Shown here in pieces: positions 1 through 64,000 of a stretch of 64,000 nt of DNA; positions within the stretch are counted from its first letter, which is position 1, and every line of letters begins with the position of its first letter. Origin of the DNA: an uncultured Candidatus Saccharibacteria bacterium (GTDB lineage: Bacteria; Patescibacteriota; Minisyncoccia; Phycocordibacterales; CAYSCM01); the NCBI GenBank assembly GCA_964429815.1, contig CAYSCM010000001.1:352001-416000 (forward strand), given 5' to 3'. The translations under genes and the position numbers were made by a program. The notes under the pieces were generated by a model. The model ran no database searches. It was not told the origin of the DNA and worked only from the letters and a program-made list of their open reading frames with translations.

Positions 1-302
1 AGAAAGAAAAGGGCGTATCCGATTCCGAGCGCCGAAAAGAGAAACGCCGTTGTGTAGCCGAACTGCGAATGGACCCCGATGAGAGCTTCTTTCTCAGGGT
101 GCTGTGCGAGTACGTACTCTTGCGTCACCTCGCCGAGCTGCGTCGCGATAAGGGCGAGGACGGCCCCGGCGATGACAAGTGTTCCGCGGAAATGCCTCCA
201 GTGAGGTCCGCGAAACCACCCACCGGAAGAAGCTATTTCCGCGATCGCATAGGCAACGAGGAGGCCGATTGGGAAGTGAACGAAGAGGGGGTGTAGGTTC
301 AT
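1..302 (-). CDS. DUF2231-like membrane protein, N-terminal part (gene continues past window start)
   Basis: Manual translation of minus strand from ATG at 302-300 gives MNLHPLFVHFPIGLLVAYAIAEIASSGGWF..., a hydrophobic TM-rich N-terminus typical of DUF2231; no stop before the window edge. Confidence 0.45.
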   Translation of the reverse strand, partial: MNLHPLFVHFPIGLLVAYAIAEIASSGGWFRGPHWRHFRGTLVIAGAVLALIATQLGEVTQEYVLAQHPEKEALIGVHSQFGYTTAFLFSALGIGYALFF

Positions 303-311
303 CGGCCTACG

Positions 312-752
312 TTAGCGAGGCCGAGCTCCGGCGGCAAAAAAGGTTTCGGTGGTCGAAGCAGGTCGTATTTGGATCGAGTTTGCCGTAATAGAGCCGTCCG
401 AATTGTTACTGCCGGCAGCAACGATGTTTTCACCGAGCACAAGGTCGTCGAGGTTCCCCGCGACCATTTTCCCGACCATCGTCGAAGCGCCGAAGAAGAC
501 GATGCGGGAACCGCCGGAAGGCAACTTTACGGTGACGCTTTGTTCGTCCTTCGCGATTATCTCTCCCACCGCGGCGTTACCGAGACGCCCCCGCTGGGTC
601 GCCCCGGTCGCCCCGGCTCCGCCAAACCCTCCGGCAGTGCGTACTGCGCGCGCTCCGGTACCGGAGCGCGCGTGAAGCACGCCTGCGTAAAACGATGCAC
701 CGCTTGCGATGATGAGGACGACGGCGACGATGATAAGATTTTTTCGGTTCAT
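312..752 (-). CDS. secreted DUF5666-like protein (N-terminal TM/signal, Gly/Ala-rich linker)
   Basis: ORF track 146 aa; MNRKNLIIVAVVLIIASGASFYAG TM followed by GEIIAKDEQSVTVKLPSGGSRIVFF...SITANSIQI beta-rich domain, similar architecture to ORF 55652-56092. Confidence 0.55.
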   Translation of the reverse strand: MNRKNLIIVAVVLIIASGASFYAGVLHARSGTGARAVRTAGGFGGAGATGATQRGRLGNAAVGEIIAKDEQSVTVKLPSGGSRIVFFGASTMVGKMVAGNLDDLVLGENIVAAGSNNSDGSITANSIQIRPASTTETFFAAGARPR

Positions 753-782
753 GGTAGATGGTTACGTTACTAATTAATAATG

Positions 783-2006
783 CTACTCATAGCGAAGTGC
801 CTCGATGGGGTTAAGCTGTGCCGCGCGCCGAGCCGGATAGTAGCCGAAGAGTATTCCTATCCCCGCCGCCACTCCGAACGCCAGGATGACCGAAGAGATG
901 GAGACGCTCGTCTGTACAAGTCCGAGCGCTTTGACAGCACGGGCCAGAGCCCAGCCGAGAAGTATCCCAATGACACCTCCTACCCCCGTGAGCGCCACGG
1001 CCTCGGCAAGGAATTGGACCGTGATGTCGTGTCGAGTCGCACCTATTGCTTTGCGAAGCCCTATCTCTCGCGTGCGCTCGGTAACCGTCGTCAGCATCAT
1101 GTTCATGATGCCAATGCCGCCGACCACCAGCGATATCCCCGCGATCGCAGCAAGAAGAATAGTAAGGGTCCCGGTGATGCTTGAGGCCGTCGCGATGATA
1201 TCCGCCTCGTTGATGGTCGAAAAGTCGGCGGCGGTGGGGTCCGAGATGTGGTGGCGATTAAGGAGCAGCGTCGTAATATCCTGCTGCATCTGGGTCATGG
1301 CCGCCGCATCGACAGCCTCGACGCTTATGGTCGAGAGGTAGGAACTTCCCGCAAGGTAGCGCTGCGCGGACGTGAGCGGTACGTAGATAGCGTCATCGGG
1401 GTTGTTAAAACCGGACCCGCCCTTGCTTTTGGTGATACCGATGACCTTGAATTGCACCCCTTTGATACGGACGACGTCCCCCAAGGCATCCGCACCTTCG
1501 CCGAAAAGGTCGTCGCGGGCGGTGGGACCAAGGACCGCGACCTTGGCGAGCGAGCGGTCGTTTTGGTCGGAGATAAAAGAACCTTCGTCGACTTCAACGT
1601 TGCGAACCGTCGGGTAGCTGCCCGTCGTACCGATGACCGAAGTGTTCGTATTAGTGCCCTTGGCGCTTATTTGGTAGCGCCCGGTGAGTTCCGGCGCAAC
1701 GGCTTCGACGGAATTCACCTCGGAAGCGACGGCGTCCGCATCGCCGCGCGTGAGCGACTGGGCCGTACCGCGCCCGGTAGATATAGTGAACCCCGGCCCG
1801 CGTTGTGCGCCCGGGGTCACGAGTACCAAATTAGCCCCGATCGATTGAATACTTGCTTGAATGGAATTTTGAGCGCCTTGCCCGACCGATATCATCGCAA
1901 TGACGGAAGAAATTCCTATCACGATGCCCAGGACCGTAAGGGAAGAGCGCACCTTGTTGGCGCTCATGGCGTGGTACGTCTCATCCATAACGTCAGTGAA
2001 TCTCAT
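783..2006 (-). CDS. ABC transporter permease, MacB/FtsX family
   Basis: 407 aa; N-terminal TM, large periplasmic domain, C-terminal FtsX-type 3-TM bundle; 4-nt overlap with upstream ATPase gene. Confidence 0.88.
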   Translation of the reverse strand: MRFTDVMDETYHAMSANKVRSSLTVLGIVIGISSVIAMISVGQGAQNSIQASIQSIGANLVLVTPGAQRGPGFTISTGRGTAQSLTRGDADAVASEVNSVEAVAPELTGRYQISAKGTNTNTSVIGTTGSYPTVRNVEVDEGSFISDQNDRSLAKVAVLGPTARDDLFGEGADALGDVVRIKGVQFKVIGITKSKGGSGFNNPDDAIYVPLTSAQRYLAGSSYLSTISVEAVDAAAMTQMQQDITTLLLNRHHISDPTAADFSTINEADIIATASSITGTLTILLAAIAGISLVVGGIGIMNMMLTTVTERTREIGLRKAIGATRHDITVQFLAEAVALTGVGGVIGILLGWALARAVKALGLVQTSVSISSVILAFGVAAGIGILFGYYPARRAAQLNPIEALRYE

Positions 2007-2710
2007 ACATTGGCGTGAAGTCGATGTCGACCTGTCTTTTCATCGGAGACGACCATGCCGTCTCGAATGGAAATGATACGCTGCGCATGCTGTGCAACGT
2101 CGTGCTCGTGCGTGATGATGACGATGGTACGACCGAGCTCGCGGTTGAGGCGCCCGAAGGTGTCGAGCACTACCTCGCCCGTTTTGGTGTCGAGGTTACC
2201 GGTCGGCTCGTCGGCGAGGATGAGCACCGGATCATTGACGAGCGCGCGAGCGATGGCGACGCGCTGCTGTTGGCCGCCCGAGAGAAGGTTGCTCCGATAG
2301 TAAAAGTGTCCCTCATCGAGACCCGCTTCGACGAGCGCCCTCTTCGCTCGAGTCTCTCTTCCATGTTCGGGCATTTGGGCATAGACCAAGGGAAGCATCA
2401 CGTTGCGCATGACGCTCGTGCGGCGCAAGAGGTTGAAAGTTTGAAACACGAACCCGATTTTGGCCCTTCGTATGGACGCAAGCGCATCGTCGGAGAGCGT
2501 CGATACGTCGATGCCGTCGAGCGAGTACGTACCGCTCGAGGGCGTATCGAGGCAGCCAAGTATGTTCATGAGCGTCGATTTTCCCGAGCCAGACGGGCCC
2601 ATGATAGCGACGAATTCACCGGTTTTTATACTGAAGGAAATACCCCGGAGGACGATGGTTTCGAGATCACCAGCATGAAAGATCTTAGTGATGTCCGTAA
2701 GCTCGATCAT
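2003..2710 (-). CDS. ABC transporter ATP-binding protein (MacB/LolD-type)
   Basis: Walker [13 protein letters not shown] signature [15 protein letters not shown], Walker [12 protein letters not shown]. Confidence 0.92.
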
Positions 2711-2712
2711 GG

Positions 2713-4488
2713 TCAGCGTCCGCCCGTTTGTATCCGGACGTTGCCACCGCCGCGGGCGCTCCCGATGAGGCTCGGCGCTTGTTGCGTCACTGTCGTCGCA
2801 GCGGATATGGTGCGGGAGATTATTTGTTCTCCCTCGTCGAGACCCGAGGTTATTTCAACCGCGCTGTCGCTCGTGAGCCCGACCGTGACCGGCGTGCGGA
2901 TCGGTGTCTCGCTCGTCGTAAGGCCCTGTGCCGAGTCTGTGGACGTCGCGACGGGCGGGTTAAAGACCTCGACGTAACTTGCACCGCCTTGTGATTTGAC
3001 GGCGGAGGAGGGGACGATGAGCGCGTCCGTTTTGCTTCCGCTGATGATGGCGGCTGAAACGCTCATTCCAGGCTTGATGTGTGCGTCTTGGGTATCGAGA
3101 TGAATGTCAACGGTATAGGTGACCACCCCCTGCGAGACGGTGCCCACCGTATCGACCGATGCGACTTCACCGGTGATGGAAAGCCCGTCGATGGCGTCGA
3201 AGGTAAGGGTGGCCTTCTGTCCCACCCTGACCTTCGCGACATCGACCTCGTTTAGGGTTACCTCGGCGAGTTGATCGGACGTTACGAGCGTGGCAACAGC
3301 GCTCCCCGCGCTCACCGAGTCGTATTTTTTAACGTTGACCTTGGCAAGCGTTCCCGCGAAAGGCGCGTACACGGCATAATTGTTTAGTGTCTGCTGCGCA
3401 TCCAAGAGCGCGTTTCGTCGCTGCAACAACGTGAGCTGGGAGGATTGAATATCAAGACTATCCGCGCCCGCCTTTAATTTTTGAAGCGACTGTTGCTTTT
3501 CGAGAATCGTCGACGTAGCGGTCTCTATCGCCGTTTTGTTCGTCAGAAGGCTTTGCACGTCGCCATTGACCTGTCCCGTATACGTCCCGAGATTGGTGAG
3601 GTAGACAGTGAGCGTCGAAGGGATCGCAAGTGAGTGCTCGGTGAGCCGGTCTTTTACGAAGTTGTAGAGATCGGTCGCGCTTTTAATAGCGTCACTTATC
3701 TTTTTGCTGGTGTCATAGGATTCACCGATAAGGCCGGTAAGGGTGCCGGCGTCCGCGCCACGAGAAGTAGCTTTGTAGTCGGCAAACGTTTTGTTGTAGG
3801 CATCATTCGCCCCTAGGTAGGCAGCGATGGCGGCATCTTTGTAGGTTGTTACGTTGTTGTCGAAGAGGCGAACCATATCAGAGAACGCGGAAGCGTTGTC
3901 TTGCGTGTTTCCTCCGACATTGTTGTGACCATAGAGGGCGTCGTAGAGGCCGCTCATGACCGACGGCAAATTAAGGAACGCATTACTTACAGAGCTGAAA
4001 CCATTATCAAGACCTTGGCTGTAATCGCTTTGCGCTTGAGAGAGCGCGTTTTGGGCCTGCGTCAGGGAGAGCGTGTCCGCTGGCTCCGTCAATTTTTGAA
4101 GCGCTATCTGGGCGCTTTGAAGGTTAGCCTCCGCGTCTCGCACTCCTTTTTGCGCGTCGGCGCTGTCGAGGGCGACGATAAGTTGCCCTGCATGGACGAC
4201 CTGCCCCCGCGCGGGGCTTACGTATACGACGTCGCCTCCCGCTTTAGGCTTAAGGTCGATTTGCTGCGAAGCAAGAACCTGTCCGGTACCGGTCACCGAG
4301 GAGACGATGGTTCCGCGCTCCGCCCTAGCGAGCACGTAGCGCGTCTGACTCGGCGTCGACGAAAAAGCGCCATAGGCGTAATAGCAAAATCCAAAAAAGG
4401 CGAGAAGGGAAATAGCCGAGGTAATCTTATGAGCTTTTGCGCGGGCAACCATACGCATAAGAAAACGACTATTAGGAGAAGATTTCAT
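2713..4488 (-). CDS. HlyD/MacA-family periplasmic adaptor (efflux membrane fusion protein)
   Basis: 591 aa; N-terminal TM, long coiled-coil-like Q/A/L-rich region, C-terminal beta-barrel-like domain; first gene of a 3-gene efflux operon on the minus strand. Confidence 0.8.
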   Translation of the reverse strand: MKSSPNSRFLMRMVARAKAHKITSAISLLAFFGFCYYAYGAFSSTPSQTRYVLARAERGTIVSSVTGTGQVLASQQIDLKPKAGGDVVYVSPARGQVVHAGQLIVALDSADAQKGVRDAEANLQSAQIALQKLTEPADTLSLTQAQNALSQAQSDYSQGLDNGFSSVSNAFLNLPSVMSGLYDALYGHNNVGGNTQDNASAFSDMVRLFDNNVTTYKDAAIAAYLGANDAYNKTFADYKATSRGADAGTLTGLIGESYDTSKKISDAIKSATDLYNFVKDRLTEHSLAIPSTLTVYLTNLGTYTGQVNGDVQSLLTNKTAIETATSTILEKQQSLQKLKAGADSLDIQSSQLTLLQRRNALLDAQQTLNNYAVYAPFAGTLAKVNVKKYDSVSAGSAVATLVTSDQLAEVTLNEVDVAKVRVGQKATLTFDAIDGLSITGEVASVDTVGTVSQGVVTYTVDIHLDTQDAHIKPGMSVSAAIISGSKTDALIVPSSAVKSQGGASYVEVFNPPVATSTDSAQGLTTSETPIRTPVTVGLTSDSAVEITSGLDEGEQIISRTISAATTVTQQAPSLIGSARGGGNVRIQTGGR

Positions 4489-4491
4489 ACG

Positions 4492-4959
4492 TTAGCGCAT
4501 CGGGGGCGGCGGCAGGACGCGAACAAACCGCGCGACGACCTGGGAGCTATCATTTGGATTGCCGATGACGACGACGTAATCATCCTCAGCAAGCGTTGAG
4601 GAAGAAATGATCTGTTCCCCGCTGCGAATAGTGGTGCTCGCGTTGAGAAGGACGACCTTTTCTTCTCCGCGCGGCTCTTCGACCAGGAATGTCGGGAGGG
4701 AGACTTTGATTATTTTCCCAAACGCACCATTTCCACCCGGAAGGTTGAAGAAAGAAGATCCCATCGGCATTCCACGATCTTCTCCCGAACGGAAGACACG
4801 GTAGTAACTATCCCCAAAACGATACGCAAACCCCGCCTCATGCCGTCCCACGACGACACCAGCCTGGAAGACGACAAGAACGCTGATAATGGCAAGGAGA
4901 GCTATCAAGACGCGACGCAACGTCTTCGATTCGAACGTCGAGTGCAGGTTCATGTGCAA
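4492..4959 (-). CDS. hypothetical membrane-anchored protein
   Basis: 155 aa ORF with one TM (VLIALLAIISVLVVFQAGVVVG); stop/start abuts neighbouring genes. Confidence 0.4.
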   Translation of the reverse strand: MHMNLHSTFESKTLRRVLIALLAIISVLVVFQAGVVVGRHEAGFAYRFGDSYYRVFRSGEDRGMPMGSSFFNLPGGNGAFGKIIKVSLPTFLVEEPRGEEKVVLLNASTTIRSGEQIISSSTLAEDDYVVVIGNPNDSSQVVARFVRVLPPPPMR

Positions 4960-4962
4960 AAG

Positions 4963-5400
4963 TTATGCGTAGCGAATAAAAAATGGTCGCGATGTGCCGA
5001 ACAAAAACCGAAGCGACAGAAGGAAGGTGGAAAGAGACAGCAACACTGCAATGAATCCCATGACCGGCAGCGTCTGCGCGATCGAGAGCAGGAGCTCTCG
5101 CCAGACTTCTAGTGCAGATGAGCCATCGCTTACGACGAGGCGTACATATGAGGTAAAGCCGCTGATGCTCGCCTCATTGAGGAGCAATCTCATTGCAGGA
5201 ACGAGGGCTCCGAACGAAAGAAGCGAACAAAGACCCATCGTAAAGATCTGAAGTCGATGGCCGCGCCTCATGCGTCGCATGAGCGCCTGTTCGATAGCGC
5301 CTTTCAAGGCAAGACGGGGCCGCGGTGAGGCTAGGCTTTGGAAGATTTCTTCGTAGGAAGTCATGGTATGTATACGTAAGAGGAGCGCATCTGGGTGCAC
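4963..5400 (-). CDS. hypothetical membrane protein, possible anti-sigma factor partner
   Basis: 145 aa with 2-3 TM segments directly downstream of an ECF sigma factor gene on the same strand; role inferred from position only. Confidence 0.35.
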   Translation of the reverse strand: MHPDALLLRIHTMTSYEEIFQSLASPRPRLALKGAIEQALMRRMRRGHRLQIFTMGLCSLLSFGALVPAMRLLLNEASISGFTSYVRLVVSDGSSALEVWRELLLSIAQTLPVMGFIAVLLSLSTFLLSLRFLFGTSRPFFIRYA

Positions 5401-5553
5401 TCCTCCTTCTCATGGCCGGCGCGATAAAGTCGGCATATCGCGCCAGCGCGATAAACGCGCTACGCCCATCTGGCAGTGCCAGCGCGCGCAGGCGAGAGGC
5501 TTATGGCCTCTACATAAGAATACGGACAAAGTGTGAATCTTGGTGCACCATGC

Positions 5554-6129
5554 TCATTTCCGCTCTCGAAGGTCGAGGCTGGAGCGAAGTTTTTCGATGG
5601 CGCGTCGATGTCGGCTCTTTACGGTATTGTTCGATTGTCCGAGAATGTTCCCGATTTCCTCAAAGGTGAACCCATCGATATAGTGAAGATGAAGTACTTC
5701 TTGTTGCGGTAGAGGGAGCTCCTCCATGACTTCGGCGAGATGTCGCGCGTCTTCGGCGCGAGCGGCCAGCTCGGAGGGCAGAGCAGCGTTATCGGGAAGA
5801 TTCTCCGCAAACGAGCCGGCACGTTCGTCGCTCTCGAGCTCGGAGAAAAGTGTCTCGCGCCGCTTTCGCAAGAGATCTATCGAGGCATTACGGGCAATGT
5901 TGTAGAGCCATGTACGAAAACTCCAAAAACTGTCGTAGCGCGCAAGATTACGCCAGACTTTCACGAACGTTTCCTGTGCCGCATCTTCAGCGACTTCTTC
6001 TCGTCCGGTGAGCCGGAAAACGAATGCGTACACGCCAGGCAGATGACGTTCGACAAGATTCGCGAGGGCCGCCTCGTCGCCGTGCAGCGCTTCGTCCACG
6101 AGTTCTTTGTCTGAGCGCGGGTCCATGGG
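5554..6129 (-). CDS. RNA polymerase sigma-70 factor, ECF subfamily
   Basis: Region 2 motif AQETFVKVWRNLARYD and region 4 HTH GFTFEEIGNILGQSNNTVKSRHRRAIEKLR; start trimmed to MDPRSDKEL. Confidence 0.85.
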   Translation of the reverse strand, partial: PMDPRSDKELVDEALHGDEAALANLVERHLPGVYAFVFRLTGREEVAEDAAQETFVKVWRNLARYDSFWSFRTWLYNIARNASIDLLRKRRETLFSELESDERAGSFAENLPDNAALPSELAARAEDARHLAEVMEELPLPQQEVLHLHYIDGFTFEEIGNILGQSNNTVKSRHRRAIEKLRSSLDLRERK

Positions 6130-6306
6130 GGAAAGCGTAGCGCGTGAAAGCGAAAAGTAAACCGTCACGACTTGACTTGCTATACTAGGGTCGTAGTGTC
6201 TTGATACCTACGCTAACGGGCTGAAAACAGTTATAACGCGGCTTACCTTAAGCGTATTTTCTCCGCGAGGCCGTGGTAATAGCCTCGAGTCCGTATCGTC
6301 ATCATT

Positions 6307-6816
6307 ATGGAAGAACAAAAGAGGGCGTTCCTAGCGGCATATGAGGAGCATGCGGACGCGCTCTACCGCTACTGTTATTTCAAAATAAACGATACCGAGA
6401 TCGCACGAGATTTATTGCAGGACACGTTCGCAAAAACGTGGAATTACATTGCGTCGGGCAACACGGTAAGCAACATGAAAGCGTTTCTCTATCGCTCGAT
6501 CAACAACGAGATCATCGACGAATACCGGAGGAAGAAGCATGCCTCACTTGAGGTTATGGCCGAAGAATCGGGATTCGATCCGGTGGCTCCGGAGATGAGC
6601 TCTCACGAAGAGCTGCTCGACGGGAAGCGAGTATTGACGCTCCTTGGCCATCTGCCGAAGCTCTATCGGGATGCGATATTCATGCGCTATGTGGAGGAGC
6701 TTTCTCTCACCGAAATAGCGGAGATACTCGGTGAATCGGAAAATACCATCTCCGTGCGCGTTCACCGTGGAATAAAAAAACTGCGGGAACTTTTCGACGA
6801 AAACATACGAACATGA
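6307..6816 (+). CDS. RNA polymerase sigma-70 factor, ECF subfamily
   Basis: LQDTFAKTWNYIAS (region 2) and LSLTEIAEILGESENTISVRVHRGIKKLR (region 4); divergent from the other ECF sigma gene. Confidence 0.85.
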   Translation: MEEQKRAFLAAYEEHADALYRYCYFKINDTEIARDLLQDTFAKTWNYIASGNTVSNMKAFLYRSINNEIIDEYRRKKHASLEVMAEESGFDPVAPEMSSHEELLDGKRVLTLLGHLPKLYRDAIFMRYVEELSLTEIAEILGESENTISVRVHRGIKKLRELFDENIRT

Positions 6817-8066
6817 ACGAACGAAACGCTAATTCAATAGAGGAAATCCTCACGCGCGGAAAAAGCGTCCGGCTTTCTGATTTTGAAAAGGGAGAGATGC
6901 GCAAATCCCTCATCAACACGATGGAGACTACTTCGTCGCGACCCCGCATATATCGCCAAGCGCGTGCTCTTTCTTGGAGTTATCTTTCGATGCGGGTGAG
7001 CGTCGCTTCGCTCCTCGTGCTTTTCCTCGGGGCTGGGACGTCGTTTGCGGCTCAGAGCGCGGTCCCGGGCGACGCACTATATCCCATCAAAGTCGGTGTG
7101 AACGAAAAAGTCGAAATTTTCCTTGCTAGGAGCCAAAAAGCGCTCGCCGAAGTAACCGCCAAGCATGCGCTCACGCGCCTTACGGAAGCGGAGACCCTCG
7201 CGTCGGAAGGAAAGCTCGACCCCAAGAAGAAATCCGAGGTCGAACAGCGTTTCTACAAAAACGTGGCCGATCTGCGCGGGAATCTCAAGAAATTGGAGGG
7301 GAGCGGCGACTACGCGGCGGCGACCAACGTGAGCTCCTCCTTCGAGGAGGGTCTTGGTGAGCATCTTGGTGCCTTTGTCAATCTCTCCGGAAACATTGCA
7401 ACGGCAACGCCCGAAGTAGCCGCCATTGCCGACTCGGTGGGCAGCGAGCTCCAGTCGACCCAGAACGAGCGGGTAGCGATCTCTGAGCGGGAAATCTCCG
7501 AAGCGGCGACGACCACGCTCGCGCAAGTCCGTGCCGCTTCGGATAGCGCGCAGAAGAAAATCGCGGACGTTGAAGCGTTCGTGTCCCAATCTTCCTCCTC
7601 GACACCCTCCCCGGTATCTGCCGTTGTCACTGAGCGTCTTAGCGCTGCAGAAGAACTCTTTGCGCGCGCGGTGGCCCTTCAAAATGCCGGCTCCTACGGC
7701 GAAGCGTTCGCGCTCTTTAGGGAGGTGCAGTCGCAAGTACAGGACGTCAAACTCCTCACCATTTTGGGTACGAAGGTAAAGCGCGGACTCACGGTGCGCT
7801 CCGCTCAAGGGGTCGCAACAAGCTCGCTCACGGGTTTTCCCAAAAAGGGAGAGGAAGGCTCGGGTGAAAAGGTCCAGGTACGTGCGGAACTCGCCCCCCA
7901 ACCAAAGGCCGCCGAGCTCGACATCAACGGTGAGCTGCGACAATCCGCTGATGAAAAATCATTGAGCACCAGCAGCGAAAGGAGGGGTATCAAGATACAG
8001 ATCGATCGAGATGGGGAGCAGAGAGACGAGGAAAGCTCCGGCGTTCATCTCAATATCGATCTCTGA
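6813..8066 (+). CDS. DUF5667-like anti-sigma-factor-type membrane protein
   Basis: ATGA overlap with the sigma factor stop (translational coupling); cytoplasmic N-term, single TM (VSVASLLVLFLGAG), long A/E/K-rich extracytoplasmic domain. Confidence 0.6.
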   Translation: MNERNANSIEEILTRGKSVRLSDFEKGEMRKSLINTMETTSSRPRIYRQARALSWSYLSMRVSVASLLVLFLGAGTSFAAQSAVPGDALYPIKVGVNEKVEIFLARSQKALAEVTAKHALTRLTEAETLASEGKLDPKKKSEVEQRFYKNVADLRGNLKKLEGSGDYAAATNVSSSFEEGLGEHLGAFVNLSGNIATATPEVAAIADSVGSELQSTQNERVAISEREISEAATTTLAQVRAASDSAQKKIADVEAFVSQSSSSTPSPVSAVVTERLSAAEELFARAVALQNAGSYGEAFALFREVQSQVQDVKLLTILGTKVKRGLTVRSAQGVATSSLTGFPKKGEEGSGEKVQVRAELAPQPKAAELDINGELRQSADEKSLSTSSERRGIKIQIDRDGEQRDEESSGVHLNIDL

Positions 8067-8124
8067 AATTTTGATACCCGACCGAGAGCCGGTCGTCTTC
8101 CTCAAGGAGGGGTACAATAGCCGG

Positions 8125-9267
8125 ATGGAGCCGCTCGCCTCGAAAATACGCCCCGAACAACTTTCTGACTTTTTCGGCCAGGAACATTTGGTCGGGAAGG
8201 GTAAGCCTCTGCGCGAGGCGATCGAAGGAGGGCACCTCTTCTCCTTCATCCTCTGGGGACCTCCCGGCTCCGGAAAGACCACCCTCGCGCGCATCTACGC
8301 AAAAGCCCTCAATGCCGAGTTCCACGAGCTCTCCGCCGTCGACTCGGGAAAGGACGACATTAAGGCGATCGTCGGGAAACGCGGCCAACTTGCGCTCGGC
8401 AAACCCAAGGTCCTCTTTATCGATGAGATACATCGATTCAACAAAGCCCAGCAGGATTTCCTGCTGCCGTTCGTCGAAAAAGGAGAACTCACGCTCATCG
8501 GGGCGACGACTGAAAACCCTTCTTTCGAGGTCATCCCCGCGCTTTTATCCCGCTGCCGCGTTTTTGTCCTCTCGGAGCTTTCAGAAAAGGATATGGAAAA
8601 GATACTCAAGCGGACGGGCTTCAAGATGGGCAGCGAGGCTAGAGGGTGGCTTATCCGGCAAGCAGGAGGTGATGCACGACAGGCTATAACGACGCTTGAA
8701 GCGGCGCACCGCCTCTACGGAAAAATTTCCGCCGAAACGCTCAGAGAGACCATTCAGAGCACGCACCTGCGGTACGACAAGAAGGGGGAAGAACACTACA
8801 ACACCGTTTCCGCGTTCATTAAGAGCATGCGTGCCTCGCAACCCGATGCGGCCCTCTACTATCTCGCACGGATGATCGAGGCAGGAGAGGACCCGCTCTT
8901 CATTGCACGCCGCATGGTCATTTTCGCAAGCGAGGACGTTGGCCTAGCCCAACCGACAGCGCTCGTCGTCGCCAACGAAGTGTTTCGGGCGTGCGAGACG
9001 ATAGGCTACCCTGAGTGCGCCATCAACCTTGCCCATGGCACTGCCTACCTTGCGACAGCGAAGAAAAATCGGGACTCCTACAATGCCTACCTTGCAGCAA
9101 TGGACGACGTGAAGACCTACGGCAACCTCCCCATACCGCTTAAGGTGCGCAATGCGCCGACAAAGCTTATGAAGGAGCTCGGGTACCACAAGGGCTACAA
9201 ACTCTATGACAGAGAAAGCTACCTTCCGGAAAAATTGAAGGGAAAAAAGTATCTCGGCGGGACCTAA
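8125..9267 (+). CDS. rarA: replication-associated recombination protein A (AAA+ ATPase RarA/MgsA)
   Basis: Walker A GPPGSGKTT, Walker B LFIDEIHRF, MgsA C-terminal helical domain; start trimmed to MEPLASKIRPEQL. Confidence 0.9.
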   Translation: MEPLASKIRPEQLSDFFGQEHLVGKGKPLREAIEGGHLFSFILWGPPGSGKTTLARIYAKALNAEFHELSAVDSGKDDIKAIVGKRGQLALGKPKVLFIDEIHRFNKAQQDFLLPFVEKGELTLIGATTENPSFEVIPALLSRCRVFVLSELSEKDMEKILKRTGFKMGSEARGWLIRQAGGDARQAITTLEAAHRLYGKISAETLRETIQSTHLRYDKKGEEHYNTVSAFIKSMRASQPDAALYYLARMIEAGEDPLFIARRMVIFASEDVGLAQPTALVVANEVFRACETIGYPECAINLAHGTAYLATAKKNRDSYNAYLAAMDDVKTYGNLPIPLKVRNAPTKLMKELGYHKGYKLYDRESYLPEKLKGKKYLGGT

Positions 9268-9290
9268 GCCCCCTTTGGTATACTCTCGCT

Positions 9291-9917
9291 ATGCACAGAA
9301 ACCTCATCGTCGGCTTCATCGCTCTTAGTGTCCTCGGGGTAGGCGGATACCTCCTCGTGGGAAGGTCTTTCTTGGGATCGGAGGTGAGCAGGAACCCTTC
9401 AGGACCGATGCAAAGTGGTTCCTTCCGCTCTCTTGCCGCGAGCGTGGCGCCGCGGCGCTGTTCCATCATAAGCGGCAGCGGCCCCTCTGCGACTAACGGA
9501 GTGCTCTACATCGCTTCGGGAAACGTCCGTGGCGACTTTACGGGCTCGGCGGGAGCCGGAAGCGTGGAGAGCCACATGATAGTGAAGAGGAATGTGAGCT
9601 ACATCTGGAGCTCGGCGACGGCGCAAGGTTTCAAGATGAGCGTCCCCTCGGCGTCCTCTGGCGGACAGGAGAGTGTCTCTGGGAGCCTCTCCTACGACCA
9701 GACGGTAGAGTATTCCTGCGAACCTTGGAGTGTCGACCAGTCGAAATTTTCTCTCCCGACGGGGATTTCCTTCTCCGACGTCTCTCAAGTGCAAAGCGGC
9801 GCCGCCGGAGCGGCCGGGAATGAGGGTCTGCGCGGAACGGCCGAGCAGTGCAAAGCGTGCGAGAGCCTCTCCGGCGCCCAGAAGGCGCAGTGTCTTGTCG
9901 CGCTCTCGTGCCAGTAA
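9291..9917 (+). CDS. hypothetical secreted protein with Cys-rich C-terminus
   Basis: 208 aa; N-terminal TM/signal IVGFIALSVLGVGGYLLV; C-terminus CKACESLSGAQKAQCLVALSCQ. Confidence 0.5.
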   Translation: MHRNLIVGFIALSVLGVGGYLLVGRSFLGSEVSRNPSGPMQSGSFRSLAASVAPRRCSIISGSGPSATNGVLYIASGNVRGDFTGSAGAGSVESHMIVKRNVSYIWSSATAQGFKMSVPSASSGGQESVSGSLSYDQTVEYSCEPWSVDQSKFSLPTGISFSDVSQVQSGAAGAAGNEGLRGTAEQCKACESLSGAQKAQCLVALSCQ

Positions 9918-10319
9918 ATGATGGAGCGCGAGCGATTCGAAGAGCTGGTGACGCAGGAATTTCCGAATGCGGTACCGGAGAGATTCCGCGGTCATATCAA
10001 AAACGTCGCCCTCCTTGTCGAAGATGAACCCTCGGAGGAAGTTCGCGCCGAGGAAGGGCTTGCCGGCAACGAGACGCTCCTTGGTCTCTATCGAGGGATT
10101 CCCTACGATGACCGCGGCGGCCTCTATGGGGTGGGGGCGACGCTCCCGGATACCATAACGCTCTATCGAATACCCATTCTCGAGGAAGCGGGGGAGAGCG
10201 AGGAAAGGGTGCGGAAGATTATACGGGAGACCATCTGGCACGAGGTGGCGCATTACTTCGGGTTCTCGGAGAGAGACGTAGGGCGTCGCGAGGAAGACGG
10301 CACCAATTATTCACGCTAA
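9918..10319 (+). CDS. zincin-like metallopeptidase family protein
   Basis: 133 aa with HEVAHYFG (HExxH) motif; acidic. Confidence 0.65.
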   Translation: MMERERFEELVTQEFPNAVPERFRGHIKNVALLVEDEPSEEVRAEEGLAGNETLLGLYRGIPYDDRGGLYGVGATLPDTITLYRIPILEEAGESEERVRKIIRETIWHEVAHYFGFSERDVGRREEDGTNYSR

Positions 10320-10328
10320 CCAAGATCC

Positions 10329-10724
10329 ATGTCCTATGCAGGCAATGTCATCAAGGAAACCGAGGAGAACCACTTTTTTCGAAAAGTTGTGTACACGGGA
10401 GAAAAATCCCAACTCGTCGTTATGGAAATTCCCGTTGGCGGAGACGTGGGGGAGGAAATACACGAGCACGTCGAACAGTGGCTTTTCTTTGAGGCAGGAA
10501 CCGGCAAAGCGGTCGTCGGAGAAAGGGAGTGGAGCGTGGGTAAGGGCGATGTTGTCATCGTGGCCGCAGAGACTCGACACAACTTCTTCAACGTCGGCTC
10601 GGAACCTCTCAAGATATATACGATCTACGTTCCGGCAAACCACATCGATGCGCGCATTCACAACACGAAGGCGGATGCCAAGAGGGATGCTCAAGATAAG
10701 GCATTCGGCGAGTGTGTCGTATAA
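10329..10724 (+). CDS. cupin domain protein
   Basis: 131 aa; G(x)5HxH...E cupin motif 1-like GGDVGEEIHEHVEQWLF and motif 2-like GDVVIVAAETRHNFFN. Confidence 0.65.
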   Translation: MSYAGNVIKETEENHFFRKVVYTGEKSQLVVMEIPVGGDVGEEIHEHVEQWLFFEAGTGKAVVGEREWSVGKGDVVIVAAETRHNFFNVGSEPLKIYTIYVPANHIDARIHNTKADAKRDAQDKAFGECVV

Positions 10725-10804
10725 TTTGGGGATAAAAAACTTTGGGAAGAAAGCGCGCCGCGTATACTAACGTTATCGTAATTTTTTAGCAGCTGTTTGA
10801 TTTC

Positions 10805-11182
10805 ATGGACGAAAAAGAACCAATGATTGAGCGCAAGGCCTTCCAACAGTGGGCCGTGCTTGCCATCCTTATCCTTTCTCTGGCCGGGAACTACTTCCTC
10901 TACAAAGAAAACAGGAAGTTGTCGACGAACCCGCAGATCGCAGTTCAGCAGCAAATAGAGGCCATTGTCAGCAAGGTAAGCAAGCTCATCGTGCTTCCCT
11001 CCGACGAAACGCCGACCATCGTGACCATAGCCAACACGACCGATCTTAAAAATCAGCCGTTCTTCCAGAACGCCAAGCCTGGCGACCAGGTCATCATGTA
11101 CCCGAGCAATCGGCGCGTCATAATATACCGCCCGAGCGAGAACCGCATCATTGAAGTGGGGTTCATCAATATCGGCCATTAG
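10805..11182 (+). CDS. hypothetical membrane-anchored protein
   Basis: 125 aa, one TM (WAVLAILILSLAGNYFLY), followed by a strong terminator. Confidence 0.5.
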   Translation: MDEKEPMIERKAFQQWAVLAILILSLAGNYFLYKENRKLSTNPQIAVQQQIEAIVSKVSKLIVLPSDETPTIVTIANTTDLKNQPFFQNAKPGDQVIMYPSNRRVIIYRPSENRIIEVGFINIGH

Positions 11183-11193
11183 GAAAAATTAGG

Positions 11194-11228
11194 GAAAACG
11201 CGCCGCCCGACGCGGCGCGTTTTGCTTT
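11194..11228 (+). terminator. rho-independent terminator
   Basis: aaaacgcgccgcccgacgcggcgcgttttgctttt: GC-rich perfect hairpin plus T-run. Confidence 0.7.
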
Positions 11229-11240
11229 TGAAAAAGAAAG

Positions 11241-11264
11241 TGCGCCGAAAAATTTCGGCGCACT
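11241..11264 (-). terminator. rho-independent terminator for convergent minus-strand gene
   Basis: gtgcgccgaaaaatttcggcgcac hairpin flanked by A/T runs, directly 3' of CDS 11263-12450. Confidence 0.55.
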
Positions 11265-12450
11265 AGGTGCACTGCGCGAGGCCTTCTATGGCCTTGCGGA
11301 AAATCTCCCTCCCGCGCTCGAGTACGCTCTCGCGGAGAGCGCGGTTCGCGGGGAAGAATATCTCGTCCATATACGCGCGGCTCTCGCGAGCGTACGGACA
11401 TTCAGGGTCTTCGTAGAGGTAGGTTCCGACCGCGTTACGCGCACAGACGGCCCACGAGCTCTTGAGGAGCTTATAGGTTCCTATCTCGACGCATAGCCCG
11501 AGAAAGAGGGCGCCATGCTCTCGGGCGAGCTCATCGGCGACGAGCGTTTCGATGACGCCGGACGAGTGGACCGCGATCGATTCGTCCGCAGCCGTCGCTT
11601 CGATGGTTCCCACCCCGAACATCCGCTCCATCCGTTCGTTCTCACGACCTCCTTTCGGAAAGTGGCTGATGAGCGAAAATTCCCCGGCTCTCCCCAGGCC
11701 GGTATGGAGATCGAGAAGAAGCACACGCTCGGCGCTTTTCGGGAGGCACCGGCGGACAATGCGACGAAGAGCGATGGCGCTTCTCGTCGGTCGACCATCG
11801 CCGGCATAAAAGACCCCCTGCGGGTAGTCTCCTTGACCGGTGCCAATGACACGCTTTAGTTTCCGTTTCCCCTCAGCAAGGCTCCACTTCCGGATCGCTT
11901 CAAGCAGCCAGAACTCGCAAACAGCTTTGAGGCACCCGGTGTAGCGCCAGAGGTCGGGGAGGCGCGGGTTGATATAAGGGTTGAGCTCGACGTACTCCGG
12001 CGACGTCGCTACTTTGGTAAGCGTTCCGTCGCGAAGCTTCCATGCTTCCCAATTCGCGCGGTTAGGATCGACATTGTTTTCATCGTTTCGGTGTGAGTGC
12101 GATGAGCCCCACGGGTTGAGGCCGTGGACGGCGAGCAGTCCGACGTGTGCCGGTGCTCTCTTATCCCACGCACCCATAAGCTCGTTTACTAGCATGGATC
12201 CCATGTAGAGCTCGGATCCATGGAGACCCGTCGTGACAAAAAGTACGCTCTGTGGCTCTGACGTCCCGCGATAGGCGGCAATGGTGACGAGCTCATCCTC
12301 GCCAACGCTCTTCCGGTACAAGCCGCGAATGCCTCGGCGCCAGAGACATTCGACGTGAATGATCGCACCGGCCGCTTCCGCCGCGGCGTAGAATGCTTTG
12401 CACGAGTCTGGAAACGTCGGCCTTGGCATCGTGAGTAGGCGATTGGACAT
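11263..12450 (-). CDS. DUF2817 / M14-like zinc carboxypeptidase-fold protein (succinylglutamate desuccinylase/aspartoacylase-like)
   Basis: 395 aa; TTGLHGSELYMGS resembles the HxxE zinc-binding motif of the M14/AstE-AspA superfamily; the family call is from memory of the motif pattern, not a search. Confidence 0.5.
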   Translation of the reverse strand: MSNRLLTMPRPTFPDSCKAFYAAAEAAGAIIHVECLWRRGIRGLYRKSVGEDELVTIAAYRGTSEPQSVLFVTTGLHGSELYMGSMLVNELMGAWDKRAPAHVGLLAVHGLNPWGSSHSHRNDENNVDPNRANWEAWKLRDGTLTKVATSPEYVELNPYINPRLPDLWRYTGCLKAVCEFWLLEAIRKWSLAEGKRKLKRVIGTGQGDYPQGVFYAGDGRPTRSAIALRRIVRRCLPKSAERVLLLDLHTGLGRAGEFSLISHFPKGGRENERMERMFGVGTIEATAADESIAVHSSGVIETLVADELAREHGALFLGLCVEIGTYKLLKSSWAVCARNAVGTYLYEDPECPYARESRAYMDEIFFPANRALRESVLERGREIFRKAIEGLAQCT

Positions 12451-12537
12451 ACTGTCCCTCCTATCCTTGTCGAGGTACGACGTGCTCCTTTAATCCTATA
12501 CCCGAGCGGATGTGCGGGGAAGAGTACAATACAAGCT

Positions 12538-13611
12538 ATGGCCATCATCGGACACATAGACCTCGACGCCTTCTTCGCCTCCGTGGAGGAGCGCGACAAA
12601 CCCTTCCTCAAAGGAGAACCCATCGTCGTTGGTGCCGATCCGAAAGGGGGAAGCGGCCGTGGCGTCGTCGCGACCGCCAACTATAAAGCGCGCGAGTACG
12701 GCATACACTCGGCGATACCTATCTCGCAGGCATGGAAGCTCTCAGAGTTGGCACGAAAGTCGGGGAAACCCCAAGCGGTTTTTATCGTACCCTCCAGTCA
12801 CAAGTACGGGAAAGCTTCGAAGGAAGTTTTCAAGGTCGTGAGAAGTCACGTAACGAGCATCGAGGAAACCTCCGTCGATGAAGCGTACCTCGACCTCACC
12901 TTCACGAAAACTCTTTTGGGAGCGATCGCGCTCGCGCGCGCTGTGAAGCGCGATATCTATCGCCGTACGGGGCTTCGCGCGACGGTTGGCATCGGGCATA
13001 ACCGCATGATGGCAAAGATCGCAAGCGGCCATAAAAAACCAAATGGTCTCACGGTCGTCTCCGAACAAAAGGCCGAGAAATTCCTGGAACCACTTCCCGT
13101 TCGCATCTTGCCGGGCGTCGGCCCAAAGACCGAAGCGGCGCTTCGGCGCTATGGTGTAAAAACGGTCGGGGACGCTCGGAAATTCTCCTGGGTTGAGCTC
13201 GTCGAGCACTTCGGCTCATGGGGCTACGACCTGTATGAAAAAATCCGTGGCATCGCCCCGGCGAAGCTCTACAAGGACGAACCGTACAAATCGATCGGAG
13301 AGCACGAGACGTTTGAGACCGATACGGACGACCTCGACGCTATCATGAAAACGATAAGCGGCATGGCGGGAAGGCTCCTCAAACGACTTGTCCGTCACAA
13401 TTTTTCCGGCTTCAAGACGGTTGTCATCACGGTGCGTTTCTCCGATTTCACCACCAAGAACCGCTCGGTGACCGCCAAGGAAAAGATAGATAGCCAAAAA
13501 GTCCTCGAGGTGCGCGCGCTCAAGCTTCTCCTGCCGTTTTTCGACCGAAGCGAGAATCCCCGAAGGCTCCCGATACGGCTCGTAGGACTCAGGCTCGAAA
13601 AACTCGTTTAA
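12538..13611 (+). CDS. dinB: DNA polymerase IV (Y-family translesion polymerase)
   Basis: MAIIGHIDLDAFFASVEERD...IVVGA N-terminus, HhH, little-finger domain; -10-like TACAAT just upstream. Confidence 0.9.
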   Translation: MAIIGHIDLDAFFASVEERDKPFLKGEPIVVGADPKGGSGRGVVATANYKAREYGIHSAIPISQAWKLSELARKSGKPQAVFIVPSSHKYGKASKEVFKVVRSHVTSIEETSVDEAYLDLTFTKTLLGAIALARAVKRDIYRRTGLRATVGIGHNRMMAKIASGHKKPNGLTVVSEQKAEKFLEPLPVRILPGVGPKTEAALRRYGVKTVGDARKFSWVELVEHFGSWGYDLYEKIRGIAPAKLYKDEPYKSIGEHETFETDTDDLDAIMKTISGMAGRLLKRLVRHNFSGFKTVVITVRFSDFTTKNRSVTAKEKIDSQKVLEVRALKLLLPFFDRSENPRRLPIRLVGLRLEKLV

Positions 13612-13634
13612 AAAGCGCGTGCTACAATAGCGCC

Positions 13635-14762
13635 ATGAAAAAACTCATAGTCGGCGCGGCGGCCCTCTTTGTCGTTGCCCTACCGGTCTCTGCCGCTACG
13701 ATGCGCGCGGGTAACGATTATATGCTCGGCCAGAACCAGACGGTCCCGGACAATCTCTACGCGGCAGCAAGCAACCTTACGCTCTCGGGCGTCGTCTTCG
13801 GTGACGCGCTGGTAGCGGGAAGGACGGTGCTCCTCAATGGGCTCGTCAAGGATGACGTCGCGGCCGCAGGGGGCACGGTTCAGCTCCTCTCGACGGTAAA
13901 CGGCGATGCGCGCGTCGCCGGAGGCGACGTAACGATCGGCGGCAAGATCGCCGGCGACCTCATCGTCGCCGGCGGCACCGTGCATGTGCTCCAGAGCGCT
14001 GTCATCGGAGGGGACGTCGTCATGCTCGGCGGGGCGCTCACCTTCGACGGGGTCGCTCTCAAAGATGTGCGCATGATAGGGGGCAGTGCTCTCATCCACG
14101 GCCTCATTACAGGCTCACTACGCGCAAATGTCTCGAAGACGGTCACCGTCGCGACCGGCGCTTCCATTAAGGGGAACTTCGATTACGCCGCCCCGACCCC
14201 GGCGACGGTCGAGAAAGGCGCCATAATCGGCGGGAAAATAACCGCGACGACGACACCGGCAGCGCCAAGCGAAACGCAGGCGATATTCGCAACCCTCGTC
14301 TCCATCGCACTCCTAACGAAATTCATTATCTTGGCGCTCGCCGCGGCGCTCCTCGTCTATTTCTTCCCCCGTGCGAGCTCCTCCGTCACGATGAAGACGC
14401 TCGCTGAAATTCCAAAGAACACCATTCTCGGCTTTACCGCGCTCGTCGTCATTCCGATTGCCTCCGTTCTCCTTATGGCGACAGTGCTTTTCTTCCCCTT
14501 TGGCATCCTCGTCCTCATCCTCTACGCGTTCCTTCTCGGGCTCTCCAAGCTCTACGTAGGCGTCGTCGCGGGGGCTCTTCTTTCTAAGTGGTTCGTGAAA
14601 AGGGAGGGGGTGAATGTTGGCTTTGCCATTCTCGGTACGGCGGCTATCGAGCTCGCCTCACTCATTCCTATCGTCGGCTGGATAGTCTCAGCGGTGTTTT
14701 GCCTCGCTACGTTTGGGGCCATTATGCGCATCCTCAGCGCCCGCTACGGCGCGCAGCGATAG
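13635..14762 (+). CDS. membrane protein with polymer-forming beta-helix (bactofilin-like) repeats
   Basis: 375 aa; signal peptide, repeated G(D)xVxxGGxV motifs, then four C-terminal TM helices. Confidence 0.5.
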   Translation: MKKLIVGAAALFVVALPVSAATMRAGNDYMLGQNQTVPDNLYAAASNLTLSGVVFGDALVAGRTVLLNGLVKDDVAAAGGTVQLLSTVNGDARVAGGDVTIGGKIAGDLIVAGGTVHVLQSAVIGGDVVMLGGALTFDGVALKDVRMIGGSALIHGLITGSLRANVSKTVTVATGASIKGNFDYAAPTPATVEKGAIIGGKITATTTPAAPSETQAIFATLVSIALLTKFIILALAAALLVYFFPRASSSVTMKTLAEIPKNTILGFTALVVIPIASVLLMATVLFFPFGILVLILYAFLLGLSKLYVGVVAGALLSKWFVKREGVNVGFAILGTAAIELASLIPIVGWIVSAVFCLATFGAIMRILSARYGAQR

Positions 14763-15169
14763 TGTGGATAGCGGATTCTGTTATACTACGCTCTGGCACG
14801 CGTGAGTTCCTGCTTTTTACTGTCTAGCGTAGTGAGAGAAATCAAAGCTTGCTTTGGTTTCCGAGCGAGCGACGACAGCAAGGGTTCCAAGAACCCTTAG
14901 TTTGCCCCACAGCGCAAGGTCCTTCTTGTTAGATGGGGCAAATCGGAGATGAAAACAGCCCCCGCTCTCCCCTATATCAGCACAGCTGATCGGGCGATCA
15001 TCAGCATCGCTCGATGTTGATGATATAGCCGCGGCGGGCCGTTTTCGTTTTGCGCCTTACTTCAGGCTTATTTTTGCAAAAGAGAATGAATAAAACCGGG
15101 CGTCCCAATCGTCGGCACGTTCAGCGCCGACGCACGGAAGTAGCAGCGCCTGAGCGTAAACTTTGCAGT

Positions 15170-15205
15170 GGCGGCTCGTGCAAAAGCGAGCCGCCTTTTT
15201 CTTTT
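15170..15205 (+). terminator. rho-independent terminator
   Basis: ggcggctcgtgcaaaagcgagccgcc + tttttctttt; ends an unassigned ~400-nt structured intergenic region. Confidence 0.75.
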
Positions 15206-15223
15206 GATGCTACAATCCCGGCC

Positions 15224-15892
15224 ATGACTAAGGGGAAGGTGATTGAGCGGAGGGGAAGAATCTTGAGAATGAACACACTCCTGAAGCGGCTTTACCCAAA
15301 TGCAAAAATTGCCCTCCGTTACAGAAACAATTGGGAACTTCTTGTTGCGGTGCAACTTTCCGCGCAGTGCACGGACAAAACGGTCAATCGCGTTACGGAA
15401 AAGCTCTTCAAGAAGTACAAAACGCTCGACGACTACGTAAAGGCAGGTCCTCGAGAGTTCGAGCGGGATATTTTTCAAACGGGGTTTTACAAAAATAAGA
15501 CCAAAAACATTCTTGCGGCAGCGAAGCTCATCAAAGAAGACTACGGCGGCAGAATCCCTAAAACGATGAAAGAGCTGCTCCTCATTCCCGGTGTTGCACG
15601 GAAAACCGCGAATGTTGTTTTAGGGAACGCGCACGGTGTTGTCGAGGGTATCGCCGTCGACACGCACGTGCGCCGCTTTGCGCTCAAATTCGATCTAACC
15701 GACCACCGCGACCCGGTCAAAATCGAGCGCGACCTCATGGAGCTTTTGCCTAGGAAGGAGTGGTTTGCCTTTACCTACCGCATTATCGAATACGGCCGGA
15801 AGGTCTGCCCAGCACGCGTTCACGATTGTGCGGCTCATCCCCTTAGCAAAATCTACGCTCTCGCTGCGGGGCGCTTTCCCAAGGCGAAGTAA
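15224..15892 (+). CDS. nth: endonuclease III-like HhH-GPD DNA glycosylase
   Basis: LLVAVQLSAQCTDKTVNRV, HhH-GPD LPGVARKTANVVL, catalytic D in GIAVDTHV; only two Cys (CPARVHDC), so an incomplete 4Fe-4S motif. The ORF-track N-terminal extension overlaps the terminator and was rejected; alternative start 15269. Confidence 0.8.
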   Translation: MTKGKVIERRGRILRMNTLLKRLYPNAKIALRYRNNWELLVAVQLSAQCTDKTVNRVTEKLFKKYKTLDDYVKAGPREFERDIFQTGFYKNKTKNILAAAKLIKEDYGGRIPKTMKELLLIPGVARKTANVVLGNAHGVVEGIAVDTHVRRFALKFDLTDHRDPVKIERDLMELLPRKEWFAFTYRIIEYGRKVCPARVHDCAAHPLSKIYALAAGRFPKAK

Positions 15893-15906
15893 GATAAAAT
15901 GATAGC

Positions 15907-16590
15907 ATGAGAAGGCTCGCCATCTTCGATATCGACGGGACCCTTTTCCGCTCCTCGCTCATCATCGAGCTCATCGAAGAGCTTATCGAGCAGGATATTT
16001 TCCCGAAATCCATGCGCGATATGTATCTGCGCGAGCAGGGGGCGTGGCTCGACCGGAGGGGAAGCTATGAGGACTATATAATGAAGCTCGTCGTTGCGTT
16101 CGAAAAGCATCTCAAGGGAGTTTCTTACAAAGACTTTACGGCGGCCGCGAAGGTCGTGACGGTGAAGAAGAAAGACCGTGTGTACCGATATACTCGTGAC
16201 CTCATTAAAAAACTGAAACAGGAGGACTACTACCTGCTCGCTGTTTCGCAATCCCCGAAGGCCATTCTCGAGCCCTTCGGCAAAGGTGTCGGCTTCGACA
16301 AAATCTACGGGCGCATCTACGAAGTGGGGCCGTCCGAGCGCTTCACGGGCGGCATTGAAGACCTCAATCTCATCGCGAACAAGGCAAATATCGTCAAGCG
16401 TGTCCTCGAAAAAGAAAAGCTCACGCTCGATGGCTCCGTCGGGGTGGGCGACACGGAGGGGGACATAGCGTTTCTCGAAATGGTCGAAGAGCCGATATGC
16501 TTCAATCCCAATGCCGCCCTCTACAAGCACGCCAAGCGGCTCGGCTGGAAGGTCGTCGTCGAGCGGAAGGACGTCGTGTATGAACTCTAA
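15907..16590 (+). CDS. HAD-IB family hydrolase (phosphoserine phosphatase-like)
   Basis: DIDGTL motif I, S/T motif II, GDTEGD motif IV. Confidence 0.78.
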   Translation: MRRLAIFDIDGTLFRSSLIIELIEELIEQDIFPKSMRDMYLREQGAWLDRRGSYEDYIMKLVVAFEKHLKGVSYKDFTAAAKVVTVKKKDRVYRYTRDLIKKLKQEDYYLLAVSQSPKAILEPFGKGVGFDKIYGRIYEVGPSERFTGGIEDLNLIANKANIVKRVLEKEKLTLDGSVGVGDTEGDIAFLEMVEEPICFNPNAALYKHAKRLGWKVVVERKDVVYEL

Positions 16591-16598
16591 GCACTTCT

Positions 16599-16838
16599 AT
16601 GAAGAAACTCTTTAGGAGTGAGAGGGATAGGCGCGTCGCCGGCGTCATCGGCGGAGTGGGGGAGTATCTCGACATCGACCCGACATTCCTGCGGGTCATT
16701 TTTATTTTCATCCTGGTCTTCAGCGGGTTTCTCCCCGCTACAGTCGTCTACCTCCTCGCTGTTTTGGTCATTCCGCGGCACCCGCGGATCTCAAAACCCA
16801 ACGCACTCCACTTTGACGCACAGGCGCATGACCTCTGA
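16599..16838 (+). CDS. PspC domain-containing protein
   Basis: RSERDRRVAGVIGGVGEYLDIDPTFLRVIFIF then a TM segment: canonical PspC N-domain. Confidence 0.75.
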   Translation: MKKLFRSERDRRVAGVIGGVGEYLDIDPTFLRVIFIFILVFSGFLPATVVYLLAVLVIPRHPRISKPNALHFDAQAHDL

Positions 16839-17043
16839 AGAAAAGACCGCCGGGGGTATGGCCGGCGGTTTTAGTCATTGACGCGATCGAAGGACGGCGG
16901 CTACGAAGAGCGCGAGGGCGATAAGGCCGATTCCTCCCCATAGCAATATTCCCCCAACGGTAAGTCCCCATGCATCGAAAGCGGGGAGCATGGACGGTTC
17001 CGTCGTTGCCGCACTTAGTATATCAGGATGATACAATGGCGTC

Positions 17044-17868
17044 GTGAACGCAGCGCCGACGTCCCGCAACGTAAAACGCTTTCAAAAGCTTGTGCTCGGA
17101 CATTTCCAAAAAGCCGGCCGCGACTTGCCCTGGCGGCGCACCCGCGACCCATACCGCATCCTCCTTTCCGAGATCATGCTCCAACAGACGCAAGTGGAGC
17201 GCGTCATACCCTTTTATGAGCGTTTCTTTGCCCGATTTCCTGACGTTACGTCACTTTCCCGGGCCAGTTTCGCTGAGGTATACGAGTATTGGAAAGGGCT
17301 TGGCTACAATCGTCGCGCCAAAGCGCTACGCGACCTCGCCGAGGTCATAGTGCGAGAGCATGGTGGGGCGTTTCCCTCGACCGCAAAAGCGCTCGAAGAG
17401 CTTCCTGGAGTCGGTCGCTATACCGCCGCCGCGGTCGCCGCGTTTGCGTTTAGCAAGAGAGTCATCCTCATCGAGACCAACATCCGCACGGTCTACCTCC
17501 ATCACTTTTTTTCGGGGAAGGGGAAAGTGGACGACAAAAGCATCGAGCCGCTCATCGAAAGAACTCTCCCCGACAGAGATTTCGCACGATGGTACGCCGC
17601 GCTCATGGACTATGGGGCACACTTAAAAAAGAACGGCGTTAAGCTCAACTCGAGGAGCCGCTCCTATGTCCGGCAAAAACCGTTTAAAAACTCGACACGA
17701 AAACTGCGCGGAGAAATACTGCGCCGTCTTTCGGAGAGCGAAGGGCAGATGGTGGAGAAACTTCGCCATGAACTTGGGGCAAAAGCGTACCTCTTTCGCC
17801 GTGAGCTGCAAAAGCTCAAGAGCGAAGGGCTCATCGTCCTTGAACGTGCCCACGTACAGCTTGCCTAG
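17044..17868 (+). CDS. MutY-like HhH-GPD adenine DNA glycosylase homolog lacking a C-terminal Fe-S cysteine cluster
   Basis: LLSEIMLQQTQVERVIPFYERFFARFPDVTSL and LPGVGRYTAAAVAAFAF match the MutY catalytic core; no Cys cluster after the HhH-GPD. Confidence 0.72.
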   Translation: MNAAPTSRNVKRFQKLVLGHFQKAGRDLPWRRTRDPYRILLSEIMLQQTQVERVIPFYERFFARFPDVTSLSRASFAEVYEYWKGLGYNRRAKALRDLAEVIVREHGGAFPSTAKALEELPGVGRYTAAAVAAFAFSKRVILIETNIRTVYLHHFFSGKGKVDDKSIEPLIERTLPDRDFARWYAALMDYGAHLKKNGVKLNSRSRSYVRQKPFKNSTRKLRGEILRRLSESEGQMVEKLRHELGAKAYLFRRELQKLKSEGLIVLERAHVQLA

Positions 17869-19067
17869 CGCGTATCGCGGATGATAGAGGCAAAAAATAC
17901 GCCGCAGAAGGTAAGGATTCCAAAGACAAGAAAGAGGTAGCGAAGCGGCAGGAAAAAGAGAAGGACCGATCCGGTGAAAATGCCAAGGAGCGTCGCGGTC
18001 GGCTGTATCATGCGGAAAAGCGAAATAGCGTGGGCGCTGCGCCCGTCCACTTTTTTGAAAAAATAGGATTCGGTCGAGACCTCGACGAGCGCTCCGCCGA
18101 CATTCGTCAGGTAGAGAATGGAGCTCCACAGAAGGACGCTCGCGGCCTGTGAGTAGGAGATGGCAGCGACCCCGGCCCCAAGTATCACGAAGCCAAGGAT
18201 CATAAGCTCCTGCTCGCCGAGATAACGGTCCGCGATATGTCCGAGCGGTATTTCGAAAATGACGTAGGGTACCTGCGTTACGGCGAGAATGACGCCAAGC
18301 ACAGGCCAAGAAAATCCAAGATGCACGTGGAGGTAGATGGGAATGTAGACGACGGAGATGGCGTAGAAAAGACGGAGCATGAGTTGCGAGGAAAATACGC
18401 CGAAGAGGTCGCGGTTGCGTGCGAGAGAGCGGAGCGAGCGCAGGAGGTCTCGAATCCCGATGCCGACGTAGGGAGGGTCGACGAAGTTGCGGAAACGCAG
18501 CGCGATGACGACAAGAAAAGGTATGAGGAAGAAAACCGACACGAAGTAGACGCTTCTGAAATGTTCTTCGAGGCCGACGATCGCTCCCATGATAAAGGGC
18601 GCGATAACGAACGCGAGGTTCGCCAACCCGAGATAGAGGCCTCGCACGCCGCCGGTCACATCGTCCTCGCCGTCGCCAGGATGGCTGTAATTCTCGAGGA
18701 ATATATCCAGCGAAAAGAAAATAGCCGGCTCAAGTCCCAGAAGCAGTATGTCGAGCACAATTATAAGAAAAGGGCTCGTGACGGTAGCGAGCCCCAAGAG
18801 GATGCCCATTTGAAGGGCAGCGAAAATGACCAGCGAGCGATAATTGCCGAGCTTGCGGAGCACTTGTGAGGCGGCGATAAAAGTGAAGAGGGAGCAGAAA
18901 GCCGAGACGATGTAGACGACGCCGACGTAGCGCTCGCCGAGGAGGTTCCCTATGAAGTTGCTGTTGACATAGAGGACGAAGGTGAGCTGAAGGTAGGCTA
19001 TGAAGCCAGCAAGATAGAGCCAGCGGATTTTTCGCAGACGAAGGATGCGGAGTGCCGTGGTAGACAC
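17865..19067 (-). CDS. MFS transporter
   Basis: 400 aa, about 12 predicted TM helices. Confidence 0.75.
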   Translation of the reverse strand: MSTTALRILRLRKIRWLYLAGFIAYLQLTFVLYVNSNFIGNLLGERYVGVVYIVSAFCSLFTFIAASQVLRKLGNYRSLVIFAALQMGILLGLATVTSPFLIIVLDILLLGLEPAIFFSLDIFLENYSHPGDGEDDVTGGVRGLYLGLANLAFVIAPFIMGAIVGLEEHFRSVYFVSVFFLIPFLVVIALRFRNFVDPPYVGIGIRDLLRSLRSLARNRDLFGVFSSQLMLRLFYAISVVYIPIYLHVHLGFSWPVLGVILAVTQVPYVIFEIPLGHIADRYLGEQELMILGFVILGAGVAAISYSQAASVLLWSSILYLTNVGGALVEVSTESYFFKKVDGRSAHAISLFRMIQPTATLLGIFTGSVLLFFLPLRYLFLVFGILTFCGVFFASIIRDTR

Positions 19068-19088
19068 TCCACCAGTATATAGAGTTAC

Positions 19089-21029
19089 TTAGACCCCGAG
19101 AAGCACCGGAATGACGATAGGGCGCTTGTTGGTCTTTTGGAAGAGGAACATCTCGACCGCGTCGGTGAGACGATCTTTCACGTAGTCGAAATTGATGGGG
19201 TTTTGTCCGGCCGTTGAGTCCTCGACGCTCTTTTTGATGATGAGGCGCGCCTCGCCAAGGAGCTGCTGGCTCTCGCGCAGGTACACGAAGCCGCGCGATA
19301 TGATGTCCGGCGATTTGCGCAGTTTTCCCGTCTTGAGGTTTATGGTCGTAATGATGACGAACATTCCGTCCTGGGAGAGCGCTTTGCGGTCCCGGATGAC
19401 CACTTCCTGCATGTCCCCGATGGAAAAGCCGTCCACCATACGGATGTTGCTCGGAGCCTTTTCCTTGCGCACGCTGATGCGCGTGCCCTCCTCGCGTATC
19501 TCGACGATGGAGCCGTTATCGGGGATAACGATGTTCTCCTCTGGCGTCCCGACGGATTTCGCTATCTCGGCATGGACACGCAGCATGTAGTGGTATCCGT
19601 GGAGCGGCATGAAGAATTTTGCACCGATATGGCTGTGTATCCAGGCGGTCTCGTCGCGGTTGGCGTGACCGGAGGAGTGGACGTCGGAAACTTGGTAGTG
19701 GATTATTTTCGCGCCCTGGCGGGAGAGATTGTCCTTCAATTTCTGCACCGCGCGTTCGTTCCCCGGGATGATGGAAGAGGAGAGGATGATGGTGTCGTGC
19801 TTGCTGAGCTTCAAGTACTTGTGCTCCATCATCGCGGTGCGCATGAGCGCAGCGAAATCGTCTCCTTGAGCTCCGGTCGCGAGGATGAGGATTTTCTCTG
19901 GCGGGTACTCCCCCATCTCCTCAATGCCGATGAGCGTGCCCTTCTTAGTCTTGAGCATCCCCATCTGCTTTACGATCTCAACGTTGCTTTTCATGGAGCG
20001 CCCCTCGACGACGACCTTGCGGTCGTGCTTCTCCGCGAACTCGATGACTTTCATAATGCGCTCAAGCTGCGAGGAGAACGTACCAATGATGATACGTCCC
20101 TTGATGTCGCGAATGTACCCCTCGAGTGTATCGAAGACCTTGGTCTCGGGCACGGAATAGCCTGGTTTTTCAACGTTGGTCGAATCCGCCATGAGCATGA
20201 GGACCTTTTGACCTTTAAATATCGAGTACTCTTTTTCCTCTTTTTCGGATGGGACGCCGTCGATGTGATCGAGCTTAAGGTCGCCTGTGTGTACGATCCA
20301 TCCATAAGGGGTTTCGATGATAACCCCCATCGAGTCGGGAATGGTGTGTGTGACTGAAAAGAAGCGCACGGAGAGTCCGCCTATTTTTATGGTCTCCTCT
20401 TTCTCGACCTCGATGATGGTCGGCTTCCCGAGGTGCGCAAATTCTTCCTGGCGCTTCTTTATCATAAGCGTCGTCAACTTGCGCGAGTAGATGGGCGGGT
20501 TGCCTATTTTGTCGATGAGGTAGGGGATGCCGCCGATGTGGTCGAGGTGGCCGTGGGTCACGATGACCGCGCGTATCTTGTCCTTGCGGTCTTCGAGGTA
20601 TTTGGTGTTGGGGAGAATGAAATCGATGCCAGGGGTTTCCTCGATGCGGAACTGGAAGCCCATGTCGACAATGATAATGTCGGGACCAAACTCGATCGCG
20701 GTCATGTTGCGGCCGACTTCCTCGACGCCGCCGAGCGGAATGATGCGAACGACGCCCGATTCGATGGCGGGAATGTGGACTTCGGAGCCATTTCCGTTGC
20801 CGTTTTGCATCGCCTCTCCCACTTCTCGGGGCATGAAGCGCTGGTCACGACGCCTGCGTTCGCGGCCAGCTCCGCCACGGCGACCTCCGCGTCCCATCGG
20901 ACGGGCTCCGCGCGAGGTTCCGCCTGCTTCCGTGGCGCGGCCGCCCATCGGACGGCCGCCGCGGCGACGCGAAAAGCCACGGGAATGCCCTTCCTGTCGG
21001 TGTTGTGGTCGGTTTTGTTCGTTGTCCAT
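19089..21029 (-). CDS. rnj: ribonuclease J with Arg/Gly-rich N-terminal extension
   Basis: Metallo-beta-lactamase HxHxDH (VTHGHLDHIGG), beta-CASP and RNase J C-terminal domain; ~80-aa RG/RGG-rich N-terminus. Confidence 0.9.
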   Translation of the reverse strand: MDNEQNRPQHRQEGHSRGFSRRRGGRPMGGRATEAGGTSRGARPMGRGGRRGGAGRERRRRDQRFMPREVGEAMQNGNGNGSEVHIPAIESGVVRIIPLGGVEEVGRNMTAIEFGPDIIIVDMGFQFRIEETPGIDFILPNTKYLEDRKDKIRAVIVTHGHLDHIGGIPYLIDKIGNPPIYSRKLTTLMIKKRQEEFAHLGKPTIIEVEKEETIKIGGLSVRFFSVTHTIPDSMGVIIETPYGWIVHTGDLKLDHIDGVPSEKEEKEYSIFKGQKVLMLMADSTNVEKPGYSVPETKVFDTLEGYIRDIKGRIIIGTFSSQLERIMKVIEFAEKHDRKVVVEGRSMKSNVEIVKQMGMLKTKKGTLIGIEEMGEYPPEKILILATGAQGDDFAALMRTAMMEHKYLKLSKHDTIILSSSIIPGNERAVQKLKDNLSRQGAKIIHYQVSDVHSSGHANRDETAWIHSHIGAKFFMPLHGYHYMLRVHAEIAKSVGTPEENIVIPDNGSIVEIREEGTRISVRKEKAPSNIRMVDGFSIGDMQEVVIRDRKALSQDGMFVIITTINLKTGKLRKSPDIISRGFVYLRESQQLLGEARLIIKKSVEDSTAGQNPINFDYVKDRLTDAVEMFLFQKTNKRPIVIPVLLGV

Positions 21030-21033
21030 GAAG

Positions 21034-22818
21034 TTAAATCGTAGGTGCTAAAAAGCTCCATACCTTATCCGTCGCCATGTACCAGCTCCGGACATCGGCG
21101 AAGCGCTCTGCGGGCGTTGTCACAAGGCCGAGCTCGATGCCCTTAAGCGACTTGGGCACGATGTAGATAAAGTCCGGCGAGTAAAGGAATATGGCCGGGG
21201 TTTCTCCCGAGACTATCGAAGCGAACTTGTCGTATGCATCCATGCGCGCGTTCGGCTGCGAAGAGCTTCGTGCGGTCTCGAGGAGTTTGTCGGCGTCTTT
21301 GTTGGTGTAGAGGGCGATATTAAGACCAGGGTCATTGCGCTGTGAGCTGTGCCAGAAAGCGAAGAGATCGAGCTCGCGCCCCACAATCTCGCCGAAAAGG
21401 AGCGCATCATAGTTGCGTGGACGTATCACGTTCTGGTTGAGGTCGCCCGTATCGAAAACCTTGAGCGTCACGTCCACACCGAGCGCTTCCCAGTCCTTTT
21501 TGAGGAGCTCCGCCGTCTGTTTGAGCTCCGGCGCAGAGGCGGTCGAGAGCGAAAAGGAAAGCTTCTCAAGGGTCTTTTTGTTCTTCTTTTTTTCATACAC
21601 TTTGTCGGTCTCGTTGTACGACCAGCCGTTGCGCTCAAGGATTGCTCGCGCGGAGGCGATGCGGGCTTCGGAGGACGTCGCGTCCCACGAGGAAGCGGGA
21701 AGGAGGTACGGCGGGAGCGGCGAGTCGATGACCTTGCCATAGCTTCCAAGCACGCTTTGCACGATCTGATCCTTGTCGATGGCGACGTCGAGAGCTTTGC
21801 GCACCTCGATGTGCGTGAATATCGACGCTTGATTCTGGTTGAAGAAGACCCCGAAGATGCGCGGCAGCGGGTATTTCAAAACGGTCTCACGGGAGGGAAT
21901 CGTCCCGAGTGTTTCCGGAGAAAGTCCCGCGGCCGCCTGCACGTCCCCGGAGGAAAGCGCGGAGGCGAGCTCGCCAACGCCGGAGTAGAAACGAACCGTG
22001 AGCTGTGCTATATGGGCGGTTCCGAGCGCCTCGTTTTCAAACGGCGCAAGCTCGTAGGAGGTCGGGATGCCCGAGGAGTTTTTTGAGATGGATGAGACAC
22101 GGTACGCCCCAGAGCCGATGGGGTTTACATTGTAATCGCTGAACGCGAATTGGTCGGCGGGGATGTTCTGCCAGATATGGGAGGGAAGTATCCCCATGGT
22201 CGTGTTCTCCAGAAACGGCGCGTAGGGGGCTTTTAGGTGGAAGGCCACCGTGCGCTCATCGATTTTTTCCACCGTGATGCCTTCCCAGTTGGCCCGCCGC
22301 GGGCTCTTTATCGTCGGGTCGAGCGCGCTGTTGACCGTGAAGACCACGTCATCGGAGGTCAAAGGCGTGCCGTCCTGGAAGACAAGGCCGGGTTTAAGGG
22401 TGAAAGTGTACGTCAGGCCGTCGGAGGAAATAGTATAGCCCTGCGCGAGGTCGGGAATGAGCGTGCCGGCAGGGGTCGGACGCAGAAGCCCCGCGTAGAC
22501 AAGCTCGGTCAGATCGCGGTCGGCGTCGGAGATAGCGAGTATGGGATTGATGAAACGAGCGGTACCTACGACCCCCTCGGTGAGGGAGCCTCCGCGGGCC
22601 GGTACCGAAACGAGAAGAGAGGCGTTTACTTCGTAGACGACAAAGAGTGCCGCGGCCGCGACGAAAAGCGAGAGCGCTCCGAAAAGGACACGCTCCGCCG
22701 GAGAAAGCCGCGATACCAAGGCGGAGAATCTCTGCATAAAGGATGGCCGTTTTGAGGCCGGGGGAGATGATTCTTCTTGAACGCCCGAATGAACGTTCGA
22801 TTGCTGCGGAAATTCCAT
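21034..22818 (-). CDS. ABC transporter substrate-binding protein, family 5 (peptide/nickel type)
   Basis: 594 aa; N-terminal TM/signal then a family-5 SBP-like domain. Confidence 0.75.
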   Translation of the reverse strand: MEFPQQSNVHSGVQEESSPPASKRPSFMQRFSALVSRLSPAERVLFGALSLFVAAAALFVVYEVNASLLVSVPARGGSLTEGVVGTARFINPILAISDADRDLTELVYAGLLRPTPAGTLIPDLAQGYTISSDGLTYTFTLKPGLVFQDGTPLTSDDVVFTVNSALDPTIKSPRRANWEGITVEKIDERTVAFHLKAPYAPFLENTTMGILPSHIWQNIPADQFAFSDYNVNPIGSGAYRVSSISKNSSGIPTSYELAPFENEALGTAHIAQLTVRFYSGVGELASALSSGDVQAAAGLSPETLGTIPSRETVLKYPLPRIFGVFFNQNQASIFTHIEVRKALDVAIDKDQIVQSVLGSYGKVIDSPLPPYLLPASSWDATSSEARIASARAILERNGWSYNETDKVYEKKKNKKTLEKLSFSLSTASAPELKQTAELLKKDWEALGVDVTLKVFDTGDLNQNVIRPRNYDALLFGEIVGRELDLFAFWHSSQRNDPGLNIALYTNKDADKLLETARSSSQPNARMDAYDKFASIVSGETPAIFLYSPDFIYIVPKSLKGIELGLVTTPAERFADVRSWYMATDKVWSFLAPTI

Positions 22819-22853
22819 ACGGTCCGGGGAAGAGCCCCGGGATTAGGCGTTAG

Positions 22854-23087
22854 TTAGCGAAGGATAAGTGCGGCAAATGCGGAGAGCGCGAACAGGGTGC
22901 CTAGCACAACAGAGCCCCAGAAGAGGTAGAGCTCGAGACCACGGCGCGTGTGGAACGCCGCCGAAAAATTGTCTCCGCCAAAGGCTCCCCCTAGAGAACT
23001 CCCCCGTCGTTGCAGAATGATCGCGGTGACGAGGAGGACGGCGAGGAGGACTTGGGCATACGGTAAAACGGACTTCAGCAAACCCAT
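22854..23087 (-). CDS. secG: preprotein translocase subunit SecG
   Basis: 77 aa; two TM helices flanking the Gly-rich loop LQRRGSSLGGAFGGDNFSAAFHTRRG. Confidence 0.78.
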   Translation of the reverse strand: MGLLKSVLPYAQVLLAVLLVTAIILQRRGSSLGGAFGGDNFSAAFHTRRGLELYLFWGSVVLGTLFALSAFAALILR

Positions 23088-23194
23088 GTGGGAGCTACTC
23101 TAGCAGACCCCGCTTTGGCGTGCAAGTATTTGGACTGCCTTTACATATTAGTGAACCTTGACTATCATGCATGCCTCCAGCACAGGAGGTCCCC

Positions 23195-23449
23195 ATGGCT
23201 ACATTGTCACGGACGGCCATAAAAAGAGAAAATCCCACTCCAAACAAAAAGAGAATCGAAATCGAAACCTTAACAGCGTGCGAATATCAGGACCGCCTCG
23301 TAAGGATCCTTACAGAACGTGTCAACGAGGGGTGGGAAATTGCGGCAGTAACTTTCTCTCACTTAGGAGAACCTGCAGGAGCGAACGGCTACGCGGTGGG
23401 TTTCAAGTGGAGGCACTTTTTTGTTGTTTTGAAGAGGGTCGGAGAGTAA
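23195..23449 (+). CDS. DUF4177 domain protein
   Basis: RIEIETLTACEYQDRLVRILTERVNEGWEIAAVTF...GYAVGFKW matches the DUF4177 pattern; strong SD aggagg 6 nt upstream of ATG 23195. Confidence 0.55.
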   Translation: MATLSRTAIKRENPTPNKKRIEIETLTACEYQDRLVRILTERVNEGWEIAAVTFSHLGEPAGANGYAVGFKWRHFFVVLKRVGE

Positions 23450-23457
23450 TGTGCTGC

Positions 23458-23487
23458 GCCGCCCGGTCTCGGGCGGCTCTTTTTTTG
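23458..23487 (+). terminator. rho-independent terminator
   Basis: gccgcccggtctcgggcggc + tcttttttt. Confidence 0.75.
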
Positions 23488-23489
23488 GA

Positions 23490-23517
23490 ATTGACACGCT
23501 CTGAAACTTTTTTATAC
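23490..23517 (+). promoter_or_regulatory. sigma-70-type promoter for groES-groEL
   Basis: TTGACA (23490-23495), 16-nt spacer, TATACT (23512-23517), ~25 nt upstream of groES; no CIRCE inverted repeat seen. Confidence 0.6.
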
Positions 23518-23542
23518 TACAGGCACTTTTATTTTTATTCCC

Positions 23543-23863
23543 ATGACATCAAAAAAAGTCTCTAAAGAGAACCTGATTCCGCTTGGTGATCGTGTGCTTG
23601 TAAGGCCGGTCGAAGAAACACAAAAAGAACGCAAGCTGCCCTCCGGTATCATTCTTCCCGAGAGCGTTTCTAAGGATAAGACGGACAAGGGGATCATCGT
23701 CGCGACGGGAGAAGGGCGTGTGACCGATGAGGGAAAGAAAATCCCGATGAAGGTGAAGGTGGGCCAGACGGTGCTTTTCCAGTGGGGCGATAAGTTCGAG
23801 ATAGGCGGCGTTGAGCACTACCTCGTCTCCGAGAGCAATATTTTAGCGGTCGTTAAGAAATAA
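23543..23863 (+). CDS. groES: co-chaperonin GroES
   Basis: 106 aa; LIPLGDRVLVRPVEE...GIILP...GIIVATGEGR canonical GroES. Confidence 0.95.
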   Translation: MTSKKVSKENLIPLGDRVLVRPVEETQKERKLPSGIILPESVSKDKTDKGIIVATGEGRVTDEGKKIPMKVKVGQTVLFQWGDKFEIGGVEHYLVSESNILAVVKK

Positions 23864-23866
23864 TCG

Positions 23867-25519
23867 ATGTCCAAGCAAATTCTTTTTGAAGACAAGGCTC
23901 GCCGCGCCGTAAAGGGCGGCATTGATAAGGCGGCGCAAGCCATCAAAATCACCCTCGGCCCCCGTGGGCGCAATGTCATTTTCGACAGGAGCTACGGCGG
24001 CCCGACCATCACCAACGACGGAGTCTCCATCGCCAAGGAGCTCTCCTTTAAAGACAAGTTCGAGAACATGGGCGCGGAGCTCGTGAAAGAGGTCGCCAAT
24101 AAGACCAACGATATGGCAGGGGATGGCACCACGACCTCGGTCGTTCTCTTTCAAGCCATTCTTGAAGAAGGTCTCAAGAACACGACCATGGGCGTGAATC
24201 CGATGGGGGTGCGCGCGGGCATCGAGAAAGCCTCAGCCCAAGCGGTAGATATCCTCAAGAAAATGGCGAAGAAAATTGCCGGGAAGGACGAGGTGAAGCA
24301 AGTCGCCACTATCTCTGCCGAATCGGCCGACATCGGGGTAAAGATTGCCGAGACCATCGATGAGGTCGGCAAAGACGGCGTCGTCACGGTCGAAGAGTCG
24401 CAGTCCTTCGGCATCGAGACCGAGGTTGTCGAGGGCATGGAGTTCGACAAAGGCTACATCAGTCACTATATGGTCACTAGCCCGGAGCGTATGGAAGCCG
24501 ATATGCGAGACCCCCTCATCCTCGTGACCGACAAGAAGGTAGCCTCCGTGCAGGAAATCCTCCCTGTCCTCGAGCAAGTCGCGCGAAGCGGCAAGAAAGA
24601 TCTCGTTATCATCGCCGACGACGTCGAAGGCGAGGCGCTTGCCACCTTTATTCTCAATAAACTGAAAGGCACGTTCAATGTACTCGCGGTCAAGGCTCCC
24701 GGCTACGGCGACCGTAAGAAAGAAATGCTCGGCGACATCGCGACCGTAGTCGGAGGGCAGGTCATCTCCGAGGAGACCGGCTCGAAGTTTGAGAGCGCGA
24801 CCCTCGACATGCTTGGGCGAGCCTCCCGCGTCATCGCGAGCAAGGATTCGACCAAAATCGTCGGCGGCAAGGGAAAGAAGGCCGACATCGACACGCGCGC
24901 GAAGAGCCTGCGCAAACAGCTCGAGAATACCGATTCCAAATTTGATAAAGAAAAGCTCGAAGAGCGCATTGCGAAACTCTCCGGCGGGGTCGCCATCATC
25001 CGCGTCGGTGCGGCTACCGAGACCGAAATGAAGTACCTCAAGCTCAAGATCGAGGATGCTGTGAACGCGACCAAGGCCGCCATCGCCGAGGGCGTCGTTG
25101 CCGGCGGCGGCGTGGCACTCCTCAAGGCGGCTATCGAGCTTGAAAAGTGGATAGAGGCCCAAAAGGGAAAGGCGACGCGTGACATCGAGGTCGGCTACGG
25201 CATTGTGCTGCGCGCGCTCGAAGTGCCCATTCGCCAGATCGCGCTCAATGCGGGGAAGGGCGATGGCTCCATCATTGTGGAGAAGATCAGAAACGGAAAA
25301 GGAAATATGGGCTACGACGCTCTTAAAGATGAGATGGTTCCCGACATGCTCGATGCGGGCATCATCGACCCGGTCAAGGTGACGCGCTCAGGCCTTCAGC
25401 ACGCAGCTTCTGCAGCGGCGATTCTCCTCACTACAGAAGCCGCTATTGCGGACGAACCAGAAGAGAAAAAGGATATGCCGGCTATGCCTCCCGGGGGAAT
25501 GGGCGGCATGGACTACTAA
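23867..25519 (+). CDS. groEL: chaperonin GroEL
   Basis: 550 aa; ATP-binding DGTTT, C-terminal GGMGGMDY tail; 3 nt after groES. Confidence 0.97.
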
Positions 25520-25556
25520 AAAACCGCGCCCTTTCCACAAGGGCGCGGTTTTTTTC
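25518..25556 (+). terminator. rho-independent terminator after groEL
   Basis: aaaaaccgcgccctttccacaagggcgcggttttttt. Confidence 0.8.
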
Positions 25557-25571
25557 TCTCATTGCGCCGAC

Positions 25572-26153
25572 ATGGAGTTAGACTATACTAGTACCACCAT
25601 GACCTACATCCTCATTGGCGTAGTCGTTATCGTGGTGCTCTGGACGATCTCTGCCTTTAACCGCTTTGTGACCCTGCGCAATCGCACGAGTGAGGCATGG
25701 GCGGATATCGATGTCCAGCTCAAGCGCCGCTACGACCTCATTCCCAACCTCGTTGAGACCGTGAAGGGCTACGCTGCGCATGAGAGCGGCCTCATCGAGC
25801 GGGTGACCCAGGCGCGCGCCAGCGCGATGCAGGCGGGCTCTACTGCCGATAAGGCGAAAGCGGAAAACGCACTCTCACAGACGCTCAAATCGCTCTTTGC
25901 AGTGGCGGAGAATTATCCGAACCTCAAGGCCAACGAAAATTTCCTCGAGCTCCAACGCGAACTCTCCGATACCGAGAACAAAATCCAGGCAGCGCGCCGC
26001 TTCTACAACACCAATGTGCGCGACCTCAACACGGCGCTTCAAGTTTTCCCGGGTAATCTCATAGGTCCTTCCTTCGGCTTCAAACCCGCGGAATACTTTG
26101 AACTCGGCGAGGCGGATGCCGCTGCTCGAGAGCCGGTCAAAGTTTCTTTCTAA
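25572..26153 (+). CDS. lemA: LemA family protein
   Basis: N-terminal TM then FNRFVTLRNRTSEAWADIDVQLKRRYDLIPNLVETVKGYAAHE; start trimmed to MELDY, since the ORF-track N-terminus overlaps the groEL terminator. Confidence 0.85.
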   Translation: MELDYTSTTMTYILIGVVVIVVLWTISAFNRFVTLRNRTSEAWADIDVQLKRRYDLIPNLVETVKGYAAHESGLIERVTQARASAMQAGSTADKAKAENALSQTLKSLFAVAENYPNLKANENFLELQRELSDTENKIQAARRFYNTNVRDLNTALQVFPGNLIGPSFGFKPAEYFELGEADAAAREPVKVSF

Positions 26154-26183
26154 AACCCTTTTTCGTTTTAGTTTAAAGCCACC

Positions 26184-27071
26184 ATGGCTTCTCTTTATAC
26201 TCATCAGGACGAAAATATTGCAAAGACTTGGCTGCTCGTCAGCGTTTTCTTCGCGCTCGTCGTGGGGCTTGGCTACATCATCTCGCTCTACTACCACAAT
26301 CCTTCCATTCTCGTGATCGCGGTTGTCGTCGCGGTCCTAATGAACATTTTTTCCTATTGGTATTCTGACAAAATAGTCATTTCTATGGCTGGTGCCCGGC
26401 CGGCGCCAGAGAGTGAATTTCCGCAGCTTCACCATGTGGTTGAGAACCTAGCTATTACCGCGGGGCTCCCAAAACCAAACATATACGTCATCAATGATCC
26501 TGCACCCAATGCGTTTGCAACAGGTCGCAATAAAAACCACGCTATCGTAGCGGTAACTTCTGGTCTCATCTCTCTCATGAATAGAAACGAGCTCGAGGGT
26601 GTTATCGCGCACGAGCTCTCGCACATAGGCAATCGCGACATGCTCGTCATGACGCTTGTCGTGGTACTCGCCGGTTTTGTCGCCATTATATCCGACATAT
26701 TTTTGCGCATGAGCTACTTTGGAGGAGGCAGGCGTGACGACCGAGGTGGCAACGTGCTGGCGATACTTGCTATCGTCGGCGCGATTCTCGCGCCGCTCGC
26801 AGCGACCCTTATACGCTTGGCTATCTCGCGCCGTCGAGAATTCCTTGCAGATGCCTCGGGCGCGCTGCTGACGCGCTACCCGGAAGGCCTCGCCTCGGCG
26901 CTTGAGAAGATAGGCTCCTACAACCGCCCGATGATTCGCGCCAACAATGCCACCGCCCACCTCTATATTAGTAACCCCTTTGGCGCCCGCATCGGACAGG
27001 GCATTGCACGCCTCTTTATGACCCACCCACCGATCGAGGAGCGCATCAAAGCGCTTCGCGATGAGGCATAA
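26184..27071 (+). CDS. htpX: zinc metalloprotease HtpX (M48)
   Basis: HELSHIGNRD (HExxH), 4 TM segments, C-terminal EFxAD. Confidence 0.9.
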   Translation: MASLYTHQDENIAKTWLLVSVFFALVVGLGYIISLYYHNPSILVIAVVVAVLMNIFSYWYSDKIVISMAGARPAPESEFPQLHHVVENLAITAGLPKPNIYVINDPAPNAFATGRNKNHAIVAVTSGLISLMNRNELEGVIAHELSHIGNRDMLVMTLVVVLAGFVAIISDIFLRMSYFGGGRRDDRGGNVLAILAIVGAILAPLAATLIRLAISRRREFLADASGALLTRYPEGLASALEKIGSYNRPMIRANNATAHLYISNPFGARIGQGIARLFMTHPPIEERIKALRDEA

Positions 27072-27139
27072 GAGTGCAGTTGCCTCCAAAGCGTCTCTAT
27101 GGCAGTATCGTGAGCGGACTTTTGAACACGGAGGAAAAG

Positions 27140-27430
27140 ATGTCCAAGAGGGTTTTGATCGCTGCAAACGGCAAGGTCTCAGAAGCGCTCGCGCGGCATA
27201 TAAATAAGTCGCAGCGCACGATCGCGCACACGGCGGTGGTTGCAGAGCAGGCGCAAGGGTTCATCTCGCCAGCCGATGCGGTGACCGAAGGTTTCGGCGG
27301 CCATTTCGACGAAGCGCGCTTTCTCGCCACTCCGGCTCAAGGGAGCTTCTCCCGCGAGCCCAATCGGGGAAACAATAGCCGGCGTGGTCTCGCCTGGCAC
27401 CGCCGCCGCATCGGTGGCGATCCGATCTGA
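27140..27430 (+). CDS. hypothetical protein
   Basis: 96 aa from ATG 27140 with ggagg SD 8 nt upstream; followed by a strong terminator; overlapping antisense ORFs also exist. Confidence 0.35.
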   Translation: MSKRVLIAANGKVSEALARHINKSQRTIAHTAVVAEQAQGFISPADAVTEGFGGHFDEARFLATPAQGSFSREPNRGNNSRRGLAWHRRRIGGDPI

Positions 27431-27451
27431 CAATCCTTACTCCACGATGCA

Positions 27452-27492
27452 TCGCGCGATTCCTTGAGGAATCGCGCGATTTTTATTTTTGT
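27452..27492 (+). terminator. rho-independent terminator
   Basis: atcgcgcgattccttgaggaatcgcgcgat + ttttatttttg. Confidence 0.75.
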
Positions 27493-27873
27493 CTCGCACC
27501 CTACCGTCTCAGAAGCGACTGAAGGGAAGTAATGAAAACCGGGATGCTTAAAATTCCCGTCAGGTATTCTACTGATGTGTAGGCCTCTCCCGTTTTAAAG
27601 ATGTCATGGAAAAGGAGAAAATCAACGAACAAAAAGCCGACTATTAAAACAATGTCGAGTAGTTTTCTCATGCTCACATAACTAGTATACAAAGACTGGG
27701 TTTCTTAGCGGTCGGCGTAATTGTGTGTTACAACTCTTGGGTATTTAGGAGGCGTCGCATGGTGCTTTGAACCGTAGGTTTAAAGAGCTGGAGGCGCGAC
27801 GGCGGCGAGGCGGGGTCGCGGAAATTTTCAGTAGAAAATTATCCGTGACCTAGTGCACATTTGTTTGCAGGGC

Positions 27874-27958
27874 GGAGGGTTCGCATAGCGGTCTAGTGCG
27901 CACGCTTGGAAAGCGTGTGAACCGAAAGGTTCCGAGGGTTCGAATCCCTCACCCTCCG
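27874..27958 (+). tRNA. tRNA-Ser (anticodon GGA)
   Basis: Manual fold: acceptor GGAGGGT/ACCCTCC, D-loop GG, anticodon stem cacgc/gcgtg with loop ttGGAaa, long variable arm gaaccgaaaggttc, T-arm gaggg-ttcgaat-ccctc, discriminator G. Confidence 0.85.
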
Positions 27959-28066
27959 CCCTGTATGCAAGGCTCGAGTGAATTTTCATCTCTCCGCCTC
28001 CGCCCAATCTTTACATACATGCATATCGGGTTACGGGTTCTTTAAAAATTGTAAAGAAAAGGGCAC

Positions 28067-28483
28067 TCATGATTGAGTGCCCCCAGACGACTTTTTCTCT
28101 TCTTTAGCTTTTCGCCAGCTTGAAATATTAGCGATGTCCAAGCCACATTCACGAGCGATGTCGAGCATAGCGTGGTGAAACTCGTGAACGGAGTTGAGTG
28201 CCCAGCTGAACCCGTCAGGATCGAAGTTGTCACCGTTAATCTCCGCAGTGAGCCGAGTGACCCCTGCCCGCGTCACTTCAGCACTGAACTCAAGCAGATT
28301 GGAATGCGATAGTTTTTGGTCAGCCATCGCCTTCCAACCACGGTCTTCCCGCTCCAAGGGAAGCATTGGTTCCGTGCAACGCTTTGCCTTGTAGTGGTCC
28401 ATATAGCCACATGCAGCATCTGTCCTACCCGTTTTTTCACTGCGTTGACGAAGCTTTTCAAAGAACTCTCCAAAGGTTGTCAT
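28067..28483 (-). CDS. hypothetical protein (lower-GC region next to tRNA-Ser)
   Basis: 138 aa ORF; HEFHHAMLDIAREC motif; GC clearly lower than flanking genes. Confidence 0.4.
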   Translation of the reverse strand: MTTFGEFFEKLRQRSEKTGRTDAACGYMDHYKAKRCTEPMLPLEREDRGWKAMADQKLSHSNLLEFSAEVTRAGVTRLTAEINGDNFDPDGFSWALNSVHEFHHAMLDIARECGLDIANISSWRKAKEEKKSSGGTQS

Positions 28484-28533
28484 GGTTGCCTCGCGGTTTA
28501 ACCTATCAGCATAGTAACCTAGGGATATATAAT

Positions 28534-28701
28534 ATGAGTATGCAAAAAATTAAGATTGAAAACCATACGTTCTCCGGCGGGCTCTGGCTCGCCGCGTGGC
28601 TTTTCACGATAGGGTTTCTCAAACTCACCTTCTGGCAGGGCGTGTGGGCGATCCTCATTTGGCCCTATTACCTTGGCTTGCATTTCGCGCCGCTCCATTA
28701 A
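28534..28701 (+). CDS. hypothetical small membrane protein
   Basis: MSMQKIKIENHTFSGGLWLAAWLFTIGFLKLTFWQGVWAILIWPYYLGLHFAPLH; ORF-track N-terminus trimmed. Confidence 0.3.
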   Translation: MSMQKIKIENHTFSGGLWLAAWLFTIGFLKLTFWQGVWAILIWPYYLGLHFAPLH

Positions 28702-28719
28702 GATTCCCGTATCAGCGAT

Positions 28720-29127
28720 ATGTCGGTACTGAGAGGATTCAAACAATTCATTCTCCGCGGCAACGTCATCGACCTCGCGGTCGGCGTTGTGATCGGCGCC
28801 TCGTTCAACTCTGTCGTCACCGCACTGGTGAAAGATTTGCTCACGCCGCTCATCGGCGCCATAGCAAAGGTGCCGGATTTTTCAGGCCTCAGCTTCACGA
28901 TACACGGGAGTAAGTTCATGTACGGCGACCTCCTCAACGTCGTCATTTCTTTCCTCCTGATCGCCGTTGCCGTGTACTTTTTCATTATTACGCCGATGAA
29001 CGCGCTCATTGCGCGCTCCCGCAGAGCTCCGCCGGCAGACCCGACCACCAAGAAATGCAGGGAGTGTCTCTCCGAAATCCCCCTCGATGCGCGCCGCTGC
29101 GCACATTGCACCCAGGTAGTAGTCTAG
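28720..29127 (+). CDS. mscL: large-conductance mechanosensitive channel MscL with C-terminal zinc-ribbon extension
   Basis: RGNVIDLAVGVVIGASF signature, two TM; C-terminal CRECLSEIPLDARRCAHC. Confidence 0.9.
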   Translation: MSVLRGFKQFILRGNVIDLAVGVVIGASFNSVVTALVKDLLTPLIGAIAKVPDFSGLSFTIHGSKFMYGDLLNVVISFLLIAVAVYFFIITPMNALIARSRRAPPADPTTKKCRECLSEIPLDARRCAHCTQVVV

Positions 29128-29269
29128 ACATTCCAAGGCTTACCATAAGGCTTTTATGCTGTGGAAAGCCGGAGACCACGTCGGAAGCGTCTCTGATAAA
29201 ATAGGAGTGTGCAACAAATCTTGCCCGGTCGAACGGCAAGTGATTACCCATTAACAATCTTCAATACCT

Positions 29270-29692
29270 ATGTCACTTTTTACTCCGAAAGGGTTCCTCA
29301 TGTGGGGAGGTGTCGTCCTCGTAGTGGTCGCGATCCTCGGCTACGTTGGCGTCATCGGTCCGACGGCGCAGAGCAGCATTTTCGGGAACTTCTGGTGGTT
29401 TGATAATGCGGAAAACATCGCGCACCTTGTGCTCGGCGTCGTCGCGCTCATCGCCATGTATGTCCTCTCGGCAGGCATGCAGAAGAACCTGGTGCTTCTA
29501 GTCGGCGTCGTGGGCATCCTCGTTGCTCTCTACAACCTCGTTGGCACTCAGCTACTCGGGGCGAACCTCGAAAGCCCGGCTGACCTCATCCTCCACCTTG
29601 CGGTGGGTGCGTGGGGCCTCTACGCGGGACTTCGCAAGGCTCCGATGATGGGTTCCTCGATGTCTATGGGCAGCGGGATGGGCTCCATGTAA
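29270..29692 (+). CDS. hypothetical membrane protein (4 TM) with Met/Ser/Gly-rich tail
   Basis: 140 aa; followed by a terminator. Confidence 0.55.
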   Translation: MSLFTPKGFLMWGGVVLVVVAILGYVGVIGPTAQSSIFGNFWWFDNAENIAHLVLGVVALIAMYVLSAGMQKNLVLLVGVVGILVALYNLVGTQLLGANLESPADLILHLAVGAWGLYAGLRKAPMMGSSMSMGSGMGSM

Positions 29693-29708
29693 GATTTGCC
29701 TCGCATAC

Positions 29709-29742
29709 AAAACCGCCCGGGAAATCCGGGCGGTTTTGTATT
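29709..29742 (+). terminator. rho-independent terminator
   Basis: aaaaccgcccgggaaatccgggcggttttgtatt. Confidence 0.8.
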
Positions 29743-29796
29743 GAGAGGAATTCAACTTCCTAAAACCGATACGGGAAAAGTGCTACTCTATAGGGT

Positions 29797-30207
29797 ATGG
29801 CAAATCTCAAAGACAAAGACGAAGCGTATTGGAAGAACAAGCTCACTCCCGAGCAGTACGAGGTGTTGCGAAACGCTGCGACCGAAGCTCCGTTTTCCGG
29901 AGAGCTCTACGACAACAAAGAAACCGGCATGTATCAGTGCGCCGCCTGCGGGTTTCCGCTCTTCTCTTCGAAAGATAAGTATGACTCTGGCACCGGATGG
30001 CCGTCCTTTGTGCGTCCCGTGGGGAGCGTGGAGACGGCCGACGATGGCTCTCACGGCATGCGCCGCATTGAGGTGACATGCCCGAACTGCGGAAGTCATC
30101 TCGGTCACGTCTTCGACGATGGTCCGGATCATATGCCGGATGGCTCTCCTGCGACGGGAAAGCGCTACTGCATCAATTCCTGCGCCCTCGACTTCAAACC
30201 TGAATAA
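29797..30207 (+). CDS. msrB: peptide-methionine (R)-S-oxide reductase MsrB
   Basis: Two CxxC zinc motifs (CAACGFPLF; [12 protein letters not shown]) and catalytic GWPSF. Confidence 0.92.
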
Positions 30208-30258
30208 GGACTTTTGTTACCGCGCTGAAATGTCTATTATAAAAAGTATTACACTTCT

Positions 30259-30684
30259 ATGTATATAGGTATGGACATACCGATCAATTACATCGCCGTT
30301 CTCATAGCCGCCATTGCAGGAATGCTCATCGGCGCGCTGTGGTACTCGCCGCTTCTCTTTGGGAAAGTATGGATGCGGCTCATGGGGATGCAGATGGGCA
30401 TGACGCCGGAGGGGAAGAGCCGCGCCAAAATGGGTTACGCGTTCGGTTTCATAGCCGCGCTCGTCAGCGCTTATGTACTCGCGCATTTCGTGTACCTCGT
30501 CGCCACGGTCTCGCTTTCCGAGGGACTTATCCTGGGATTCTGGCTCTGGCTTGGGTTTATTGCCCCCGTCATGCTTGGCATGGTGCTCTGGGAAGGCCGG
30601 CCTTGGGGGGTCTACTTCATAAACGTCTTCTACCAGCTCGTAAGCATTCTCGCGATGTCGGTCATCCTTACCCTCTGGGTGTAG
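30259..30684 (+). CDS. DUF1761-like membrane protein
   Basis: ALWYSPLLFGKVWMRLMG motif and 4 TM helices. Confidence 0.55.
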   Translation: MYIGMDIPINYIAVLIAAIAGMLIGALWYSPLLFGKVWMRLMGMQMGMTPEGKSRAKMGYAFGFIAALVSAYVLAHFVYLVATVSLSEGLILGFWLWLGFIAPVMLGMVLWEGRPWGVYFINVFYQLVSILAMSVILTLWV

Positions 30685-31393
30685 GAATACCGGCGCTCTC
30701 AAGAAGCCTGGAAAGCTCCGCTCCCTCGATACGGCGCACCTTGCCGGAAGGAAGCTTGCCTAGGAGAATATTCCCAACGCGGATGCGCTTGAGGCTTCTC
30801 ACCTGGTAGCCGAGCGCCGCGCACATGCGTCGCACCTGGTGTTTTTTTCCCTCCGTGAGCGTGAGGCGAAAGGTGCGATCGGAGAGTCTCCTCGCCTTGG
30901 CGGGCTTGGTCGTATAGCGCTCGATACGCACGCCCTTTTCCATCTTCACGAGGTCCCCTCCGAGGACTTTTTTATCGACCGCCACCTCATACTCTTTTTC
31001 TTTGAGTGCGCCCGGCTCGAGGAGCCCGCGCACGATGCGTCCGTCGTTGCTTAGGAGGATGAGTCCTTCCGAATCTTTGTCGAGTCGGCCGATCGGGACG
31101 ACGCTTTTGGAAAATTTGGAAAGCGAAGCGATATCGCTCTGTCCCTCGGAGGGGGAATGCGTGACGATGCCGCGCGGTTTGTTGAACGCGAAGTAGACGA
31201 GCTCCTTTTGCACCGAAGCGATGTTTTTGTCGAGCTCTACGAGATCTGCTTCTCGCACGACATCGCCCAATTTTGCGACGGCGCCATTGATGCGAACGTA
31301 TCCCTTCAGTACGAGCTCGTCGGCTTTGCGTCGCGACGCGATGTGACGCTCGGCCAAATATTTATTGATGCGCACCGGAAACCGAGATGCCAT
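30668..31393 (-). CDS. pseudouridine synthase (RsuA/RluB family)
   Basis: S4 domain RINKYLAERHIASRRKADELVLKGYVRING, catalytic-Asp region GRLDKDSEGLILLSNDG. Confidence 0.85.
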   Translation of the reverse strand: MASRFPVRINKYLAERHIASRRKADELVLKGYVRINGAVAKLGDVVREADLVELDKNIASVQKELVYFAFNKPRGIVTHSPSEGQSDIASLSKFSKSVVPIGRLDKDSEGLILLSNDGRIVRGLLEPGALKEKEYEVAVDKKVLGGDLVKMEKGVRIERYTTKPAKARRLSDRTFRLTLTEGKKHQVRRMCAALGYQVRSLKRIRVGNILLGKLPSGKVRRIEGAELSRLLESAGIPTPRG

Positions 31394-31554
31394 TGCGAAA
31401 CTATACATGCTGCACTACGCTGCGCAATGCGAAATCATACGTGTGTGATTTTTATGCGTTGGCCACTGATGCAGCGAGAAGGAAGGAGTTCTGTGAAGAG
31501 GTGAGCGGGCGCGTGAAGGGCCTTTTTCCAAACGGAGCGAAAAGTTAGTATCAT

Positions 31555-32043
31555 ATGCTCATGGGGAAACTCTTGATAGGGTTCTTGGTGCTCGCGATCG
31601 GCGCGACCGCCCTCGTATTTCTCGCCGCGAACGAGGGAAGTGTGGCTCCCTACGCACAAAACGGGGCGCAGCTCACGAACATGTATCTTGGGAACCTGCC
31701 CCTTAAGGTTGAGATCGCCCGCACGGATGCCGAGCGTCGCCTTGGACTAGGCGGCCGCATCTCGCTCGAGCAAGATCAAGGCATGCTCTTCGTGTTTGAC
31801 CGTCCGCAGCGCCTCGAGTTTTGGATGAAAGACATGCATTTTCCGCTCGATATGATCTGGCTCGATCAAAATTTTATGATAGTCGATATTTCAAAGGACG
31901 TTCGGCCTGACACGTACCCGCAAACCTTCTCGCCAAAAATTCCGGCACAATATGTACTGGAAGTCAATGCCGGGGTTTCAGATAGTTTCGGTATCGGGGA
32001 GGGGACGAAGCTCACCTTCGTTAGAAATTTTTTGACGAACTGA
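31555..32043 (+). CDS. DUF192 domain protein
   Basis: N-terminal TM, then ARTDAERRLGLGGR...GMLFVF...MKDMHFPLDMIWLD pattern typical of DUF192. Confidence 0.72.
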   Translation: MLMGKLLIGFLVLAIGATALVFLAANEGSVAPYAQNGAQLTNMYLGNLPLKVEIARTDAERRLGLGGRISLEQDQGMLFVFDRPQRLEFWMKDMHFPLDMIWLDQNFMIVDISKDVRPDTYPQTFSPKIPAQYVLEVNAGVSDSFGIGEGTKLTFVRNFLTN

Positions 32044-32057
32044 CCGCACGTTAAGCG

Positions 32058-32101
32058 CCGCCGCGGCGCCCGAGCTTCGGGCGCCGCGGTCCCCATTTTT
32101 T
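32058..32101 (+). terminator. rho-independent terminator
   Basis: ccgcggcgcccgagcttcgggcgccgcgg + tccccatttttt. Confidence 0.8.
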
Positions 32102-32218
32102 AAGAATTTCCGAAGGATTGACCCCTGTATATACACGTGTCGAAATACATTGTCCACAATTTTCCACCGAGCATCACAGACGTACAATGGGACGACTTTA
32201 GTAGATTGTTATTTATCC

Positions 32219-34615
32219 ATGGAGGCACAGCAAAAGTCGATGAGCGCGCAGGAGCTTGTGAAGGACCAAGTCGATCAATTACTCAATGCTCCCGCCGTCG
32301 AGGAGGAGCCGAGGCTCATTTCTTCGCAGGATTACACGAAATTCGTGCCGAGCGTTCAGAAACGCGACGCTTCTATCGCGATTTTCGACTTCCAAAAGAT
32401 AGTCCGGGCCATCCACAAGGCCATGATCGCCTCCAATGAAGGCTCGCTTGGCGAAGCGGAGATCGTCGCGCATAAGGTGATGAGCGACATCACCCGCATC
32501 GCACGCAAATACAAGACTTTCATGCCCACCGTGGAGGGCATCCAAGACACCGTCGAGACCGAGCTCATGTTCTCCGACTACACGGCGACGGCGAAAAACT
32601 ACATCATCTATAGACAGAAGCGCTCTGAGCTCCGCTCGATCGGCGTCATCGTGCCCGAGCATGTGCGCAAACTCTCCGAAGAGTCCGCGACGTATTTCAA
32701 AGATAATCCCTTAGGCGAGTTCGTGTACCTGCGCACGTACGCGAAGTGGGTCGAAAGCGAAAACCGCCGCGAAACATGGATCGAGACCGTCGATCGCTAC
32801 GTGAACTTTATGAAAAAGAATCTTGGCGACAAGCTCACGGCTGACGAGTACGCCGAAGTGCGCGAGGCCATACTCAAACAAGAAGCAATGCCCTCGATGC
32901 GCCTCCTTCAGTTCGCCGGCCCCGCGGTCGAGCGCTGCAACGTCGGCGCATACAACTGCTCCTTCATCGCGCCAAGCAAGCTCGAAGACTTCGCGGAGAT
33001 CATGTACGTCTCGATGTGCGGCACCGGTGCGGGCTACTCGGTCGAGAGCGCCAATATCCAGGAGCTCCCGCTCATCAAAAAGCAGACCGGCGAGAAACTT
33101 CCCTCTCATATCATCGGCGACAGCAAGGAAGGCTGGTGTGATGCACTCACTCTTGGGCTCAAGGTGTGGTTTGACGGCAAGGACGTCGACTTCGACTACT
33201 CGCTCATCCGTCCCGCAGGGGCCCGTCTCAAGACGATGGGCGGCAAAGCTTCCGGTCCCGAGCCCCTTCGAAACCTCCTTACTTTCGCTAGGCAGACCAT
33301 CATGGCCCGCCAAGGGCGCCGTCTCAGCAACCTCGATGCGCACGACATGATCTGCAAGATAGGAGACTGCGTCGTTGCCGGCGGGGTACGTCGCAGCGCC
33401 ATGATCTCGCTTTCGGACCTCGACGATGAGGGCGTGCGCGACGCAAAACGAGGACAGTTCTACCTGACGCATCCGCATCGAGCACTCGCCAATAACTCCG
33501 CAGTCTACGAACACAAGCCGACGGCATCGGAATTCATGCAGGAGTGGCTCTCACTCGTTCAAAGCGGCTCTGGCGAGCGCGGCATCTTCAACCGCGGCTC
33601 GCTTGAGAAGCAGCTTCCGAAGCGCCGCTCCGAACTTCTACGAAAAAAATACGGCGAGGACGGGGCGAACCCCATTGGCCGCCTCGGTACCAACCCTTGC
33701 GGCGAAATCATTCTCCAGAGCAAACAGTTCTGCAATCTCTCGGAGGTCGTCTGTCGCGCCGATGACACGGAAGAGACACTACTGCGAAAGATGCGCGTCG
33801 CCGCTATTTTGGGCACCTACCAATCGACCCTTACCGATTTCAAATATCTGTCGAAGGAGTGGCGGGAAAACTGCGAGCGTGAGCGGCTGCTTGGCGTATC
33901 GCTCACTGGCCAGTGGGATTCCCCGGTCGTCCAGGAAGACAAGATGCTTGAAAAACTACGCACGCGGGCCGTCGAGGTGAACCGAACCTACGCTAAGCGT
34001 TTCGGTATCGCACAGAGCAGTGCTATCACGTGCGTCAAACCCTCCGGCACGCTCTCGCAAATGGTCAACTGCGCTTCCGGCATGCATCCGCGCCATAGCC
34101 CCTACTACATCCGCCGCATCCGCATCAGCGCCACCGACTCGCTCTTCAAGATGCTCAAAGACCAGGGCGTGCCGTACCACCCCGAGGTTGGGCAGAGCAT
34201 AGAGACCGCGAACACCTACGTACTCGAGTTTCCGGTCAAAGCACCCGAGCACACAAAAGTCTTTAAGAATGATCTCACTGCGCTCAAACAGCTCAATCAC
34301 TGGAAGCAAGTGAAAAGTCACTACACTGAGCACAATCCTTCCGTCACCGTATCGGTGGGGGAAAGCGAATGGGTCGATGTCGCCCACTGGCTCTACAACA
34401 ACTGGGACATCATCGGCGGCCTCTCATTTCTGCCACGCGAAGACCATGTCTACCAGCTCGCACCATACGAGGCCATCACGAAGGAACAATATGAGGAGAT
34501 GAGCAAGCGTTTCGTGAACGTTGACTACAGCAAGCTCGTCACCTACGAGCTGCGCGACGAGACCGAGATGAAAAAGGAGCTTGCCTGCGCTGGCGGCGTG
34601 TGCGAGATTGTGTAA
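32219..34615 (+). CDS. nrdJ: ribonucleotide reductase, class II (adenosylcobalamin-dependent, NrdJ-type)
   Basis: ~799 aa; ATP-cone-like N-terminus (VQKRDASIAIFDFQKIVRAIHKAM), class II RNR core without class I R2 partner features; the ORF-track start at 32150 is a TTG, ATG 32219 preferred. Confidence 0.82.
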   Translation: MEAQQKSMSAQELVKDQVDQLLNAPAVEEEPRLISSQDYTKFVPSVQKRDASIAIFDFQKIVRAIHKAMIASNEGSLGEAEIVAHKVMSDITRIARKYKTFMPTVEGIQDTVETELMFSDYTATAKNYIIYRQKRSELRSIGVIVPEHVRKLSEESATYFKDNPLGEFVYLRTYAKWVESENRRETWIETVDRYVNFMKKNLGDKLTADEYAEVREAILKQEAMPSMRLLQFAGPAVERCNVGAYNCSFIAPSKLEDFAEIMYVSMCGTGAGYSVESANIQELPLIKKQTGEKLPSHIIGDSKEGWCDALTLGLKVWFDGKDVDFDYSLIRPAGARLKTMGGKASGPEPLRNLLTFARQTIMARQGRRLSNLDAHDMICKIGDCVVAGGVRRSAMISLSDLDDEGVRDAKRGQFYLTHPHRALANNSAVYEHKPTASEFMQEWLSLVQSGSGERGIFNRGSLEKQLPKRRSELLRKKYGEDGANPIGRLGTNPCGEIILQSKQFCNLSEVVCRADDTEETLLRKMRVAAILGTYQSTLTDFKYLSKEWRENCERERLLGVSLTGQWDSPVVQEDKMLEKLRTRAVEVNRTYAKRFGIAQSSAITCVKPSGTLSQMVNCASGMHPRHSPYYIRRIRISATDSLFKMLKDQGVPYHPEVGQSIETANTYVLEFPVKAPEHTKVFKNDLTALKQLNHWKQVKSHYTEHNPSVTVSVGESEWVDVAHWLYNNWDIIGGLSFLPREDHVYQLAPYEAITKEQYEEMSKRFVNVDYSKLVTYELRDETEMKKELACAGGVCEIV

Positions 34616-34630
34616 CACCTCGCTCCCCTG

Positions 34631-34672
34631 ATACAACAACTGCCTGCGATCGCGGGCAGTTGTTGTATTTGT
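34631..34672 (+). terminator. rho-independent terminator after nrdJ
   Basis: atacaacaactgcctgcgatcgcgggcagttgttgtat + ttgt. Confidence 0.7.
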
Positions 34673-34694
34673 AAAAAGATGGTATAGTATTCCC

Positions 34695-35166
34695 CGTGCA
34701 CCGGATAATCGCGCACCCCAAAGGAATTTGAGGAGGTGAGGAAAGTCCGAACACAGCCGAGCACCTGTAAGGTCGTAGTGCCGCAGGGATGCACTATTGC
34801 TTTACAGGTGCTCGGAGCAGGTAGCGTCCTAAGCTTTCGCTCTGCGAAAGCCGGATCCGACACTCGCAAGAGTGTTCAGGAGGTAACGCCCGTCCACCGT
34901 AAGGTGCGAGATGCGAACAGAAACGTCGATGCCGAAAGGCTAGAGTCCCCTCGGGGATTGTCTCGTCGAGAGGCGAGGATGAAACGGCTAAACTCTTACT
35001 TCTGTGCAAGGCCGCGTCGAGCACCTTTAAGGTTGTATTGGAGCAAGAATCAATATTGCTTTAAAGGTGCTCGAAGTGCCGCTTGAACCGCACAGCGATG
35101 TGTGGTCCAGATAAATGATTATCGTCCGCCACTGGCGGATACAGAATTCGGCTTACAGGTGCACGC
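34695..35166 (+). ncRNA. rnpB: RNase P RNA (bacterial type A)
   Basis: GAGGAAAGTCCGAACAC (P4 5' strand), AAGGCTAGAGTCC, ACAGAATTCGGCTTACAGG (P4 3' strand) in canonical order; P1 helix cgtgcacc...ggtgcacg; followed by a terminator. ORF-track ORFs here are spurious. Confidence 0.85.
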
Positions 35167-35178
35167 ACAAATGATGAA

Positions 35179-35205
35179 GGCCCGCGAAAGCGGGCCTTTG
35201 TCGTT
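35179..35205 (+). terminator. rho-independent terminator after rnpB
   Basis: ggcccgcgaaagcgggcc + tttgtcgttt. Confidence 0.7.
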
Positions 35206-35283
35206 TAACCACAGGAATGCCTGTGGGGGCAGGAACCGTCGAGGTATACTTCCTGTATTACTTTTTAAGAGTTAGAGAGATTT

Positions 35284-37587
35284 ATGAGCACGTCGCGATT
35301 GCCCACCTACCTTCTTCTTATAGGACTCCTTCTTTCTCCCCTCTTTTTCATTCCGTCTGTCACCATACCCTTCGTTTTTGCCAAGGTGCATGTGCTGACC
35401 CTCCTTAGCTCTCTGGCGTTTCTTATCGCCGTCGTCGTCGCACTGCGGCGGCGGGCGGTATCGCTTACGTTTCATCCTGTCCTTCTCGCGCTCTGGACGG
35501 TCGTCGCCGCGTACCTCGTCTCAGCCCTCCTTACCAAAGCGCCGATGCTCTCGCTGGTGGGAATGCGCTTCGACGTGGATACCGTGGCATTCATGGCGCT
35601 TGCGGCGTTTTCAGCGACGCTCTGCGCTCACCTTTTCTCGGAGCGGCGGCACTTGTCGCTTCTCCTGCGGGGAGCCGCCATCGTCGCCGCGCTCGGCGGC
35701 CTTTTTGTGGGCGCGAGGCTCCTTTTCGGAGTTGGGTTTTTGGGCTTCGGGTTTTTCACCGATAAAACGAGCAATTTCTTCGGCAGTTGGAACGACCTTG
35801 CTCTTCTCTCCGGACTCTCAGCGATTCTTTGCCTCAATGCACTTCGCTCCGCGACGCTCGTCGGAGCGAAAAAAGTCCTGGTTATCGTGGGACTCGTCGC
35901 TTCGATCTTCTTCCTCGCTATCACCAACTACTTCACGGCGCTCCTCGTCGTCGCGGTAGTCTCGGCGGCCTTCTTCCTTCTCGAGATGCTCTCTTCGATA
36001 CGCGCACGCTCGACGGCGTCACTCTTCCACCTTTTTCCGATTTTCGCCCTCCTCACCGCGCTCGTGGCGGGCCTCTTCGCTTTTGAGAGCGGTATCGGCG
36101 GGTCCTTGGCGACCTCGGTCGGCATCTCCCAGCTCGAGGCGCGACCCTCCTGGGTCACCACGTTTGACATCGGCAAGGCGACCCTTAACGCTAACCCGCT
36201 CTTTGGCTCCGGACCAAACACGTTCGTGCGGGATTGGCTTCTCAATAAGCCCGCCGAGGTCAACACGACGGCGTTCTGGGCCGCCGACTTCATTCAAGGT
36301 GTCGGCACTATCCCAACCGGCTTTATCACGACCGGCATCGTGGGCACTGCTTTCTACGCAATATTCCTTCTCCTCCTCGTTCTTGCGAGCGTCCAATTCT
36401 TTGTTCGCTCCGGTCAGGCCTCCGGCGGAAGCTTCTACAGCACCACCTTCGCCCTTGCCGCTCTCTATCTCGTGCTCTTCACGTTCCTCTATACCCCCTC
36501 ACCGATACTCGTTCTCAGCGCGTACGCTTCCGTCGGACTCTTCATCGCCGCGCTCATCGCCGAAGGCTTCTTGATGAAGCGGCAAATCTCCCTTGCGATG
36601 CCGACGTGGGGGAGCTATCTCATGCAGCTTGCCATGGCGCTTGCGATAATCACGACCGTCGCCTATCTCGGCGAGAGCGGTATGCGGTTCATCGCTGCAC
36701 TGCAAGCCGGTCAGGCCTCCGCGGACATACAAGCGGGCGACGTGGTGAACGCAAAGCGTCATAGCGCCTCCGCTCTCTCCTTGGCGCACGTCGACGAGTA
36801 TGAGCGACTTGCGGCTCTCGCGAATCTTGCGGCGCTTCGTGACCTGGTCAACAAGAAAAATCCAACCGACGAGAACAAGGCGCAGGCGCAGCAAGAGTTG
36901 TCTGAGGCCGTTGCCCATGTTACGGCGGCCGTAAACGACAATAGCCAGAACTACCAAAACTGGCTCGCGCTCGCGCAGGTTTACATAACCGTGCTGCCTC
37001 TCCAGGTCCAAGGCGCCTACGAAAATGCCAAAACGGCATTGGGGAAGGCGATCGAGCTTGCTCCCAAAAACCCGGACCTCGAGCTTGCGTTCGCCCAGCT
37101 CGAGCTCGGCCAAAACAATACCGTCGAGGGACGAAAGCACCTCACCAACTCCCTCTCGCTCAAAGGAAACTACACCGCGGCGATTTACCTCCTGGCGCAG
37201 CTTGATATAGCCGAGGGCAAGTCTGATGAAGCACTCCAGGCGCTCGCGGTCGCCCAACAACTCATCCCCAACGAACCCTCCGTCTACTTCATGGCGGGCT
37301 ACCTTTTCTACGCGCGAAACGACGACAAAAACGCCATAGGAGCGCTCAAAGAGGCCGTCGCACTCAACAAGGACTACGCCAATGCGCACTACTTCCTCGG
37401 TCTTGCTCTCGCCCGTTCGGGTGACAGTGCCGGCGCCATTGCAGAATTCGAAGGGCTTGCGGCAGGTAACCCTGACAACGCCGATGTCGCGGCGATACTT
37501 AAGAATCTAAAAGCGGGGAAGCCGCCCTTCGCCGCGCAGACTCAGAGGCCGACCAAGAACTCGCCGCTTCCCATCAAGGGTGAATAA
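35284..37587 (+). CDS. O-antigen ligase-like polytopic membrane protein with C-terminal TPR repeats
   Basis: 767 aa; >12 TM helices, large loop, C-terminal TPR-like repeats. Confidence 0.62.
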   Translation: MSTSRLPTYLLLIGLLLSPLFFIPSVTIPFVFAKVHVLTLLSSLAFLIAVVVALRRRAVSLTFHPVLLALWTVVAAYLVSALLTKAPMLSLVGMRFDVDTVAFMALAAFSATLCAHLFSERRHLSLLLRGAAIVAALGGLFVGARLLFGVGFLGFGFFTDKTSNFFGSWNDLALLSGLSAILCLNALRSATLVGAKKVLVIVGLVASIFFLAITNYFTALLVVAVVSAAFFLLEMLSSIRARSTASLFHLFPIFALLTALVAGLFAFESGIGGSLATSVGISQLEARPSWVTTFDIGKATLNANPLFGSGPNTFVRDWLLNKPAEVNTTAFWAADFIQGVGTIPTGFITTGIVGTAFYAIFLLLLVLASVQFFVRSGQASGGSFYSTTFALAALYLVLFTFLYTPSPILVLSAYASVGLFIAALIAEGFLMKRQISLAMPTWGSYLMQLAMALAIITTVAYLGESGMRFIAALQAGQASADIQAGDVVNAKRHSASALSLAHVDEYERLAALANLAALRDLVNKKNPTDENKAQAQQELSEAVAHVTAAVNDNSQNYQNWLALAQVYITVLPLQVQGAYENAKTALGKAIELAPKNPDLELAFAQLELGQNNTVEGRKHLTNSLSLKGNYTAAIYLLAQLDIAEGKSDEALQALAVAQQLIPNEPSVYFMAGYLFYARNDDKNAIGALKEAVALNKDYANAHYFLGLALARSGDSAGAIAEFEGLAAGNPDNADVAAILKNLKAGKPPFAAQTQRPTKNSPLPIKGE

Positions 37588-37589
37588 GG

Positions 37590-39269
37590 ATGCCCCAGCG
37601 TATCTTCAATCTTTTTAACCGGGAAGTACGCGGCATACACCAAGCCGCGTACCTCCTCGGTATTTTCGCCATCATCTCTCAGCTTCTCGCGCTCCTGCGC
37701 GACCACCTCCTTGCCGGCGCTTTTGGCGCCGGGGCGACACTCGACCTCTACTACGCCTCGTTCCGACTCCCCGATCTTCTCTTTGCAGGCATCGCTTCGC
37801 TCGTCTCCGTCTACGTCCTTATTCCGTTCTTTTCTCAGAAAGTCGAAGGCGGCGGCGGGGAAGCACGCGCGTTCCTCTCGACCATGCTCACGGGCTATGT
37901 CGCTCTCATCGGCATCGCTTCCCTCATCGTGTTCTTTGCCGCGCCGTACCTCTTGCCCCGAGTGTTTCCCGGCTTCGCCACGCAATCGCACGAGCTCGTG
38001 TTTCTCACGAGACTCCTCCTATTGCAGCCGATACTTCTTGGTCTTTCTTCGCTCATCGGGACCATAACCCAGCACGATCGGAAATTTTTCCTGTACGCGT
38101 TTTCTCCCATTCTCTACAATGTCGGCATTATCCTGGGCATTGCGTTTCTCTACCCGCTCTGGGGCCTTCCTGGGCTCATTGTGGGCGTGATAGTTGGAGC
38201 TCTCATGCACGTGGGAATCCAGGTGCCCTACACGCTCTCGACCGGCTACTTTCCGGTCCTCACGAAAAAGGCTTCGTGGCGGGAGTTTCGTCAGGTCGTC
38301 ACGCTCTCGCTTCCGCGTACCATCGCACTTTCGGCGAACCAGGTAGCGCTTCTCGTCATTGCGACCCTGGCAGGCGGGATTACCGCAGGCTCCATCGCGG
38401 TTTTTAACCTCGCGCTCAACCTGCAATCGGTGCCGCTCTCCGTCATCGGCGTCTCCTATTCCGTCGCAGCTTTCCCGACACTCGCCAGGCTCTTCTCCTT
38501 AGGAGAGCGCGATGCCTTTTTTGCGCAAATCTCTGCCGCGTCGAGGCACATCATCTTCTGGTCTCTTCCAACACTCTCTCTCTTTATCGTGCTGCGCGCC
38601 CAGATCGTCCGCACCATCCTTGGCTCCGGCGCGTTCAACTGGAATGACACCCGCCTCACTGCCGCCGCAGTTGCCATTTTCGTCGTCTCTCTCTTGGCGC
38701 AGGGGCTGGTCCTTCTCATCGTGCGTGGCTACTACGCCGCCGGGCGTACTGCGGTGCCTCTTATCATCAATGTGGGCTCCGCGCTCCTCTCCATCGTCTT
38801 TTCCCTCTACTTTTTGTACTTGTTCCGTTCGTCTCCCGCGTTCGCCTCTTTCACCGAGTCGCTCCTGCGCGTTTCGGGAATCGAAGGGACAGCTGTTCTC
38901 ATGCTCCCCTTGGGGTACATGCTCGCCCAGATCGGGAACGCCGTGGCGCTCTTTCTTCTTTTTGAGCGGGACTTTCGACGCTTTGCCAGCGAGCTCCTCT
39001 CAGGGAGCCTCCAGAGCTTCTGCGCCGCTGTCGTTATGGGGCTTGTCGCCTACCTCCTCCTCAATATCTTCGATACCGTTTTTGACATAACCACGTTTGT
39101 CGGTATATTTTCCCAGGGACTATTCTCCGGACTTGGCGCTATCGTCGTGGGCGTTGTCGTGCTGTGGGTCCTTCGGAACCAGGAACTCTCCGAGATTGCC
39201 GGCTCGCTACGCTCACGCATATTCACCGCTCCCGCTACGGCTCCCGATGAGATAGAGCCTACCGTCTAG
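37590..39269 (+). CDS. murJ: lipid II flippase MurJ (MviN family)
   Basis: 559 aa, 14 TM; N-terminal LLALLRDHLLAGAFGAG...LDLYYASFRLPDLLF typical MurJ. Confidence 0.85.
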   Translation: MPQRIFNLFNREVRGIHQAAYLLGIFAIISQLLALLRDHLLAGAFGAGATLDLYYASFRLPDLLFAGIASLVSVYVLIPFFSQKVEGGGGEARAFLSTMLTGYVALIGIASLIVFFAAPYLLPRVFPGFATQSHELVFLTRLLLLQPILLGLSSLIGTITQHDRKFFLYAFSPILYNVGIILGIAFLYPLWGLPGLIVGVIVGALMHVGIQVPYTLSTGYFPVLTKKASWREFRQVVTLSLPRTIALSANQVALLVIATLAGGITAGSIAVFNLALNLQSVPLSVIGVSYSVAAFPTLARLFSLGERDAFFAQISAASRHIIFWSLPTLSLFIVLRAQIVRTILGSGAFNWNDTRLTAAAVAIFVVSLLAQGLVLLIVRGYYAAGRTAVPLIINVGSALLSIVFSLYFLYLFRSSPAFASFTESLLRVSGIEGTAVLMLPLGYMLAQIGNAVALFLLFERDFRRFASELLSGSLQSFCAAVVMGLVAYLLLNIFDTVFDITTFVGIFSQGLFSGLGAIVVGVVVLWVLRNQELSEIAGSLRSRIFTAPATAPDEIEPTV

Positions 39270-39291
39270 GGGCTCCGGAATCCCCCCGTGT

Positions 39292-41085
39292 ATGGACGCT
39301 ATACGTAATTTTTCCATTATCGCTCACATTGACCACGGCAAGTCGACGCTCGCCGACCGCTTTTTGGAGCTGACCGGCACCATTGAAAAGCGGAAGATGA
39401 AAGACCAAGTGCTCGACTCAATGGAGCTTGAACGGGAGCGCGGCATTACGATAAAAATGCAGCCAGTGCGCATGCGACATAGCATTGGAAGCGCCGAATA
39501 CGTGCTCAATCTTATCGACACACCCGGGCATATCGATTTCTCCTACGAAGTCTCGCGCGCCCTTCGCGCCGTCGAAGGTGCGCTCCTCCTAGTCGACGCA
39601 ACCCAGGGCGTGCAGGCACAAACGCTCACCACGCTCGGAATGGCGCGTGAACAAGGGCTCGTCATCGTACCGGTCGTCTCGAAGATAGATTCCCCACTTG
39701 CACGTTCCGATGAAGTAAAGCTCGAGCTTGCGAACCTTCTTAGCGTCTCGCCGGAGGATGTGCTGGCCGTTTCCGGGCGCACGGGGGAAGGAGTGAGAGA
39801 GCTTCTCGACGCCATCGTCGCGCGCATTCCGCCGCCCAGGTGCAAATTCAGCGGCAAGGACGATTTTCGCGGCCTGGTGTTCGATTTCAAGTACAGCAAC
39901 CATCGGGGCATCATTGTGTACTTGCGTGTGTTCGATGGAGAAGTGGCGAGGAATACTCCGCTTATGTTCCGTGCGGCGAATCGGAGCTTTGTCGCTGCCG
40001 AGGTCGGTATTTTCACTCCGGAAGAGTTGCCAAAAGAGGAGCTCACGGCAGGGGAGATAGGCTACATCGTCACTGGCATCAAAGAGCCAGGTGTCGCCTC
40101 CGTCGGCGACACCCTTGCACGAAGCCCTTCAAAGGTTCCGACACTTCCCGGCTATTTGACTCCTGCACCGGTGGTGTGGGCTTCGGTGTATCCCGAGAGC
40201 CAAGACGATTTCGATTATTTACGACAGGCGCTCCTGCGACTGCGGCTCTCCGATTCCTCGCTCTCCTACGAGGAGGAATCATCGGGGAATCTTGGCAGGG
40301 GTTTCCGATGCGGATTTCTCGGCATGCTCCACCTCGAGATCGTGACTGAGCGCCTCAAGCGTGAATTTAATCTCTCTCTTGTTATTACGACACCGACCAT
40401 CGCTTATGAGGTTGAGACGTCCGATAAAAAAATACAGACCATTTATTCGCCGGCGCGCTTTCCCGCTGACGGACGGATAGCGCAGATCCGGGAACCGTGG
40501 GTCAAAGTGACGCTCTTTTGCCCGCCGGAGTACGTAAGTAATGTCATGCAGCTCCTCTACGACCACGAAGCGCAGCTCGGGGATTCGGAAACCTGGAGCG
40601 ACGGGCGCACCAAGATGACGGTACGGATGCCGATGCGTGAGCTCATGCGCAACTTCTTCGATAAGATAAAAAGCGTTTCCTCCGGCTTCGCCTCGCTCTC
40701 CTACGAGATAGAGGGGATGCGGATCGCGGACGTCGTGAAGCTCGAGATTCTCGTCGCGGAGGAAGTCATCCCCGCGTTCTCGCGCATCGTCTCACGTAGG
40801 AAAGTTGAGCACGAGGCGCAAGACGCGGTGGAGAAGCTCCACAAAGTGCTCCCGCGACAGCTTTTCGTCACCAAAATCCAGGGAAAGGCGATGGGGCGCA
40901 TCATCGCATCGCGGACCCTCTCAGCGCTGCGCAAGGACGTCACAGGATACCTCTACGGCGGCGATATCACCCGTAAGATGAAACTCCTTGAAAAACAGAA
41001 AAAGGGAAAGAAAAAAATGAAAGAACACGGCCGCGTAAACATCCCGCAGGACGTGTTTCTCAAAATGATCAAGCAAGAGGAGTAG
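39292..41085 (+). CDS. lepA: elongation factor 4 (LepA)
   Basis: IRNFSIIAHIDHGKSTLADR G1, DTPGHIDF G3, LepA C-terminal domain. Confidence 0.95.
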   Translation: MDAIRNFSIIAHIDHGKSTLADRFLELTGTIEKRKMKDQVLDSMELERERGITIKMQPVRMRHSIGSAEYVLNLIDTPGHIDFSYEVSRALRAVEGALLLVDATQGVQAQTLTTLGMAREQGLVIVPVVSKIDSPLARSDEVKLELANLLSVSPEDVLAVSGRTGEGVRELLDAIVARIPPPRCKFSGKDDFRGLVFDFKYSNHRGIIVYLRVFDGEVARNTPLMFRAANRSFVAAEVGIFTPEELPKEELTAGEIGYIVTGIKEPGVASVGDTLARSPSKVPTLPGYLTPAPVVWASVYPESQDDFDYLRQALLRLRLSDSSLSYEEESSGNLGRGFRCGFLGMLHLEIVTERLKREFNLSLVITTPTIAYEVETSDKKIQTIYSPARFPADGRIAQIREPWVKVTLFCPPEYVSNVMQLLYDHEAQLGDSETWSDGRTKMTVRMPMRELMRNFFDKIKSVSSGFASLSYEIEGMRIADVVKLEILVAEEVIPAFSRIVSRRKVEHEAQDAVEKLHKVLPRQLFVTKIQGKAMGRIIASRTLSALRKDVTGYLYGGDITRKMKLLEKQKKGKKKMKEHGRVNIPQDVFLKMIKQEE

Positions 41086-41090
41086 TTTCC

Positions 41091-41195
41091 TAGCGGAATG
41101 CCGGGAAGTAGAGGAGCACCATCGAGACGATGATGATTACCGAGAGGGTGATCCAGATCGCCTTGAAAGCCGCTTTCGTACGCTTGTCGAACATG
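41091..41195 (-). CDS. candidate 34-aa small membrane protein
   Basis: Minus-strand MFDKRTKAAFKAIWITLSVIIIVSMVLLYFPAFR*; not in ORF track (under 60 aa); one clean TM. Confidence 0.25.
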
Positions 41196-41212
41196 ATGGT
41201 AGACTAGCACAT

Positions 41213-41590
41213 ATGTTGCGTCCCCGTGAAGTAAGCCCTTGGAAGAAGCTCCTCTTCAGCTACCCGACGCTCTTTCTTCTCATCCTCCTCGTGGCACTTC
41301 TCTTCCGCTCGGTGTATCTCGCGTATCTTCGGGAGCGGGCAACAGCGAAGCTCCTTTCCGAGCGTCGCAACGAATTAAACCAGGTCGAAACGCGGGTAGC
41401 TGCGGTCGCGGAGAGGGTCAGGCAACTCAACACACCACGCGGGGTCGAGGAGGAGGTGCGCTCGCGTTTCCAGGTTGCAAAGCCGGGCGAGAAAGTTATA
41501 GTCATCGTTGACCAAGATGCAACGTCTACGGCCGCTTCAGCCGACACAGCTCGGTTCTGGTCGCGGGTAAAAAAGTTTTTTGGTTTCTAA
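41213..41590 (+). CDS. septum formation initiator family protein (FtsB/DivIC-like)
   Basis: Short cytoplasmic N-terminus, single TM, coiled-coil (LRERATAKLLSERRNELNQVETRVAAVAERVRQL). Confidence 0.6.
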   Translation: MLRPREVSPWKKLLFSYPTLFLLILLVALLFRSVYLAYLRERATAKLLSERRNELNQVETRVAAVAERVRQLNTPRGVEEEVRSRFQVAKPGEKVIVIVDQDATSTAASADTARFWSRVKKFFGF

Positions 41591-41600
41591 GGAGAAAGCG

Positions 41601-41671
41601 GGATTAGTTTAGTGGCAAAATGAATGCTTCCCAAGCATTAGTCACCGGTCCGATTCCGGTATCCCGCACAA
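41601..41671 (+). tRNA. tRNA-Gly (anticodon CCC), non-canonical T-loop
   Basis: Acceptor GCGGGAT/ATCCCGC, D-loop GG, anticodon stem aatgc/gcatt loop ttCCCaa, T-stem accgg/ccggt; T-loop is tccgatt rather than TTCRAAT. Confidence 0.6.
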
Positions 41672-41741
41672 AATAAGGCTATTTTGCCAAATGTATCCAC
41701 AGGGGAGAGCGTGATATACTAAAAATCCCTAAGAAAATGAT

Positions 41742-41993
41742 ATGAAACCTGTCACTATGTACAGCACGCCGACCTGCCACTTTTGTCACATGGCAAAGGA
41801 TTTTTTCAGAGAGCACAACGTGCCGTTCACGGACTACAACGTGGCGACTGATCTCGTAAAACGCAAGGAGATGATAGAGCGATCTCGCCAGATGGGAGTG
41901 CCGGTCATATTCATAGGCGATGAGATGATCATCGGCTTTAACCAGGAACGCATCGAAAAAGCTCTCGGCCTCACCGCAAAAACCGCCCTCTAG
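41742..41993 (+). CDS. glutaredoxin-like protein (NrdH/YruB family)
   Basis: 83 aa; CHFC active site; extended -10 (TGaTATACT) just upstream. Confidence 0.8.
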   Translation: MKPVTMYSTPTCHFCHMAKDFFREHNVPFTDYNVATDLVKRKEMIERSRQMGVPVIFIGDEMIIGFNQERIEKALGLTAKTAL

Positions 41994-42004
41994 GGCGGTT
42001 TTTG
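41978..42004 (+). terminator. rho-independent terminator
   Basis: aaaaccgccctctagggcggttttt. Confidence 0.7.
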
Positions 42005-42037
42005 CTTTGCAGACCAGCGTGCTAGTGTTTTTGCATT

Positions 42038-42109
42038 GCCTCCGTAGTTCAATGGATAGAACGGACCCGTCCTAAGGGTTTGATGTCAGTTCGATTCTGG
42101 CCGGAGGCG
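42038..42109 (+). tRNA. tRNA-Arg (anticodon CCT)
   Basis: Acceptor GCCTCCG/CGGAGGC, D-arm gttc-aatggata-gaac, anticodon loop gtCCTaa, T-arm gtcag-ttcgatt-ctggc, discriminator G. Confidence 0.82.
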
Positions 42110-42133
42110 CAGGAAGGACGCTATACTTACAGT

Positions 42134-42457
42134 ATGCCTCCCATTGGCCCCGAGCAGGGGTATCTCAAGGAAATTTATACGCTCACGAAAGAAAATAACC
42201 GCATGCTTAAGCGCATGAGGCGCAGCTCTATCTTTTGGGGCGTCGTTAAGTTTCTCTGGTGGGTTTTCCTTCTCATCGTCCTTCCAGTTCTCCTCTATCA
42301 GTACTACATCGCACCCTTCGTCGATCAGGCACAGCATACCTATCAGAGTGTTCAGCAAGGAGCGAATCAGGTGCAGAATTTTCAGCAGTACCTCACTAAG
42401 CTTCTCCACGACACCCTTGCCAGGTTTGGATTCGGGTCGAGTTCCTCGGGAAACTAG
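42134..42457 (+). CDS. hypothetical membrane protein with Q-rich C-terminus
   Basis: 107 aa from ATG 42134 (ORF-track N-terminus overlaps tRNA-Arg and was trimmed); TM WGVVKFLWWVFLLIVLPVLLY. Confidence 0.45.
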   Translation: MPPIGPEQGYLKEIYTLTKENNRMLKRMRRSSIFWGVVKFLWWVFLLIVLPVLLYQYYIAPFVDQAQHTYQSVQQGANQVQNFQQYLTKLLHDTLARFGFGSSSSGN

Positions 42458-42493
42458 CACGGAGAAAAATTTTGCGGTAAGGTATTCAGGTTC

Positions 42494-42566
42494 GCCGAGG
42501 TAGCTCAGTTGGTAGAGCATTTGTCTGAAGAACAAAGGGTCGCCGGTTCGATCCCGGCCCTCGGCA
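42494..42566 (+). tRNA. tRNA-Phe (anticodon GAA)
   Basis: Acceptor GCCGAGG/CCTCGGC, D-arm gctc-agttggta-gagc, anticodon stem tttgt/acaaa loop ctGAAga, T-arm gccgg-ttcgatc-ccggc, discriminator A. Confidence 0.9.
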
Positions 42567-42573
42567 CAAAATT
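42552..42573 (+). repeat. direct repeat copy 1 (tRNA-Phe 3' end, tcccggccctcggcacaaaatt)
   Basis: 22-bp segment spanning the tRNA-Phe T-stem 3' side, acceptor 3' strand, discriminator and 7 nt beyond; repeated identically at 42735-42756. Confidence 0.9.
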
Positions 42574-42734
42574 GAAATTGCCTGGACTGGCTCCAGGCAA
42601 TTTCAACTTCTGATGAGGGATCGAACCTGGAAGGGGTCGGGAAACGGGAGTTTCCCGTCGAGGAAAACAGCGAGCTTGCGAGCGTTAGAAACCGCGGGTT
42701 TCTAAAGAGCTGCGCAGCAGCTCAGGAGTGAGAT

Positions 42735-42756
42735 TCCCGGCCCTCGGCACAAAATT
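42735..42756 (+). repeat. direct repeat copy 2 (tRNA-Phe 3' end)
   Basis: Identical 22-mer 183 bp downstream of copy 1. Confidence 0.9.
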
Positions 42757-42827
42757 ATGGGTTGTTTTTTACAAACCTAGTCTGTATTTACGTCGGCACC
42801 ATAGGGTGGCCAGAAAGGAAGGTTGCT

Positions 42828-43136
42828 ATGGACCATAGCAATCATCAAGTACAAGAGCGTAACCATCAGGCATGTGCCCACGGCATGTGTCTGAATCACG
42901 ACCCGCAATGGGAGAAGGCAGAAGAAAGGCACTTCGAGCCTCGCCCGATGTGGTTCGGCCTCTATCAGGTCTATTGGACCGTACGTTGCTGCGGAAAGGC
43001 GATGAGGCGGGTTAAGGAAGTGATCACTCAACGATGCGCGAAGTGCGGCAGGTTTGGCGAAAAAGTTACAAAGTGGGAAATTGCACTTTGCTCCTGCTGC
43101 GGTCATCACGTAGATATGGGCGGTAGCTCACTGTGA
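42828..43136 (+). CDS. hypothetical His/Cys-rich small protein (putative metal-binding, zinc-ribbon-like C-terminus)
   Basis: 102 aa from ATG 42828 (aggaagg SD); MDHSNHQVQERNHQACAHGMCLNHD... CCGK... CAKCGRF... CSCCGHH; lower GC than neighbours. Confidence 0.45.
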   Translation: MDHSNHQVQERNHQACAHGMCLNHDPQWEKAEERHFEPRPMWFGLYQVYWTVRCCGKAMRRVKEVITQRCAKCGRFGEKVTKWEIALCSCCGHHVDMGGSSL

Positions 43137-43143
43137 ACTCGAA

Positions 43144-43172
43144 GGCCCGGACGTTGTCCGGGCCTTTCAATC
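43144..43172. terminator. bidirectional hairpin terminator between convergent genes
   Basis: ggcccggacgttgtccgggcc + tttcaatc. Confidence 0.6.
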
Positions 43173-43178
43173 TTTACA

Positions 43179-43664
43179 TTAGTTCGATCTCACTTTGAGT
43201 TTTGTCTGGCGAGCCTTATCGATCTTTGGGAGTTTGATGATGAGCACGCCGTGCTTCTCTACCGCCTCTGCTTCCTCGCAATCCACTTCGGCAGGAAGGA
43301 GTATAGTACGTGAGAAGGCGCCCCAGTAGAGCTCGCGGTGGAAATAGTTTTCATCCATGACCTCCTTGGCCTCTTCGCGCCGCCCCTTTATGGTCACCAT
43401 ATCGCGGGTGATGGCGATGTCGAGGTCCTCGGGACGCACGCCGGCGACGATGGCCTTGATGACGATAGACTCCGGCGTCTGGTACATGTCCACCGTGAGC
43501 TCCCCGACCGCCTCGTCCTCTTCAGCACTGGAAGAAGCAGAAGTTGGGCGCTCGTCACGGGAAGCTCTGGAGGGGGATATGCGGCGCTCTTCTTCAAACG
43601 CATCGTACTCGTCCACGTTGACCGAGCCGGTGAGTCTTTCAAAAAATGATCGTCCACGTGCCAT
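43179..43664 (-). CDS. Hsp20/alpha-crystallin family small heat-shock protein
   Basis: 161 aa; alpha-crystallin domain, Ser/Glu-rich N-terminus. Confidence 0.88.
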   Translation of the reverse strand: MARGRSFFERLTGSVNVDEYDAFEEERRISPSRASRDERPTSASSSAEEDEAVGELTVDMYQTPESIVIKAIVAGVRPEDLDIAITRDMVTIKGRREEAKEVMDENYFHRELYWGAFSRTILLPAEVDCEEAEAVEKHGVLIIKLPKIDKARQTKLKVRSN

Positions 43665-43679
43665 GATTGTTTTTTTTGT

Positions 43680-44381
43680 TTACCCTACGCGGGTCCGAGG
43701 AGCCCGCAGGCGCTTTATATGTTCGAGGGTGAGGAAGAGGAATATTATCCCGACCCACACTCCGACGAACACGGAGAGCGTCTGGCTTCCGTTGGTCTGA
43801 ATTATAAGAAAATTGAAGAGCGTGTGCAAGAAAACGGCCAGGATAAGTCCCCCGGTGAGAAAAAGGAGGCGGACGCGATACGGGCGATAAAAAGAGAACG
43901 CCATAAAAACGCCGACGGTAGCGGAGGAGAGCACGTGAAGGAGCGAAGCTCCGAGGAAACGGAGATTTCCGGTGAGGATGGTATGGGAGAGTGAGCCTCC
44001 CGCAAGAGGGTCAAGAAGAAAAAAGGTATTCTCAAGAGCAGCGAAGCCGAGCGCAACCGTGATCATGTAGATGGGCGCGTCTATCGGTTCGTCGAACGCA
44101 CGACGGTGCAGGTCGATTATGTGCATAGCCTGAAATTTGGTGAATTCCTCTATCGCGGCCCAGGCGAGCACGATGAGAAGGCCCGGGGGAAGCCATAGCT
44201 GCGCGTAGTGCTCGAAGGGGATGACAAGCGGAACGCAGAGCATCCCGCCGAAAAAGGAGAGAGCGATGAATTTCTTCGGCTCGGGGTGGAGGCGGTCTTC
44301 CTTAAGCCAAAACCACAGCCACAAAAGGGCGGGGAGGAGCCCCCCGAGGAACGCGATGAGGATATTTTGAAGGGAAAACAT
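43680..44381 (-). CDS. PrsW-family intramembrane metalloprotease
   Basis: 233 aa polytopic; EEFTKF (EExxK), FAALEN (FxxxE), HTLFN (HxxxN) motifs. Confidence 0.72.
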   Translation of the reverse strand: MFSLQNILIAFLGGLLPALLWLWFWLKEDRLHPEPKKFIALSFFGGMLCVPLVIPFEHYAQLWLPPGLLIVLAWAAIEEFTKFQAMHIIDLHRRAFDEPIDAPIYMITVALGFAALENTFFLLDPLAGGSLSHTILTGNLRFLGASLLHVLSSATVGVFMAFSFYRPYRVRLLFLTGGLILAVFLHTLFNFLIIQTNGSQTLSVFVGVWVGIIFLFLTLEHIKRLRAPRTRVG

Positions 44382-44384
44382 ACC

Positions 44385-46595
44385 CTATGCCTCATCTCTC
44401 GTTGCCGACACGGCTTCTTCCGTGCCCGGCCAGCGCTCCATCATGAGAAGCTCTCCGGAGCCACCGGGTAGCAGCGAGTGAATCTCTTCGGTAATAAAAG
44501 GCATGAAGGGGTGGAGAAGTTTGAGGAGTTTGGTCAGTATCTGGTAGAGCGCCCACGACCGTGCGCTCTTATGCTGAGAGGCGCCCTCTTTGAGGATGGA
44601 CTTGCTTTCTTCGAGTATAACATCAGCGAGCGTATGCCACGTGTAGTGGTAGAGCTTTTCAGCGGCAAGGTAGAGGCGGTACCCCTCGATGTCGGCCGTC
44701 ACGTCCTGCGCGAGATCTTCGAGCTGTCGGAGGTACGAAGCCTCCGCCGCAGAGAGCTCGGGAACCTCCTCGCCAAGCACCCCTTCTTGGAGATTTTCGA
44801 GAACGAAGCGGCTGATGTTCCAGAGCTTGTTTGCGAAGTGCTTATAGCCCTTTATTTTGTCCTCGGAAAGTTTTATGTCCGTCCCAGGCGCTGCGCCAAC
44901 GACAAGGGAAAGGCGCGTCGCATCGGCACCATATTTTTCTATCATCTCCACCGGGTCGATGATATTGCCGAGTGACTTACTCATCTTTTTTCCGTTTTTG
45001 TCGCGCACGAGCCCATGGAGGTACACAGCCCTGAAGGGTATCTGTCCCATGTGAAAGCCGGCCATAAGCACCATGCGTGCGACCCAGAAAAAGAGTATGT
45101 CGTAGCCGGTCTCGAGCACCGAGGTCGGGTGGTAGAGCTTGAGATCCTCCGTTCCCTTCGGCCAGCCGAGCGTTGAAAAGGTCCACAGTCCCGAGGAGAA
45201 CCAGGTGTCGAGGGTGTCTGGGTCCTGTTCCCATCCCGCTCCCTCGGGAGCCGAGACCCCCACGTAGCGCTCAGAATCGCGGTACCAGACAGGGATGCGG
45301 TGGCCGAACCATATCTGGCGGGAAATGCACCAAGGGCGCAGGTTGTCTATCCAGTGGAAGTAGGTTTTACCGAAGTACTCCGGAAGGATGGAGATAGCGC
45401 CCTGCGCGACGGCAGTGCGCATAAGTTCTTTGAGCGAGAGTTCAGCTCCCGACCCGATGCCGAAGATCTGTGAGTGCACGATGCGGAAAGGTTTATCGAC
45501 ATCGACGAACCACTGTTCCTTTATCTGCGGTTCAATGATGCCGCCGCCGCGGCTATTAGTCGCGACATTGTGAACGTAACCCTCGTCGACCTTTTCGAGG
45601 AGTCCCTTCTCCTTCAGCTTCTCGACTATTTTTGGACGTGCTTTTTTTATGTGGAGCCCTGCGAATTCTCCCGCGAGGCGAAGAAGCTTCCCCTTTTCAT
45701 CGATGATTTGCTCCTTATCGAGCTTGTGGCGCTCGGCTATCTCAAAGTCGATGAGGTCATGCCACGGAGTGATGGTCATGACACCGGTACCAAATTCCAT
45801 CGAGGCGGCGGCATCCTTGATGATGGTCGCCGTCACCGGGCCGTTTATCCATTCGAGCTCGAGCGTATCGCCGTGGCGGTAGTTCGCATAACGAGCATCG
45901 TCAGGATGCATTACAACGTACTTATCACCGAATTTAGTTTCGGGACGCGCGGTCGTGATGGTGAAGGGGCCGTACTTAAGATGGTAGAGCGGCTCCTTTT
46001 TCTCCACCCACTCGATCTCGTCATCGGAAACGGTCGTCTGAAATTCAGGATCCCAATTGACGATGCGTGCTCCGCGGAAAATGAGCCCAGCCTCGTACAT
46101 CCGCACGAACGCTTCCATGACGGCCCGGTAACGCTTCTCGTCCATGGTGTAGGCATAGCGGCTCCAATCGAGTGAGCTTCCCATACGGCGAAGCTGCGCG
46201 ATGATGGTCGCCTTACTCTCCTCAGTGAACTCATCGATACGCCGCAGAAGCTCCTCGCGACCGATGTCGTGGCGGGTTTTCTTCTCCTTCTTGTACACCA
46301 TGTCCTCTACCTTCGACTGCGTCGCGATGGCCGCTGAGTCCGTGCCGGGTACCCAGAGCGTTTTAAAACCCCGCATGCGCTTGTAGCGGATGAGGATATC
46401 CTCGATGGCGAGCATCGCCGCGTGTCCCATGTGGAGGGTGCCGGTGACGTTGGGAGGGGGAAGGACTATTGAGTACGGCTCCTTGTGGCTCTTGGGGAGA
46501 TTGTCAGGGTTGAAGTAGCCCGAATCCTCCCATTTTTTATAGATTTCAGGCTCCGTTTCCTTGGGGTTGTAGGGCTTAAGGAATTTCTGGTTCAC
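44385..46595 (-). CDS. valS: valine--tRNA ligase (short form lacking C-terminal coiled-coil)
   Basis: PPPNVTGTLHMGHA (HIGH), KMSKSLGN (KMSKS), editing domain; 736 aa. Confidence 0.9.
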   Translation of the reverse strand: MNQKFLKPYNPKETEPEIYKKWEDSGYFNPDNLPKSHKEPYSIVLPPPNVTGTLHMGHAAMLAIEDILIRYKRMRGFKTLWVPGTDSAAIATQSKVEDMVYKKEKKTRHDIGREELLRRIDEFTEESKATIIAQLRRMGSSLDWSRYAYTMDEKRYRAVMEAFVRMYEAGLIFRGARIVNWDPEFQTTVSDDEIEWVEKKEPLYHLKYGPFTITTARPETKFGDKYVVMHPDDARYANYRHGDTLELEWINGPVTATIIKDAAASMEFGTGVMTITPWHDLIDFEIAERHKLDKEQIIDEKGKLLRLAGEFAGLHIKKARPKIVEKLKEKGLLEKVDEGYVHNVATNSRGGGIIEPQIKEQWFVDVDKPFRIVHSQIFGIGSGAELSLKELMRTAVAQGAISILPEYFGKTYFHWIDNLRPWCISRQIWFGHRIPVWYRDSERYVGVSAPEGAGWEQDPDTLDTWFSSGLWTFSTLGWPKGTEDLKLYHPTSVLETGYDILFFWVARMVLMAGFHMGQIPFRAVYLHGLVRDKNGKKMSKSLGNIIDPVEMIEKYGADATRLSLVVGAAPGTDIKLSEDKIKGYKHFANKLWNISRFVLENLQEGVLGEEVPELSAAEASYLRQLEDLAQDVTADIEGYRLYLAAEKLYHYTWHTLADVILEESKSILKEGASQHKSARSWALYQILTKLLKLLHPFMPFITEEIHSLLPGGSGELLMMERWPGTEEAVSATRDEA

Positions 46596-46691
46596 CTAAA
46601 AAGTCTAGCAAACTCAACGTATTTTCAAAAGCTATTCACTTTTTTTAGACTTCGGGTAGTCTTTTGCCTAGACCCTTAGCAGGAGAGAAAG

Positions 46692-47000
46692 ATGGCTACC
46701 TCAATGGTTACGCAAGAATCCCTTGAGACGCGCGCCAGCGACCCGCTGATCGCAGAAGTTGTGGGCGTCTACGAACATCACGTCACGCTGCGCACCCGCA
46801 TCTGCTTCGGAGCGATGTCCGTGCTGGTGCAGTACCCACGCACGGCGTTCACCTGGGGGGAGGGGGAGAGCCCACTCTATTTCAAAGGAGGCGCCGCGCC
46901 CACGTGGGCGCGCATCGATCCCGACCGAGTGGCCTCATTCGTGAATATTCCCCTCGCCGAGGAGGACACCATCAAGTTTCTCCTGGCGAAAAAGTCCTAG
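46692..47000 (+). CDS. hypothetical protein
   Basis: 102 aa; aggagagaaag SD before ATG; own terminator immediately after. Confidence 0.5.
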   Translation: MATSMVTQESLETRASDPLIAEVVGVYEHHVTLRTRICFGAMSVLVQYPRTAFTWGEGESPLYFKGGAAPTWARIDPDRVASFVNIPLAEEDTIKFLLAKKS

Positions 47001-47004
47001 AATC

Positions 47005-47030
47005 GGGCCGCCCGCAGGGGCGGCCCTTTT
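47005..47030 (+). terminator. rho-independent terminator
   Basis: gggccgcccgcaggggcggccc + tttt. Confidence 0.75.
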
Positions 47031-48192
47031 ATATGAGCGAAAGGTTTCCTTCAGCGATAAAGTCTGCAGCGTTGGAAGCACCAAATTTCTTAAGCCGAAA
47101 GTATCCCGCCGCGGCTATCATGACCGCGTTATCAGTCGTGAGTTCCCGCGCGGGAATAAAAAGTTTTGCTCCCGGGAAATCTTGTGTGATCATCGCCTCA
47201 ATTTCTTTCCGAATGTTGTTGTTAGCAGACACGCCACCGCCCACAACAAGTGTTTTCGCGCCGCGCTCGTTCATCGCTCGGCGCGTCTTGCCGACGAGCA
47301 CGTCGGTCACGGCGTCCTCGAACTCTCTTGCGAAGGTTTCTTTCGTTTGGTCGGAAATCTCAGACAGCTCGCGGAGTGCATAGAGCGCGGCAGTTTTAAG
47401 CCCTGAGAACGAAAAATCGCAATTATTTGCCGAAAGCATGGGGCGGGGAAGCTGTATTGTGCCGCGGGCGTTTTTTGCACGGGCGGATTCAGCGAGTTTC
47501 GAGATCTGCGGCCCGCCGGGGTAGGGAAGCCCGAGCATGCGGGCGACTTTGTCGAACGCTTCCCCCACCGCATCATCGAGTGTCGAGCCGACAAGCTCAT
47601 AGGTGAGCCAGGCTTTCATAAGGACGAGCTCGGTGTGCCCGCCGGAAATGAGGAGCGCGAGTGCGGGGAATTCTATGTTCCCTATTTTGCCTTCTCGAAT
47701 GAGCGACGAGATGACGTGACCTTCCATGTGATTGATGGGGACGGTAGGGAGGCCCCATGCGAGCGCAAGCGCTTTTGCGAAATTGATGCCTACCCACAGC
47801 GCCGGCTCGAGCCCGGGGCCCGATGTCACGGCAATGGCATCAAGCGGCGGCTTCTCGTACGATTCGAAAAAGCCTACGAGAAATCGCGCCAAGTCATGCT
47901 CGCGTTCAAGAAGCTTTTCGATAGTCGCGCGAGCGTCATCGGATAGTTTTGAAGCACTGACATCGAGCATTCCCGCCTCCTCAAGAGCCTTGGTGAGGAT
48001 GGGGATGAGGTTTTTAGCATGTTCGCGCTTGGCGAGTGCAGGGAACACACCGCCGTATTCCCTATGTATCTCGACTTGCGAAAGGACGGCATTTCCAAGC
48101 ACGGTAAAACGGGCGTTTCCGATTTCGCCCTCCGCGTCGACTATGCTCACCGCGGTCTCATCGCAGGAGGTTTCTATGGCGAGGATTTTCAT
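47029..48192 (-). CDS. tsaD: tRNA N6-adenosine threonylcarbamoyltransferase TsaD (Kae1/Gcp family)
   Basis: MKILAIETSCDETAVSIV start, HMEGH and GGVSAN motifs; start 48192 chosen because it gives the ATGA overlap with the upstream NUDIX gene (ORF track allows 48228). Confidence 0.88.
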   Translation of the reverse strand: MKILAIETSCDETAVSIVDAEGEIGNARFTVLGNAVLSQVEIHREYGGVFPALAKREHAKNLIPILTKALEEAGMLDVSASKLSDDARATIEKLLEREHDLARFLVGFFESYEKPPLDAIAVTSGPGLEPALWVGINFAKALALAWGLPTVPINHMEGHVISSLIREGKIGNIEFPALALLISGGHTELVLMKAWLTYELVGSTLDDAVGEAFDKVARMLGLPYPGGPQISKLAESARAKNARGTIQLPRPMLSANNCDFSFSGLKTAALYALRELSEISDQTKETFAREFEDAVTDVLVGKTRRAMNERGAKTLVVGGGVSANNNIRKEIEAMITQDFPGAKLFIPARELTTDNAVMIAAAGYFRLKKFGASNAADFIAEGNLSLI

Positions 48193-48620
48193 AATGCTTC
48201 GTTGGAGATCTTCTTTTGCAACCAACAATCAATAACCCGTTTGCTTGAGGTAAACATTGGGGAGGGGAGATTCTTCGGGTCGACCCATTTCCAGTTCCTG
48301 CTTTTTTCCGGTTCAGCATCATATGGTTCGCCTTTTTCTGACTCAGCGAGAATTCCAATGGTGACGTAGTGCTTGTTTTTCGCAGGGTAAAAAATAATAT
48401 CGTTGTTGACGCAAATAATCCCTTTTATTCGAATATCTTTGAGTCCGGTTTCTTCTTGAACCTCCTGCCGAGCGCAATCGGCAAAGGATTGTTCAAATTC
48501 TAAATGGCCTCCAGGTATTTGGAATGTTCCTGCTCCGCCGGACTTAGATAGGCGCTCCCCAATGAGGATGGTATTGCCTCGAGTTATCAAAATTCCGATG
48601 CCGATGTATGGTCGATCCAT
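48189..48620 (-). CDS. NUDIX hydrolase
   Basis: Nudix box GGHLEFEQSFADCARQEVQEETGL. Confidence 0.82.
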   Translation of the reverse strand: MDRPYIGIGILITRGNTILIGERLSKSGGAGTFQIPGGHLEFEQSFADCARQEVQEETGLKDIRIKGIICVNNDIIFYPAKNKHYVTIGILAESEKGEPYDAEPEKSRNWKWVDPKNLPSPMFTSSKRVIDCWLQKKISNEAL

Positions 48621-48621
48621 G

Positions 48622-48640
48622 GTGCGCGGTAAGGGACTCG
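48622..48640 (-). repeat. direct repeat copy (tRNA-Val 3' end, gtgcgcggtaagggactcg on + strand)
   Basis: 19-bp identical copy of the tRNA-Val acceptor 3' side/discriminator region, 198 bp downstream (tRNA sense) of the tRNA and 1 nt from the NUDIX start codon. Confidence 0.9.
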
Positions 48641-48819
48641 GTCACGAATAATCTACTCGTCGTCGCTCGCAGATTTTCGCGACCCCGGCTCGGTATCAAA
48701 AGCTGCTGCTTTTGATATACCTGCGCCCTTCGAGTCCCTTATGGAAGCGACACTGGTCGCTTCCTCCCGCGCAACAACGAAATTAAAAAACGATGGCAGA
48801 AGCCATATTTTTTAATTTA

Positions 48820-48838
48820 GTGCGCGGTAAGGGACTCG
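48820..48838 (-). repeat. direct repeat copy within the tRNA-Val 3' end
   Basis: Same 19-mer inside the tRNA-Val gene. Confidence 0.9.
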
Positions 48839-48893
48839 AACCCCTGGCCCTTCCCACGTCAAGGGAATGCTCTACCAACTGAGCTAACCGCGC
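48821..48893 (-). tRNA. tRNA-Val (anticodon GAC)
   Basis: RC fold: acceptor GCGCGGT/ACCGCGC, D-arm gctc-agttggta-gagc, anticodon stem ttccc/gggaa loop ttGACgt, T-arm agggg-ttcgagt-ccctt, discriminator A; followed (minus sense) by a hairpin + U-run terminator 48781-48818. Confidence 0.85.
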
Positions 48894-48952
48894 ATGAGAG
48901 ACTTCGGCATTCTAGCAAAAAGTTGCCGTTTTACCACCGCTAGGGTCGCACG

Positions 48953-49171
48953 CTACGATCGCTTTTTGGCAAAAAAAAGCAGATACAAAATTTCCAGAAC
49001 ACCGATGGAATTAACGAGGAGAAGGGCAACGAACCACACCGGTTGATTGTTGCGGCCGGCTCTCCAGAGCGCGAGCCCCTTCCAGACGATGGCCCAGAGG
49101 ATGAGGGCAACAAAAGCGATCATGTGCGTGAGAACCCAGCCGACGAAAAGCCCGAATGATGCGTAAGTCAT
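48953..49171 (-). CDS. DUF5652-like small membrane protein
   Basis: 72 aa, two TM, WKGLALWRAGRNNQPVWFVALLLVNSIGVLEILYLLFF motif. Confidence 0.6.
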   Translation of the reverse strand: MTYASFGLFVGWVLTHMIAFVALILWAIVWKGLALWRAGRNNQPVWFVALLLVNSIGVLEILYLLFFAKKRS

Positions 49172-49194
49172 AGAGATAGTGTAGCAGATTTCGG

Positions 49195-49267
49195 CGACCC
49201 TACCGGGATTCGAACCCGGGTTACCGCCGTGAGAGGGCGGTGTCCTAGACCACTAGACGATAGGGCC
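49195..49267 (-). tRNA. tRNA-Glu (anticodon CTC)
   Basis: RC fold: acceptor GGCCCTA/TAGGGTC (one G-U), D-arm gtct-agtggtcta-ggac, anticodon stem ccgcc/ggcgg loop ctCTCac, T-arm ccggg-ttcgaat-cccgg. Confidence 0.8.
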
Positions 49268-49575
49268 TCGCTTCGCTCGGCCATGCCGCCGTCGCTCGTT
49301 CGGAAATGAAGGTGCACTTTCATTTCCCTCACTTCGCTAGACGATGGGGCCAAACACGGCGATTCTAGCATTTTCTCCTCCAAATGCTAGGATGACGTGC
49401 GTAGTTTATCAAACGGAGAGGTGGCTGAGTGGAGAAATCGCGAATAGCTTCGCGATTTCTCCGATCCGCGAAGCGGACGTGCCGATGTGAGCGAGCCTAC
49501 CGGCGAGCGAGAAGGCACGAGGTGGACGAACTTGTTCGACCCTCAGCTTCCATTTAGTATGGGCGAAGCCCATAT

Positions 49576-49662
49576 GGAGAGGTGGCTGAGTGGTCGAAAG
49601 CGGCGCCGTGCTAAGGCGTTAGGGGCGAAAGTCTCTCGTGGGTTCGAATCCCACCCTCTCCG
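49576..49662 (+). tRNA. tRNA-Ser (anticodon GCT)
   Basis: Acceptor GGAGAGG/CCTCTCC, D-loop GG, anticodon stem gcgcc/ggcgt loop gtGCTaa, long variable arm, T-arm gtggg-ttcgaat-cccac, discriminator G. Confidence 0.9.
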
Positions 49663-49664
49663 CA
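49645..49664 (+). repeat. attL-like repeat (3' end of tRNA-Ser GCT)
   Basis: cgaatcccaccctctccgca. Confidence 0.8.
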
Positions 49665-49715
49665 AATGTTGCCTATAGGGACAGAACAATCTCGATTTCC
49701 TGTTATACTTTCGTT

Positions 49716-50441
49716 ATGGCGAACCTTGAAGGAGGACCCAATTCGAACGTCGAAAAAGAAAAGAAAATCCGAGAAGCAGAACAAGAGCTTGATTCAATCG
49801 ATCTGAATCCGGACAAACTTCGCCCTCTCTCGCCTGATGAGATCCACAGTCTTCATAGTAACCTCGCCGATCTTCTCTACTCAGCAGAAACAACTAGAAC
49901 GTTAGCTGACTTACCGGACTCTCCCGAAATTCGAGGGATCAGTGGGGAAGAACAAACCCGAATTGCGATTCAGAAACTCCATGAACGCGGTCAAGAGCTT
50001 CTTAAGAAGACCATTGACGACGAACGACTCCGTGCCGACCTGACTGAAAAAATTAGAGAGTATCATCGCTCAAACTGGCGTGAGGCTTTTGCGAATGAAA
50101 TCACCCAAGGACGAACGCCTTTCGGCGATGCGAGTAACTCGATTATTGAATTTTACCGAACCAAGGGGATCAATATTGAGAATCCGACGGAAGAGGACAT
50201 TGATAAGTATTTTGAGCGAAAAGAATACGACGCTGCAGCATTTGGCCTTGAATTTAAACGCCGACGTCGAAAACAGTTTGCGGATATGGATAACCAGAAG
50301 TTTTCCGATTTTCAAAGTTTATTTTGGCGGATGTTTAGGGTGCCTGATGGGCATGGATGGTTCACAACCCTTATGAACGGCAAGGCGTTTGTGCAGAAGC
50401 TCGACGAAATCAACGAAGCTCTGAAGCATAAAACTCCATAG
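49716..50441 (+). CDS. hypothetical protein (island cargo)
   Basis: 241 aa from MANLEGG (ORF-track N-terminus overlaps the tRNA and was trimmed); acidic, helical, low GC. Confidence 0.5.
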   Translation: MANLEGGPNSNVEKEKKIREAEQELDSIDLNPDKLRPLSPDEIHSLHSNLADLLYSAETTRTLADLPDSPEIRGISGEEQTRIAIQKLHERGQELLKKTIDDERLRADLTEKIREYHRSNWREAFANEITQGRTPFGDASNSIIEFYRTKGINIENPTEEDIDKYFERKEYDAAAFGLEFKRRRRKQFADMDNQKFSDFQSLFWRMFRVPDGHGWFTTLMNGKAFVQKLDEINEALKHKTP

Positions 50442-50773
50442 GGGCATAGGAGACTGTGTTTATTTATGCCAACACGATACCACTTTTTCTTTTTCTAGCC
50501 TGTATGGCCGATTTCCACGCCATGCAAAAGACAGATCTCTTTGATACACTCTAATCGCTCCATGAAGATTGGATCGCGTAGCTGTATCCGGGTTCGAACA
50601 TCGTTCAGGCCTGCCCGCTCGGACCGGTAAATGTCCAGATAGGTCAATTTTGAAAAAGAGCCTTATGAAATGGGCCTCTTTTTCGTCTCCCAAATTCGCC
50701 AAAAAGGTTCGAATCCTAACCAGTCTCTGCTTCCTCACCTTGGTGATGTATATTTAGGCCATCATTTTAATCT

Positions 50774-51427
50774 ATGGTGCCAACCGAGATTATCCTGGCT
50801 AGTGTAAGTTCTCCTTTTGAAATTGGCGCACAAATCGCCGAGATTATTATTGCGGCAGGGACAATTGTGGGGCTCGGGTTTTCGATATGGTTTTCGCGAA
50901 GAACTCTGCAACGATCGGATTGGAATTCAATAATGACTACCGCTCCCAGCATTGCGATCGAGTGTCGTAGTGATGGATTTTGGTTGAATGATAGGCCAAC
51001 TGCCGGAGGTTCTTGGGGAGAGCCCACACGCCATCTCGAACCTTCAGGAAAGTACGTCACCTTCGCGTTGAGATTTAGAATCTCAAATCAGGGGAGGGGT
51101 CTAGCACTTGCTATTAAGCCCGAAGTTTCTTGTAAGGCGAAAGCTTGGGTGGGAGGGATTCAGAATTTCCCTGTTTGGATGGGCACCGACAATGAGGACA
51201 AATCAGATCTTGCTGTTGACATACAGGAAGAGGACTTCAAATGGCTCGAACTGATGAAAAATCCTTTGCATTTGGCGCTGAGCATTAGCTACAAAAATGA
51301 CCAGGGCAACATTGCTTGCACCTCTAGGTGGTCGGCTAACCTGCAACCGTTTACAGTTAATGGAACTCGTCTTGAAATATGCCGGGACCGAATCCAAGAG
51401 CCTAGTATGCAAATTACTTATAGTTGA
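50774..51427 (+). CDS. hypothetical membrane-anchored protein (island cargo)
   Basis: 217 aa with N-terminal TM, low GC. Confidence 0.5.
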   Translation: MVPTEIILASVSSPFEIGAQIAEIIIAAGTIVGLGFSIWFSRRTLQRSDWNSIMTTAPSIAIECRSDGFWLNDRPTAGGSWGEPTRHLEPSGKYVTFALRFRISNQGRGLALAIKPEVSCKAKAWVGGIQNFPVWMGTDNEDKSDLAVDIQEEDFKWLELMKNPLHLALSISYKNDQGNIACTSRWSANLQPFTVNGTRLEICRDRIQEPSMQITYS

Positions 51428-52107
51428 CTCGAAAAACTGTGAAATTCGAACTCAAAAAAATCAGAAGAAACACCCCAGATGACGAACTTCTTAGTGATCT
51501 GAAAACTACAGCAACAAAGTTAGGACAGCAATTTGTCACGAGGGCTCAGCAGGACCAATTTGGAAAATTTGATAGCTCGAACATGTCGAGGCGACTAGGG
51601 GGATGGGCAAAAGCTCATGAGCGTGCTGGTCTTAGGCTTGCACGTCATCAAAAGAGTCTGAAAGCTTCAGAAAACGAACTATTGCAAAATTTGGAAGAGG
51701 TTTGGACAAGGCTAGGACGACAACCGAATAGTCAGGATATGTTTGCTCCTATCTCACGCTTTGGCGTGAGTGCGTATAAACGCCACTTCGGCAGTTGGAT
51801 GAAAGCTCTCGAGAAGTTTGTTTCGATCGCAAATTTTGAGGGTGCTTTGACAAATGGATCGGATGAGGAGACTGTTGTTTCTGGGTCAAAGCGTAGGACA
51901 AAGCGAGAAGTCAATTGGAAGACGCGCTTTCTTGTAATGCGTCGGGATAATTTCAAATGCAAAAGTTGTGGACGGTCACCGGCTACGGACGCTGGAACTA
52001 TTCTCAATGTGGATCACATAAAGGCCTGGGCGAATGGGGGTGAAACTGTCCTAGACAATCTACAGACCCTATGTGCGGTCTGTAATCTGGGCAAAAGCAA
52101 TCTATAA
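51424..52107 (+). CDS. HNH endonuclease with N-terminal tandem helix-turn-helix-like repeats
   Basis: C-terminal HNH motif VMRRDNFKCKSCGRS...VDHIKAWANGGETVLDNLQTLCAVCN; two N-terminal repeats (...RRLGGWAKAHERAGL / ...KRHFGSWMKALEKF); 4-nt overlap with the upstream gene. Confidence 0.72.
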   Translation: MTRKTVKFELKKIRRNTPDDELLSDLKTTATKLGQQFVTRAQQDQFGKFDSSNMSRRLGGWAKAHERAGLRLARHQKSLKASENELLQNLEEVWTRLGRQPNSQDMFAPISRFGVSAYKRHFGSWMKALEKFVSIANFEGALTNGSDEETVVSGSKRRTKREVNWKTRFLVMRRDNFKCKSCGRSPATDAGTILNVDHIKAWANGGETVLDNLQTLCAVCNLGKSNL

Positions 52108-52247
52108 GGCATCCGGCGGCAACCCCATTCCTTCCTGTTTCAATATCCAGCGGATTTCCTCGCTCAATAATCACTCCTAGACAATCACACACGTTTTGGT
52201 TGTATGTGCTCAGAAGTACATTTGGCCATGCAAGGGAGTGTCTGCTA

Positions 52248-52517
52248 ATGAGCATGAAACCTACCCGCATAACTTTTGAAAATCCAAAATACGGCAAGGT
52301 TGAGTGGACTTTGCCCGAACACGTTGAAACAGCGCTCGCCGCCAATGCTTCATCAAGTGCTGAGATGGAGGAGGCGGTGAAATTCTTAGCACGAACAACA
52401 GCCAAAGTGTTCGGCACGATTGTCTATTGCTTCACTCTAGGCAAATTGCCTGACCTCGACGCTTTCCTTGGTCAATTCGCGGAAAAAGGCGAAGCGAAGC
52501 CACCACCCTCTCACTGA
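52248..52517 (+). CDS. hypothetical protein (island cargo)
   Basis: ~89 aa from MSMKPTRITF. Confidence 0.3.
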   Translation: MSMKPTRITFENPKYGKVEWTLPEHVETALAANASSSAEMEEAVKFLARTTAKVFGTIVYCFTLGKLPDLDAFLGQFAEKGEAKPPPSH

Positions 52518-52555
52518 GACTTTCAGGACGTACCCTAGCGGTACGTCCCTTCTTT

Positions 52556-52732
52556 TTAGTCAGACAGCTCCTTACCGTCTCGTCGGATTTCTTCCCGCAC
52601 CCACTCTCGAAGCCTCGCCTTTCTAACGGCTTCCTTTTCCAGTTTTCGCATCTCCTTCTCACTCTTGTCCGGCCAGTCAATTTTCACACCCTGGCGAGCG
52701 CAAACACGTTTGATAAGATGAAAGCGCTCCAT
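52556..52732 (-). CDS. hypothetical small basic protein (island cargo), start inside internal repeat B
   Basis: MERFHLIKRVCARQGVKIDWPDKSEKEMRKLEKEAVRKARLREWVREEIRRDGKELSD; a truncated homolog (MERLECIKEICLLHGVEIGHTG) starts at 50563 (-) inside repeat A. Confidence 0.35.
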   Translation of the reverse strand: MERFHLIKRVCARQGVKIDWPDKSEKEMRKLEKEAVRKARLREWVREEIRRDGKELSD

Positions 52733-52947
52733 GAACGATGGCTCGCGTAGCCATAGCCGGGTTCGAACGTCGTTCAGGCCTGCCCGCAACGGTTTGTAAG
52801 AATGCTCCGGTGGAGCATTCACGCAAAGCGTCGGATTTGTCGTGAGGTGGGATTCGAAAGGCGGAGCCCGACAAACGCAAAGCGTTTGTTTCGGGCGAGC
52901 CCGGGCAGGAGCCACTTTCCGCCGGAGGCGGATTAGTGAGCTGACGC

Positions 52948-52967
52948 CGAATCCCACCCTCTCCGCA
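52948..52967 (+). repeat. attR-like repeat (copy of tRNA-Ser GCT 3' end)
   Basis: Identical cgaatcccaccctctccgca 3.3 kb downstream. Confidence 0.8.
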
Positions 52968-53025
52968 GAAAGAAACTTCCGATTCGGACAGACCCGAGTA
53001 CTTCGGGAGTTAGTATAATGAATGT

Positions 53026-53331
53026 ATGAGGAGATATGTTTCCGGTGGCGTTGCGCATAAGCTACCGGCAGATTTACGGAGGGCTCTATCGTCTGATTCT
53101 AAAGCTCTGGCGGCTTGGGAAGATGTTACGCCACTTTCCCGCAACGAGTGGATTTGTTGGACTGTCTCCGTTAAAACTCCCAAGAAGAGGAGGGAGCATG
53201 TCGACAGGGTCATATCGGAACTAAAGGAAGGGATGCGACGCCCTTGCTGTTGGTACGGCTGCGTTCACCGGAAGGATAAGCCGCTAAACCCTTCGCAGAA
53301 GCTTGTACTCAGTAGAAAAGCGAGAAAATGA
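53026..53331 (+). CDS. YdeI/OmpD-associated family protein
   Basis: 101 aa; LSRNEWICWTVSVKTPKKRREHVDRVISELKEGMR pattern. Confidence 0.65.
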   Translation: MRRYVSGGVAHKLPADLRRALSSDSKALAAWEDVTPLSRNEWICWTVSVKTPKKRREHVDRVISELKEGMRRPCCWYGCVHRKDKPLNPSQKLVLSRKARK

Positions 53332-53630
53332 GACGCGTCCACAAGAAACGCTGGATTGTCTTATTTGTCTTATTTCCAAAAATTACCCCAGCGACCCGAG
53401 AGCCTCAACAAATTGCCTTCGAAAGCGCTAGAATATCCTTATGGGGATTGACTGAGGTTCTCTGAATCCCGAGTGGTCCGCCCCCAGATTGGCAGCCTAG
53501 AATCGCGGGAAAATGAGGAGATTTTTGGTAAAATAAAGACAGGTTTTCGAAGCATAGCGGTCTTGCCTTATTTTATTCACAAAATTCACAGAAGATTTCC
53601 CCGGCTGCAGTGCCATAATTTACCCATATC

Positions 53631-54704
53631 ATGAATCGACGCGTCTTTTTTGCAGTCTTGATTATTACCGTCGGATTTATCGTAGTTCTCGCACAGTATT
53701 CAACGGGCTATCACACGAAGTATCACAACAGTCTCGCCGCGTCACTCCTCGCTGCAGTAGGCGTTCAGGATACAGCCTCATCATCGGACAACGGCGCTCC
53801 TACAGCTTCAACGACCCCCACCGTTTTGGACGTCCTCCGACAGCTCCAAGAGCAGCAACAGTATCTGGCGGATCAGGTTGCAAGGTTAGGTGCGCGGATG
53901 GGAGCTGCTGATCTGAGAGCGATGTTCACACGCACCCTCAAGCATGGCGATTCAGGCAGCGATGTGAGCGAATTGCAAACCCTCCTCGCCCGAACCCTGG
54001 GGAGTGCTTCGAGTTCTGTCACAGGATTCTACGGCCCCTTGACGGATAAAGCCGTTCGGCATTTTCAATCCCAGGTAGGAATGAAGGAGACAGGAGTCTT
54101 TGATTCTGGGTTACGGGACAAGCTTTTAGAGTCGATACAGGAGCAAGACGCCCAGGATGCCGTGCTATCGGATGCTGTCCCAATTGACCTATCGTCCATT
54201 GCCGACCTAGAACTTAGCATGCAAGACCTGCAGGGCCGCATAGCTCAACTCTCCTCGCAATTATCGGATACCCAAACGGCGGTCGGAGATTTGACGGGAC
54301 AGATTTCCCAACTCGAATCTCGGGTCTCGAATTTGGAAGAAAGCAACACGGCGGCGGCTTTACAGGCGGCGAGCAGCCCGCCCACCACGAGCCCGCCCGC
54401 CACAGGTTCATCCGTACAAACGCTTTCTATCACGAATGTGCAGGCGACCAACATCAGCAAAAATTCCGCCACGATCACCTGGGTAACCAACAGTTCAGCA
54501 ACCAGTGAAGTCGACTACTCACAAAACTCCAGTATGCCGACAAACCAAACGCAAATCGCAAGCACTAGCGCGCTGGTGACAAGTCATAGCATAACGATTA
54601 CATCGCTCAATGCTGGCTCAACGTACTATTACAACGTCACCTCCAAGGGGAGCACAGGCACCGTTGTGCACAGTAGCAATGCGACATTTCAAACAGCGCA
54701 CTGA
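53631..54704 (+). CDS. secreted protein with peptidoglycan-binding (PG_binding_1-like) domain, coiled coil and C-terminal Ig/FN3-like domain
   Basis: N-terminal TM/signal; HGDSGSDVSELQTLLAR...GFYGPLTDKAVRHFQSQVGMKETGVFD PG-binding motif; heptad region; S/T-rich beta domain. Confidence 0.62.
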   Translation: MNRRVFFAVLIITVGFIVVLAQYSTGYHTKYHNSLAASLLAAVGVQDTASSSDNGAPTASTTPTVLDVLRQLQEQQQYLADQVARLGARMGAADLRAMFTRTLKHGDSGSDVSELQTLLARTLGSASSSVTGFYGPLTDKAVRHFQSQVGMKETGVFDSGLRDKLLESIQEQDAQDAVLSDAVPIDLSSIADLELSMQDLQGRIAQLSSQLSDTQTAVGDLTGQISQLESRVSNLEESNTAAALQAASSPPTTSPPATGSSVQTLSITNVQATNISKNSATITWVTNSSATSEVDYSQNSSMPTNQTQIASTSALVTSHSITITSLNAGSTYYYNVTSKGSTGTVVHSSNATFQTAH

Positions 54705-54753
54705 GCTAGTCTTCGGTCCGGCCCCCTAGCTGGCCGGGAAGCCCCAGGCTCGT

Positions 54754-55608
54754 TCAGCGCGTGAGTTCTTTCACGAAGTCGTTGAGATCGTCGCTCACGA
54801 GGATCCCATACAGTCGCAGGGGGTTGTCTTGGTACACCCCCTTGTAGGTCGTCCGCGCCGTCGTGTAGCCGGCCGCTTTGAGGATTGCGATGATAGCCGG
54901 ATTGCTATAGCCGAATGGGGATGCAAAGTGGGTGACGGGCTTGCCGAGCTCGCGCTCGATTATTTTTTTACTCTCGGTAACCTCGACGGTGACCTTGTCG
55001 AGCGGGAGCGTCTTAAAGTACGGATGGGAAAGCGTATGATCGCCGATGGTCATGCCCGCCGCGTCCATGTCCTTGAGCTCTCCCCAGGTCAGGAAGTGCC
55101 TCTTTCCGATGGAGTTCGTGTAGATGAAGAATGTCGCCGTAGCGCCGTATTTCTTAAGAAGAGGGAAGGCGTACGCGTACTGATTGTGCCAGCCGTCGTC
55201 GAAGGTGAGCACGACTGGTTTTGTGGCGGGCGGTAGAGCCCCATGTTTCATATCCATTGCCAGCTCGTCCAACGTGATGGTCGTATATCCATTGTCGTGC
55301 AGGTACTTCAGCTGCTGCTCGAACAACTCCGGCGTAATATCGTACTGGTTCTGTATTTTTGATTCGCCCGCATAGTACGGTCGAACGCTATGGTAAATGA
55401 AGATGGGAATTTTAAGTGCGCCAGGTCCCGGCGCTTCCTCGGGCAAATTTTGGAATTGCGATTCGATCGCCGCCGCCGACTGCAGTTCAGGAGGAATCGA
55501 GGCGAAAACATAACCAAACTGGAGAACATTTTGGCCAACGACAAAAAACACTACTACAGCAGAGAATACTGCGCCCGCAGCTACTAACCAAGGATAGCGT
55601 CGCATCAC
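54754..55608 (-). CDS. polysaccharide deacetylase family protein (NodB homology domain)
   Basis: LTFDDGW, HTLSHP motifs; N-terminal TM. Confidence 0.82.
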   Translation of the reverse strand: MMRRYPWLVAAGAVFSAVVVFFVVGQNVLQFGYVFASIPPELQSAAAIESQFQNLPEEAPGPGALKIPIFIYHSVRPYYAGESKIQNQYDITPELFEQQLKYLHDNGYTTITLDELAMDMKHGALPPATKPVVLTFDDGWHNQYAYAFPLLKKYGATATFFIYTNSIGKRHFLTWGELKDMDAAGMTIGDHTLSHPYFKTLPLDKVTVEVTESKKIIERELGKPVTHFASPFGYSNPAIIAILKAAGYTTARTTYKGVYQDNPLRLYGILVSDDLNDFVKELTR

Positions 55609-55651
55609 CGAAGTATAACGCTTTCTGAGAGAAAGTGCCGTTTCACCTTAC

Positions 55652-56092
55652 TTAGTGGGCGCTTGTCGAAGTGGCATGATGCTCCATAGCCACGGGAGGC
55701 AGAGAGATGTCGCGGACGATCTGTGCCGCGATACTCGTTCCCGTTATCAGGCCGTACACGCGTACCTTGTCTCCAACTTTGATATCGGAGAGGGTGATTT
55801 TGTGCCATGTTCTATTGACAATGCGCGTAGAGGCGCTCGTCGTAACGGCATAGTTGGTATCACGAACAGTGAGCACAAAAGACCCCGATCCGATTTCCTT
55901 GATTGTCCCTTGGAGCGTTCTCTTTAATTTTGCCGCTGGCTTGCCGTGCTCCTCCGTGCGAACGCCCCCGGTTTTGCTCGTCGAAGTGGCAGCACTTGTC
56001 GTGGCATGTGAGTCCGGTCCCATGGCAAGTGCCGGAACCGCAAAGCCGAGGACAAGGAGAGTCGCGAGGCTCTTAGATACGAGATGTTTCAT
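55652..56092 (-). CDS. secreted DUF5666-like protein
   Basis: 146 aa; signal peptide, S/T-rich linker, beta domain similar to ORF 312-752. Confidence 0.55.
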   Translation of the reverse strand: MKHLVSKSLATLLVLGFAVPALAMGPDSHATTSAATSTSKTGGVRTEEHGKPAAKLKRTLQGTIKEIGSGSFVLTVRDTNYAVTTSASTRIVNRTWHKITLSDIKVGDKVRVYGLITGTSIAAQIVRDISLPPVAMEHHATSTSAH

Positions 56093-56304
56093 ATGGTGCT
56101 ACTAGCTGTGGTCTATTGGTATTGATAATAGTTAATGGTACCACATCTACACTAAGCGCAAGGCTAGCCTGCGGGGACAGGACGGAATGAGGCAGCCCCC
56201 CTCCTTCGCAACTACTAAAGGGTGCTTCGGTGCGGCTCTAGCCAAAAGCCAAAATGTGCCGATTCCGCTTTAATTCGGGGGCGTTTACGTGATTTACTAG
56301 GGCT

Positions 56305-56772
56305 ATGTATCGGCGCTTAGCCCTCATGGCCGTCCTCTCGTTTAGTGCCATGTACCTCCTTATGTATATGATGGTCGACTCCTATGCGAACGTATTTCCG
56401 AACCTCAACGAGTTTTATATGGCGGCCATGATGACCTCACCTATGATCCTCATCGAGCTTTGGCTTATGGGCCGTATGTATGCCGACAAACGACTAAGCA
56501 GGGTAATAGGCTTCCTAAGCATAGCTCTCTTCGTCGCCAGCATAGTTCTCTTGCGGAACCAGATCGGCATCTCCGACCAAGAATTTGTGCGCTCCATGAT
56601 TCCTCATCATGCCGCGGCCCTTCTCATGTGCGAACGTTCAAAGCTTACTGACCAAGAACTTAAAACTCTGTGCCGCAATATCGTGGCAAATCAACAGGCG
56701 GAGATCTTGGAGATGAAGGCGGTTCTTGAGCGACTGCAGAAGAAGTCTACAGAGTCGTGGGCTAATTTGTGA
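56305..56772 (+). CDS. DUF305 domain protein
   Basis: MIPHHAAALLMCERS and NIVANQQAEILEMKAVL motifs; N-terminal TM. Confidence 0.7.
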   Translation: MYRRLALMAVLSFSAMYLLMYMMVDSYANVFPNLNEFYMAAMMTSPMILIELWLMGRMYADKRLSRVIGFLSIALFVASIVLLRNQIGISDQEFVRSMIPHHAAALLMCERSKLTDQELKTLCRNIVANQQAEILEMKAVLERLQKKSTESWANL

Positions 56773-56953
56773 GGGCGTGTGCGTTTTGGGAGCGCCGCGT
56801 CACAGCTTGTATAGAAGGGCCGAAGTAGCCGGTGACGAAGCCTTCGGGGAGGACGGACGGATTTAGAGCGAGGGTGGTATACCTGATACAGCGCATTGCC
56901 ACATGCACGGATTTTCATTAGGCTGACGGAGAAACAGAGAAAGGAGGGCGTTG

Positions 56954-57172
56954 ATGGACGACCAAGAGTATTTCGTCTACGTCGAAGAGGCGGCGAAGCT
57001 CCTCGGACATTCGCCGATCCCTCGGGAGTTCATTAGTGAAGCCCTCCGACGCATTCGACAGGGGAACATGACCGTCGAATACTATCCCGCCTCCGCGTAC
57101 CCGCTCATCCGCGAGGTCCTCACTGCGGCGCGGCGTCTCGAGCGCGCGCGAGCCATCCATGAGGGATGCTGA
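56954..57172 (+). CDS. hypothetical small protein
   Basis: 72 aa; followed directly by a strong terminator. Confidence 0.45.
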   Translation: MDDQEYFVYVEEAAKLLGHSPIPREFISEALRRIRQGNMTVEYYPASAYPLIREVLTAARRLERARAIHEGC

Positions 57173-57193
57173 TGCGTTTCTATCTTCGGATTC

Positions 57194-57227
57194 GGGCCGC
57201 CCAGTAATAATCTGGGCGGCCCTTTTG
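57194..57227 (+). terminator. rho-independent terminator
   Basis: gggccgcccagtaataatctgggcggccc + ttttg. Confidence 0.8.
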
Positions 57228-57270
57228 TATGGAACGAAGGAGTGGTATCGTAGGGGCTCCTTAGATTCCC

Positions 57271-57774
57271 ATGAGCTTTCTCAAACGGGTTTCTCTCTAC
57301 ATCTCTATCAGTATCATGTACGTAGCGCATGTCGCGCGGCACACCTATCTTAGGATTTTCCATCGGCAAAAATTCGCACATGGCGTGCGTGTTATCCTGA
57401 TCCACACGGGACGTGTGGTGCTTGTGCGACACTGGTATGCACCGGGTGTCTGGACGCTCCCCGGAGGGGGCATTCAAGGAACCGAGACGGCGGAAGACGC
57501 AGGACGTCGCGAGGCGTTTGAAGAGACGGGCCTTACCGTCGATTCCTGGGGAGGGGAGGTAGGCACCTACAGAGGCGTGCTTGGCTCTCGTGATACAGTG
57601 ACCGTGTTTTTCTCCGAAGACGTGCAGGGAAGCATGAAGCTTCTGCCAAGCTTTGAGATCATGGAGCGTGGATTTTTCGACCTCACGCATTTGCCCGGTA
57701 CTATTTCTCCGGCGAACCGACGTCGGATCGAAGCGTATCAACGTGGTGTGCGCAATGAACGGGGAACATGGTGA
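57271..57774 (+). CDS. NUDIX hydrolase
   Basis: Nudix box LPGGGIQGTETAEDAGRREAFEETGL. Confidence 0.7.
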   Translation: MSFLKRVSLYISISIMYVAHVARHTYLRIFHRQKFAHGVRVILIHTGRVVLVRHWYAPGVWTLPGGGIQGTETAEDAGRREAFEETGLTVDSWGGEVGTYRGVLGSRDTVTVFFSEDVQGSMKLLPSFEIMERGFFDLTHLPGTISPANRRRIEAYQRGVRNERGTW

Positions 57775-57775
57775 T

Positions 57776-58390
57776 ATGAAACGAAGGACGTCTACTGTGG
57801 GCATCGCCCTTCAGCATCTGAAACGCGACCGGCGACTCGCAAAAATCATAGCCAGGGTGGGCAAGCCTGAACTTCGGCACACAAAAAATTCCTACGAGGC
57901 GCTCGTGCGGGCCATCATATACCAGCAAATTTCGGGAAAAGCCGCGGCTTCTATTCTCGCGAAATTTCTTGCTACCGTGCCGCACCGCACCTATCCTACA
58001 GCGCAGCAGGTTCTTAAGGTGCCGATGCGCAAGCTCCGTGCCGCCGGTCTCTCGAGACAAAAAGCGCTCTATATTCGCGACCTCTCCGCGAAATTCGCAA
58101 GCGGCTACATCGCGCCGCACCATTTTCCGCACATGAGCGACGAGGATATCCGAGAGCACCTCATTGCCGTGAAGGGAATCGGGCGCTGGAGCGCCGACAT
58201 GTTCCTTATGTTCTCACTCAACCGTCTCGATGTGCTCCCGACCGGCGATCTCGGCATCCAACGCGGCATGAAGATCCTTTTTAATTTGCGGGTGATGCCT
58301 AAGCCTGCGCGAATGGAAGAGCTCGCCGCAGCGTGGAAACCATATCGTACGCTAGCGTGTTGGTATCTGTGGAGAATGCAGGATACTTAA
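57776..58390 (+). CDS. DNA-3-methyladenine glycosylase II-like (AlkA/HhH-GPD family)
   Basis: HhH-GPD motif LIAVKGIGRWSADMFLMFSLNRLDVLPTGDLGIQRG with catalytic Asp; start trimmed to MKRRTST. Confidence 0.8.
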   Translation: MKRRTSTVGIALQHLKRDRRLAKIIARVGKPELRHTKNSYEALVRAIIYQQISGKAAASILAKFLATVPHRTYPTAQQVLKVPMRKLRAAGLSRQKALYIRDLSAKFASGYIAPHHFPHMSDEDIREHLIAVKGIGRWSADMFLMFSLNRLDVLPTGDLGIQRGMKILFNLRVMPKPARMEELAAAWKPYRTLACWYLWRMQDT

Positions 58391-58464
58391 GACACCTGGC
58401 GCGCAGTTGCGCGAGACAGCGTTTATCGGCATGCTAGATCACGGATTTCATAAGGAGCCAACCC

Positions 58465-58743
58465 ATGCTCCTCACGGAGCTCTTTGTACGAAAGGTGCGG
58501 CCCAAGAAGAAGCGCGAAGCGAAAGAGCATGCGCTCCGCAGCCTCACGAAAGCACTCTCGTGGCGTATCCTCGGGACCCTTGATACCTTCGTTCTCGCAT
58601 GGCTTATCACCGGAAGCGCAAAAACCGGCGCCGCCATCGGCGCCGTCGAGCTTTTCACGAAGATTTTTCTCTTTTACGTGCACGAGCGCGCCTGGGCTCA
58701 CGTGAGCTGGGGCCGCCCGAAACTGAAAAATCCGCCTCCCTAG
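58465..58743 (+). CDS. DUF2061 domain membrane protein
   Basis: RSLTKALSWRILGTLDTFVLAWLITGS...FYVHERAW pattern. Confidence 0.62.
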   Translation: MLLTELFVRKVRPKKKREAKEHALRSLTKALSWRILGTLDTFVLAWLITGSAKTGAAIGAVELFTKIFLFYVHERAWAHVSWGRPKLKNPPP

Positions 58744-58760
58744 GCGGATTTTCCTTTACC
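58735..58760. terminator. bidirectional hairpin terminator
   Basis: aaaatccgcctccctaggcggatttt between convergent genes. Confidence 0.6.
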
Positions 58761-59679
58761 GCGCTCGAAGCTCCATGTAAATATCCTCGAGCGCTTTCAC
58801 CGCATCACCTGCCGCGATGTTGTTCTGGTGGTAGAGCTCGTTGGTGCAATCGCCCGCAGCCCACACGAAGGATGTTTTAGTTTTCTGGTTCTTGGGGTCG
58901 ACGATGACGCGTCCGACCGTATCGAGCTCCACGAGGTCTTTCACGAACTCGGTATTAGGAATGAGCCCTATCTCGACGAAAATGCCGTTGACGGAAAGCT
59001 CTTTCGTCTCGCCACTTTCTTTGTCTTTGTAGGAAAGTCCGGTCACGAAGCCGTCGCCCTTTACAGCGAGAATCTCGGCGTTTTTTATGCCGGTCATCTT
59101 GGGATGTGCCAATACTTTCTCGACGGTAACGGGATCGGCTCGATAATCGCTGCCGTGTGTGAGGAGCGTCACGCTCTTGCAGTAGGCAAGGAGCTGTGCG
59201 GCTGTTTCAAACCCTGCGTTGCCGCCGCCGATGACCACGACATCCATATCCGCAAAAAGCGGCCCGTCGCAGGAGGCGCAGTAGGTGAGGCCCTTGTTGT
59301 CGAACTCGGCTGCGCCCGGGACGTCGAGCTTGCGGCGGTGTGCACCCGAAGCGATAAGGAGAGCCTTCGCCTCAAAGGAGGTGCCGTCCTTAGTGGTCAC
59401 GCGGAAGCCGCCGTCTATCGTTTCGGCCTGCACCGCACGGTCGGGGGAGACTATCTTAAGACAGTCGCTCTGGTAGGCGCGCAGGTGCGCCTCGAGGGAT
59501 TTCGCGAGGTCTGGCCCCGAGATTTTCACCGTCCCTACCCAGTTTTCGATGCCGAAGGATTCAATGCTCTGTCCGCCGAAAGCCTCCGTGATGAGGACGG
59601 TATCGAGGCGTTTGCGGCACGCATAGACGCCGCCGGCGACACCCGCCGGTCCCCCGCCGACGATGATGAGGTCATGCAT
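58756..59679 (-). CDS. trxB: thioredoxin-disulfide reductase
   Basis: FAD site GGGPAG, redox CASC, NADPH site GGGNAG. Confidence 0.92.
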   Translation of the reverse strand: MHDLIIVGGGPAGVAGGVYACRKRLDTVLITEAFGGQSIESFGIENWVGTVKISGPDLAKSLEAHLRAYQSDCLKIVSPDRAVQAETIDGGFRVTTKDGTSFEAKALLIASGAHRRKLDVPGAAEFDNKGLTYCASCDGPLFADMDVVVIGGGNAGFETAAQLLAYCKSVTLLTHGSDYRADPVTVEKVLAHPKMTGIKNAEILAVKGDGFVTGLSYKDKESGETKELSVNGIFVEIGLIPNTEFVKDLVELDTVGRVIVDPKNQKTKTSFVWAAGDCTNELYHQNNIAAGDAVKALEDIYMELRAR

Positions 59680-59856
59680 GCGAGAGAGTATAGCGCACCG
59701 TCCGACAAACGCGAAAAAACCACCCCTGCGGGCAGCTCTCGCATTTGCACTTCTTTATCCTTGTCACCTTTCAAACACCTTGCGCAGCCGTCGCGACGGC
59801 GAGCAAAGCAGATTTTGCTCCAGCAAAATACGCGTGTATTTTACATGTGAAAAAAA

Positions 59857-61026
59857 CTACTTAAGTTTGCTCCTACGGAGGAAGGAAGGTACCGCTCCCC
59901 AGTCGTCGTCCGCCTCGACTTCGGCGGCGACAGCCGGCTCACGTCTCTTTTCTTCAACAAGAGGCTCCGCAGCTTTTTCTTTTTTGGAAACGATGGGTGT
60001 ATTGAATATCTTGCCATCCTCTTCAGCCCGCCTGCCGATCGTAAAGAGAGAGGAACTGCGGTGGCCGGAACCCTCGGGGAAGCCGGTCGCGATGACCGTG
60101 ACCTTGAGCTCCCCTTTCTTGAGATTTTCGTCCTTGGTAGCGCCGAAGATGACCCTGGCATTGGGGTCGATTGATTCGGTGATGATTTTCGCGGCTTCCT
60201 GAACTTCAAGCATGCCGAGGTCGTCGGAACCGGCAACCGCAAAGAGGACCCCCTTGGCTCCCGTGACCGAGATCTCGAGGAGCGGCGAGTTGATGGCCAT
60301 GCGCGCGGCCTCCTCGGCGCGCTTGTCGCCGGTCGCGATGCCCACCCCCATGAGCGCGCTTCCAGCGTTTTCCATAATGGCGCGGATATCGGCAAAGTCG
60401 AGGTTGATGATGCCCGGGGTCGTGATGAGGTCGGAAATACCCTCGACGGCGAGCCGCAGGATGTCGTCGCACATCGCAAACGCGCTCTTCACGGTCGTAT
60501 TTTTGTCGACCACCGCGAGGAGGCGGTCATTGGGGATGACGATGAGAGCGTCAACCTCTTTTTTGAGCTCATCGATACCTCCCTCGGCGAGCCGCATGCG
60601 CTGCTGACCTTCGAAGGAGAAGGGTTTCGTGACGACGCCGACCGTAAGGGAGCCGGCCTCACGCGCCGCGCGCGCGACGACGGACGCCGCGCCGGTCCCG
60701 GTGCCGCCACCCATGCCGCAGGCGATAAAAATCATGTCGGCGTTTTTCACCGAGTCGAAAATTTCTTCCTTGGTCTCTTCCGCGGCGCGACGGCCTAGGT
60801 CGGGGTTCATGCCCGCGCCGAGGCCGCGGGTCAGGTTCTTGCCGATGTGGATTTTGCGCTTGGCTTGCGATTGGTGGAGATCCTGCGCGTCAGTGTTGAT
60901 GACCACGAACTCGACGCCGCGCATCTTCGAGCTGATCATGTGGTTTATGGCGTTTTTTCCCGAGCCGCCCACCCCGATGACCCTAATTCGCGCGAACGTT
61001 TCAACTTCAGGTCGGATTTGTTGCAT
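59857..61026 (-). CDS. ftsZ: cell division protein FtsZ
   Basis: GVGGSGKNAINHM, tubulin signature region, C-terminal peptide DDWGAVPSFLRR; ATG 61026 preferred over the ORF-track start 61074. Confidence 0.95.
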   Translation of the reverse strand: MQQIRPEVETFARIRVIGVGGSGKNAINHMISSKMRGVEFVVINTDAQDLHQSQAKRKIHIGKNLTRGLGAGMNPDLGRRAAEETKEEIFDSVKNADMIFIACGMGGGTGTGAASVVARAAREAGSLTVGVVTKPFSFEGQQRMRLAEGGIDELKKEVDALIVIPNDRLLAVVDKNTTVKSAFAMCDDILRLAVEGISDLITTPGIINLDFADIRAIMENAGSALMGVGIATGDKRAEEAARMAINSPLLEISVTGAKGVLFAVAGSDDLGMLEVQEAAKIITESIDPNARVIFGATKDENLKKGELKVTVIATGFPEGSGHRSSSLFTIGRRAEEDGKIFNTPIVSKKEKAAEPLVEEKRREPAVAAEVEADDDWGAVPSFLRRSKLK

Positions 61027-61160
61027 GACGATACGTGAGCTGTTAGTAGCGCCATCATACCAGGCCGCTTTCAAAAGGGAACTTTGACAAAAAAGGGTTT
61101 ACGTATCCCAGTGGCTTATCGATGAAAACAAAAAACGCCCGTCCTTCGGGCGCTCTAGCG

Positions 61161-62327
61161 CTACGGCAAGAACTGAGAAAGGCTCCGCCAGAGGTCTTTG
61201 AAGAGCTCTTTGGCGCTGTGTGAGCCGACCTCCTCGCTTACGGTGAGCCCGGAGACAGCAAGGCCGTACGCGGTTGCCCAGGAAGCATCTTTGAGCTTTG
61301 AATTGATCCGGAAGCTCGGTAGGTAGAGGCGGGCGGGGAGCTTGAGGACGCTCTTCGCGGCGTCGACGATGCCGGTAATACCGGAGCCGCCTCCGGTGAT
61401 GATGGCACCCGCGGGGAGGAGCTGTGCCCGGCCGATTTTCTTCAAGTGGGTCTCGATGAGCCGGAATAGTTCAACGAGCCGCGAGGCAATGATGTCGTCA
61501 AGCTTTTTTTTCGGATACGTCGCGCCGATGATGGAGCCGATTTTTATCTGCTCCGCCTCAGGAAGAGAGATTTTGAGCCCAAGCGCGATCGCATGCGTGA
61601 TGTCGGAGGAACCGGTGGGGAAGATTTTCACCGACATCGGCAGCCCGTTCTCGTAGATAGCAATAGTCGTCGTCTCGGAACCGATGTTGATCAACACACA
61701 GCCCGCCTTTTTGTCTGCCTTGCCAAGCATCACGAGGCTCCCAGCCAAGGGGGAGGCGATGACGTCTTCCACCGAAACGCCCCCCTCCTCGACGGCGCTT
61801 ATGAGATCGTTGAGGTGCTGCTCAAGCATGGTCACCATGAGAACGTCGGTCTCGAGCTTGGTGCCCTTCATACCTTGGGGTTTCCCCATGACCGGAGCTC
61901 CGTCGAGGCGATAGGAGAGCGGGATGGTGTGGAGCACTTTGCGATTAACGAGCTTGTCTTTGGCCTTTCCCTCTGCGACCGCAAGCGCTTTTTCCAGGTC
62001 GAGGTCGGTCACCTCGTAGTCAGCCCGGGATATCACAACCTCGCCGCGGGAGGTCGCTTCGTCGACGCCCGCCCCTCCCGCGCAAATGTAGGCGCGGCGT
62101 ATCTTCATGCCGGAAGATTTTTCGGCCTGGCCGACAGCCGCGGCGATCGATTTTGTCGCTTCGGCGGCATTCACGATGTAGCCGTGCCGCAGTCCCCGGG
62201 TCTCAGAGGCGCCGATACCGATGATGGAGGGAAGCTGGCCCGGCTTATCCTCCTTGCTAATAGCCGCGACGACCACCTTTATGTAGGACGTTCCAATATC
62301 TATACCGACCGCGACTCGTTGCGCCAT
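61161..62327 (-). CDS. ftsA: cell division protein FtsA
   Basis: Actin-like ATPase; VGIDIGTSYIKVVV phosphate-1, 388 aa, immediately upstream of ftsZ. Confidence 0.92.
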   Translation of the reverse strand: MAQRVAVGIDIGTSYIKVVVAAISKEDKPGQLPSIIGIGASETRGLRHGYIVNAAEATKSIAAAVGQAEKSSGMKIRRAYICAGGAGVDEATSRGEVVISRADYEVTDLDLEKALAVAEGKAKDKLVNRKVLHTIPLSYRLDGAPVMGKPQGMKGTKLETDVLMVTMLEQHLNDLISAVEEGGVSVEDVIASPLAGSLVMLGKADKKAGCVLINIGSETTTIAIYENGLPMSVKIFPTGSSDITHAIALGLKISLPEAEQIKIGSIIGATYPKKKLDDIIASRLVELFRLIETHLKKIGRAQLLPAGAIITGGGSGITGIVDAAKSVLKLPARLYLPSFRINSKLKDASWATAYGLAVSGLTVSEEVGSHSAKELFKDLWRSLSQFLP

Positions 62328-62353
62328 GAGAAATTTGCAAGGAGGAGAGGGGA

Positions 62354-62731
62354 TTAGAAAGAAATCCGCAGAAGCCGCCTCTCTTCGTCCTCCATTCTAG
62401 CGCCATGGGCGAGCCCCTTCAAATGGAGGAGTCCGTGGATAAAAAGGTGGGCGAGGTGTATGCGCGGCGTGTGCCCGTAGCGGGAGGCTTCTCGTTTGGC
62501 GACGGCCGGGGCGATGAGTATTTCTCCGGAAGTTTTCGCCATAGAAAACGAGAGGACATTGGCTGGTTTGTTTTTTCCCCGCAGGGAACGATTGAGACGT
62601 TGCGACTCTTTCGCCGAGACAAAGGCCAGTGAGAGCTCGTAGTTCGTGCCAAGCACCCGCTTTGCAAGTTCGGTAAAAGGCAAGCGGGGAAGCTTGCCTT
62701 TCGTCTTGTTTACTATGGAGAGTCGTGCCAT
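62354..62731 (-). CDS. ybeY: rRNA maturation RNase YbeY
   Basis: HGLLHLKGLAH zinc-binding HxxxHxxxxxH motif. Confidence 0.85.
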   Translation of the reverse strand: MARLSIVNKTKGKLPRLPFTELAKRVLGTNYELSLAFVSAKESQRLNRSLRGKNKPANVLSFSMAKTSGEILIAPAVAKREASRYGHTPRIHLAHLFIHGLLHLKGLAHGARMEDEERRLLRISF

Positions 62732-62991
62732 TAGCGGCGCTCGGGCTTCAGCTCTACTTTGCCGAGCTTCACGAGCTCGTTGAATTTCTCACGGCGCTCG
62801 ATTTTTTTAAGAGCCTTCTTCTTGCGTACGTAGGGAGAAGTTGGGCGTGCGCGGTAGCGGATGGAGCGCACGCGCGGCAAAATACCGGAACTCTGCACCT
62901 TCTTGGTGAAACGGCGAATGACGCTCCCCGTCGATTCGGAGGGAGCGCGCGTCACTTCGGCATTTATGCCCGAAATCTTCATGCGGGGCAT
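62731..62991 (-). CDS. rpsU: 30S ribosomal protein S21
   Basis: Basic ~85-aa protein (...VRKKKALKKIERREKFNELVK); start approximate. Confidence 0.78.
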   Translation of the reverse strand: MPRMKISGINAEVTRAPSESTGSVIRRFTKKVQSSGILPRVRSIRYRARPTSPYVRKKKALKKIERREKFNELVKLGKVELKPERR

Positions 62992-63014
62992 CCTACCATA
63001 GGGGTGTGACCCTT

Positions 63015-63050
63015 TCAACTAAAAAGCAACCCGCAGTTTTTGCTGCGGGT
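63015..63050 (-). terminator. rho-independent terminator (minus strand)
   Basis: Minus-sense cacccgcagcaaaaacugcggguugcuuuuuaguu. Confidence 0.7.
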
Positions 63051-63365
63051 GCCGTTGTGGCCTACACTTCCTTCCTTAAGAGCTCTGAGCAGGCAGTGTA
63101 GGCGTCGTGTCGTCCTTGTAAACGACCGTCTCGGCACCCCAAACCATACGCCTTGTTAAATAGGCGAGTTAGACGTCTTGCCGCGGATCTGAGTGTCCCT
63201 GGGAGAAACTCAAAAACCACTTGCCTGCCTAAAGGATCGTCGGGATACGTTTCGATGCAGAAGATGCTATCCCTGAGTCGAAGGAAGTAATGAGGTCGGA
63301 GAGGCTTCATTTCTTGTCCTCACTTGTAACTTCTAAGACCCTACCAGTTTGGGAAATGGAGTCAA

Positions 63366-64000
63366 TCAGAGCACTTCTTTCTTGAGGTACACGGAGAGCT
63401 GCGGTAGCGGAATGATCTCCTGGGAGCGGGTCTCCATGTGACGGACGATAACGGTGCCGTCGAGCGCTTCCTTATGTCCCATGATGATGGTCCAGGGAAC
63501 GCGAAGCTTTTCCGCGGTAGTGAGCTGGGCAGAGAGCTTGTCGCGTCCCAGCGACTGCTCGAGCGGAATACGGCTCTCACGGAGCATATCAAGAACAGTG
63601 AAAGATTTACGCTTGGCCTCAGGGCCGACGTAGATGAAAAAGATTTTCGGCCTGCGGACCGGTCTTGTGGACACGGAAGCCGCCGAAAGAGCGCGCGCGG
63701 GGGCCTTGAAGGTGAAAACGACACCTATCGCGGGAATGGGCACCCGCAAGAGCCGCCGCGACACTTCGTCGTAGCGGCCCCCGCGCGCAATGCGGTCCGT
63801 GCCGGAGCTGCCGTAGCGTATCTCGAAAAGCGTATGGGTCGCGCTGTCGCGAGCGGAGACGAGGGAGGTATCAAGCTCGTAGGGGACGCTCATACTTTCG
63901 AGAAACTCGAGGATCTCGGAGAGGTGCCGGCGAGAGGGCTCGGAGAGGTAATCAATGGAGCGCGGCGCGCCGGAGCACGCCTCATGCCCCTTCTCGCGAA
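63366..64000 (-). CDS. hisS: histidine--tRNA ligase, C-terminal part (gene continues beyond window end)
   Basis: Class II motif 3 GGRYD and anticodon-binding domain; no start within the window. Confidence 0.75.
   Translation of the reverse strand, partial: REKGHEACSGAPRSIDYLSEPSRRHLSEILEFLESMSVPYELDTSLVSARDSATHTLFEIRYGSSGTDRIARGGRYDEVSRRLLRVPIPAIGVVFTFKAPARALSAASVSTRPVRRPKIFFIYVGPEAKRKSFTVLDMLRESRIPLEQSLGRDKLSAQLTTAEKLRVPWTIIMGHKEALDGTVIVRHMETRSQEIIPLPQLSVYLKKEVL

Follow-up and report, generated by a model that had tools for sequence, protein, structure and literature searches.

Rickettsia palindromic elements (RPE) and similar small bacterial repeats are small, multi-copy, and non-autonomous, and they form long imperfect stem-loops with A-G type mispairs (PMC2229807). 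RPE are mostly intergenic, and copies also lie in frame within conserved protein genes and interrupt RNA genes (PMC2229807). They occur in reduced genomes, in which both filled and empty sites are seen (PMC2229807). All of these traits are common to the repeat described here, and RPE are its closest likeness. Among other palindromic repeats, REPs measure 20–40 bp, one end bearing a GTAG or CGTC tag (PMC3733652), and whalefall-1 is a hairpin motif of environmental sequences only, with a CUUG-capped stem and purine-rich flanks (RF01762; PMC2864571).

Here, we analyzed 64,000 nt of DNA from an uncultured Candidatus Saccharibacteria bacterium (GCA_964429815.1 CAYSCM010000001.1:352001-416000; this whole stretch is called the window, and positions are counted from its first letter), with attention to the gap that precedes the nth gene. 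The genomes of Patescibacteria (CPR bacteria), to which the source of the window belongs, are very small and streamlined and are thought to be poor in mobile DNA. To our knowledge, little has been reported of noncoding RNA or mobile DNA in Patescibacteria. Our preferred reading, to which we assign a probability of roughly 0.7, is that the gap is a mosaic of a small noncoding core and three extra segments, one of which is a mobile repeat of Patescibacteria.

Extent and Composition of the Gap

The gene upstream of the gap (13635–14762, on the + strand, as is nth) encodes a DUF8173/bactofilin-like membrane protein and has its stop codon at 14760–14762. A preliminary description, made from the sequence alone, had placed a structured noncoding region at 14763–15205; nth begins at ATG 15224, so the gap itself is 14763–15223. 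Apart from a TTG-started extension of the nth frame (15050–15892), no ORF longer than 35 aa lies between the upstream stop and nth. The extension is not credible because 222-aa nth homologues cover 100% of the product of ATG 15224, which also identifies that codon as the nth start. The noncoding nature of the gap is thus borne out, with no credible ORF in 14763–15223. The best 80 genome matches of the nth protein are all Patescibacteria-type MAGs, with identities of at most 76%, and the window sequence is identical in two Logan assemblies.

The + strand of the gap folded at −188.5 kcal/mol, whereas shuffles gave −146.8 ± 5.8 (z = −7.24) and none of 100 did as well; the − strand gave z = −5.5. 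This agrees with the earlier view of the region as structured, and each of the near-perfect hairpins named at that time is present in the sequence. The high score reflects the sum of these local hairpins and not one large fold.

One relative, represented by the contigs L083 and L084, shares the gene order of the window (DUF2817, dinB, DUF8173, nth, HAD, PspC, a second HhH-GPD gene, MFS, and RNase J), with protein identities of 74% for nth and 58% for DUF8173. The next DUF8173 homologue is only 35% identical, and the nth and DUF8173 searches show the window’s lineage to be isolated; the other nth relatives, L085–L088, are not syntenic. In the relative, a 123-aa ORF containing two CxxC pairs separates dinB from DUF8173 (L083 8313–8684; L084 3802–4173); the spacing between these genes in the window is only 23 nt. 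Its DUF8173–nth gap is only ~190 nt long, and BLAST of the window against L083 gave four collinear blocks (A–D) separated by three segments found in the window only, as also delimited with covariance model R2:

14763–14804, + strand: block A, with TGTGGATA, TGnTATACT, and GCACRCGTG
14805–14896, + strand: first window-only segment
14897–14970, + strand: block B, a hairpin and the 5′ half of a terminator
14971–15030, + strand: second window-only segment
15031–15049, + strand: block C, the 3′ half of the terminator and its U-run
~15050–15205, + strand: third window-only segment
15204–15231, + strand: block D, TGCTACAAT and the nth start

When the three segments were deleted in silico, the remaining core was 86% identical between the window and L083 over 130 columns (~125 nt). 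The flanking genes are 62–69% identical as DNA and only 34–42% at third codon positions, so the core is under strong constraint. Conservation, which the preliminary description had proposed as a check, is divided: part of the gap is far above neutral expectation in the nearest relative, and ~300 of 440 nt are absent there. These ~300 nt are the three segments, and the single ~440-nt RNA that had been suggested is not upheld. On this comparison, the region is a real noncoding unit and a mosaic one. As only two genomes were compared, insertions 2 and 3 (the second and third segments) could equally be deletions in the relative.

Neither nhmmer nor model R2, applied to 1.3 Mb of related sequence, recovered the core anywhere but in the window and L083; a weak match in L071 falls in coding sequence. 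For insertions 2 and 3, no relative was found in the 207 loci and 1.3 Mb of related DNA searched or in the remainder of the window, and no further relative of block A came to light.

The Core as a Candidate Small RNA Gene

The conserved and added parts of the gap are as follows:

14763–14813, + strand: conserved upstream block A, collinear with L083, 33/43 identical in BLAST
14820–14899, + strand: insertion 1, copy 1 of the hairpin repeat (model R1 match at 14814–14882, 79.7 bits, E 2e-25)
14900–14947, + strand: core hairpin GUUUGCCCCA ... UGGGGCAAAU, followed by the linker AAAUCGGAG; 81% identical to L083 in BLAST
14948–15051, + strand: putative terminator T1, with its 5′ half at 14948–14970 and its 3′ half and U-run at 15031–15051 in the R2 alignment
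14971–15030, + strand: insertion 2, 60 nt with two hairpins, inside the T1 loop; absent in L083
15052–15205, + strand: insertion 3, a window-specific 3′ extension of ~154 nt after the T1 U-run; absent in L083
15208–15216 and 15224–15226, + strand: promoter-like box TGCTACAAT and ATG of nth, apparently leaderless, with the spacing seen at seven other genes

Block A holds TGTGGATA (14763–14770), the extended −10 promoter-like box TGTTATACT (14779–14787), and GCACGCGTG, and the L083 counterparts are TGTGGATAACG...TGCTATACT...GCACACGTG. Boxes of the form TGnTAnAnT lie 6–7 nt before the start codons (ATG or GTG) of eight long ORFs in the window, at 9276, 13620, 15208, 17029, 41197, 46602 (−), 49178 (−), and 49701, and others lie 5 nt before the 5′ end of the RNase P RNA and 15 nt before tRNA-Val. 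The spacing from box to start suggests that this genome uses extended −10 promoters and mostly leaderless mRNAs. The box at 14779–14787 is kept in L083 and has no start codon after it, so it most likely starts a noncoding transcript at ~14795 (14794–14796).

The core hairpin has the internal loops CAGCG and UUAGA, and model R2 aligns it in both genomes. Between the window and L083, a single G-C to G.U change leaves the stem of this hairpin intact, and the tip varies in length; with the core known from two genomes, its structure rests on that one change and the variable tip rather than on true covariation. In L083, the core folds as one hairpin with internal loops followed by the terminator (z = −5.0). 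Here T1 is uninterrupted and is called as a terminator at 10007–10026, followed by TCGTTTTCGT, with the stem lengthened by pairing between an A-tract and a U-tract. Model R2 aligns both halves of T1 in the window around the 60-nt insert, and the fold of 14950–15052 retains the outer stem. In the window, the putative terminator T1 keeps its stem and U-run around a structured loop of 66 nt.

A G+C-rich hairpin directly followed by a U-run is found both in T1 of L083 and at the end of insertion 3. The latter, T2 (15170–15205), corresponds to the rho-independent terminator of the preliminary description; our scan places its stem at 15170–15195, with 10 pairs (8 G-C), followed by TTTTTCTTTT, and its U-run at 15196–15205. 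With a conserved promoter-like box upstream and two predicted intrinsic terminators downstream, transcription of the + strand, as proposed earlier, is most likely.

From sequence alone, then, the core combines a conserved box, a called terminator, and conservation above the neutral level, and with its TGnTATACT box, hairpin, and intrinsic terminator it looks like a small RNA gene. Similar to independent and 3′-UTR-derived small RNAs, it has a promoter-like box, a 5′ hairpin, a linker, and a terminator, and it sits 3′ of a gene; it differs from them in being known from two genomes by sequence. With low confidence, we suggest that it may act as a trans-acting or 3′-UTR-type regulatory RNA.

The core might instead work in cis, as the 3′ UTR and terminator of the DUF8173 gene, a case that the preliminary description had allowed for, or as a leader of the attenuator or riboswitch-like type governing read-through into nth. 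It lies directly 3′ of the upstream gene on the same strand, and UGGGGC (14934–14939) can pair either with an upstream GCCCCA or with GCCCC (14958–14962) of the T1 stem, alternatives that resemble a choice between anti-terminator and terminator; the distance from T1 to nth, at 20–170 nt, would also suit such a role. However, nth has its own conserved leaderless promoter-like box past T1 in both genomes (TGCTACAAT, 6 nt, and GTG in L083), lacks a Shine-Dalgarno sequence or leader, and is separated from T1 in the window by 154 nt and a second strong terminator. The conserved promoter-like box upstream of the core argues for an independent start, and neither the window nor its insertion-free relative gave an Rfam riboswitch or leader match. 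We therefore regard a cis role as quite improbable and continue with the core as a candidate small RNA gene of its own.

Insertions and the Single-RNA Alternative

Insertion 1 consists of an outer stem, P1 (14820–14824 with 14874–14878), a tandem-G.A core, an inner stem with a CUUG loop, and a second small hairpin (14880–14898). It is bounded by TA at 14818–14819 and 14898–14899 and is missing from the syntenic L083 site. The ends of insertion 2 form an 8-bp inverted repeat, CTATATCA/TGATATAG. Insertion 3 comprises a CGUCGGC/GCCGACG hairpin (15111–15133), a stretch once compared with SRP RNA (GGAAGUAGCAGC), and T2, with no promoter-like box within it.

Expansion hairpins are one way in which a structured RNA might come to look like this, and the window holds an example. 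A class A RNase P RNA lies at 34693–35171 (+; 82.5 bits, E 2e-25), with 479 nt versus 367 positions in the model. Within it are two paralogous hairpins, each of ~58 nt (34757–34815 and 35018–35075; CGAGCACCTnTAAGG...CTTTAnAGGTGCTCG), and a TGGTATAGT box ends 5 nt 5′ of it. These extra hairpins help to bring its score below the gathering score of 100, for which reason a standard Rfam scan misses it. Its hairpin insertions differ in sequence from the Patescibacteria repeat.

By analogy, the interval 14795–15205 could be one large structured noncoding RNA of a new class, with the three segments as its expansion hairpins. The very strong folding z-score, a promoter-like box only at the 5′ end with a strong terminator at the 3′ end, and the position of insertion 2 exactly within a hairpin loop, the usual place of expansion segments, are all in keeping with this, as are the extra hairpins of the window’s RNase P RNA. 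Against it, the L083 relative gets by with ~125 nt, insertion 1 is a generic repeat of unrelated contexts that include a protein gene, neither insertion 2 nor insertion 3 is conserved in any of the 207 loci searched, and T1 stands in the middle of the stretch. The only long-range stem, which closes the minimum free energy fold (14787–14797 with 15148–15159), is a 7+3 bp match of a kind that we estimate to occur about once by chance in a region of this size, and its 5′ arm overlaps the promoter-like box. With ~300 nt lacking in the relative and this sole long-range stem at chance level, we rejected one large fold, and we consider a single large RNA very unlikely. The mosaic of core and added segments remains our reading of the gap.

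Known RNA Families

SRP RNA, 6S RNA, tmRNA, and a riboswitch had been offered as possible identities, and none has an Rfam match in the region. At gathering scores, Rfam recovered only seven tRNAs across the whole window, and a permissive scan of 14600–15400 (E ≤ 10) returned only terminator-like matches and whalefall-1 (15.2 bits). SRP RNA gave no match at E ≤ 10 in 14600–15400 and none at gathering across the window; in the SRP-like stretch at ~15132–15149, the stem around GGAA (15136–15139) amounts to 2 bp, and the comparison found no covariance-model support. Covariance models detected none of 6S RNA, tmRNA, and RNase P RNA in the gap, and ARAGORN found no tmRNA. Among riboswitches and leaders, the best matches are terminator-like: suhB at 19.1 bits in the window, and Phe_leader at 15.8 bits (E 3.8) in L083, which likewise contains no riboswitch or leader match in Rfam. 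Weak Rfam matches to insertion 3 are confined to its terminator hairpin.

For the repeat, the top sub-threshold Rfam match of the window copy and of a copy in contig L078 is whalefall-1 (RF01762), at 15.2 and 16.2 bits, respectively, versus a gathering score of 37. The repeat and whalefall-1 alike are hairpin motifs of environmental sequences with a CUUG-capped stem and purine-rich flanks. However, the first stem-loop of whalefall-1 (CUCCCC...GGGGAG) is not formed in alignments of the repeat copies, and twelve other copies gave no whalefall-1 match at E ≤ 1. We treat the resemblance as superficial. Two further candidates were rejected: the region is not an array and lacks a box C/D pattern, unlike a TIGR-Tas array, and the tandem G.A pairs of the consensus lack the 3-nt bulge of a K-turn. 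The repeat is absent from Rfam 15, with twelve consensus-type copies giving no match at E ≤ 1, and we found no description of it in the literature, although incomplete coverage makes this weak evidence of novelty.

A Hairpin Repeat with a Conserved Core

Within insertion 1, a stretch of 44 nt (14831–14874) shares 95% identity with an Adlerbacteria MAG, at a site whose gene context is different. A degenerate pattern derived from the window and Adlerbacteria copies was used to search metagenome contigs and matched at least 119 of them, often several times per contig, with ~3 of these matches attributable to chance. Viral contigs gave no match to either pattern.

The repeat is ~70–85 nt long, and model R1 has 69 positions. 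It begins with TA, a 5–7 bp outer stem, WAGCGA(A)GY, GAGAGAAA, and a variable inner stem-loop; UUUCCGAGCGAGCG, two nucleotides, and the partner strand of the outer stem follow, usually with a second small hairpin ending in TA. As we read the consensus, two tandem sheared G.A pairs, with Watson–Crick pairs between them, can join the conserved strands. Because an exact pattern was used to gather the copies, the search itself imposed the invariance of GAGAGAAA and TTCCGAGCGAGCG; more divergent copies exist, among them window copy 2 and copies in L026, L017, and L068.

Model R1 found 122 copies in 100 metagenome loci, 15 of which hold 2–7 copies in both orientations (up to 7 in 11.8 kb), and 4 copies in 637 kb of unselected nth-centered loci. 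Two copies lie in the window, the second being:

49282–49350, − strand: repeat copy 2 (R1, 60.5 bits, E 2e-18)

Copy 2 lies between a TGCTAGAAT box (49362–49370) and tRNA-Glu (49193–49267). The 14 nt with which this copy begins, GCCCCATCGTCTAG, are almost the same as those at the start of the tRNA, GCCCTATCGTCTAG, and an 84-nt segment here (49268–49370 region, −) thus looks like an insertion that duplicated the 5′ end of the tRNA. Elsewhere in the window, a 79-nt direct repeat (50540–50618 and 52709–52787, 82% identical), which contains a tRNA T-arm-like GGGTTCGAAC, encloses ~2.1 kb with two ORFs.

In 65 distinct copies of the repeat, 92.8% of the cells in the proposed stems are paired versus 80.7% in shuffles, and 156 cells with double changes were counted versus 35; slid controls reached at most 52% paired. 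Compensatory changes affect 6/7 pairs of the outer stem and 6/13 pairs of the inner helix. After one doubtful pair was dropped, G.U exceeded A.C by 57 to 16, with half of the G.U from one column, and this excess suggests that the fold is strand-specific, on the + strand of the window.

The neighbors of the repeat are unrelated housekeeping genes, and clustering of 713 neighboring ORFs revealed no conserved neighbor and no recurring transposase-like family. Relative to the repeat, the orientations of the upstream and downstream genes are (+,+) in 18 cases, (−,−) in 20, convergent in 20, and divergent in 8, so that co-directional gene pairs hold 18 sense and 20 antisense copies and orientation is unbiased. 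Linkage to tRNA genes is slight, with 8 of ~100 copies within 400 nt of a tRNA, and 3 of the 5 copies in nth-centered sequence adjoin nth, which is not significant (rough binomial p ~0.07). Degenerate copies adjoin nth upstream in a Liptonbacteria MAG (L068 3876–3941) and downstream in an Adlerbacteria MAG (L026 4722–4787), as a copy does in the window.

The related contigs L134 (646–753) and L196 (2298–2405) carry the repeat at the same place beside tRNA-His, on the opposite strand, and these orthologous copies show a compensatory change in P1 (CTGCC/GGCAG versus CTGAC/GTCAG). Such a change fits selection on the fold no less than it fits selfish spread. Direct tandem copies are present in L149 (966–1174) and L182 (2635–2734), the second copy beginning within ~10 nt of where the first ends.

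Such findings could mean that the repeat is mainly a functional RNA module, a protein-binding, processing, or stability signal that cells would use at many loci and that would be a working part of the small RNA here. The strong covariation and the conservation of the core across very different genomes point that way, together with the excess of G.U over A.C and the compensatory change between two orthologous copies. In addition, both window copies lie just 3′ of a promoter-like box, in sense orientation, at the 5′ end of RNA genes. Yet copies between co-directional genes show no preference for the sense strand, no gene is a conserved partner, one copy sits within a protein-coding domain, near-identical copies occur in one contig, and the nearest relative has no copy at its nth locus. 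A primarily functional role is therefore unlikely in our view, and we favor a mobile repeat.

Evidence for Mobility and Comparison with Known Repeats

Two filled/empty comparisons are available: window copy 1 versus L083, and the MurC protein P0134 versus P0136 and P0139. In the second, an 84-nt copy (L168 5511–5594) lies in frame within an intact MurC ORF, and the Pfam domain Mur_ligase_M spans it. Solved MurC structures align on either side of the insert and leave 26 residues unmatched, while 28 residues are missing in orthologues that are 85% and 59% identical. Another orthologue, P0135 (86% identical), retains only KRLNTP, a six-residue remnant that matches the second hairpin of the repeat. 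The murC copy matches an intergenic copy 4.6 kb away (L168 895–965) at ~96% identity, even in the variable stem. This contig also has a cluster of four copies downstream of one gene, which alternate in orientation over a span of 450 nt (L168 715–1150). The repeat thus shows the features of a small mobile repeat, with dispersed copies in both orientations, filled and empty sites, and near-identical copies.

Window copy 1 and the murC copy each have TA at their two junctions, and TA is nearly invariant at the 5′ boundary of the repeat and common at its 3′ end. This may reflect duplication of a TA target, although the flanks are T/A-rich and longer flank repeats occur at murC (TTTATT) and at window copy 2 (14 nt). 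Terminal inverted repeats are lacking: reverse-complementing the 3′ end (..CCCTT) does not give the 5′ end, TTATCAAGCG / CTGTCTAGCG. Given this lack, and that of a recurring transposase-like gene near the copies, transposition is no more than a possible route of movement.

In comparison with RPE, which are 105–146 nt long (PMC2229807), the Patescibacteria repeat is shorter, has no terminal inverted repeat, is unrelated in sequence, and belongs to another host phylum. Conservation is much higher in its internal loops than in its stems, and only one in-frame insertion was found among ~126 copies. With TA-duplicating MITEs (Correia/NEMIS, ERIC, and RUP), the repeat shares TA at both junctions in the two filled/empty comparisons and clustered copies in either orientation, and both would be co-transcribed as stem-loops. 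Unlike these MITEs, it lacks terminal inverted repeats, an IHF-type motif, and a known parent insertion sequence, and it is about half their size. Similar to REP/BIME, it is palindromic, dispersed, and intergenic, forms a strand-specific hairpin, is enriched between convergent genes (20 versus 8 divergent), and alternates in orientation within clusters. In contrast to REPs, the repeat measures 69–85 nt and its consensus has no GTAG or CGTC tag, and no RAYT-like gene was seen among the 713 neighboring ORFs. By analogy with these families, the repeat is probably a new variant among small mobile palindromic elements, MITE- or RPE-like.

Proposed Origin and Significance

Under the mosaic reading, the ancestral part of the gap would be a noncoding unit of ~115–125 nt with a TGnTATACT extended −10, a hairpin, a linker, and terminator T1, and a leaderless nth promoter would lie directly 3′ of it. 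An 80-nt TA-flanked copy of the hairpin repeat would then have entered the 5′ part of the unit, a 60-nt double hairpin the loop of T1, and a ~154-nt tail would have supplied T2 as a second, strong terminator. If its swollen loop weakens T1, transcription may read through to T2 and yield an RNA of ~410 nt; if T1 still works, the RNA would be ~255 nt.

The repeat itself may be a non-autonomous mobile element of Patescibacteria, with new copies arising at TA sites and persisting as strand-specific hairpins. Its fold, with variable stems around two tandem G.A pairs, might be read by some protein on single-stranded DNA or RNA. A more speculative reading, which is possible although we hold it to be doubtful, is that the repeat is an undescribed phylum-wide element, that its G.A core is the site of an enzyme that copies it via a folded single strand, and that it has been co-opted as a 5′ module of RNA genes such as the small RNA and the tRNA-Glu precursor.

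The unusual length and strong structure of the gap upstream of nth now have a likely explanation, and the gap contains a candidate lineage-specific small RNA under strong constraint. The covariance model R1 describes a repeat found in hundreds of environmental contigs, in RNA genes, and in at least one essential protein gene. For gene callers and RNA finders, the repeat can be a source of error, and it has produced false ORF extensions. It also offers a handle for finding the protein that reads its fold. If an enzyme does copy the repeat via its folded strand, this would be a new mobilization system in genomes regarded as poor in mobile DNA.

Follow-up and report, generated by a model that had tools for sequence, protein, structure and literature searches.

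A stretch of 64,000 nucleotides (64 kb), hereafter the window, was analysed. At 42494-42567 it carries a gene for tRNA-Phe(GAA), identified with ARAGORN and matching the Rfam tRNA model with 74.1 bits; CCA is not encoded, and the gene is intact upstream of a unit of 183 bp, which is the target gene's neighbour and the subject of this study (this gene and all features of the unit are on the + strand). The unit is framed by two copies of an identity block, T (TCCCGGCCCTCGGCACAAAATT). Copy 1 (42552-42573), an attL-like junction, consists of 15 nt of the tRNA-Phe 3' end and 7 nt of trailer, and copy 2 (42735-42756), an attR-like junction, is a displaced or duplicated tRNA 3' end. The 22-bp direct repeat of the original prediction is thus exact (22/22); it has just two copies in the window, even when up to three mismatches are allowed, and did not occur in 100 shuffles. 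The spacer between the copies (42574-42734) has the predicted length of 161 nt and contains no ORF. An independent Logan assembly is identical at this locus, so the unit is not an assembly artefact.

The hairpin that had been described right after the tRNA is present as inverted repeat I1 (42569-42609), with a perfect 14-bp core within 18-nt arms (42569-42586 and 42592-42609) that are 94% complementary. Its stem is AT-rich, a canonical U-tract is absent after it, and a simple terminator scan did not call it as a terminator; its position is the one taken by the gene end, terminator or payload genes in other members of the family presented below. The motif CTGATGA that follows (42610-42616) was considered as part of a hammerhead ribozyme, a candidate that was rejected since the motif is not kept in relatives. 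Next comes the guide, GGGATCGAACC (42617-42627), which had been noticed as an inverted copy of the T-arm and which is the exact 11-nt reverse complement of its target, GGTTCGATCCC (42545-42555), in the T-stem and T-loop. This target straddles the left edge of T.

The guide is followed by a 5-nt linker (TGGAA) and GGGGTCG, with which begins a conserved scaffold (42628-42734) assigned to subfamily B by pattern match. In order, the scaffold comprises the linker, GGGGTCGGG, hairpin 1 (42638-42657), a GAGGAA motif within 42658-42668, a variable hairpin, hairpin 3 (42685-42705) with an ACC-GNG-GGU top, an extra hairpin (42707-42723) and the tail AGGAGTGAGAT (42724-42734); hairpin 1, hairpin 3 and the extra hairpin are the further hairpins that had been foreseen in the spacer. 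A folding check agreed with the description of the spacer as structured, since it folds far better than its shuffles (z = -4.8 on the + strand and -6.6 on the - strand, with 0 of 200 shuffles equally stable). Rfam searches, run over the whole window at gathering thresholds and at E <= 10 around tRNA-Phe and tRNA-Val, matched tRNAs alone and gave no family for the spacer. The lower GC attributed to the DNA of the downstream Cys/His-rich ORF (42828-43136) does not single it out: the ORF has a GC of 0.52-0.53, the window averages 0.553, and the entire tRNA cluster at 41.4-43.2 kb is about as low.

Some other identities for such a module were tried and set aside. A tmRNA-like or aminoacylatable tRNA mimic was rejected because pairing of the guide with the discriminator, and with any encoded CCA, would sequester the 3' end; a retroviral-type primer-binding site copied from mature tRNA, because guides hold trailer complements and TGG is not consistently present in them; and a minus-strand tRNA-like gene, because the acceptor 3' strand is missing.

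Other members in the window

The original prediction had proposed a search for other genomic copies, and the window holds four family members: the tRNA-Phe unit, one at tRNA-Val, one at tRNA-Ser(GCT) with a 3.3-kb payload, and an orphan module. The tRNA-Val(GAC) member (48622-48838, - strand) lies downstream of its tRNA and belongs to subfamily A. Its T copies are at 48820-48838 and 48622-48640, and between them lie a terminator (48780-48818), guide part 1 (48767-48773), a bulged hairpin, P2 (48743-48764), guide part 2 (48729-48741) and the core GAGCCGGGGTCGCGAA (48676-48691). T copy 2 stops 1 nt short of the start codon of a NUDIX gene (48620). Covariance model R1 scored this member at 82 bits, a copy that belonged to the training set of R1. 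The same holds for the orphan subfamily-A module located just upstream of tRNA-Ser(GGA) (27772-27861, + strand; 60.6 bits, also in the training set), of which the flanking target copies are decayed.

The tRNA-Ser(GCT) member (49645-52967, + strand) is bounded by a block of 20/20 identity (49645-49664 and 52948-52967), and its right end comprises a guide (52849-52858) within a module (52845-52959) that R1 recognised with 35.4 bits (E 2.8e-9) although this copy was outside the training set. Its payload contains four to five ORFs, one of which encodes an HNH homing endonuclease (51424-52107); the Pfam matches in the payload were PF18780 and PF01844, and no integrase family was matched. None of the annotated genes of the 64-kb window belongs to an integrase family either.

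Family architecture and distribution

The members share a common order: gene body, T, the outer end of the gene together with the terminator or promoter belonging to it, payload, guide, scaffold, T, and displaced end. T is an identity block of 12-70 nt at the end of a conserved gene, the guide measures 10-29 nt and is the reverse complement of a target spanning the left edge of T, and the payload ranges from 0 to more than 3 kb. The modules, of 100-130 nt, are dispersed at gene ends, and a whole element may be only about 150 nt. What had been recorded as an inverted T-arm copy is therefore a general feature of the family, namely a target-complementary arm with a fixed place in the module. Since this complementarity extends across the left edge of T, the guide can also pair with the downstream T, and in our model a single-stranded module, whether DNA or RNA, can fold as a copy of the target duplex with the conserved scaffold as its cap.

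Across 80 Paceibacteria loci and the window, tRNAs of at least eight specificities have 13-29 nt of their 3' end repeated exactly 27-192 nt further on (355 nt in one case), with inverted copies in between. Kilobase-scale 3'-end copies were restricted, in the search of the 80 loci, to the tRNA-Ser island of the window and a tRNA-Glu copy with a 1.2 kb payload (L061); the modules of both are recognised by R1, and neither was used in its training.

A metagenome scan with the tRNA-Phe-type (subfamily B) scaffold identified at least 120 loci with at least 123 copies. The pattern consists of GGGGTCGRG, a hairpin, GAGGA, a variable hairpin and an AACCGNGGGTT hairpin, with a target-complementary guide before them and a target copy after them, and it is matched by the tRNA-Phe copy of the window, by four genome copies and by these metagenomic copies. 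Sixty-nine of the 123 copies listed are found 3' of a co-oriented tRNA, nearly all at 20-100 nt and covering about 20 amino-acid specificities, and the other copies listed are at the ends of tmRNA, dnaK, gap, rplL, rplK-like, glycosyltransferase and further genes. One scaffold is thus combined, among the matches listed, with over 30 different targets, some of them 5' ends of protein genes. No payload ORF was found within reach in the 123 copies listed. One locus (L306) resembles an assembly palindrome and was left out.

The geometry of guide, target and T was the same across the 110 metagenomic copies analysed. A complement of the guide (score >=20) was present in the copy's own upstream region in 71% of the copies, compared to 4% in the upstream regions of other loci, and a direct repeat (score >=24) in 57% compared to 2%; the guide's target overlaps the left edge of the direct repeat. 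The guide ends 6 nt ahead of GGGG in 29 of 49 copies. The boundary of T, in turn, lies 0-16 nt from the scaffold with no constant spacing, which is unlike a strict site-specific crossover.

The comparison of orthologous sites that had been suggested for tRNA-Phe revealed an indel polymorphism, as the unit is missing at roughly two thirds of them: about 30 of 45 orthologous LepA-tRNA-Arg-tRNA-Phe loci run from tRNA-Phe through a terminator to hsp20 with no module, and the remaining ones carry modules from three scaffold subfamilies. Tandem arrays, some of mixed subfamilies, were found at L233, L052, L066, L082 and L177.

Integrase-mediated islands typically leave a duplicated tRNA 3' end as their footprint. 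Together with the very small size of the unit, this could suggest the functionless, decayed scar of a classical integrase island, or else a chance local duplication. We regard this explanation as barely credible, since the interior of the module is conserved across genomes in which LepA is merely 62-69% identical and shows compensatory changes (see below), the same module occurs at dozens of unrelated targets, and an integrase is absent even from the payload-bearing copies examined, the 3.3-kb tRNA-Ser and the 1.2-kb L061 relatives included. Moreover, the subfamily B pattern had no match in 2.9 million viral contigs; a loose subfamily-A pattern listed 120 loci on viral contigs, 119 of which were chance matches, the one real match being L177, a tandem pair close to the start of its contig. 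The unit at tRNA-Phe is a complete, payload-less member of a large family and not the decayed element that had been offered as one option. The other options, a miniature integrative element, a structured RNA and a recombination module, fare better, as the evidence fits a combination of all three: the tRNA 3' end is duplicated, orthologous sites are patchily occupied, the module covaries, and some relatives carry genes (1-3 kb).

Scaffold structure

The covariation indicates that the scaffold folds on one strand. Of the 17 pairs predicted for subfamily A, 10 show compensatory changes, and one G·U pair is common to 11 of 11 sequences. Subfamily B has AU/GC swaps at seven positions, with 27 G·U pairs against 11 A·C mismatches, and its covariation is located in hairpins 1 and 3. 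The stem that guide and T can form bears a bulged hairpin, on the guide side in subfamilies A and C (P2) and on the T side in subfamily B (AGCGAAGCG).

Covarying helices would also be expected of an immobile structured small RNA of the host, for example a trailer-derived or tRNA-like RNA processed by the tRNA maturation machinery, in which the repeats would serve as processing or pairing signals. The guide and T of subfamilies A and C can indeed stack like an acceptor/T-arm, and the tRNA-Val copy of the window as well as the copies at L061 and L081 finish at the start codon of the next gene. Such an RNA is nevertheless very improbable as an explanation, given the patchy presence at orthologous sites, the payload in some copies, the tandem arrays and the imported, homeologous gene ends described in the next section. 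In addition, the module runs antisense to genes targeted at their 5' end, many copies sit behind terminators, and the repeat includes nucleotides of the tRNA trailer.

Imported gene ends

Where the duplicated end belongs to a protein gene, the two copies differ mostly synonymously, which indicates that one of them was imported. The dnaK ends at L205 differ at 10 of 51 nt, eight of these at third codon positions, with a single amino-acid change, and the gap ends at L217 are identical at 11 of 11 residues in spite of 8 nt differences. This codon-position evidence is clear for few loci, of which the hand-checked L205 and L217 are used here, an automated version being noisy due to frame errors. 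Terminators within the repeats diverge with compensatory changes (L225, L276), and at L074 an orphan tRNA-Gly end matches another lineage.

Homeologous gene ends are what co-conversion would be expected to leave, and the targets are among the genes most conserved at the DNA level. DNA-uptake machinery is, furthermore, widely present in Patescibacteria. Natural transformation with homologous recombination alone might account for the distribution, the gene body and the duplicated end (T plus the orphan end) acting as two portable homology arms within one conserved gene, through which DNA arriving from other lineages could insert the cassette with no dedicated enzyme. Under such a scheme the scaffold would have another role, for example in stability, uptake or termination. 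We consider this unlikely, because it gives no account of a scaffold of about 100 nt with near-invariant motifs and a fixed complementary arm in every copy, nor of its presence at more than 30 unrelated targets, each with a matched guide and T; besides, T is often just 15-25 nt, which is short for RecA-dependent exchange.

Proposed element and mechanism

We propose that the 183-bp unit is a complete member, without payload, of a cassette-like, non-autonomous family of integrative elements of Patescibacteria, a reading to which we assign a probability of about 0.6. This family of small insertion cassettes is widespread and apparently undescribed, as a literature search found no published description of such elements. 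From the observed architecture, the recurrence at many targets, the insertion polymorphism, the imported gene ends and the covarying structure, we infer a free intermediate, an enzyme and an active strand, which may be either DNA or RNA. A circular or otherwise free form, consisting of T, gene end, payload, guide and scaffold, would recombine with the chromosomal target inside T, thereby restoring the gene with the element-borne end and displacing the end of the host. The target would be regenerated at each insertion, making tandem arrays possible, and the module of guide, scaffold and T would serve as the attachment or targeting site for an enzyme supplied in trans. For the tRNA-Phe locus, the expected junction of an empty site is GGTCGCCGGTTCGATCCCGGCCCTCGGCACAAAATTATGGGTTG and that of a circle or tandem is GGAGTGAGATTCCCGGCCCTCGGCACAAAATTGAAATTGCC. 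No free or circular form and no empty site of a near-identical strain was seen, the close relatives among the Logan contigs being all identical. Some of the exact complementarity between guide and target could stem from gene conversion by the adjacent gene.

The target-complementary arm hints at a programmable choice of insertion site. Extending the cassette reading in this direction, we suggest, tentatively and at somewhat less than even odds, that the module is the substrate or cofactor of an undescribed programmable recombination or homing system of Patescibacteria. As a non-coding element of about 100 nt, the module would have its insertion site set by complementarity, could be retargeted to the ends of essentially any conserved gene, would swap gene ends between lineages, and would be moved by a trans-acting enzyme or by host enzymes that act on the folded strand. 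Genes for a recombinase, a transposase or a reverse transcriptase were absent from the copies examined and from their immediate surroundings, and payload-bearing copies code only for unknown proteins and the HNH homing endonuclease.

A specific version of the cassette reading takes RNA as the active molecule: the module would be transcribed and, in the manner of a bridge RNA or a homing guide, would direct a trans-encoded recombinase or nuclease that inserts the cassette or drives homing. Several observations point that way, including the guide at a fixed distance 5' of a conserved scaffold, the single scaffold for more than 30 targets, the excess of G·U pairs over A·C mismatches and the one invariant G·U pair, and IS110 bridge RNAs and TIGR-Tas offer precedents for the targeting of both strands (PMC11208160, PMC12045711). 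However, the copies examined have no associated protein gene, the guide forms a single uninterrupted complement overlapping T instead of a set of split, non-overlapping guides, and since the target is regenerated intact, a guided nuclease would cut occupied sites too. At 5'-end targets the module faces away from the gene, so that native transcription would yield the antisense strand. Many copies, moreover, follow a terminator and leave no room for a promoter, and a role as RNA is for this reason not assured. On balance, we regard the RNA version as possible but doubtful.

If the cassette reading is correct, Patescibacteria hold an abundant class of tiny mobile cassettes (four in this 64 kb, at least 123 copies in metagenomes) that annotation has missed because they encode nothing and resemble tRNA trailers. 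Their choice of target would be written in a short complementary arm beside a conserved scaffold, with no protein alongside; targeting by a complementary arm is a hallmark of bridge RNAs, OMEGA/CRISPR guides and group II introns. Essential genes (tRNA, tmRNA, dnaK, gap, ribosomal proteins) would have their ends swapped between lineages, representing an unrecognised, micro-scale form of horizontal transfer. As the displaced end decays, loss of the element would break the gene, which may amount to addiction. The modules would also be the reason why assemblies of these genomes contain many contig breaks and "partial tRNA" fragments.

Comparison with known systems

The family departs from MITEs in that its inverted arms are locus-specific and match the local target, and its repeat is 12-70 nt long and may be homeologous. 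The resemblance to group I introns lies in the internal guide, which in both cases is a complement of the sequence to the right of the insertion followed by a complement of that to the left, placed at the 5' side of a structured RNA. A scaffold of about 100 nt is, however, too small for a group I core, no Rfam intron matched at E <= 10, the module lies on the antisense strand where a gene is targeted at its 5' end, and the host gene is uninterrupted, as is tRNA-Phe upstream of the unit. Group I introns are common in Patescibacteria (PMC13011429); the elements reported there in tRNAs are true introns and hence different from the modules.

Insertion at the 3' end of tRNA and tmRNA genes, restoration of the gene from the copy on the element, flanking direct repeats and the existence of non-autonomous derivatives are shared with tRNA/tmRNA islands and CIMEs. 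The flanking tRNA 3'-end repeat of such islands is found here (22/22), whereas the internal integrase and the targeting of few sites are not: classical islands are kilobases long and carry an integrase specific for one site, while here an element may have about 150 nt, and a single family of modules is found at over 30 targets, 5' ends of protein genes among them.

With the bridge (seek) RNAs of IS110/IS1111 and the guide RNAs of TIGR-Tas, the latter reported in CPR bacteria (PMC12045711), the modules have in common a conserved non-coding scaffold with short, programmable segments that match the target, one molecule representing both strands of the target DNA. Those RNAs adjoin a protein gene, use split, non-overlapping guides of 4-9 nt and involve no duplicated gene ends, in contrast to the contiguous guide of 10-29 nt overlapping T, the lack of an adjacent protein gene and the sometimes long duplicated gene end seen here. 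Instead of the two loops with split guides of IS110, there is a single contiguous guide and a T that pair with each other, and no gene for a DEDD/RuvC-like recombinase adjoins any copy examined. Likewise, TIGR-Tas arrays have units of about 36 nt with two 9-nt spacers and a tas/Nop-domain gene, whereas the modules are dispersed, measure 100-130 nt and, where examined, have no tas-like gene beside them.

Elements of the CTX phage type, which integrate as folded ssDNA through the host XerCD, show the same succession of target copy, short loop, inverted copy, rest of the element and target copy; they too have no recombinase of their own, and their folded stem imitates a double-stranded target. 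They differ in having dif as their sole target and in encoding phage genes, while the present family has many targets and a scaffold in which no dif-like site was recognised.

One difference from integrons lies in the core sites. The RYYYAAC/GTTRRRY core that R''/R' pairs at the base of the hairpin call for does not occur here: the junctions read GGTTCGA|TCCC at tRNAs, those at protein genes are mutually unrelated (L283, L290, L302, L319), and inspection revealed no common core across them. In attC, a universal 7-nt core flanks a variable loop, whereas here a stem of 10-29 nt copies the local target gene and the centre is conserved, with near-invariant motifs. The counterpart of attI would be the end of any of dozens of housekeeping genes, and no IntI gene was seen in the 64-kb window. 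Even so, the layout parallels that of attI-cassette-attC, with a copy of the target core, a variable payload or none, an inverted copy, a structured centre and a direct copy. Like integron cassettes, the elements examined have no recombinase of their own and can accumulate as arrays at one site, and their recombination site, too, would depend on how one strand folds more than on its sequence.

The tRNA-Phe Unit

The tRNA-Phe(GAA) gene (42494-42567, plus strand) was identified by both ARAGORN and the Rfam tRNA model. The original observation that its 3' end is duplicated beyond a structured spacer was borne out: the 22-nt direct repeat (TCCCGGCCCTCGGCACAAAATT) is present as two exact copies, at 42552-42573 and 42735-42756, with no third copy in the window at up to three mismatches and none in 100 shuffles. 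The hairpin described directly after the tRNA was found as well, with arms at 42569-42586 and 42592-42609, together with the 11-nt inverted copy of the T-arm (42617-42627 versus 42545-42555) and all the hairpins further downstream; upon folding, the spacer greatly exceeded shuffled sequence in stability, whichever strand was taken. The guide of this unit, i.e., the reverse complement of the target across the left edge of the identity block (T), spans 7 nt of the tRNA left of T and the first 4 nt of T. Since an independent public assembly of the locus has an identical sequence, the unit did not arise through misassembly. Independent Logan assemblies of this organism end at ~39331 (lepA start) and at ~49640-49662, inside tRNA-Ser(GCT); the latter break, at the edge of an island, is consistent with contig ends induced by repeats or polymorphism.

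A Cys/His-rich ORF of 102 aa (42828-43136) lies between the unit and hsp20. Its proposed lower GC content proved a weak claim (0.52-0.53 versus a window mean of 0.553, the whole tRNA cluster being equally low), and it showed neither a significant Pfam or PHROG family (a DUF7130 match, E 0.009, fell below the cut-off) nor a further repeat copy bounding it. Because hsp20 directly follows tRNA-Phe in most related genomes, this ORF is an extra insertion.

A protein search with the neighbouring LepA yielded 80 loci (62-69% LepA identity), almost all of them from MAGs whose labels place them in the Patescibacteria group (Paceibacteria/Parcubacteria and similar names), among which the gene order LepA, (tRNA-Gly), tRNA-Arg, tRNA-Phe is widely conserved. 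The suggested check for presence or absence at orthologous tRNA-Phe genes revealed that approximately 30 of 45 loci are empty, with a terminator and hsp20 straight after the tRNA. Ten others carry an exact 13-28 nt copy of their own tRNA-Phe 3' end 42-182 nt downstream, and in a few more the interior is retained and the repeat has decayed. The spacers of two loci (L009 and L020) are homologous to that of the window hairpin by hairpin, with compensatory changes. The reading of the unit as a scar was given almost no credence.

Scaffold Subfamilies and Their Structure

The same pattern was observed at tRNAs for Gly, Arg, Ser, Leu, Lys, Trp and Val in the LepA-search loci and the window, where the tRNA-Val copy runs from 48893 to 48620 on the minus strand. 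The scaffold, the conserved folded part between the guide and the second T, occurs in three subfamilies: A (GCC..hairpin..GAG(G/C)CGGGGTCG(C/A)G..hairpin..GTGACC), B, the tRNA-Phe type (GGGGTCGRG, a hairpin, GAGGA and a hairpin topped by AACCGNGGGTT), and C (..GGAAAAGCACCTGGCTATGTAATAGC). All three are placed identically, with an inverted copy of the neighbouring tRNA 3' end on one side and a direct copy on the other. Modules (guide, scaffold and T) form same-type arrays in L052, L066 and L082 and a mixed tandem at one tRNA in L233, with A first and B second; the window tRNA-Phe scaffold and a tRNA-Arg copy in L072 have 29/29 nt (GGAAGGGGTCGGGAAACGGGAGTTTCCCG) in common. A fourth module in the window, at 27772-27861, is an orphan. 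The duplicated tRNA-Val 3' end (48620-48640) stops 1 nt short of a NUDIX start codon, at which no Shine-Dalgarno sequence was found, and modules in L061 and L081 run right up to the tsaD start codon; near-leaderless mRNAs would result if such copies were processed in the manner of tRNAs.

In the 11 subfamily-A scaffolds RNAalifold predicted 17 pairs, ten of them with compensatory changes, and one G·U pair was present in 11/11 sequences, evidence which assigns the structure to the tRNA-sense strand. Among the matches listed, 123 distinct subfamily-B cores showed AU/GC swaps at 7 positions across both conserved hairpins, and 27 G·U pairs versus 11 A·C mismatches. Judged from these sequence comparisons, the scaffold appears to be a folded single strand under selection. 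A non-mobile host RNA, for which such folding has to be weighed against the insertion polymorphism and the tandem arrays, was considered very improbable. No Rfam 15 match was obtained for the modules, and a covariance model built from subfamily-A scaffolds (R1) picks up untrained copies in the window and the LepA loci. In subfamily B (e.g., L204, L227, L233, L248, L268 and L287) a bulged mini-hairpin on the T side (GATAGCGAAGCG) includes TAGCGA/TAGCGT, which we take, as a lead only, to resemble the CS-6 motif of ssoA-type single-strand origins of rolling-circle plasmids.

Four loci (L052, L066, L078 and L082) have 66-74 nt units downstream of tRNA-Phe, in tandem in L066, composed of an AT-rich stretch and a partial tRNA copy that starts at the variable loop and includes the 3' end. 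No recognisable scaffold was found in them; either a fourth type or plain tandem duplication may account for them. Palindromic terminators behind tRNAs often reach into the acceptor 3' strand and trailer (L074 tRNA-Phe, L015 tRNA-Glu, L062, L066, L070), as in the palindrome GCACCA...TGGTGC at the otherwise empty L074 site and, in L015, a perfect arm that is 21 nt or longer; the inverted copies may be generated by fold-back copying or gene conversion around terminators.

Targets and Layout of the Family

A metagenome scan with the subfamily-B pattern retrieved at least 123 copies in at least 120 loci. Among the matches listed, 69 of 123 copies have a co-oriented tRNA upstream, in nearly every case at a distance of 20-100 nt; approximately 20 amino-acid specificities are represented, and no upstream tRNA was detected for the other 54. 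Those of the latter that were inspected have the same architecture at other conserved genes, namely the 3' ends of tmRNA (L204, L248), gap (L217), rplL (L237), an rplK-like gene (L247) and a gene for a small basic protein (L235, L241), the 5' ends of dnaK (L205) and a glycosyltransferase gene (L216, L234, L283), and others besides. One order holds throughout: the gene body is followed by T, then by the outer gene end (complete with a terminator or promoter of its own), the guide, the scaffold, a second T and the orphan gene end. Because the scaffold runs antisense to the gene wherever a 5' end is targeted, what stays constant is the geometry, the gene body being always on the side of the guide, and not the direction of transcription.

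The target of the guide overlaps the left edge of T. Among the matches listed, a guide reverse complement (score of at least 20) was found in the copy's own upstream region for 71% of copies versus 4% at other loci, and a direct repeat (score of at least 24) for 57% versus 2%; guides had a median length of 16 nt (range 10-29) and, in 29 of 49 well-defined copies, stopped 6 nt short of GGGG, and T had a median of 24 nt (range 12-70).

A free-standing 207-nt unit (L251, 3754-3960 and 6355-6561; also L220, L269, L292 and L294) carries a perfect X-loop-rc(X) hairpin directly before a subfamily-B scaffold and involves no gene end; one copy sits in the middle of a long terminator palindrome. In L306 (1065-2952) two tRNA-Ile genes, each with a module, are inverted around duplicated ORFs, which suggests either an assembly palindrome or a genuine inverted duplication. 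The sole viral-collection match among those listed lies at ~2850-3319 in a 34.7-kb contig (L177; IMGVR_UViG_3300033463_005745). Here two subfamily-A modules stand in tandem, accompanied by tRNA-like 3' fragments but by no intact tRNA; they may belong to host sequence flanking a predicted provirus.

Payloads and Imported Gene Ends

At tRNA-Ser(GCT) a 3.3-kb island (49645-52967) is bounded by a 20/20 repeat (49645-49664 and 52948-52967). Its payload comprises 4-5 ORFs, three or four without a family match and one encoding an HNH homing endonuclease (51424-52107; PF18780 and PF01844); none matched an integrase family. The right end holds a guide (52849-52858) and a module which R1 scores at 35.4 bits (E 2.8e-9), although it was outside the training set. 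A 79-nt internal repeat (50540-50618 and 52709-52787, 82% identical) takes in the start of a small minus-strand ORF (MERFHLIK...), and an internal tRNA-like T-arm fragment (50706-50721) hints at a composite island. In L061, tRNA-Glu bears a version of 1.2 kb in which two small membrane ORFs are present and the module is preceded by a terminator. Given these payload-bearing copies, the tRNA-Phe unit represents the payload-less extreme of a cassette series.

The two gene ends at a locus also differ in informative ways. The dnaK ends in L205 differ at 10 of 51 nt, eight at third codon positions, with one amino-acid change, and the gap ends in L217, although they differ at 8 nt and encode one serine by TCT in one copy and AGT in the other, agree in 11/11 residues. 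L283 has a 41/41 identity block beyond which the N-terminal extensions diverge (MKPIQNKKKILYV versus MPEKTKKKILYV), in L225 and L276 the tRNA terminators within the repeats differ by compensatory changes, and the orphan tRNA-Gly end of L074 matches exactly that of another lineage (L082) and is incompatible with the resident tRNA. These comparisons indicate that the copies evolved within functional genes of different lineages; one of the two ends is imported, the element probably moving between lineages and swapping gene ends. Spread through transformation and homologous recombination alone, with which the imported ends agree but which leaves the recurrent guide-scaffold architecture unexplained, was considered improbable.

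Proposed Mechanism and Comparison with Known Systems

The architecture, its recurrence at many targets, the insertion polymorphism, the tandem arrays, the imported gene ends and the one-strand structure are the firm points. In the proposed mechanism a free form (T, gene end, payload, guide and scaffold) would give the integrated layout by a single exchange with the chromosome inside T. The guide/T stem reproduces the target duplex on both sides of the junction and is capped by the conserved scaffold, presumably a platform for a trans-acting enzyme; on one side it bears a bulged hairpin (P2 in A and C, AGCGAAGCG in B). An RNA-guided version of the system, drawing on the same locus-specific guides, is a less favoured but still serious alternative. 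A target-primed retro-insertion route was also considered: it could reproduce the layout on paper; a published survey reported no group II introns in the phylum (PMC13011429).

We rate the family as cassette-like integrative elements, and the chance that it constitutes a new programmable targeting system at about one in three; no description of it was found in Rfam 15 or in full-text literature searches. A classical integrase island was rejected, the tRNA-Phe unit having no integrase and the family many targets, as were an attC site (no core sites in the unit), an IS110 bridge RNA or TIGR array (no adjacent protein and a different guide layout), a MITE (locus-specific arms) and a group I intron (no catalytic core and an uninterrupted gene). 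The topology of the integrated layout is the same as that of integron cassettes (attI core, cassette, R''..attC..R') and of the CTX-type folded single-stranded attP. In both systems a folded strand mimics the duplex target, and no recombinase has to come from the element itself. In its working the unit most resembles such a cassette of the integron or CTX type, a target-matched stem taking the place of a universal core.

Follow-up and report, generated by a model that had tools for sequence, protein, structure and literature searches.

The 198-bp unit that follows the tRNA-Val(gac) gene (48819-48622, minus strand) is probably a miniature, gene-less, site-specific integrative element, belonging to a Patescibacteria family that inserts into the T-loop of tRNA genes. 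Small elements of this kind form a widespread family that has apparently gone undescribed so far, as no description of such an element or of its folded module was found in the literature searched. An earlier note on this DNA had proposed a defined element type instead of random remnants. This is supported by a covarying structure, more than 100 metagenome copies, and 35 anticodons, but the identity of the element, a T-loop insertion with the displaced native tRNA end lying beside a NUDIX hydrolase gene, had been missed. The window referred to below is the whole 64-kb stretch of DNA that was analyzed.

Organization of the tRNA-Val unit

The tRNA-Val(gac) gene (48893-48820, minus strand) is intact and is called by both ARAGORN and Rfam (Rfam tRNA, 67.2 bits). 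In the proposed model, its positions 1-55 would be native, and positions 56-74 would be supplied by the element. These last positions (CGAGTCCCTTACCGCGCAC, 48838-48820, minus strand) recur exactly, and in direct orientation, at 48640-48622, as had been claimed; the repeat measures exactly 19 bp, since the flanking bases of the two copies differ on both sides. The right-hand copy is followed, in the tRNA sense, by a single C and then by the ATG (48620-48618) of the NUDIX hydrolase gene (48189-48620, minus strand; Pfam NUDIX on an identical contig), a host gene lying outside the element, with tsaD downstream (47029-48228, minus strand; Pfam TsaD on the identical contig). The insert is, in other words, bounded by an intact tRNA and a partial copy of its 3' end. 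The left-hand copy would constitute the replacement 3' end, on the attL side, and the right-hand one (48640-48622, minus strand) the displaced original end, on the attR side, where it provides the 3' strand of the closing helix in the predicted fold.

An A-tract, a hairpin, and a T-tract come after the tRNA (48818-48780, minus strand). The terminator hairpin reported at this place is confirmed, and it scores as a bidirectional intrinsic terminator, terminator-like on both strands, which in the model would end the rebuilt tRNA transcript. A comparable hairpin is found downstream of the tRNA in most family members. The antisense arm is split into two parts. The outer part (GCGCGGG, 48772-48766, minus strand) is antisense to the acceptor 3' strand of the copy and pairs with 48622-48630 in both the MFE and centroid structures, while the inner part (TAAGGGACTCG, 48741-48731, minus strand) is antisense to the T-loop/T-stem residues 56-66. 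Between these acceptor and T-stem parts stands a predicted insert hairpin (GGAAGCGACCAGTGTCGCTTCC, 48764-48743, minus strand), an optional feature of the family that occupies the corresponding position in many members, often with a CUGC loop. The inner part is what had been described as a 13-nt inverted copy of the T-arm; this copy is present (48741-48729) but does not concern the T-arm alone, as the complete arm spans nearly the whole 19-nt copy.

The predicted fold continues with a junction AAG, a helix P1' (GGC/GCC) around a GCAG...CGAG internal loop, and the hairpin P2 (TATCAAAAGCAGCAGCTTTTGATA), together covering 48730-48687 (minus strand). The hairpin P3 (GGGGTCGCG...CGTGAC, 48686-48641, minus strand) contains the conserved G.U pair of the family and ends right at the junction with the native copy. 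Both spacer hairpins quoted in the earlier note are real, and the whole spacer with its copy folds at -101.8 kcal/mol, compared with -62.5 +/- 4.2 kcal/mol for dinucleotide shuffles (z = -9.4). The covariance model built for the family (R1), whose seed alignment does not contain the Val sequence, gives a full-length match to the antisense arm, three-way junction, and sense copy (48749-48622, minus strand; model positions 1-102; 55.9 bits, E = 1e-11). There is no ORF in the Val element, 198 bp being too small for a gene.

A covarying three-way junction on the tRNA-sense strand

The module is a three-way junction with strong covariation, located on the tRNA-sense strand. For the 109 distinct sequences, the covariation score is 0.474, versus 0.150 for shuffles (none of 500 reaching the observed value) and 0.08-0.10 for slid partners, and the seed alignment gives the same covariation picture. 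Pairing is kept at 99.7% in P1', 97.1% in P2, 92.0% in P3, and 74.1% in the closing helix; the middle pair of P1' covaries, and P3 shows many compensatory changes, together with a conserved G.U pair (100 of 107 sequences). In 104 of 105 copies, the fold is more stable on the tRNA-sense strand; the mean advantage is 8.5 kcal/mol, and G.U pairs number 194 versus 45. The antisense arms are specific for their tRNA (-21.8 kcal/mol with the cognate and -14.7 kcal/mol with non-cognate ones), and they covary with the sense copy across the family. The compensatory changes, the strand asymmetry, and the conserved G.U pair fit RNA and a folded single DNA strand alike. A kissing interaction between the CUGC loop of the insert hairpin and a GCAG loop of the scaffold was also considered, and was dropped because the two motifs rarely co-occur (3 of 82).

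The earlier note had asked whether the promoter of the NUDIX/tsaD operon lies inside the element; a simple consensus scan of the Val element found no sigma-70-like promoter for these genes. Nor did inspection of 40 copies reveal a conserved -10-like motif between the terminator and the antisense arm. Transcription of the module would, therefore, depend on read-through, given the terminator directly upstream and the lack of any promoter found in between. The gene following the elements is co-oriented in 33 cases, convergent in 23, and missing in 10 (35, 23, and 23, respectively, for element-free tRNAs); because these orientations resemble those at element-free tRNAs, the module is not a host leader in general.

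Distribution of the family and choice of target

Exact copies of the 3' end (14-23 bp, 88-233 nt downstream) accompany 14 of the 128 tRNAs of the window and related loci. The search for further instances that the earlier note had called for yielded about 18 among 80 related Patescibacteria loci, more than 100 in metagenomes, and two more modules in the window itself. More precisely, a scaffold-pattern search of metagenome contigs returned 122 matches, 86 of which lie at most 200 nt downstream of a same-strand tRNA and cover 35 anticodons. A tRNA 3' copy of at least 12 nt accompanies 64 of these 86, running nearly always from CGAnTCC at C56 to 0-6 nt past the tRNA end. Part of the invariance of TCGAA, CGGAG, and CGAG.CGGGG in the scaffold comes from the search pattern itself. 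With the covariance model, 111 matches were obtained in 100 loci, representing 109 distinct sequences within a narrow size range. The length of the flanking repeat varies in the family (14-25 bp), and insertion always occurs on the 3' side of the conserved T-loop GGTT. A chance match of the repeat, which a comparison with relatives might have revealed, is excluded because the same arrangement recurs at dozens of tRNAs in other genomes.

Several other origins were discarded. Rfam 15 scans of the window region and of 26 element-holding loci matched only tRNAs, even at E <= 1, so that a known RNA family was rejected. A viral origin was rejected as well, as the strict scaffold pattern has no match in IMG/VR, and phage and plasmid records match the window element only across the tRNA itself. 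Finally, split or intron-containing tRNAs were considered for the scaffold copies without an upstream tRNA call, by joining upstream T-loop-like sites to the downstream copy; ARAGORN recognized no tRNA in any of these joins.

Empty sites and signs of mobility

In 20 related loci, the end of tRNA-Val(gac) falls -1 to +6 nt from the ATG of the next gene, without any spacer. The copy beside the NUDIX gene is identified on this basis as the displaced native end, and the window retains the tRNA-end/ATG junction at the right-hand copy only. No insertion polymorphism was detected: the element is identical in two further contigs from this population, and no same-species empty site was found. Elsewhere in the family, tandem arrays occur at L148, L163, L170, and L173, and all three tRNAs of the L102 locus are occupied. 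One tRNA-Val element and one tRNA-Ser element share a 47-nt stretch of scaffold at 97.9% identity and come from genomes whose genes are 70-79% identical.

Larger relatives and their serine recombinases

The ends of the miniature units, a tRNA 3' copy on the left and the terminator, antisense arm, and scaffold on the right, are shared by larger elements, namely L136, L211, L153 (2.9 kb), and an island in the window. A tRNA 3'-end repeat bounds each of L136 (5.45 kb), L160 (4.68 kb), and L211 (3.26 kb); the module occupies their far end, and a large serine recombinase is encoded at the end nearest the tRNA. In these three cases, a protein of the Resolvase + Recombinase + zinc-ribbon type is encoded adjacent to the attachment site. 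For L160, the protein taken alone gives weak matches (Pfam Resolvase E = 0.004, hhalign probability 9.6%, no PDB match), and it is assigned to the serine recombinases on the strength of Resolvase and Recombinase domains in its homologues. Of the recombinase genes, 13 from two clades were examined, and every one of them overlaps an antisense tRNA 3' end by 12-42 nt.

The 64-kb window has no homologue of the clade-1 (L136) serine recombinase. As this gene is absent here and present in L136, L160, and L211, the Val copy was classed as non-autonomous. The recombinase-module link is not obligatory, since eight other recombinase loci, covering about 5-12 kb on the element side, showed no module and no 3'-end repeat when their far ends were sought with exact repeats, relaxed repeats, and the covariance model. 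The association could partly reflect two element types with one shared target. Among the genes of the bounded elements, no tyrosine recombinase or Y1 transposase was seen, and no DEDD (IS110), TnpB, or IscB gene is linked to the module.

Proposed mechanism and alternative explanations

The element would insert between T55 and C56 of the tRNA T-loop and supply its own copy of the tRNA, from position 56 to the 3' end, such that the tRNA would remain intact. After the rebuilt tRNA would come the bidirectional terminator, the antisense arm, and the three-way junction (P1'/P2 and P3), and the original tRNA 3' end would have been moved to the far side, still joined to the NUDIX-tsaD ATG that it abutted before insertion. 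On the tRNA-sense strand, the antisense arm is predicted to pair with the displaced tRNA end, and P3 to stack directly on this helix, so that the strand crossing the junction would be paired on both sides of it. The putative mobilizing enzyme, acting in trans, is probably a large serine recombinase like that encoded at the tRNA-proximal end of the full-length relatives; repeated integration into the rebuilt tRNA would then generate tandem arrays. We infer that the folded module serves in cis in the life cycle of the element, as RNA or as a folded DNA strand at the attP arm, and not in a host function.

A more specific version, to be taken as tentative and on balance improbable, is that the module, as RNA or as the folded tRNA-sense DNA strand, is a cofactor or substrate of the large serine recombinase, presenting the attachment site by means of tRNA-matched arms. 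In this arrangement, P3 would contain the donor arm and the closing helix would contain the tRNA 3' arm, with crossover taking place precisely at the three-way junction. The att sites of large serine recombinases are normally about 40-50 bp of duplex DNA, and these enzymes are not known to require RNA or folded single strands. If the module does act in recombination, this would be the first serine recombinase needing a folded single strand or RNA; serine recombination at the universally conserved T-loop of tRNAs would then depend on structure or be programmed by RNA.

The strand-specific folding, with the top strand paired on both sides of the junction, also fits a single-stranded DNA element, whose folded tRNA-sense strand would mimic a duplex for a tyrosine recombinase or an HUH/Y1 transposase of the IS200/IS605 type. 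Hairpins beside both ends, an insertion point always 3' of the T-loop GGTT, a terminator and no promoter upstream of the module, and abundant gene-less derivatives, comparable to the hairpin-only PATEs of IS200/IS605, all agree with this. Nevertheless, the only recombinases linked in cis are serine enzymes, with no tyrosine recombinase or Y1 transposase seen in the bounded elements, and a G.U pair kept in 100 of 107 copies is more typical of RNA. Moreover, IS200/IS605 elements produce no flanking repeat of 14-25 bp, a feature that sets the family apart from the PATEs, and we judge this explanation unlikely. If the module is RNA, it might be a programmable guide, the arms of which would specify the target tRNA and the element end for a recombinase, as do the IS110 bridge RNA or the TnpB omega RNA. 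It has a conserved scaffold, near-identical at different tRNAs, and variable arms that match the local tRNA; some of its sequences are complementary to the donor arm (P3) and others to the target/donor 3' arm, and it sits in a non-coding element end, as bridge and omega guides do. However, the supposed guide segments are paired together in long stable helices, instead of being exposed in loops, and no segment covers the tRNA side 5' of the junction. Taken with the absence of a linked DEDD (IS110), TnpB, or IscB gene and of any Rfam match to bridge or omega RNAs, this makes a guide function very unlikely.

Two further readings were considered. An acceptor/T-arm minihelix, rebuilt by the antisense arm around the displaced tRNA 3' fragment, could be a host processing signal, cut after the discriminator by the enzyme that processes tRNA 3' ends to yield a leaderless or nearly leaderless NUDIX-tsaD mRNA, the module being retained for the benefit of the host and not for mobility. 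The copy indeed ends 1 nt before the ATG, an abutment that is ancestral in 20 relatives, the structure is on the transcribed sense strand, and no separate NUDIX-tsaD promoter was found, hence the module is probably in the operon leader here. Yet the module is just as frequent where a convergent gene follows, or no gene at all (33 same, 23 opposite, and 10 without a gene); it also occurs at tRNAs of 35 types, within tandem arrays, and on the ends of cargo islands, and its conserved P1'/P2/P3 core would not be needed by a simple processing helper. We regard this reading as quite unlikely; processing may be a secondary benefit at the Val locus, not the reason for the module. A deletion scar, that is, the leftover of an ordinary prophage or island after internal deletion, with incidental hairpins, would explain why no gene remains, and the tRNA 3'-end duplication is the normal footprint of an integrated element (PMC9897764). 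This scarcely credible alternative is effectively refuted by the 111 model matches and the covariation in 109 sequences: a single covarying structure and a small spread in size unite more than 100 copies, the fold at Val stands at z = -9.4, and intact cargo elements have this module at their ends too.

Comparison with known systems

The miniature integrative element proposed here counts among its closest counterparts the tRNA-gene islands and prophages of the T-loop sublocation class (Williams 2002; Reiter 1989, as cited in PMC9897764). It shares with them an intact tRNA with a displaced partial 3' copy in direct orientation, the restoration of the gene, tandem accretion, and an identity block running from the T-loop to or beyond the 3' end. 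These islands measure kilobases, however, and the well-studied ones have tyrosine integrases, whereas the Val unit is 198 bp long and gene-less; the family also has a strand-specific three-way-junction module with an antisense arm, none being described for islands in the literature searched. Prochlorococcus tycheposons mostly use tyrosine recombinases, with a large serine recombinase in 27 of 937 (bioRxiv 10.1101/2020.12.28.424599). Like the present family, they are cargo islands of streamlined genomes that integrate at tRNAs, leave partial tRNAs, stack in tandem, and in a minority of cases have a large serine recombinase. They belong, however, to another phylum, and the tycheposon text has no miniature gene-less forms or structured module (the words 'hairpin' and 'non-autonomous' each occur 0 times). 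Group I introns are likewise insertions associated with tRNA genes of Patescibacteria, but they interrupt the tRNA at position 35/36, in the anticodon loop (PMC13011429), whereas here the tRNA is intact, the insertion lies at T55/C56, and there is no Rfam intron match.

Similarities to MITEs and to CIMEs, the latter derived from integrative conjugative elements, include small size, lack of genes, multiple copies, ends shared with gene-bearing relatives, and presumed mobilization in trans. Unlike MITEs, the family has no terminal inverted repeats or short fixed target duplication; at Val, the element ends are not inverted repeats of each other, and neither of these hallmarks of classical MITEs is seen. 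Unlike CIMEs, its units are far smaller, and the retained part is a folded single-strand structure, not just duplex recombinase-binding ends. SCCmec-type elements use Ccr large serine recombinases, target and restore the rlmH 3' end, are flanked by direct repeats, and include recombinase-less pseudo-SCC and composite tandem islands. The family resembles them in its large serine recombinases, restored 3' end of a conserved gene, flanking direct repeats, recombinase-less relatives, and tandem islands; it differs in targeting tRNAs instead of rlmH, and SCCmec has no RNA-like module and no 140-230-bp miniature. As modeled, the module would also resemble integron attC and CTX phage attP(+) sites, in which one strand folds into an imperfect-duplex site, strand-specifically and with structure conserved over sequence. 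These sites are handled by tyrosine recombinases (IntI, XerCD), while the enzymes linked to the family are serine recombinases, and its fold is a three-way junction that branches at the junction point itself.

The family accounts for a recurrent oddity of Patescibacteria genomes, namely the partial copies of tRNAs and the long, structured 'intergenic' stretches that lie downstream of tRNA genes. Such stretches are otherwise liable to mis-annotation or neglect, and some contigs have an element at every tRNA. It also adds to the catalogue a well-supported structured module that is absent from Rfam, with 109 distinct sequences, strong covariation, and a conserved wobble pair. In addition, it draws attention to two clades of large serine recombinases, the genes of which always terminate within a tRNA gene, where the sequence is the most conserved in biology. 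The tRNA T-loop is a natural candidate for a near-universal landing site. In this lineage, a tRNA 3' end often serves at the same time as the 5' limit of the mRNA that follows, and inserting elements are constrained by that.

Other copies in the window

A sister element is found at tRNA-Phe(gaa) (42552-42756, plus strand), with a 22-bp repeat (42552-42573 and 42735-42756), a hairpin (42574-42604), an 11-nt inverted T-loop copy (42617-42627), and a divergent structured spacer. The identical layout and near-identical spacing that had been noted for Phe and Val hold as far as the layout and the repeat periods go (183 bp and 198 bp, respectively), but the two spacers are not close sequence relatives, and that of Phe has no match to R1, which was built from the main type. 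A cargo-carrying relative at tRNA-Ser(gct) forms a 3.3-kb low-GC island (49645-52967, plus strand; GC 0.457 at 50-52 kb), bounded by a 20-bp repeat (CGAATCCCACCCTCTCCGCA). Its cargo includes an HNH endonuclease, and it ends in a terminator/antisense-arm/scaffold module (R1 match at 52838-52967). A decayed copy of the scaffold module, without intact arms, lies just upstream of tRNA-Ser(gga) (27764-27868, plus strand; R1 49.9 bits, E = 4e-10).

The tRNA-Val element and its insertion

A tRNA-Val(gac) gene was called at 48820-48893 on the minus strand (ARAGORN and Rfam). Its 19-nt 3' end CGAGTCCCTTACCGCGCAC (tRNA positions 56-74) recurs in tRNA sense as an exact second copy at 48640-48622 (repeat search). 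A single C separates this copy from the ATG of the NUDIX gene (143 aa), and tsaD comes next. The stretch between the two copies begins with an A-tract/hairpin/T-tract (48818-48780), scored as a terminator in either direction, and continues with GCGCGGG at 48772-48766, a perfect hairpin at 48764-48743, TAAGGGACTCG at 48741-48731 and two more hairpin domains. The earlier note had described a terminator hairpin, an inverted T-arm copy, strong spacer hairpins and a 19-bp repeat beside the NUDIX start codon; all were recovered, the inverted copy being TAAGGGACTCG, and the folding energy of the region is -101.8 kcal/mol, where shuffles give -62.5 ± 4.2 kcal/mol (z = -9.4). The layout that it saw shared with tRNA-Phe(gaa) was also found there, with a repeat of 22 bp.

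In 20 loci of element-free relatives, the distance from the 3' end of tRNA-Val(gac) to the next ATG is -1 to +6 nt, and in some cases this ATG overlaps an encoded CCA; the next gene is often tsaD, but also encodes a MRPKRH... protein or others (L003-L082, the L numbers denoting loci of related Patescibacteria or metagenome contigs). These junctions suggest leaderless mRNAs, whose 5' ends would come from tRNA 3' processing. In the window, the ancestral-type junction GCGCAC-C-ATG is found at the right-hand copy, and the left-hand copy continues into the terminator. Since the tRNA end/ATG junction is kept on the right, the element must have entered the T-loop and moved the original end, with the operon behind it, away from the tRNA. 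It supplied tRNA-Val with a new 3' end and a terminator, and a small circle integrating via a crossover at T55|C56 would yield the order seen, namely tRNA(1-55), copy, terminator, antisense arm, scaffold, and native copy.

A family of elements at tRNA genes

Among tsaD-containing loci from 80 genomes, the closest TsaD shows 63% identity, and this comparison places the organism of the window among Patescibacteria, as Paceibacteria/Kaiserbacteria-like. The window and these loci together contain 128 tRNAs, 14 of which have an exact copy of their own 3' end (14-23 bp) at 88-233 nt downstream, tRNA-Glu, -Ser, -Val and -Arg among them; relaxed searches of related loci added decayed copies. All copies follow a common plan: tRNA, usually a terminator-like hairpin, an arm antisense to the tRNA 3' end that terminates in ...TCGAA (the T-loop complement), a scaffold, and the sense copy.

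A search pattern derived from the related-locus copies (TCGAANGNCGGAG, 8-38 nt, CGAGNCGGGG) matched at least 120 metagenome stretches. Among the matches listed, 86 of 122 have a same-strand tRNA at most 200 nt upstream, covering 35 anticodons and almost all amino acids; a copy of the cognate tRNA 3' end of at least 12 nt follows the scaffold in 64, almost always starting with CGAnTCC at T-loop position 56 and ending at the tRNA end plus 0-6 nt, and the repeat period is mostly 130-200 bp. R1, a covariance model of the main scaffold type, found 111 copies in 100 metagenome loci and matches the Val element, absent from its seed, at 55.9 bits. A defined element type rather than random remnants, as first proposed from two tRNAs, is, thus, borne out by a large family at many tRNAs with a covarying structure.

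Signs of mobility include tandem arrays of at least two units behind a single tRNA (L148, L163, L170, L173) and a 9.5-kb locus in which each of the three tRNAs carries an element. The tRNA-Val element of L010 and the tRNA-Ser element of L026 share a 47-nt scaffold stretch at 97.9% identity, in genomes with coding DNA of 70-79% identity. Decayed copies with both arms drifted independently also occur (L027-Val), and no presence/absence polymorphism was seen within the window's own population.

Alternative scaffold types were found in L010, L016, L045, L140 (two types in tandem) and at 42574-42734 of the window. One is GACCTTGTGAG...CACAAGGTGTAC, with its junction at T-loop 59|60 (…CGG|TCCC); another, GGAGCCACTT...TTAGTGAGCTGAC, is seen in the window's tRNA-Ser(gct) island, L003 and L044. 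The tRNA-Phe spacer (42574-42734) falls outside all modelled types, and directly after this element lies a candidate 124-aa cysteine-rich ORF (42762-43136) with a weak, sub-threshold match to DUF7130. A decayed scaffold copy at 27764-27868 (R1 E = 4e-10) precedes tRNA-Ser(gga) by 5 nt; the copy has no tRNA on its upstream side and is conserved in L027 (858-918). Antisense arms may carry a hairpin at the boundary of their acceptor and T-stem parts, with loop CUGC in 21 elements; loop AGCA is frequent in scaffold hairpins, seldom together with this CUGC loop. Upstream of the scaffold in L129 and L182, tRNA-Glu-like 3' ends (…CTGTAGGGTCAC) follow an aberrant T-loop region (GTTCTGAAAGCC), and ARAGORN makes no tRNA call there.

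Fold of the scaffold

The fold was proposed from an alignment of 24 minimal-form copies, which also served to build R1. The antisense arm pairs with the sense copy as the closing helix; inside P1', a 3-bp helix, lie hairpin P2 and an internal loop (GGA/GA); P1' is followed by a linker, GGG, and by hairpin P3, which terminates exactly where the sense copy begins. By pair counts, the 24 copies have a covariation score of 0.445; shuffles score 0.164 and slid partners 0.08-0.18. In 109 distinct sequences, an alignment fitted to R1 and hence biased towards the structure (a bias that the 24-copy result does not share), P1' is 99.7% paired (middle pair CG 45, AU 30, GC 24, UA 8), P2 97.1%, P3 92.0% with double changes at 13 of 15 pairs, and the closing helix 74.1% with double changes at 19 of 19; at one pair of P3, 100 of 107 sequences have G.U. 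Across 105 copies, the tRNA-sense strand holds 194 G.U pairs versus 45 in the complement and outfolds it in 104 (mean gain 8.5 kcal/mol); the structure therefore forms in a single strand of that polarity, RNA or DNA. The scaffold is a real, strand-specific structure, and its antisense arm is specific for the cognate tRNA (-21.8 versus -14.7 kcal/mol for non-cognate pairings).

Possible role of the module and associated recombinases

P3 abuts the closing helix with no unpaired base between them on the 3' strand, so that pairing is complete along the strand that leads from the right arm of the element, over the junction, to the 3' arm of the tRNA; P1'/P2 branch off opposite the junction in this geometry. 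An element without genes keeps only what is required in cis, and for this reason we regard the conserved core as working for the element's own cycle, not for the host. Host processing is another idea, in which the antisense arm would rebuild an acceptor/T-arm minihelix and the downstream mRNA would still be released at a tRNA-like end; it fits the tRNA-Val/NUDIX locus but fails to explain the family, where a convergent or absent next gene is as frequent as for element-free tRNAs. No promoter was found for the module and a bidirectional terminator lies immediately upstream, so any module RNA would come from read-through of the tRNA transcript. It is rather unlikely that the module reveals a new recombination mode.

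The large serine recombinases of Patescibacteria seen in L203-L211, L075, L136, L153 and L160, candidate enzymes for these elements, fall into two divergent clades, for which the thresholds applied gave 2675 and 472 homologues. Three complete elements carry such a recombinase: L136 (tRNA-Tyr, 5.45 kb, perfect 21-bp repeat; Resolvase, Recombinase and zinc-ribbon domains), L160 (tRNA-Tyr, 4.68 kb, 19-bp repeat; second, divergent clade, with homologues bearing Resolvase and Recombinase domains) and L211 (tRNA-Leu(gag), 3.26 kb, 19-bp repeat with one mismatch; second clade, module match E = 1e-14). In each, the recombinase gene is antisense and adjoins the tRNA, and the terminator/antisense-arm/scaffold module stands at the far end. 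Eight other loci (~5-12 kb of element side) yielded neither a far-side module nor a tRNA-end repeat; the link between recombinase and module is, therefore, real but not universal, and the two could instead belong to distinct kinds of element with a common target, occasionally placed in tandem. The last 12-42 nt of the recombinase gene overlap the antisense tRNA 3' end in 13 of 13 loci examined, so that the T-arm of the tRNA encodes the end of the recombinase. Its C-terminus would differ between the integrated and excised states.

Relation to known systems

The integration footprint at the tRNA-Val element is the classical one for tRNA-targeting islands (PMC9897764). We class the Val element with the site-specific integrative elements that target tRNA genes, as a non-autonomous form. 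The geometry of P3 and the closing helix resembles how integron attC and CTX attP(+) present a site in a folded single strand, but those use tyrosine recombinases. In life-style, SCCmec-like elements are among the nearest systems. Tycheposons are also counted among these (bioRxiv 10.1101/2020.12.28.424599). A full-text literature search found no description of this combination of miniature 136-233-bp forms, a conserved covarying three-way junction and host-tRNA-matching arms; the element matches no Rfam family other than tRNA and is absent from the phage, plasmid and viral collections searched.

Cargo islands

R1 also matches at 52838-52967, within a 3.3-kb, low-GC tRNA-Ser(gct) island (49645-52967) with a 20-bp 3'-end repeat (49645-49664 = 52948-52967). 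It encodes three proteins without Pfam match and, at 51424-52107, an HNH endonuclease that contains homing-endonuclease repeats; no recombinase gene was found in the 3.3 kb. A similar island of 2.9 kb occupies tRNA-Ser(cga) in L153. The tRNA-Ser(gct) island has a degenerate T-arm copy at 50706-50721, which points to two units in tandem.

A 79-nt direct repeat (50540-50618 and 52709-52787, 82% identical) has a pseudo T-arm (CCGGGTTCGAAC...GCCCGC) at its end, with a hairpin behind it. Other cargo elements have comparable modules, made up of a pseudo tRNA 3' end and a terminator, ahead of the scaffold: L114, L136 and L179 have AAAATAGGTTCGAGC...GCAC, L133 and L202 have variants of it, and in L205 such a module lies upstream of the recombinase gene. 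In L136, a 150-bp inverted repeat (8061-8210 and 9667-9816 in oriented coordinates, 100% identical) flanks the serine recombinase gene and includes that gene's C-terminal coding region, and each arm adjoins a T-arm-like site. This layout looks like an invertible segment, and a comparable one is present in L205, upstream of 8378.
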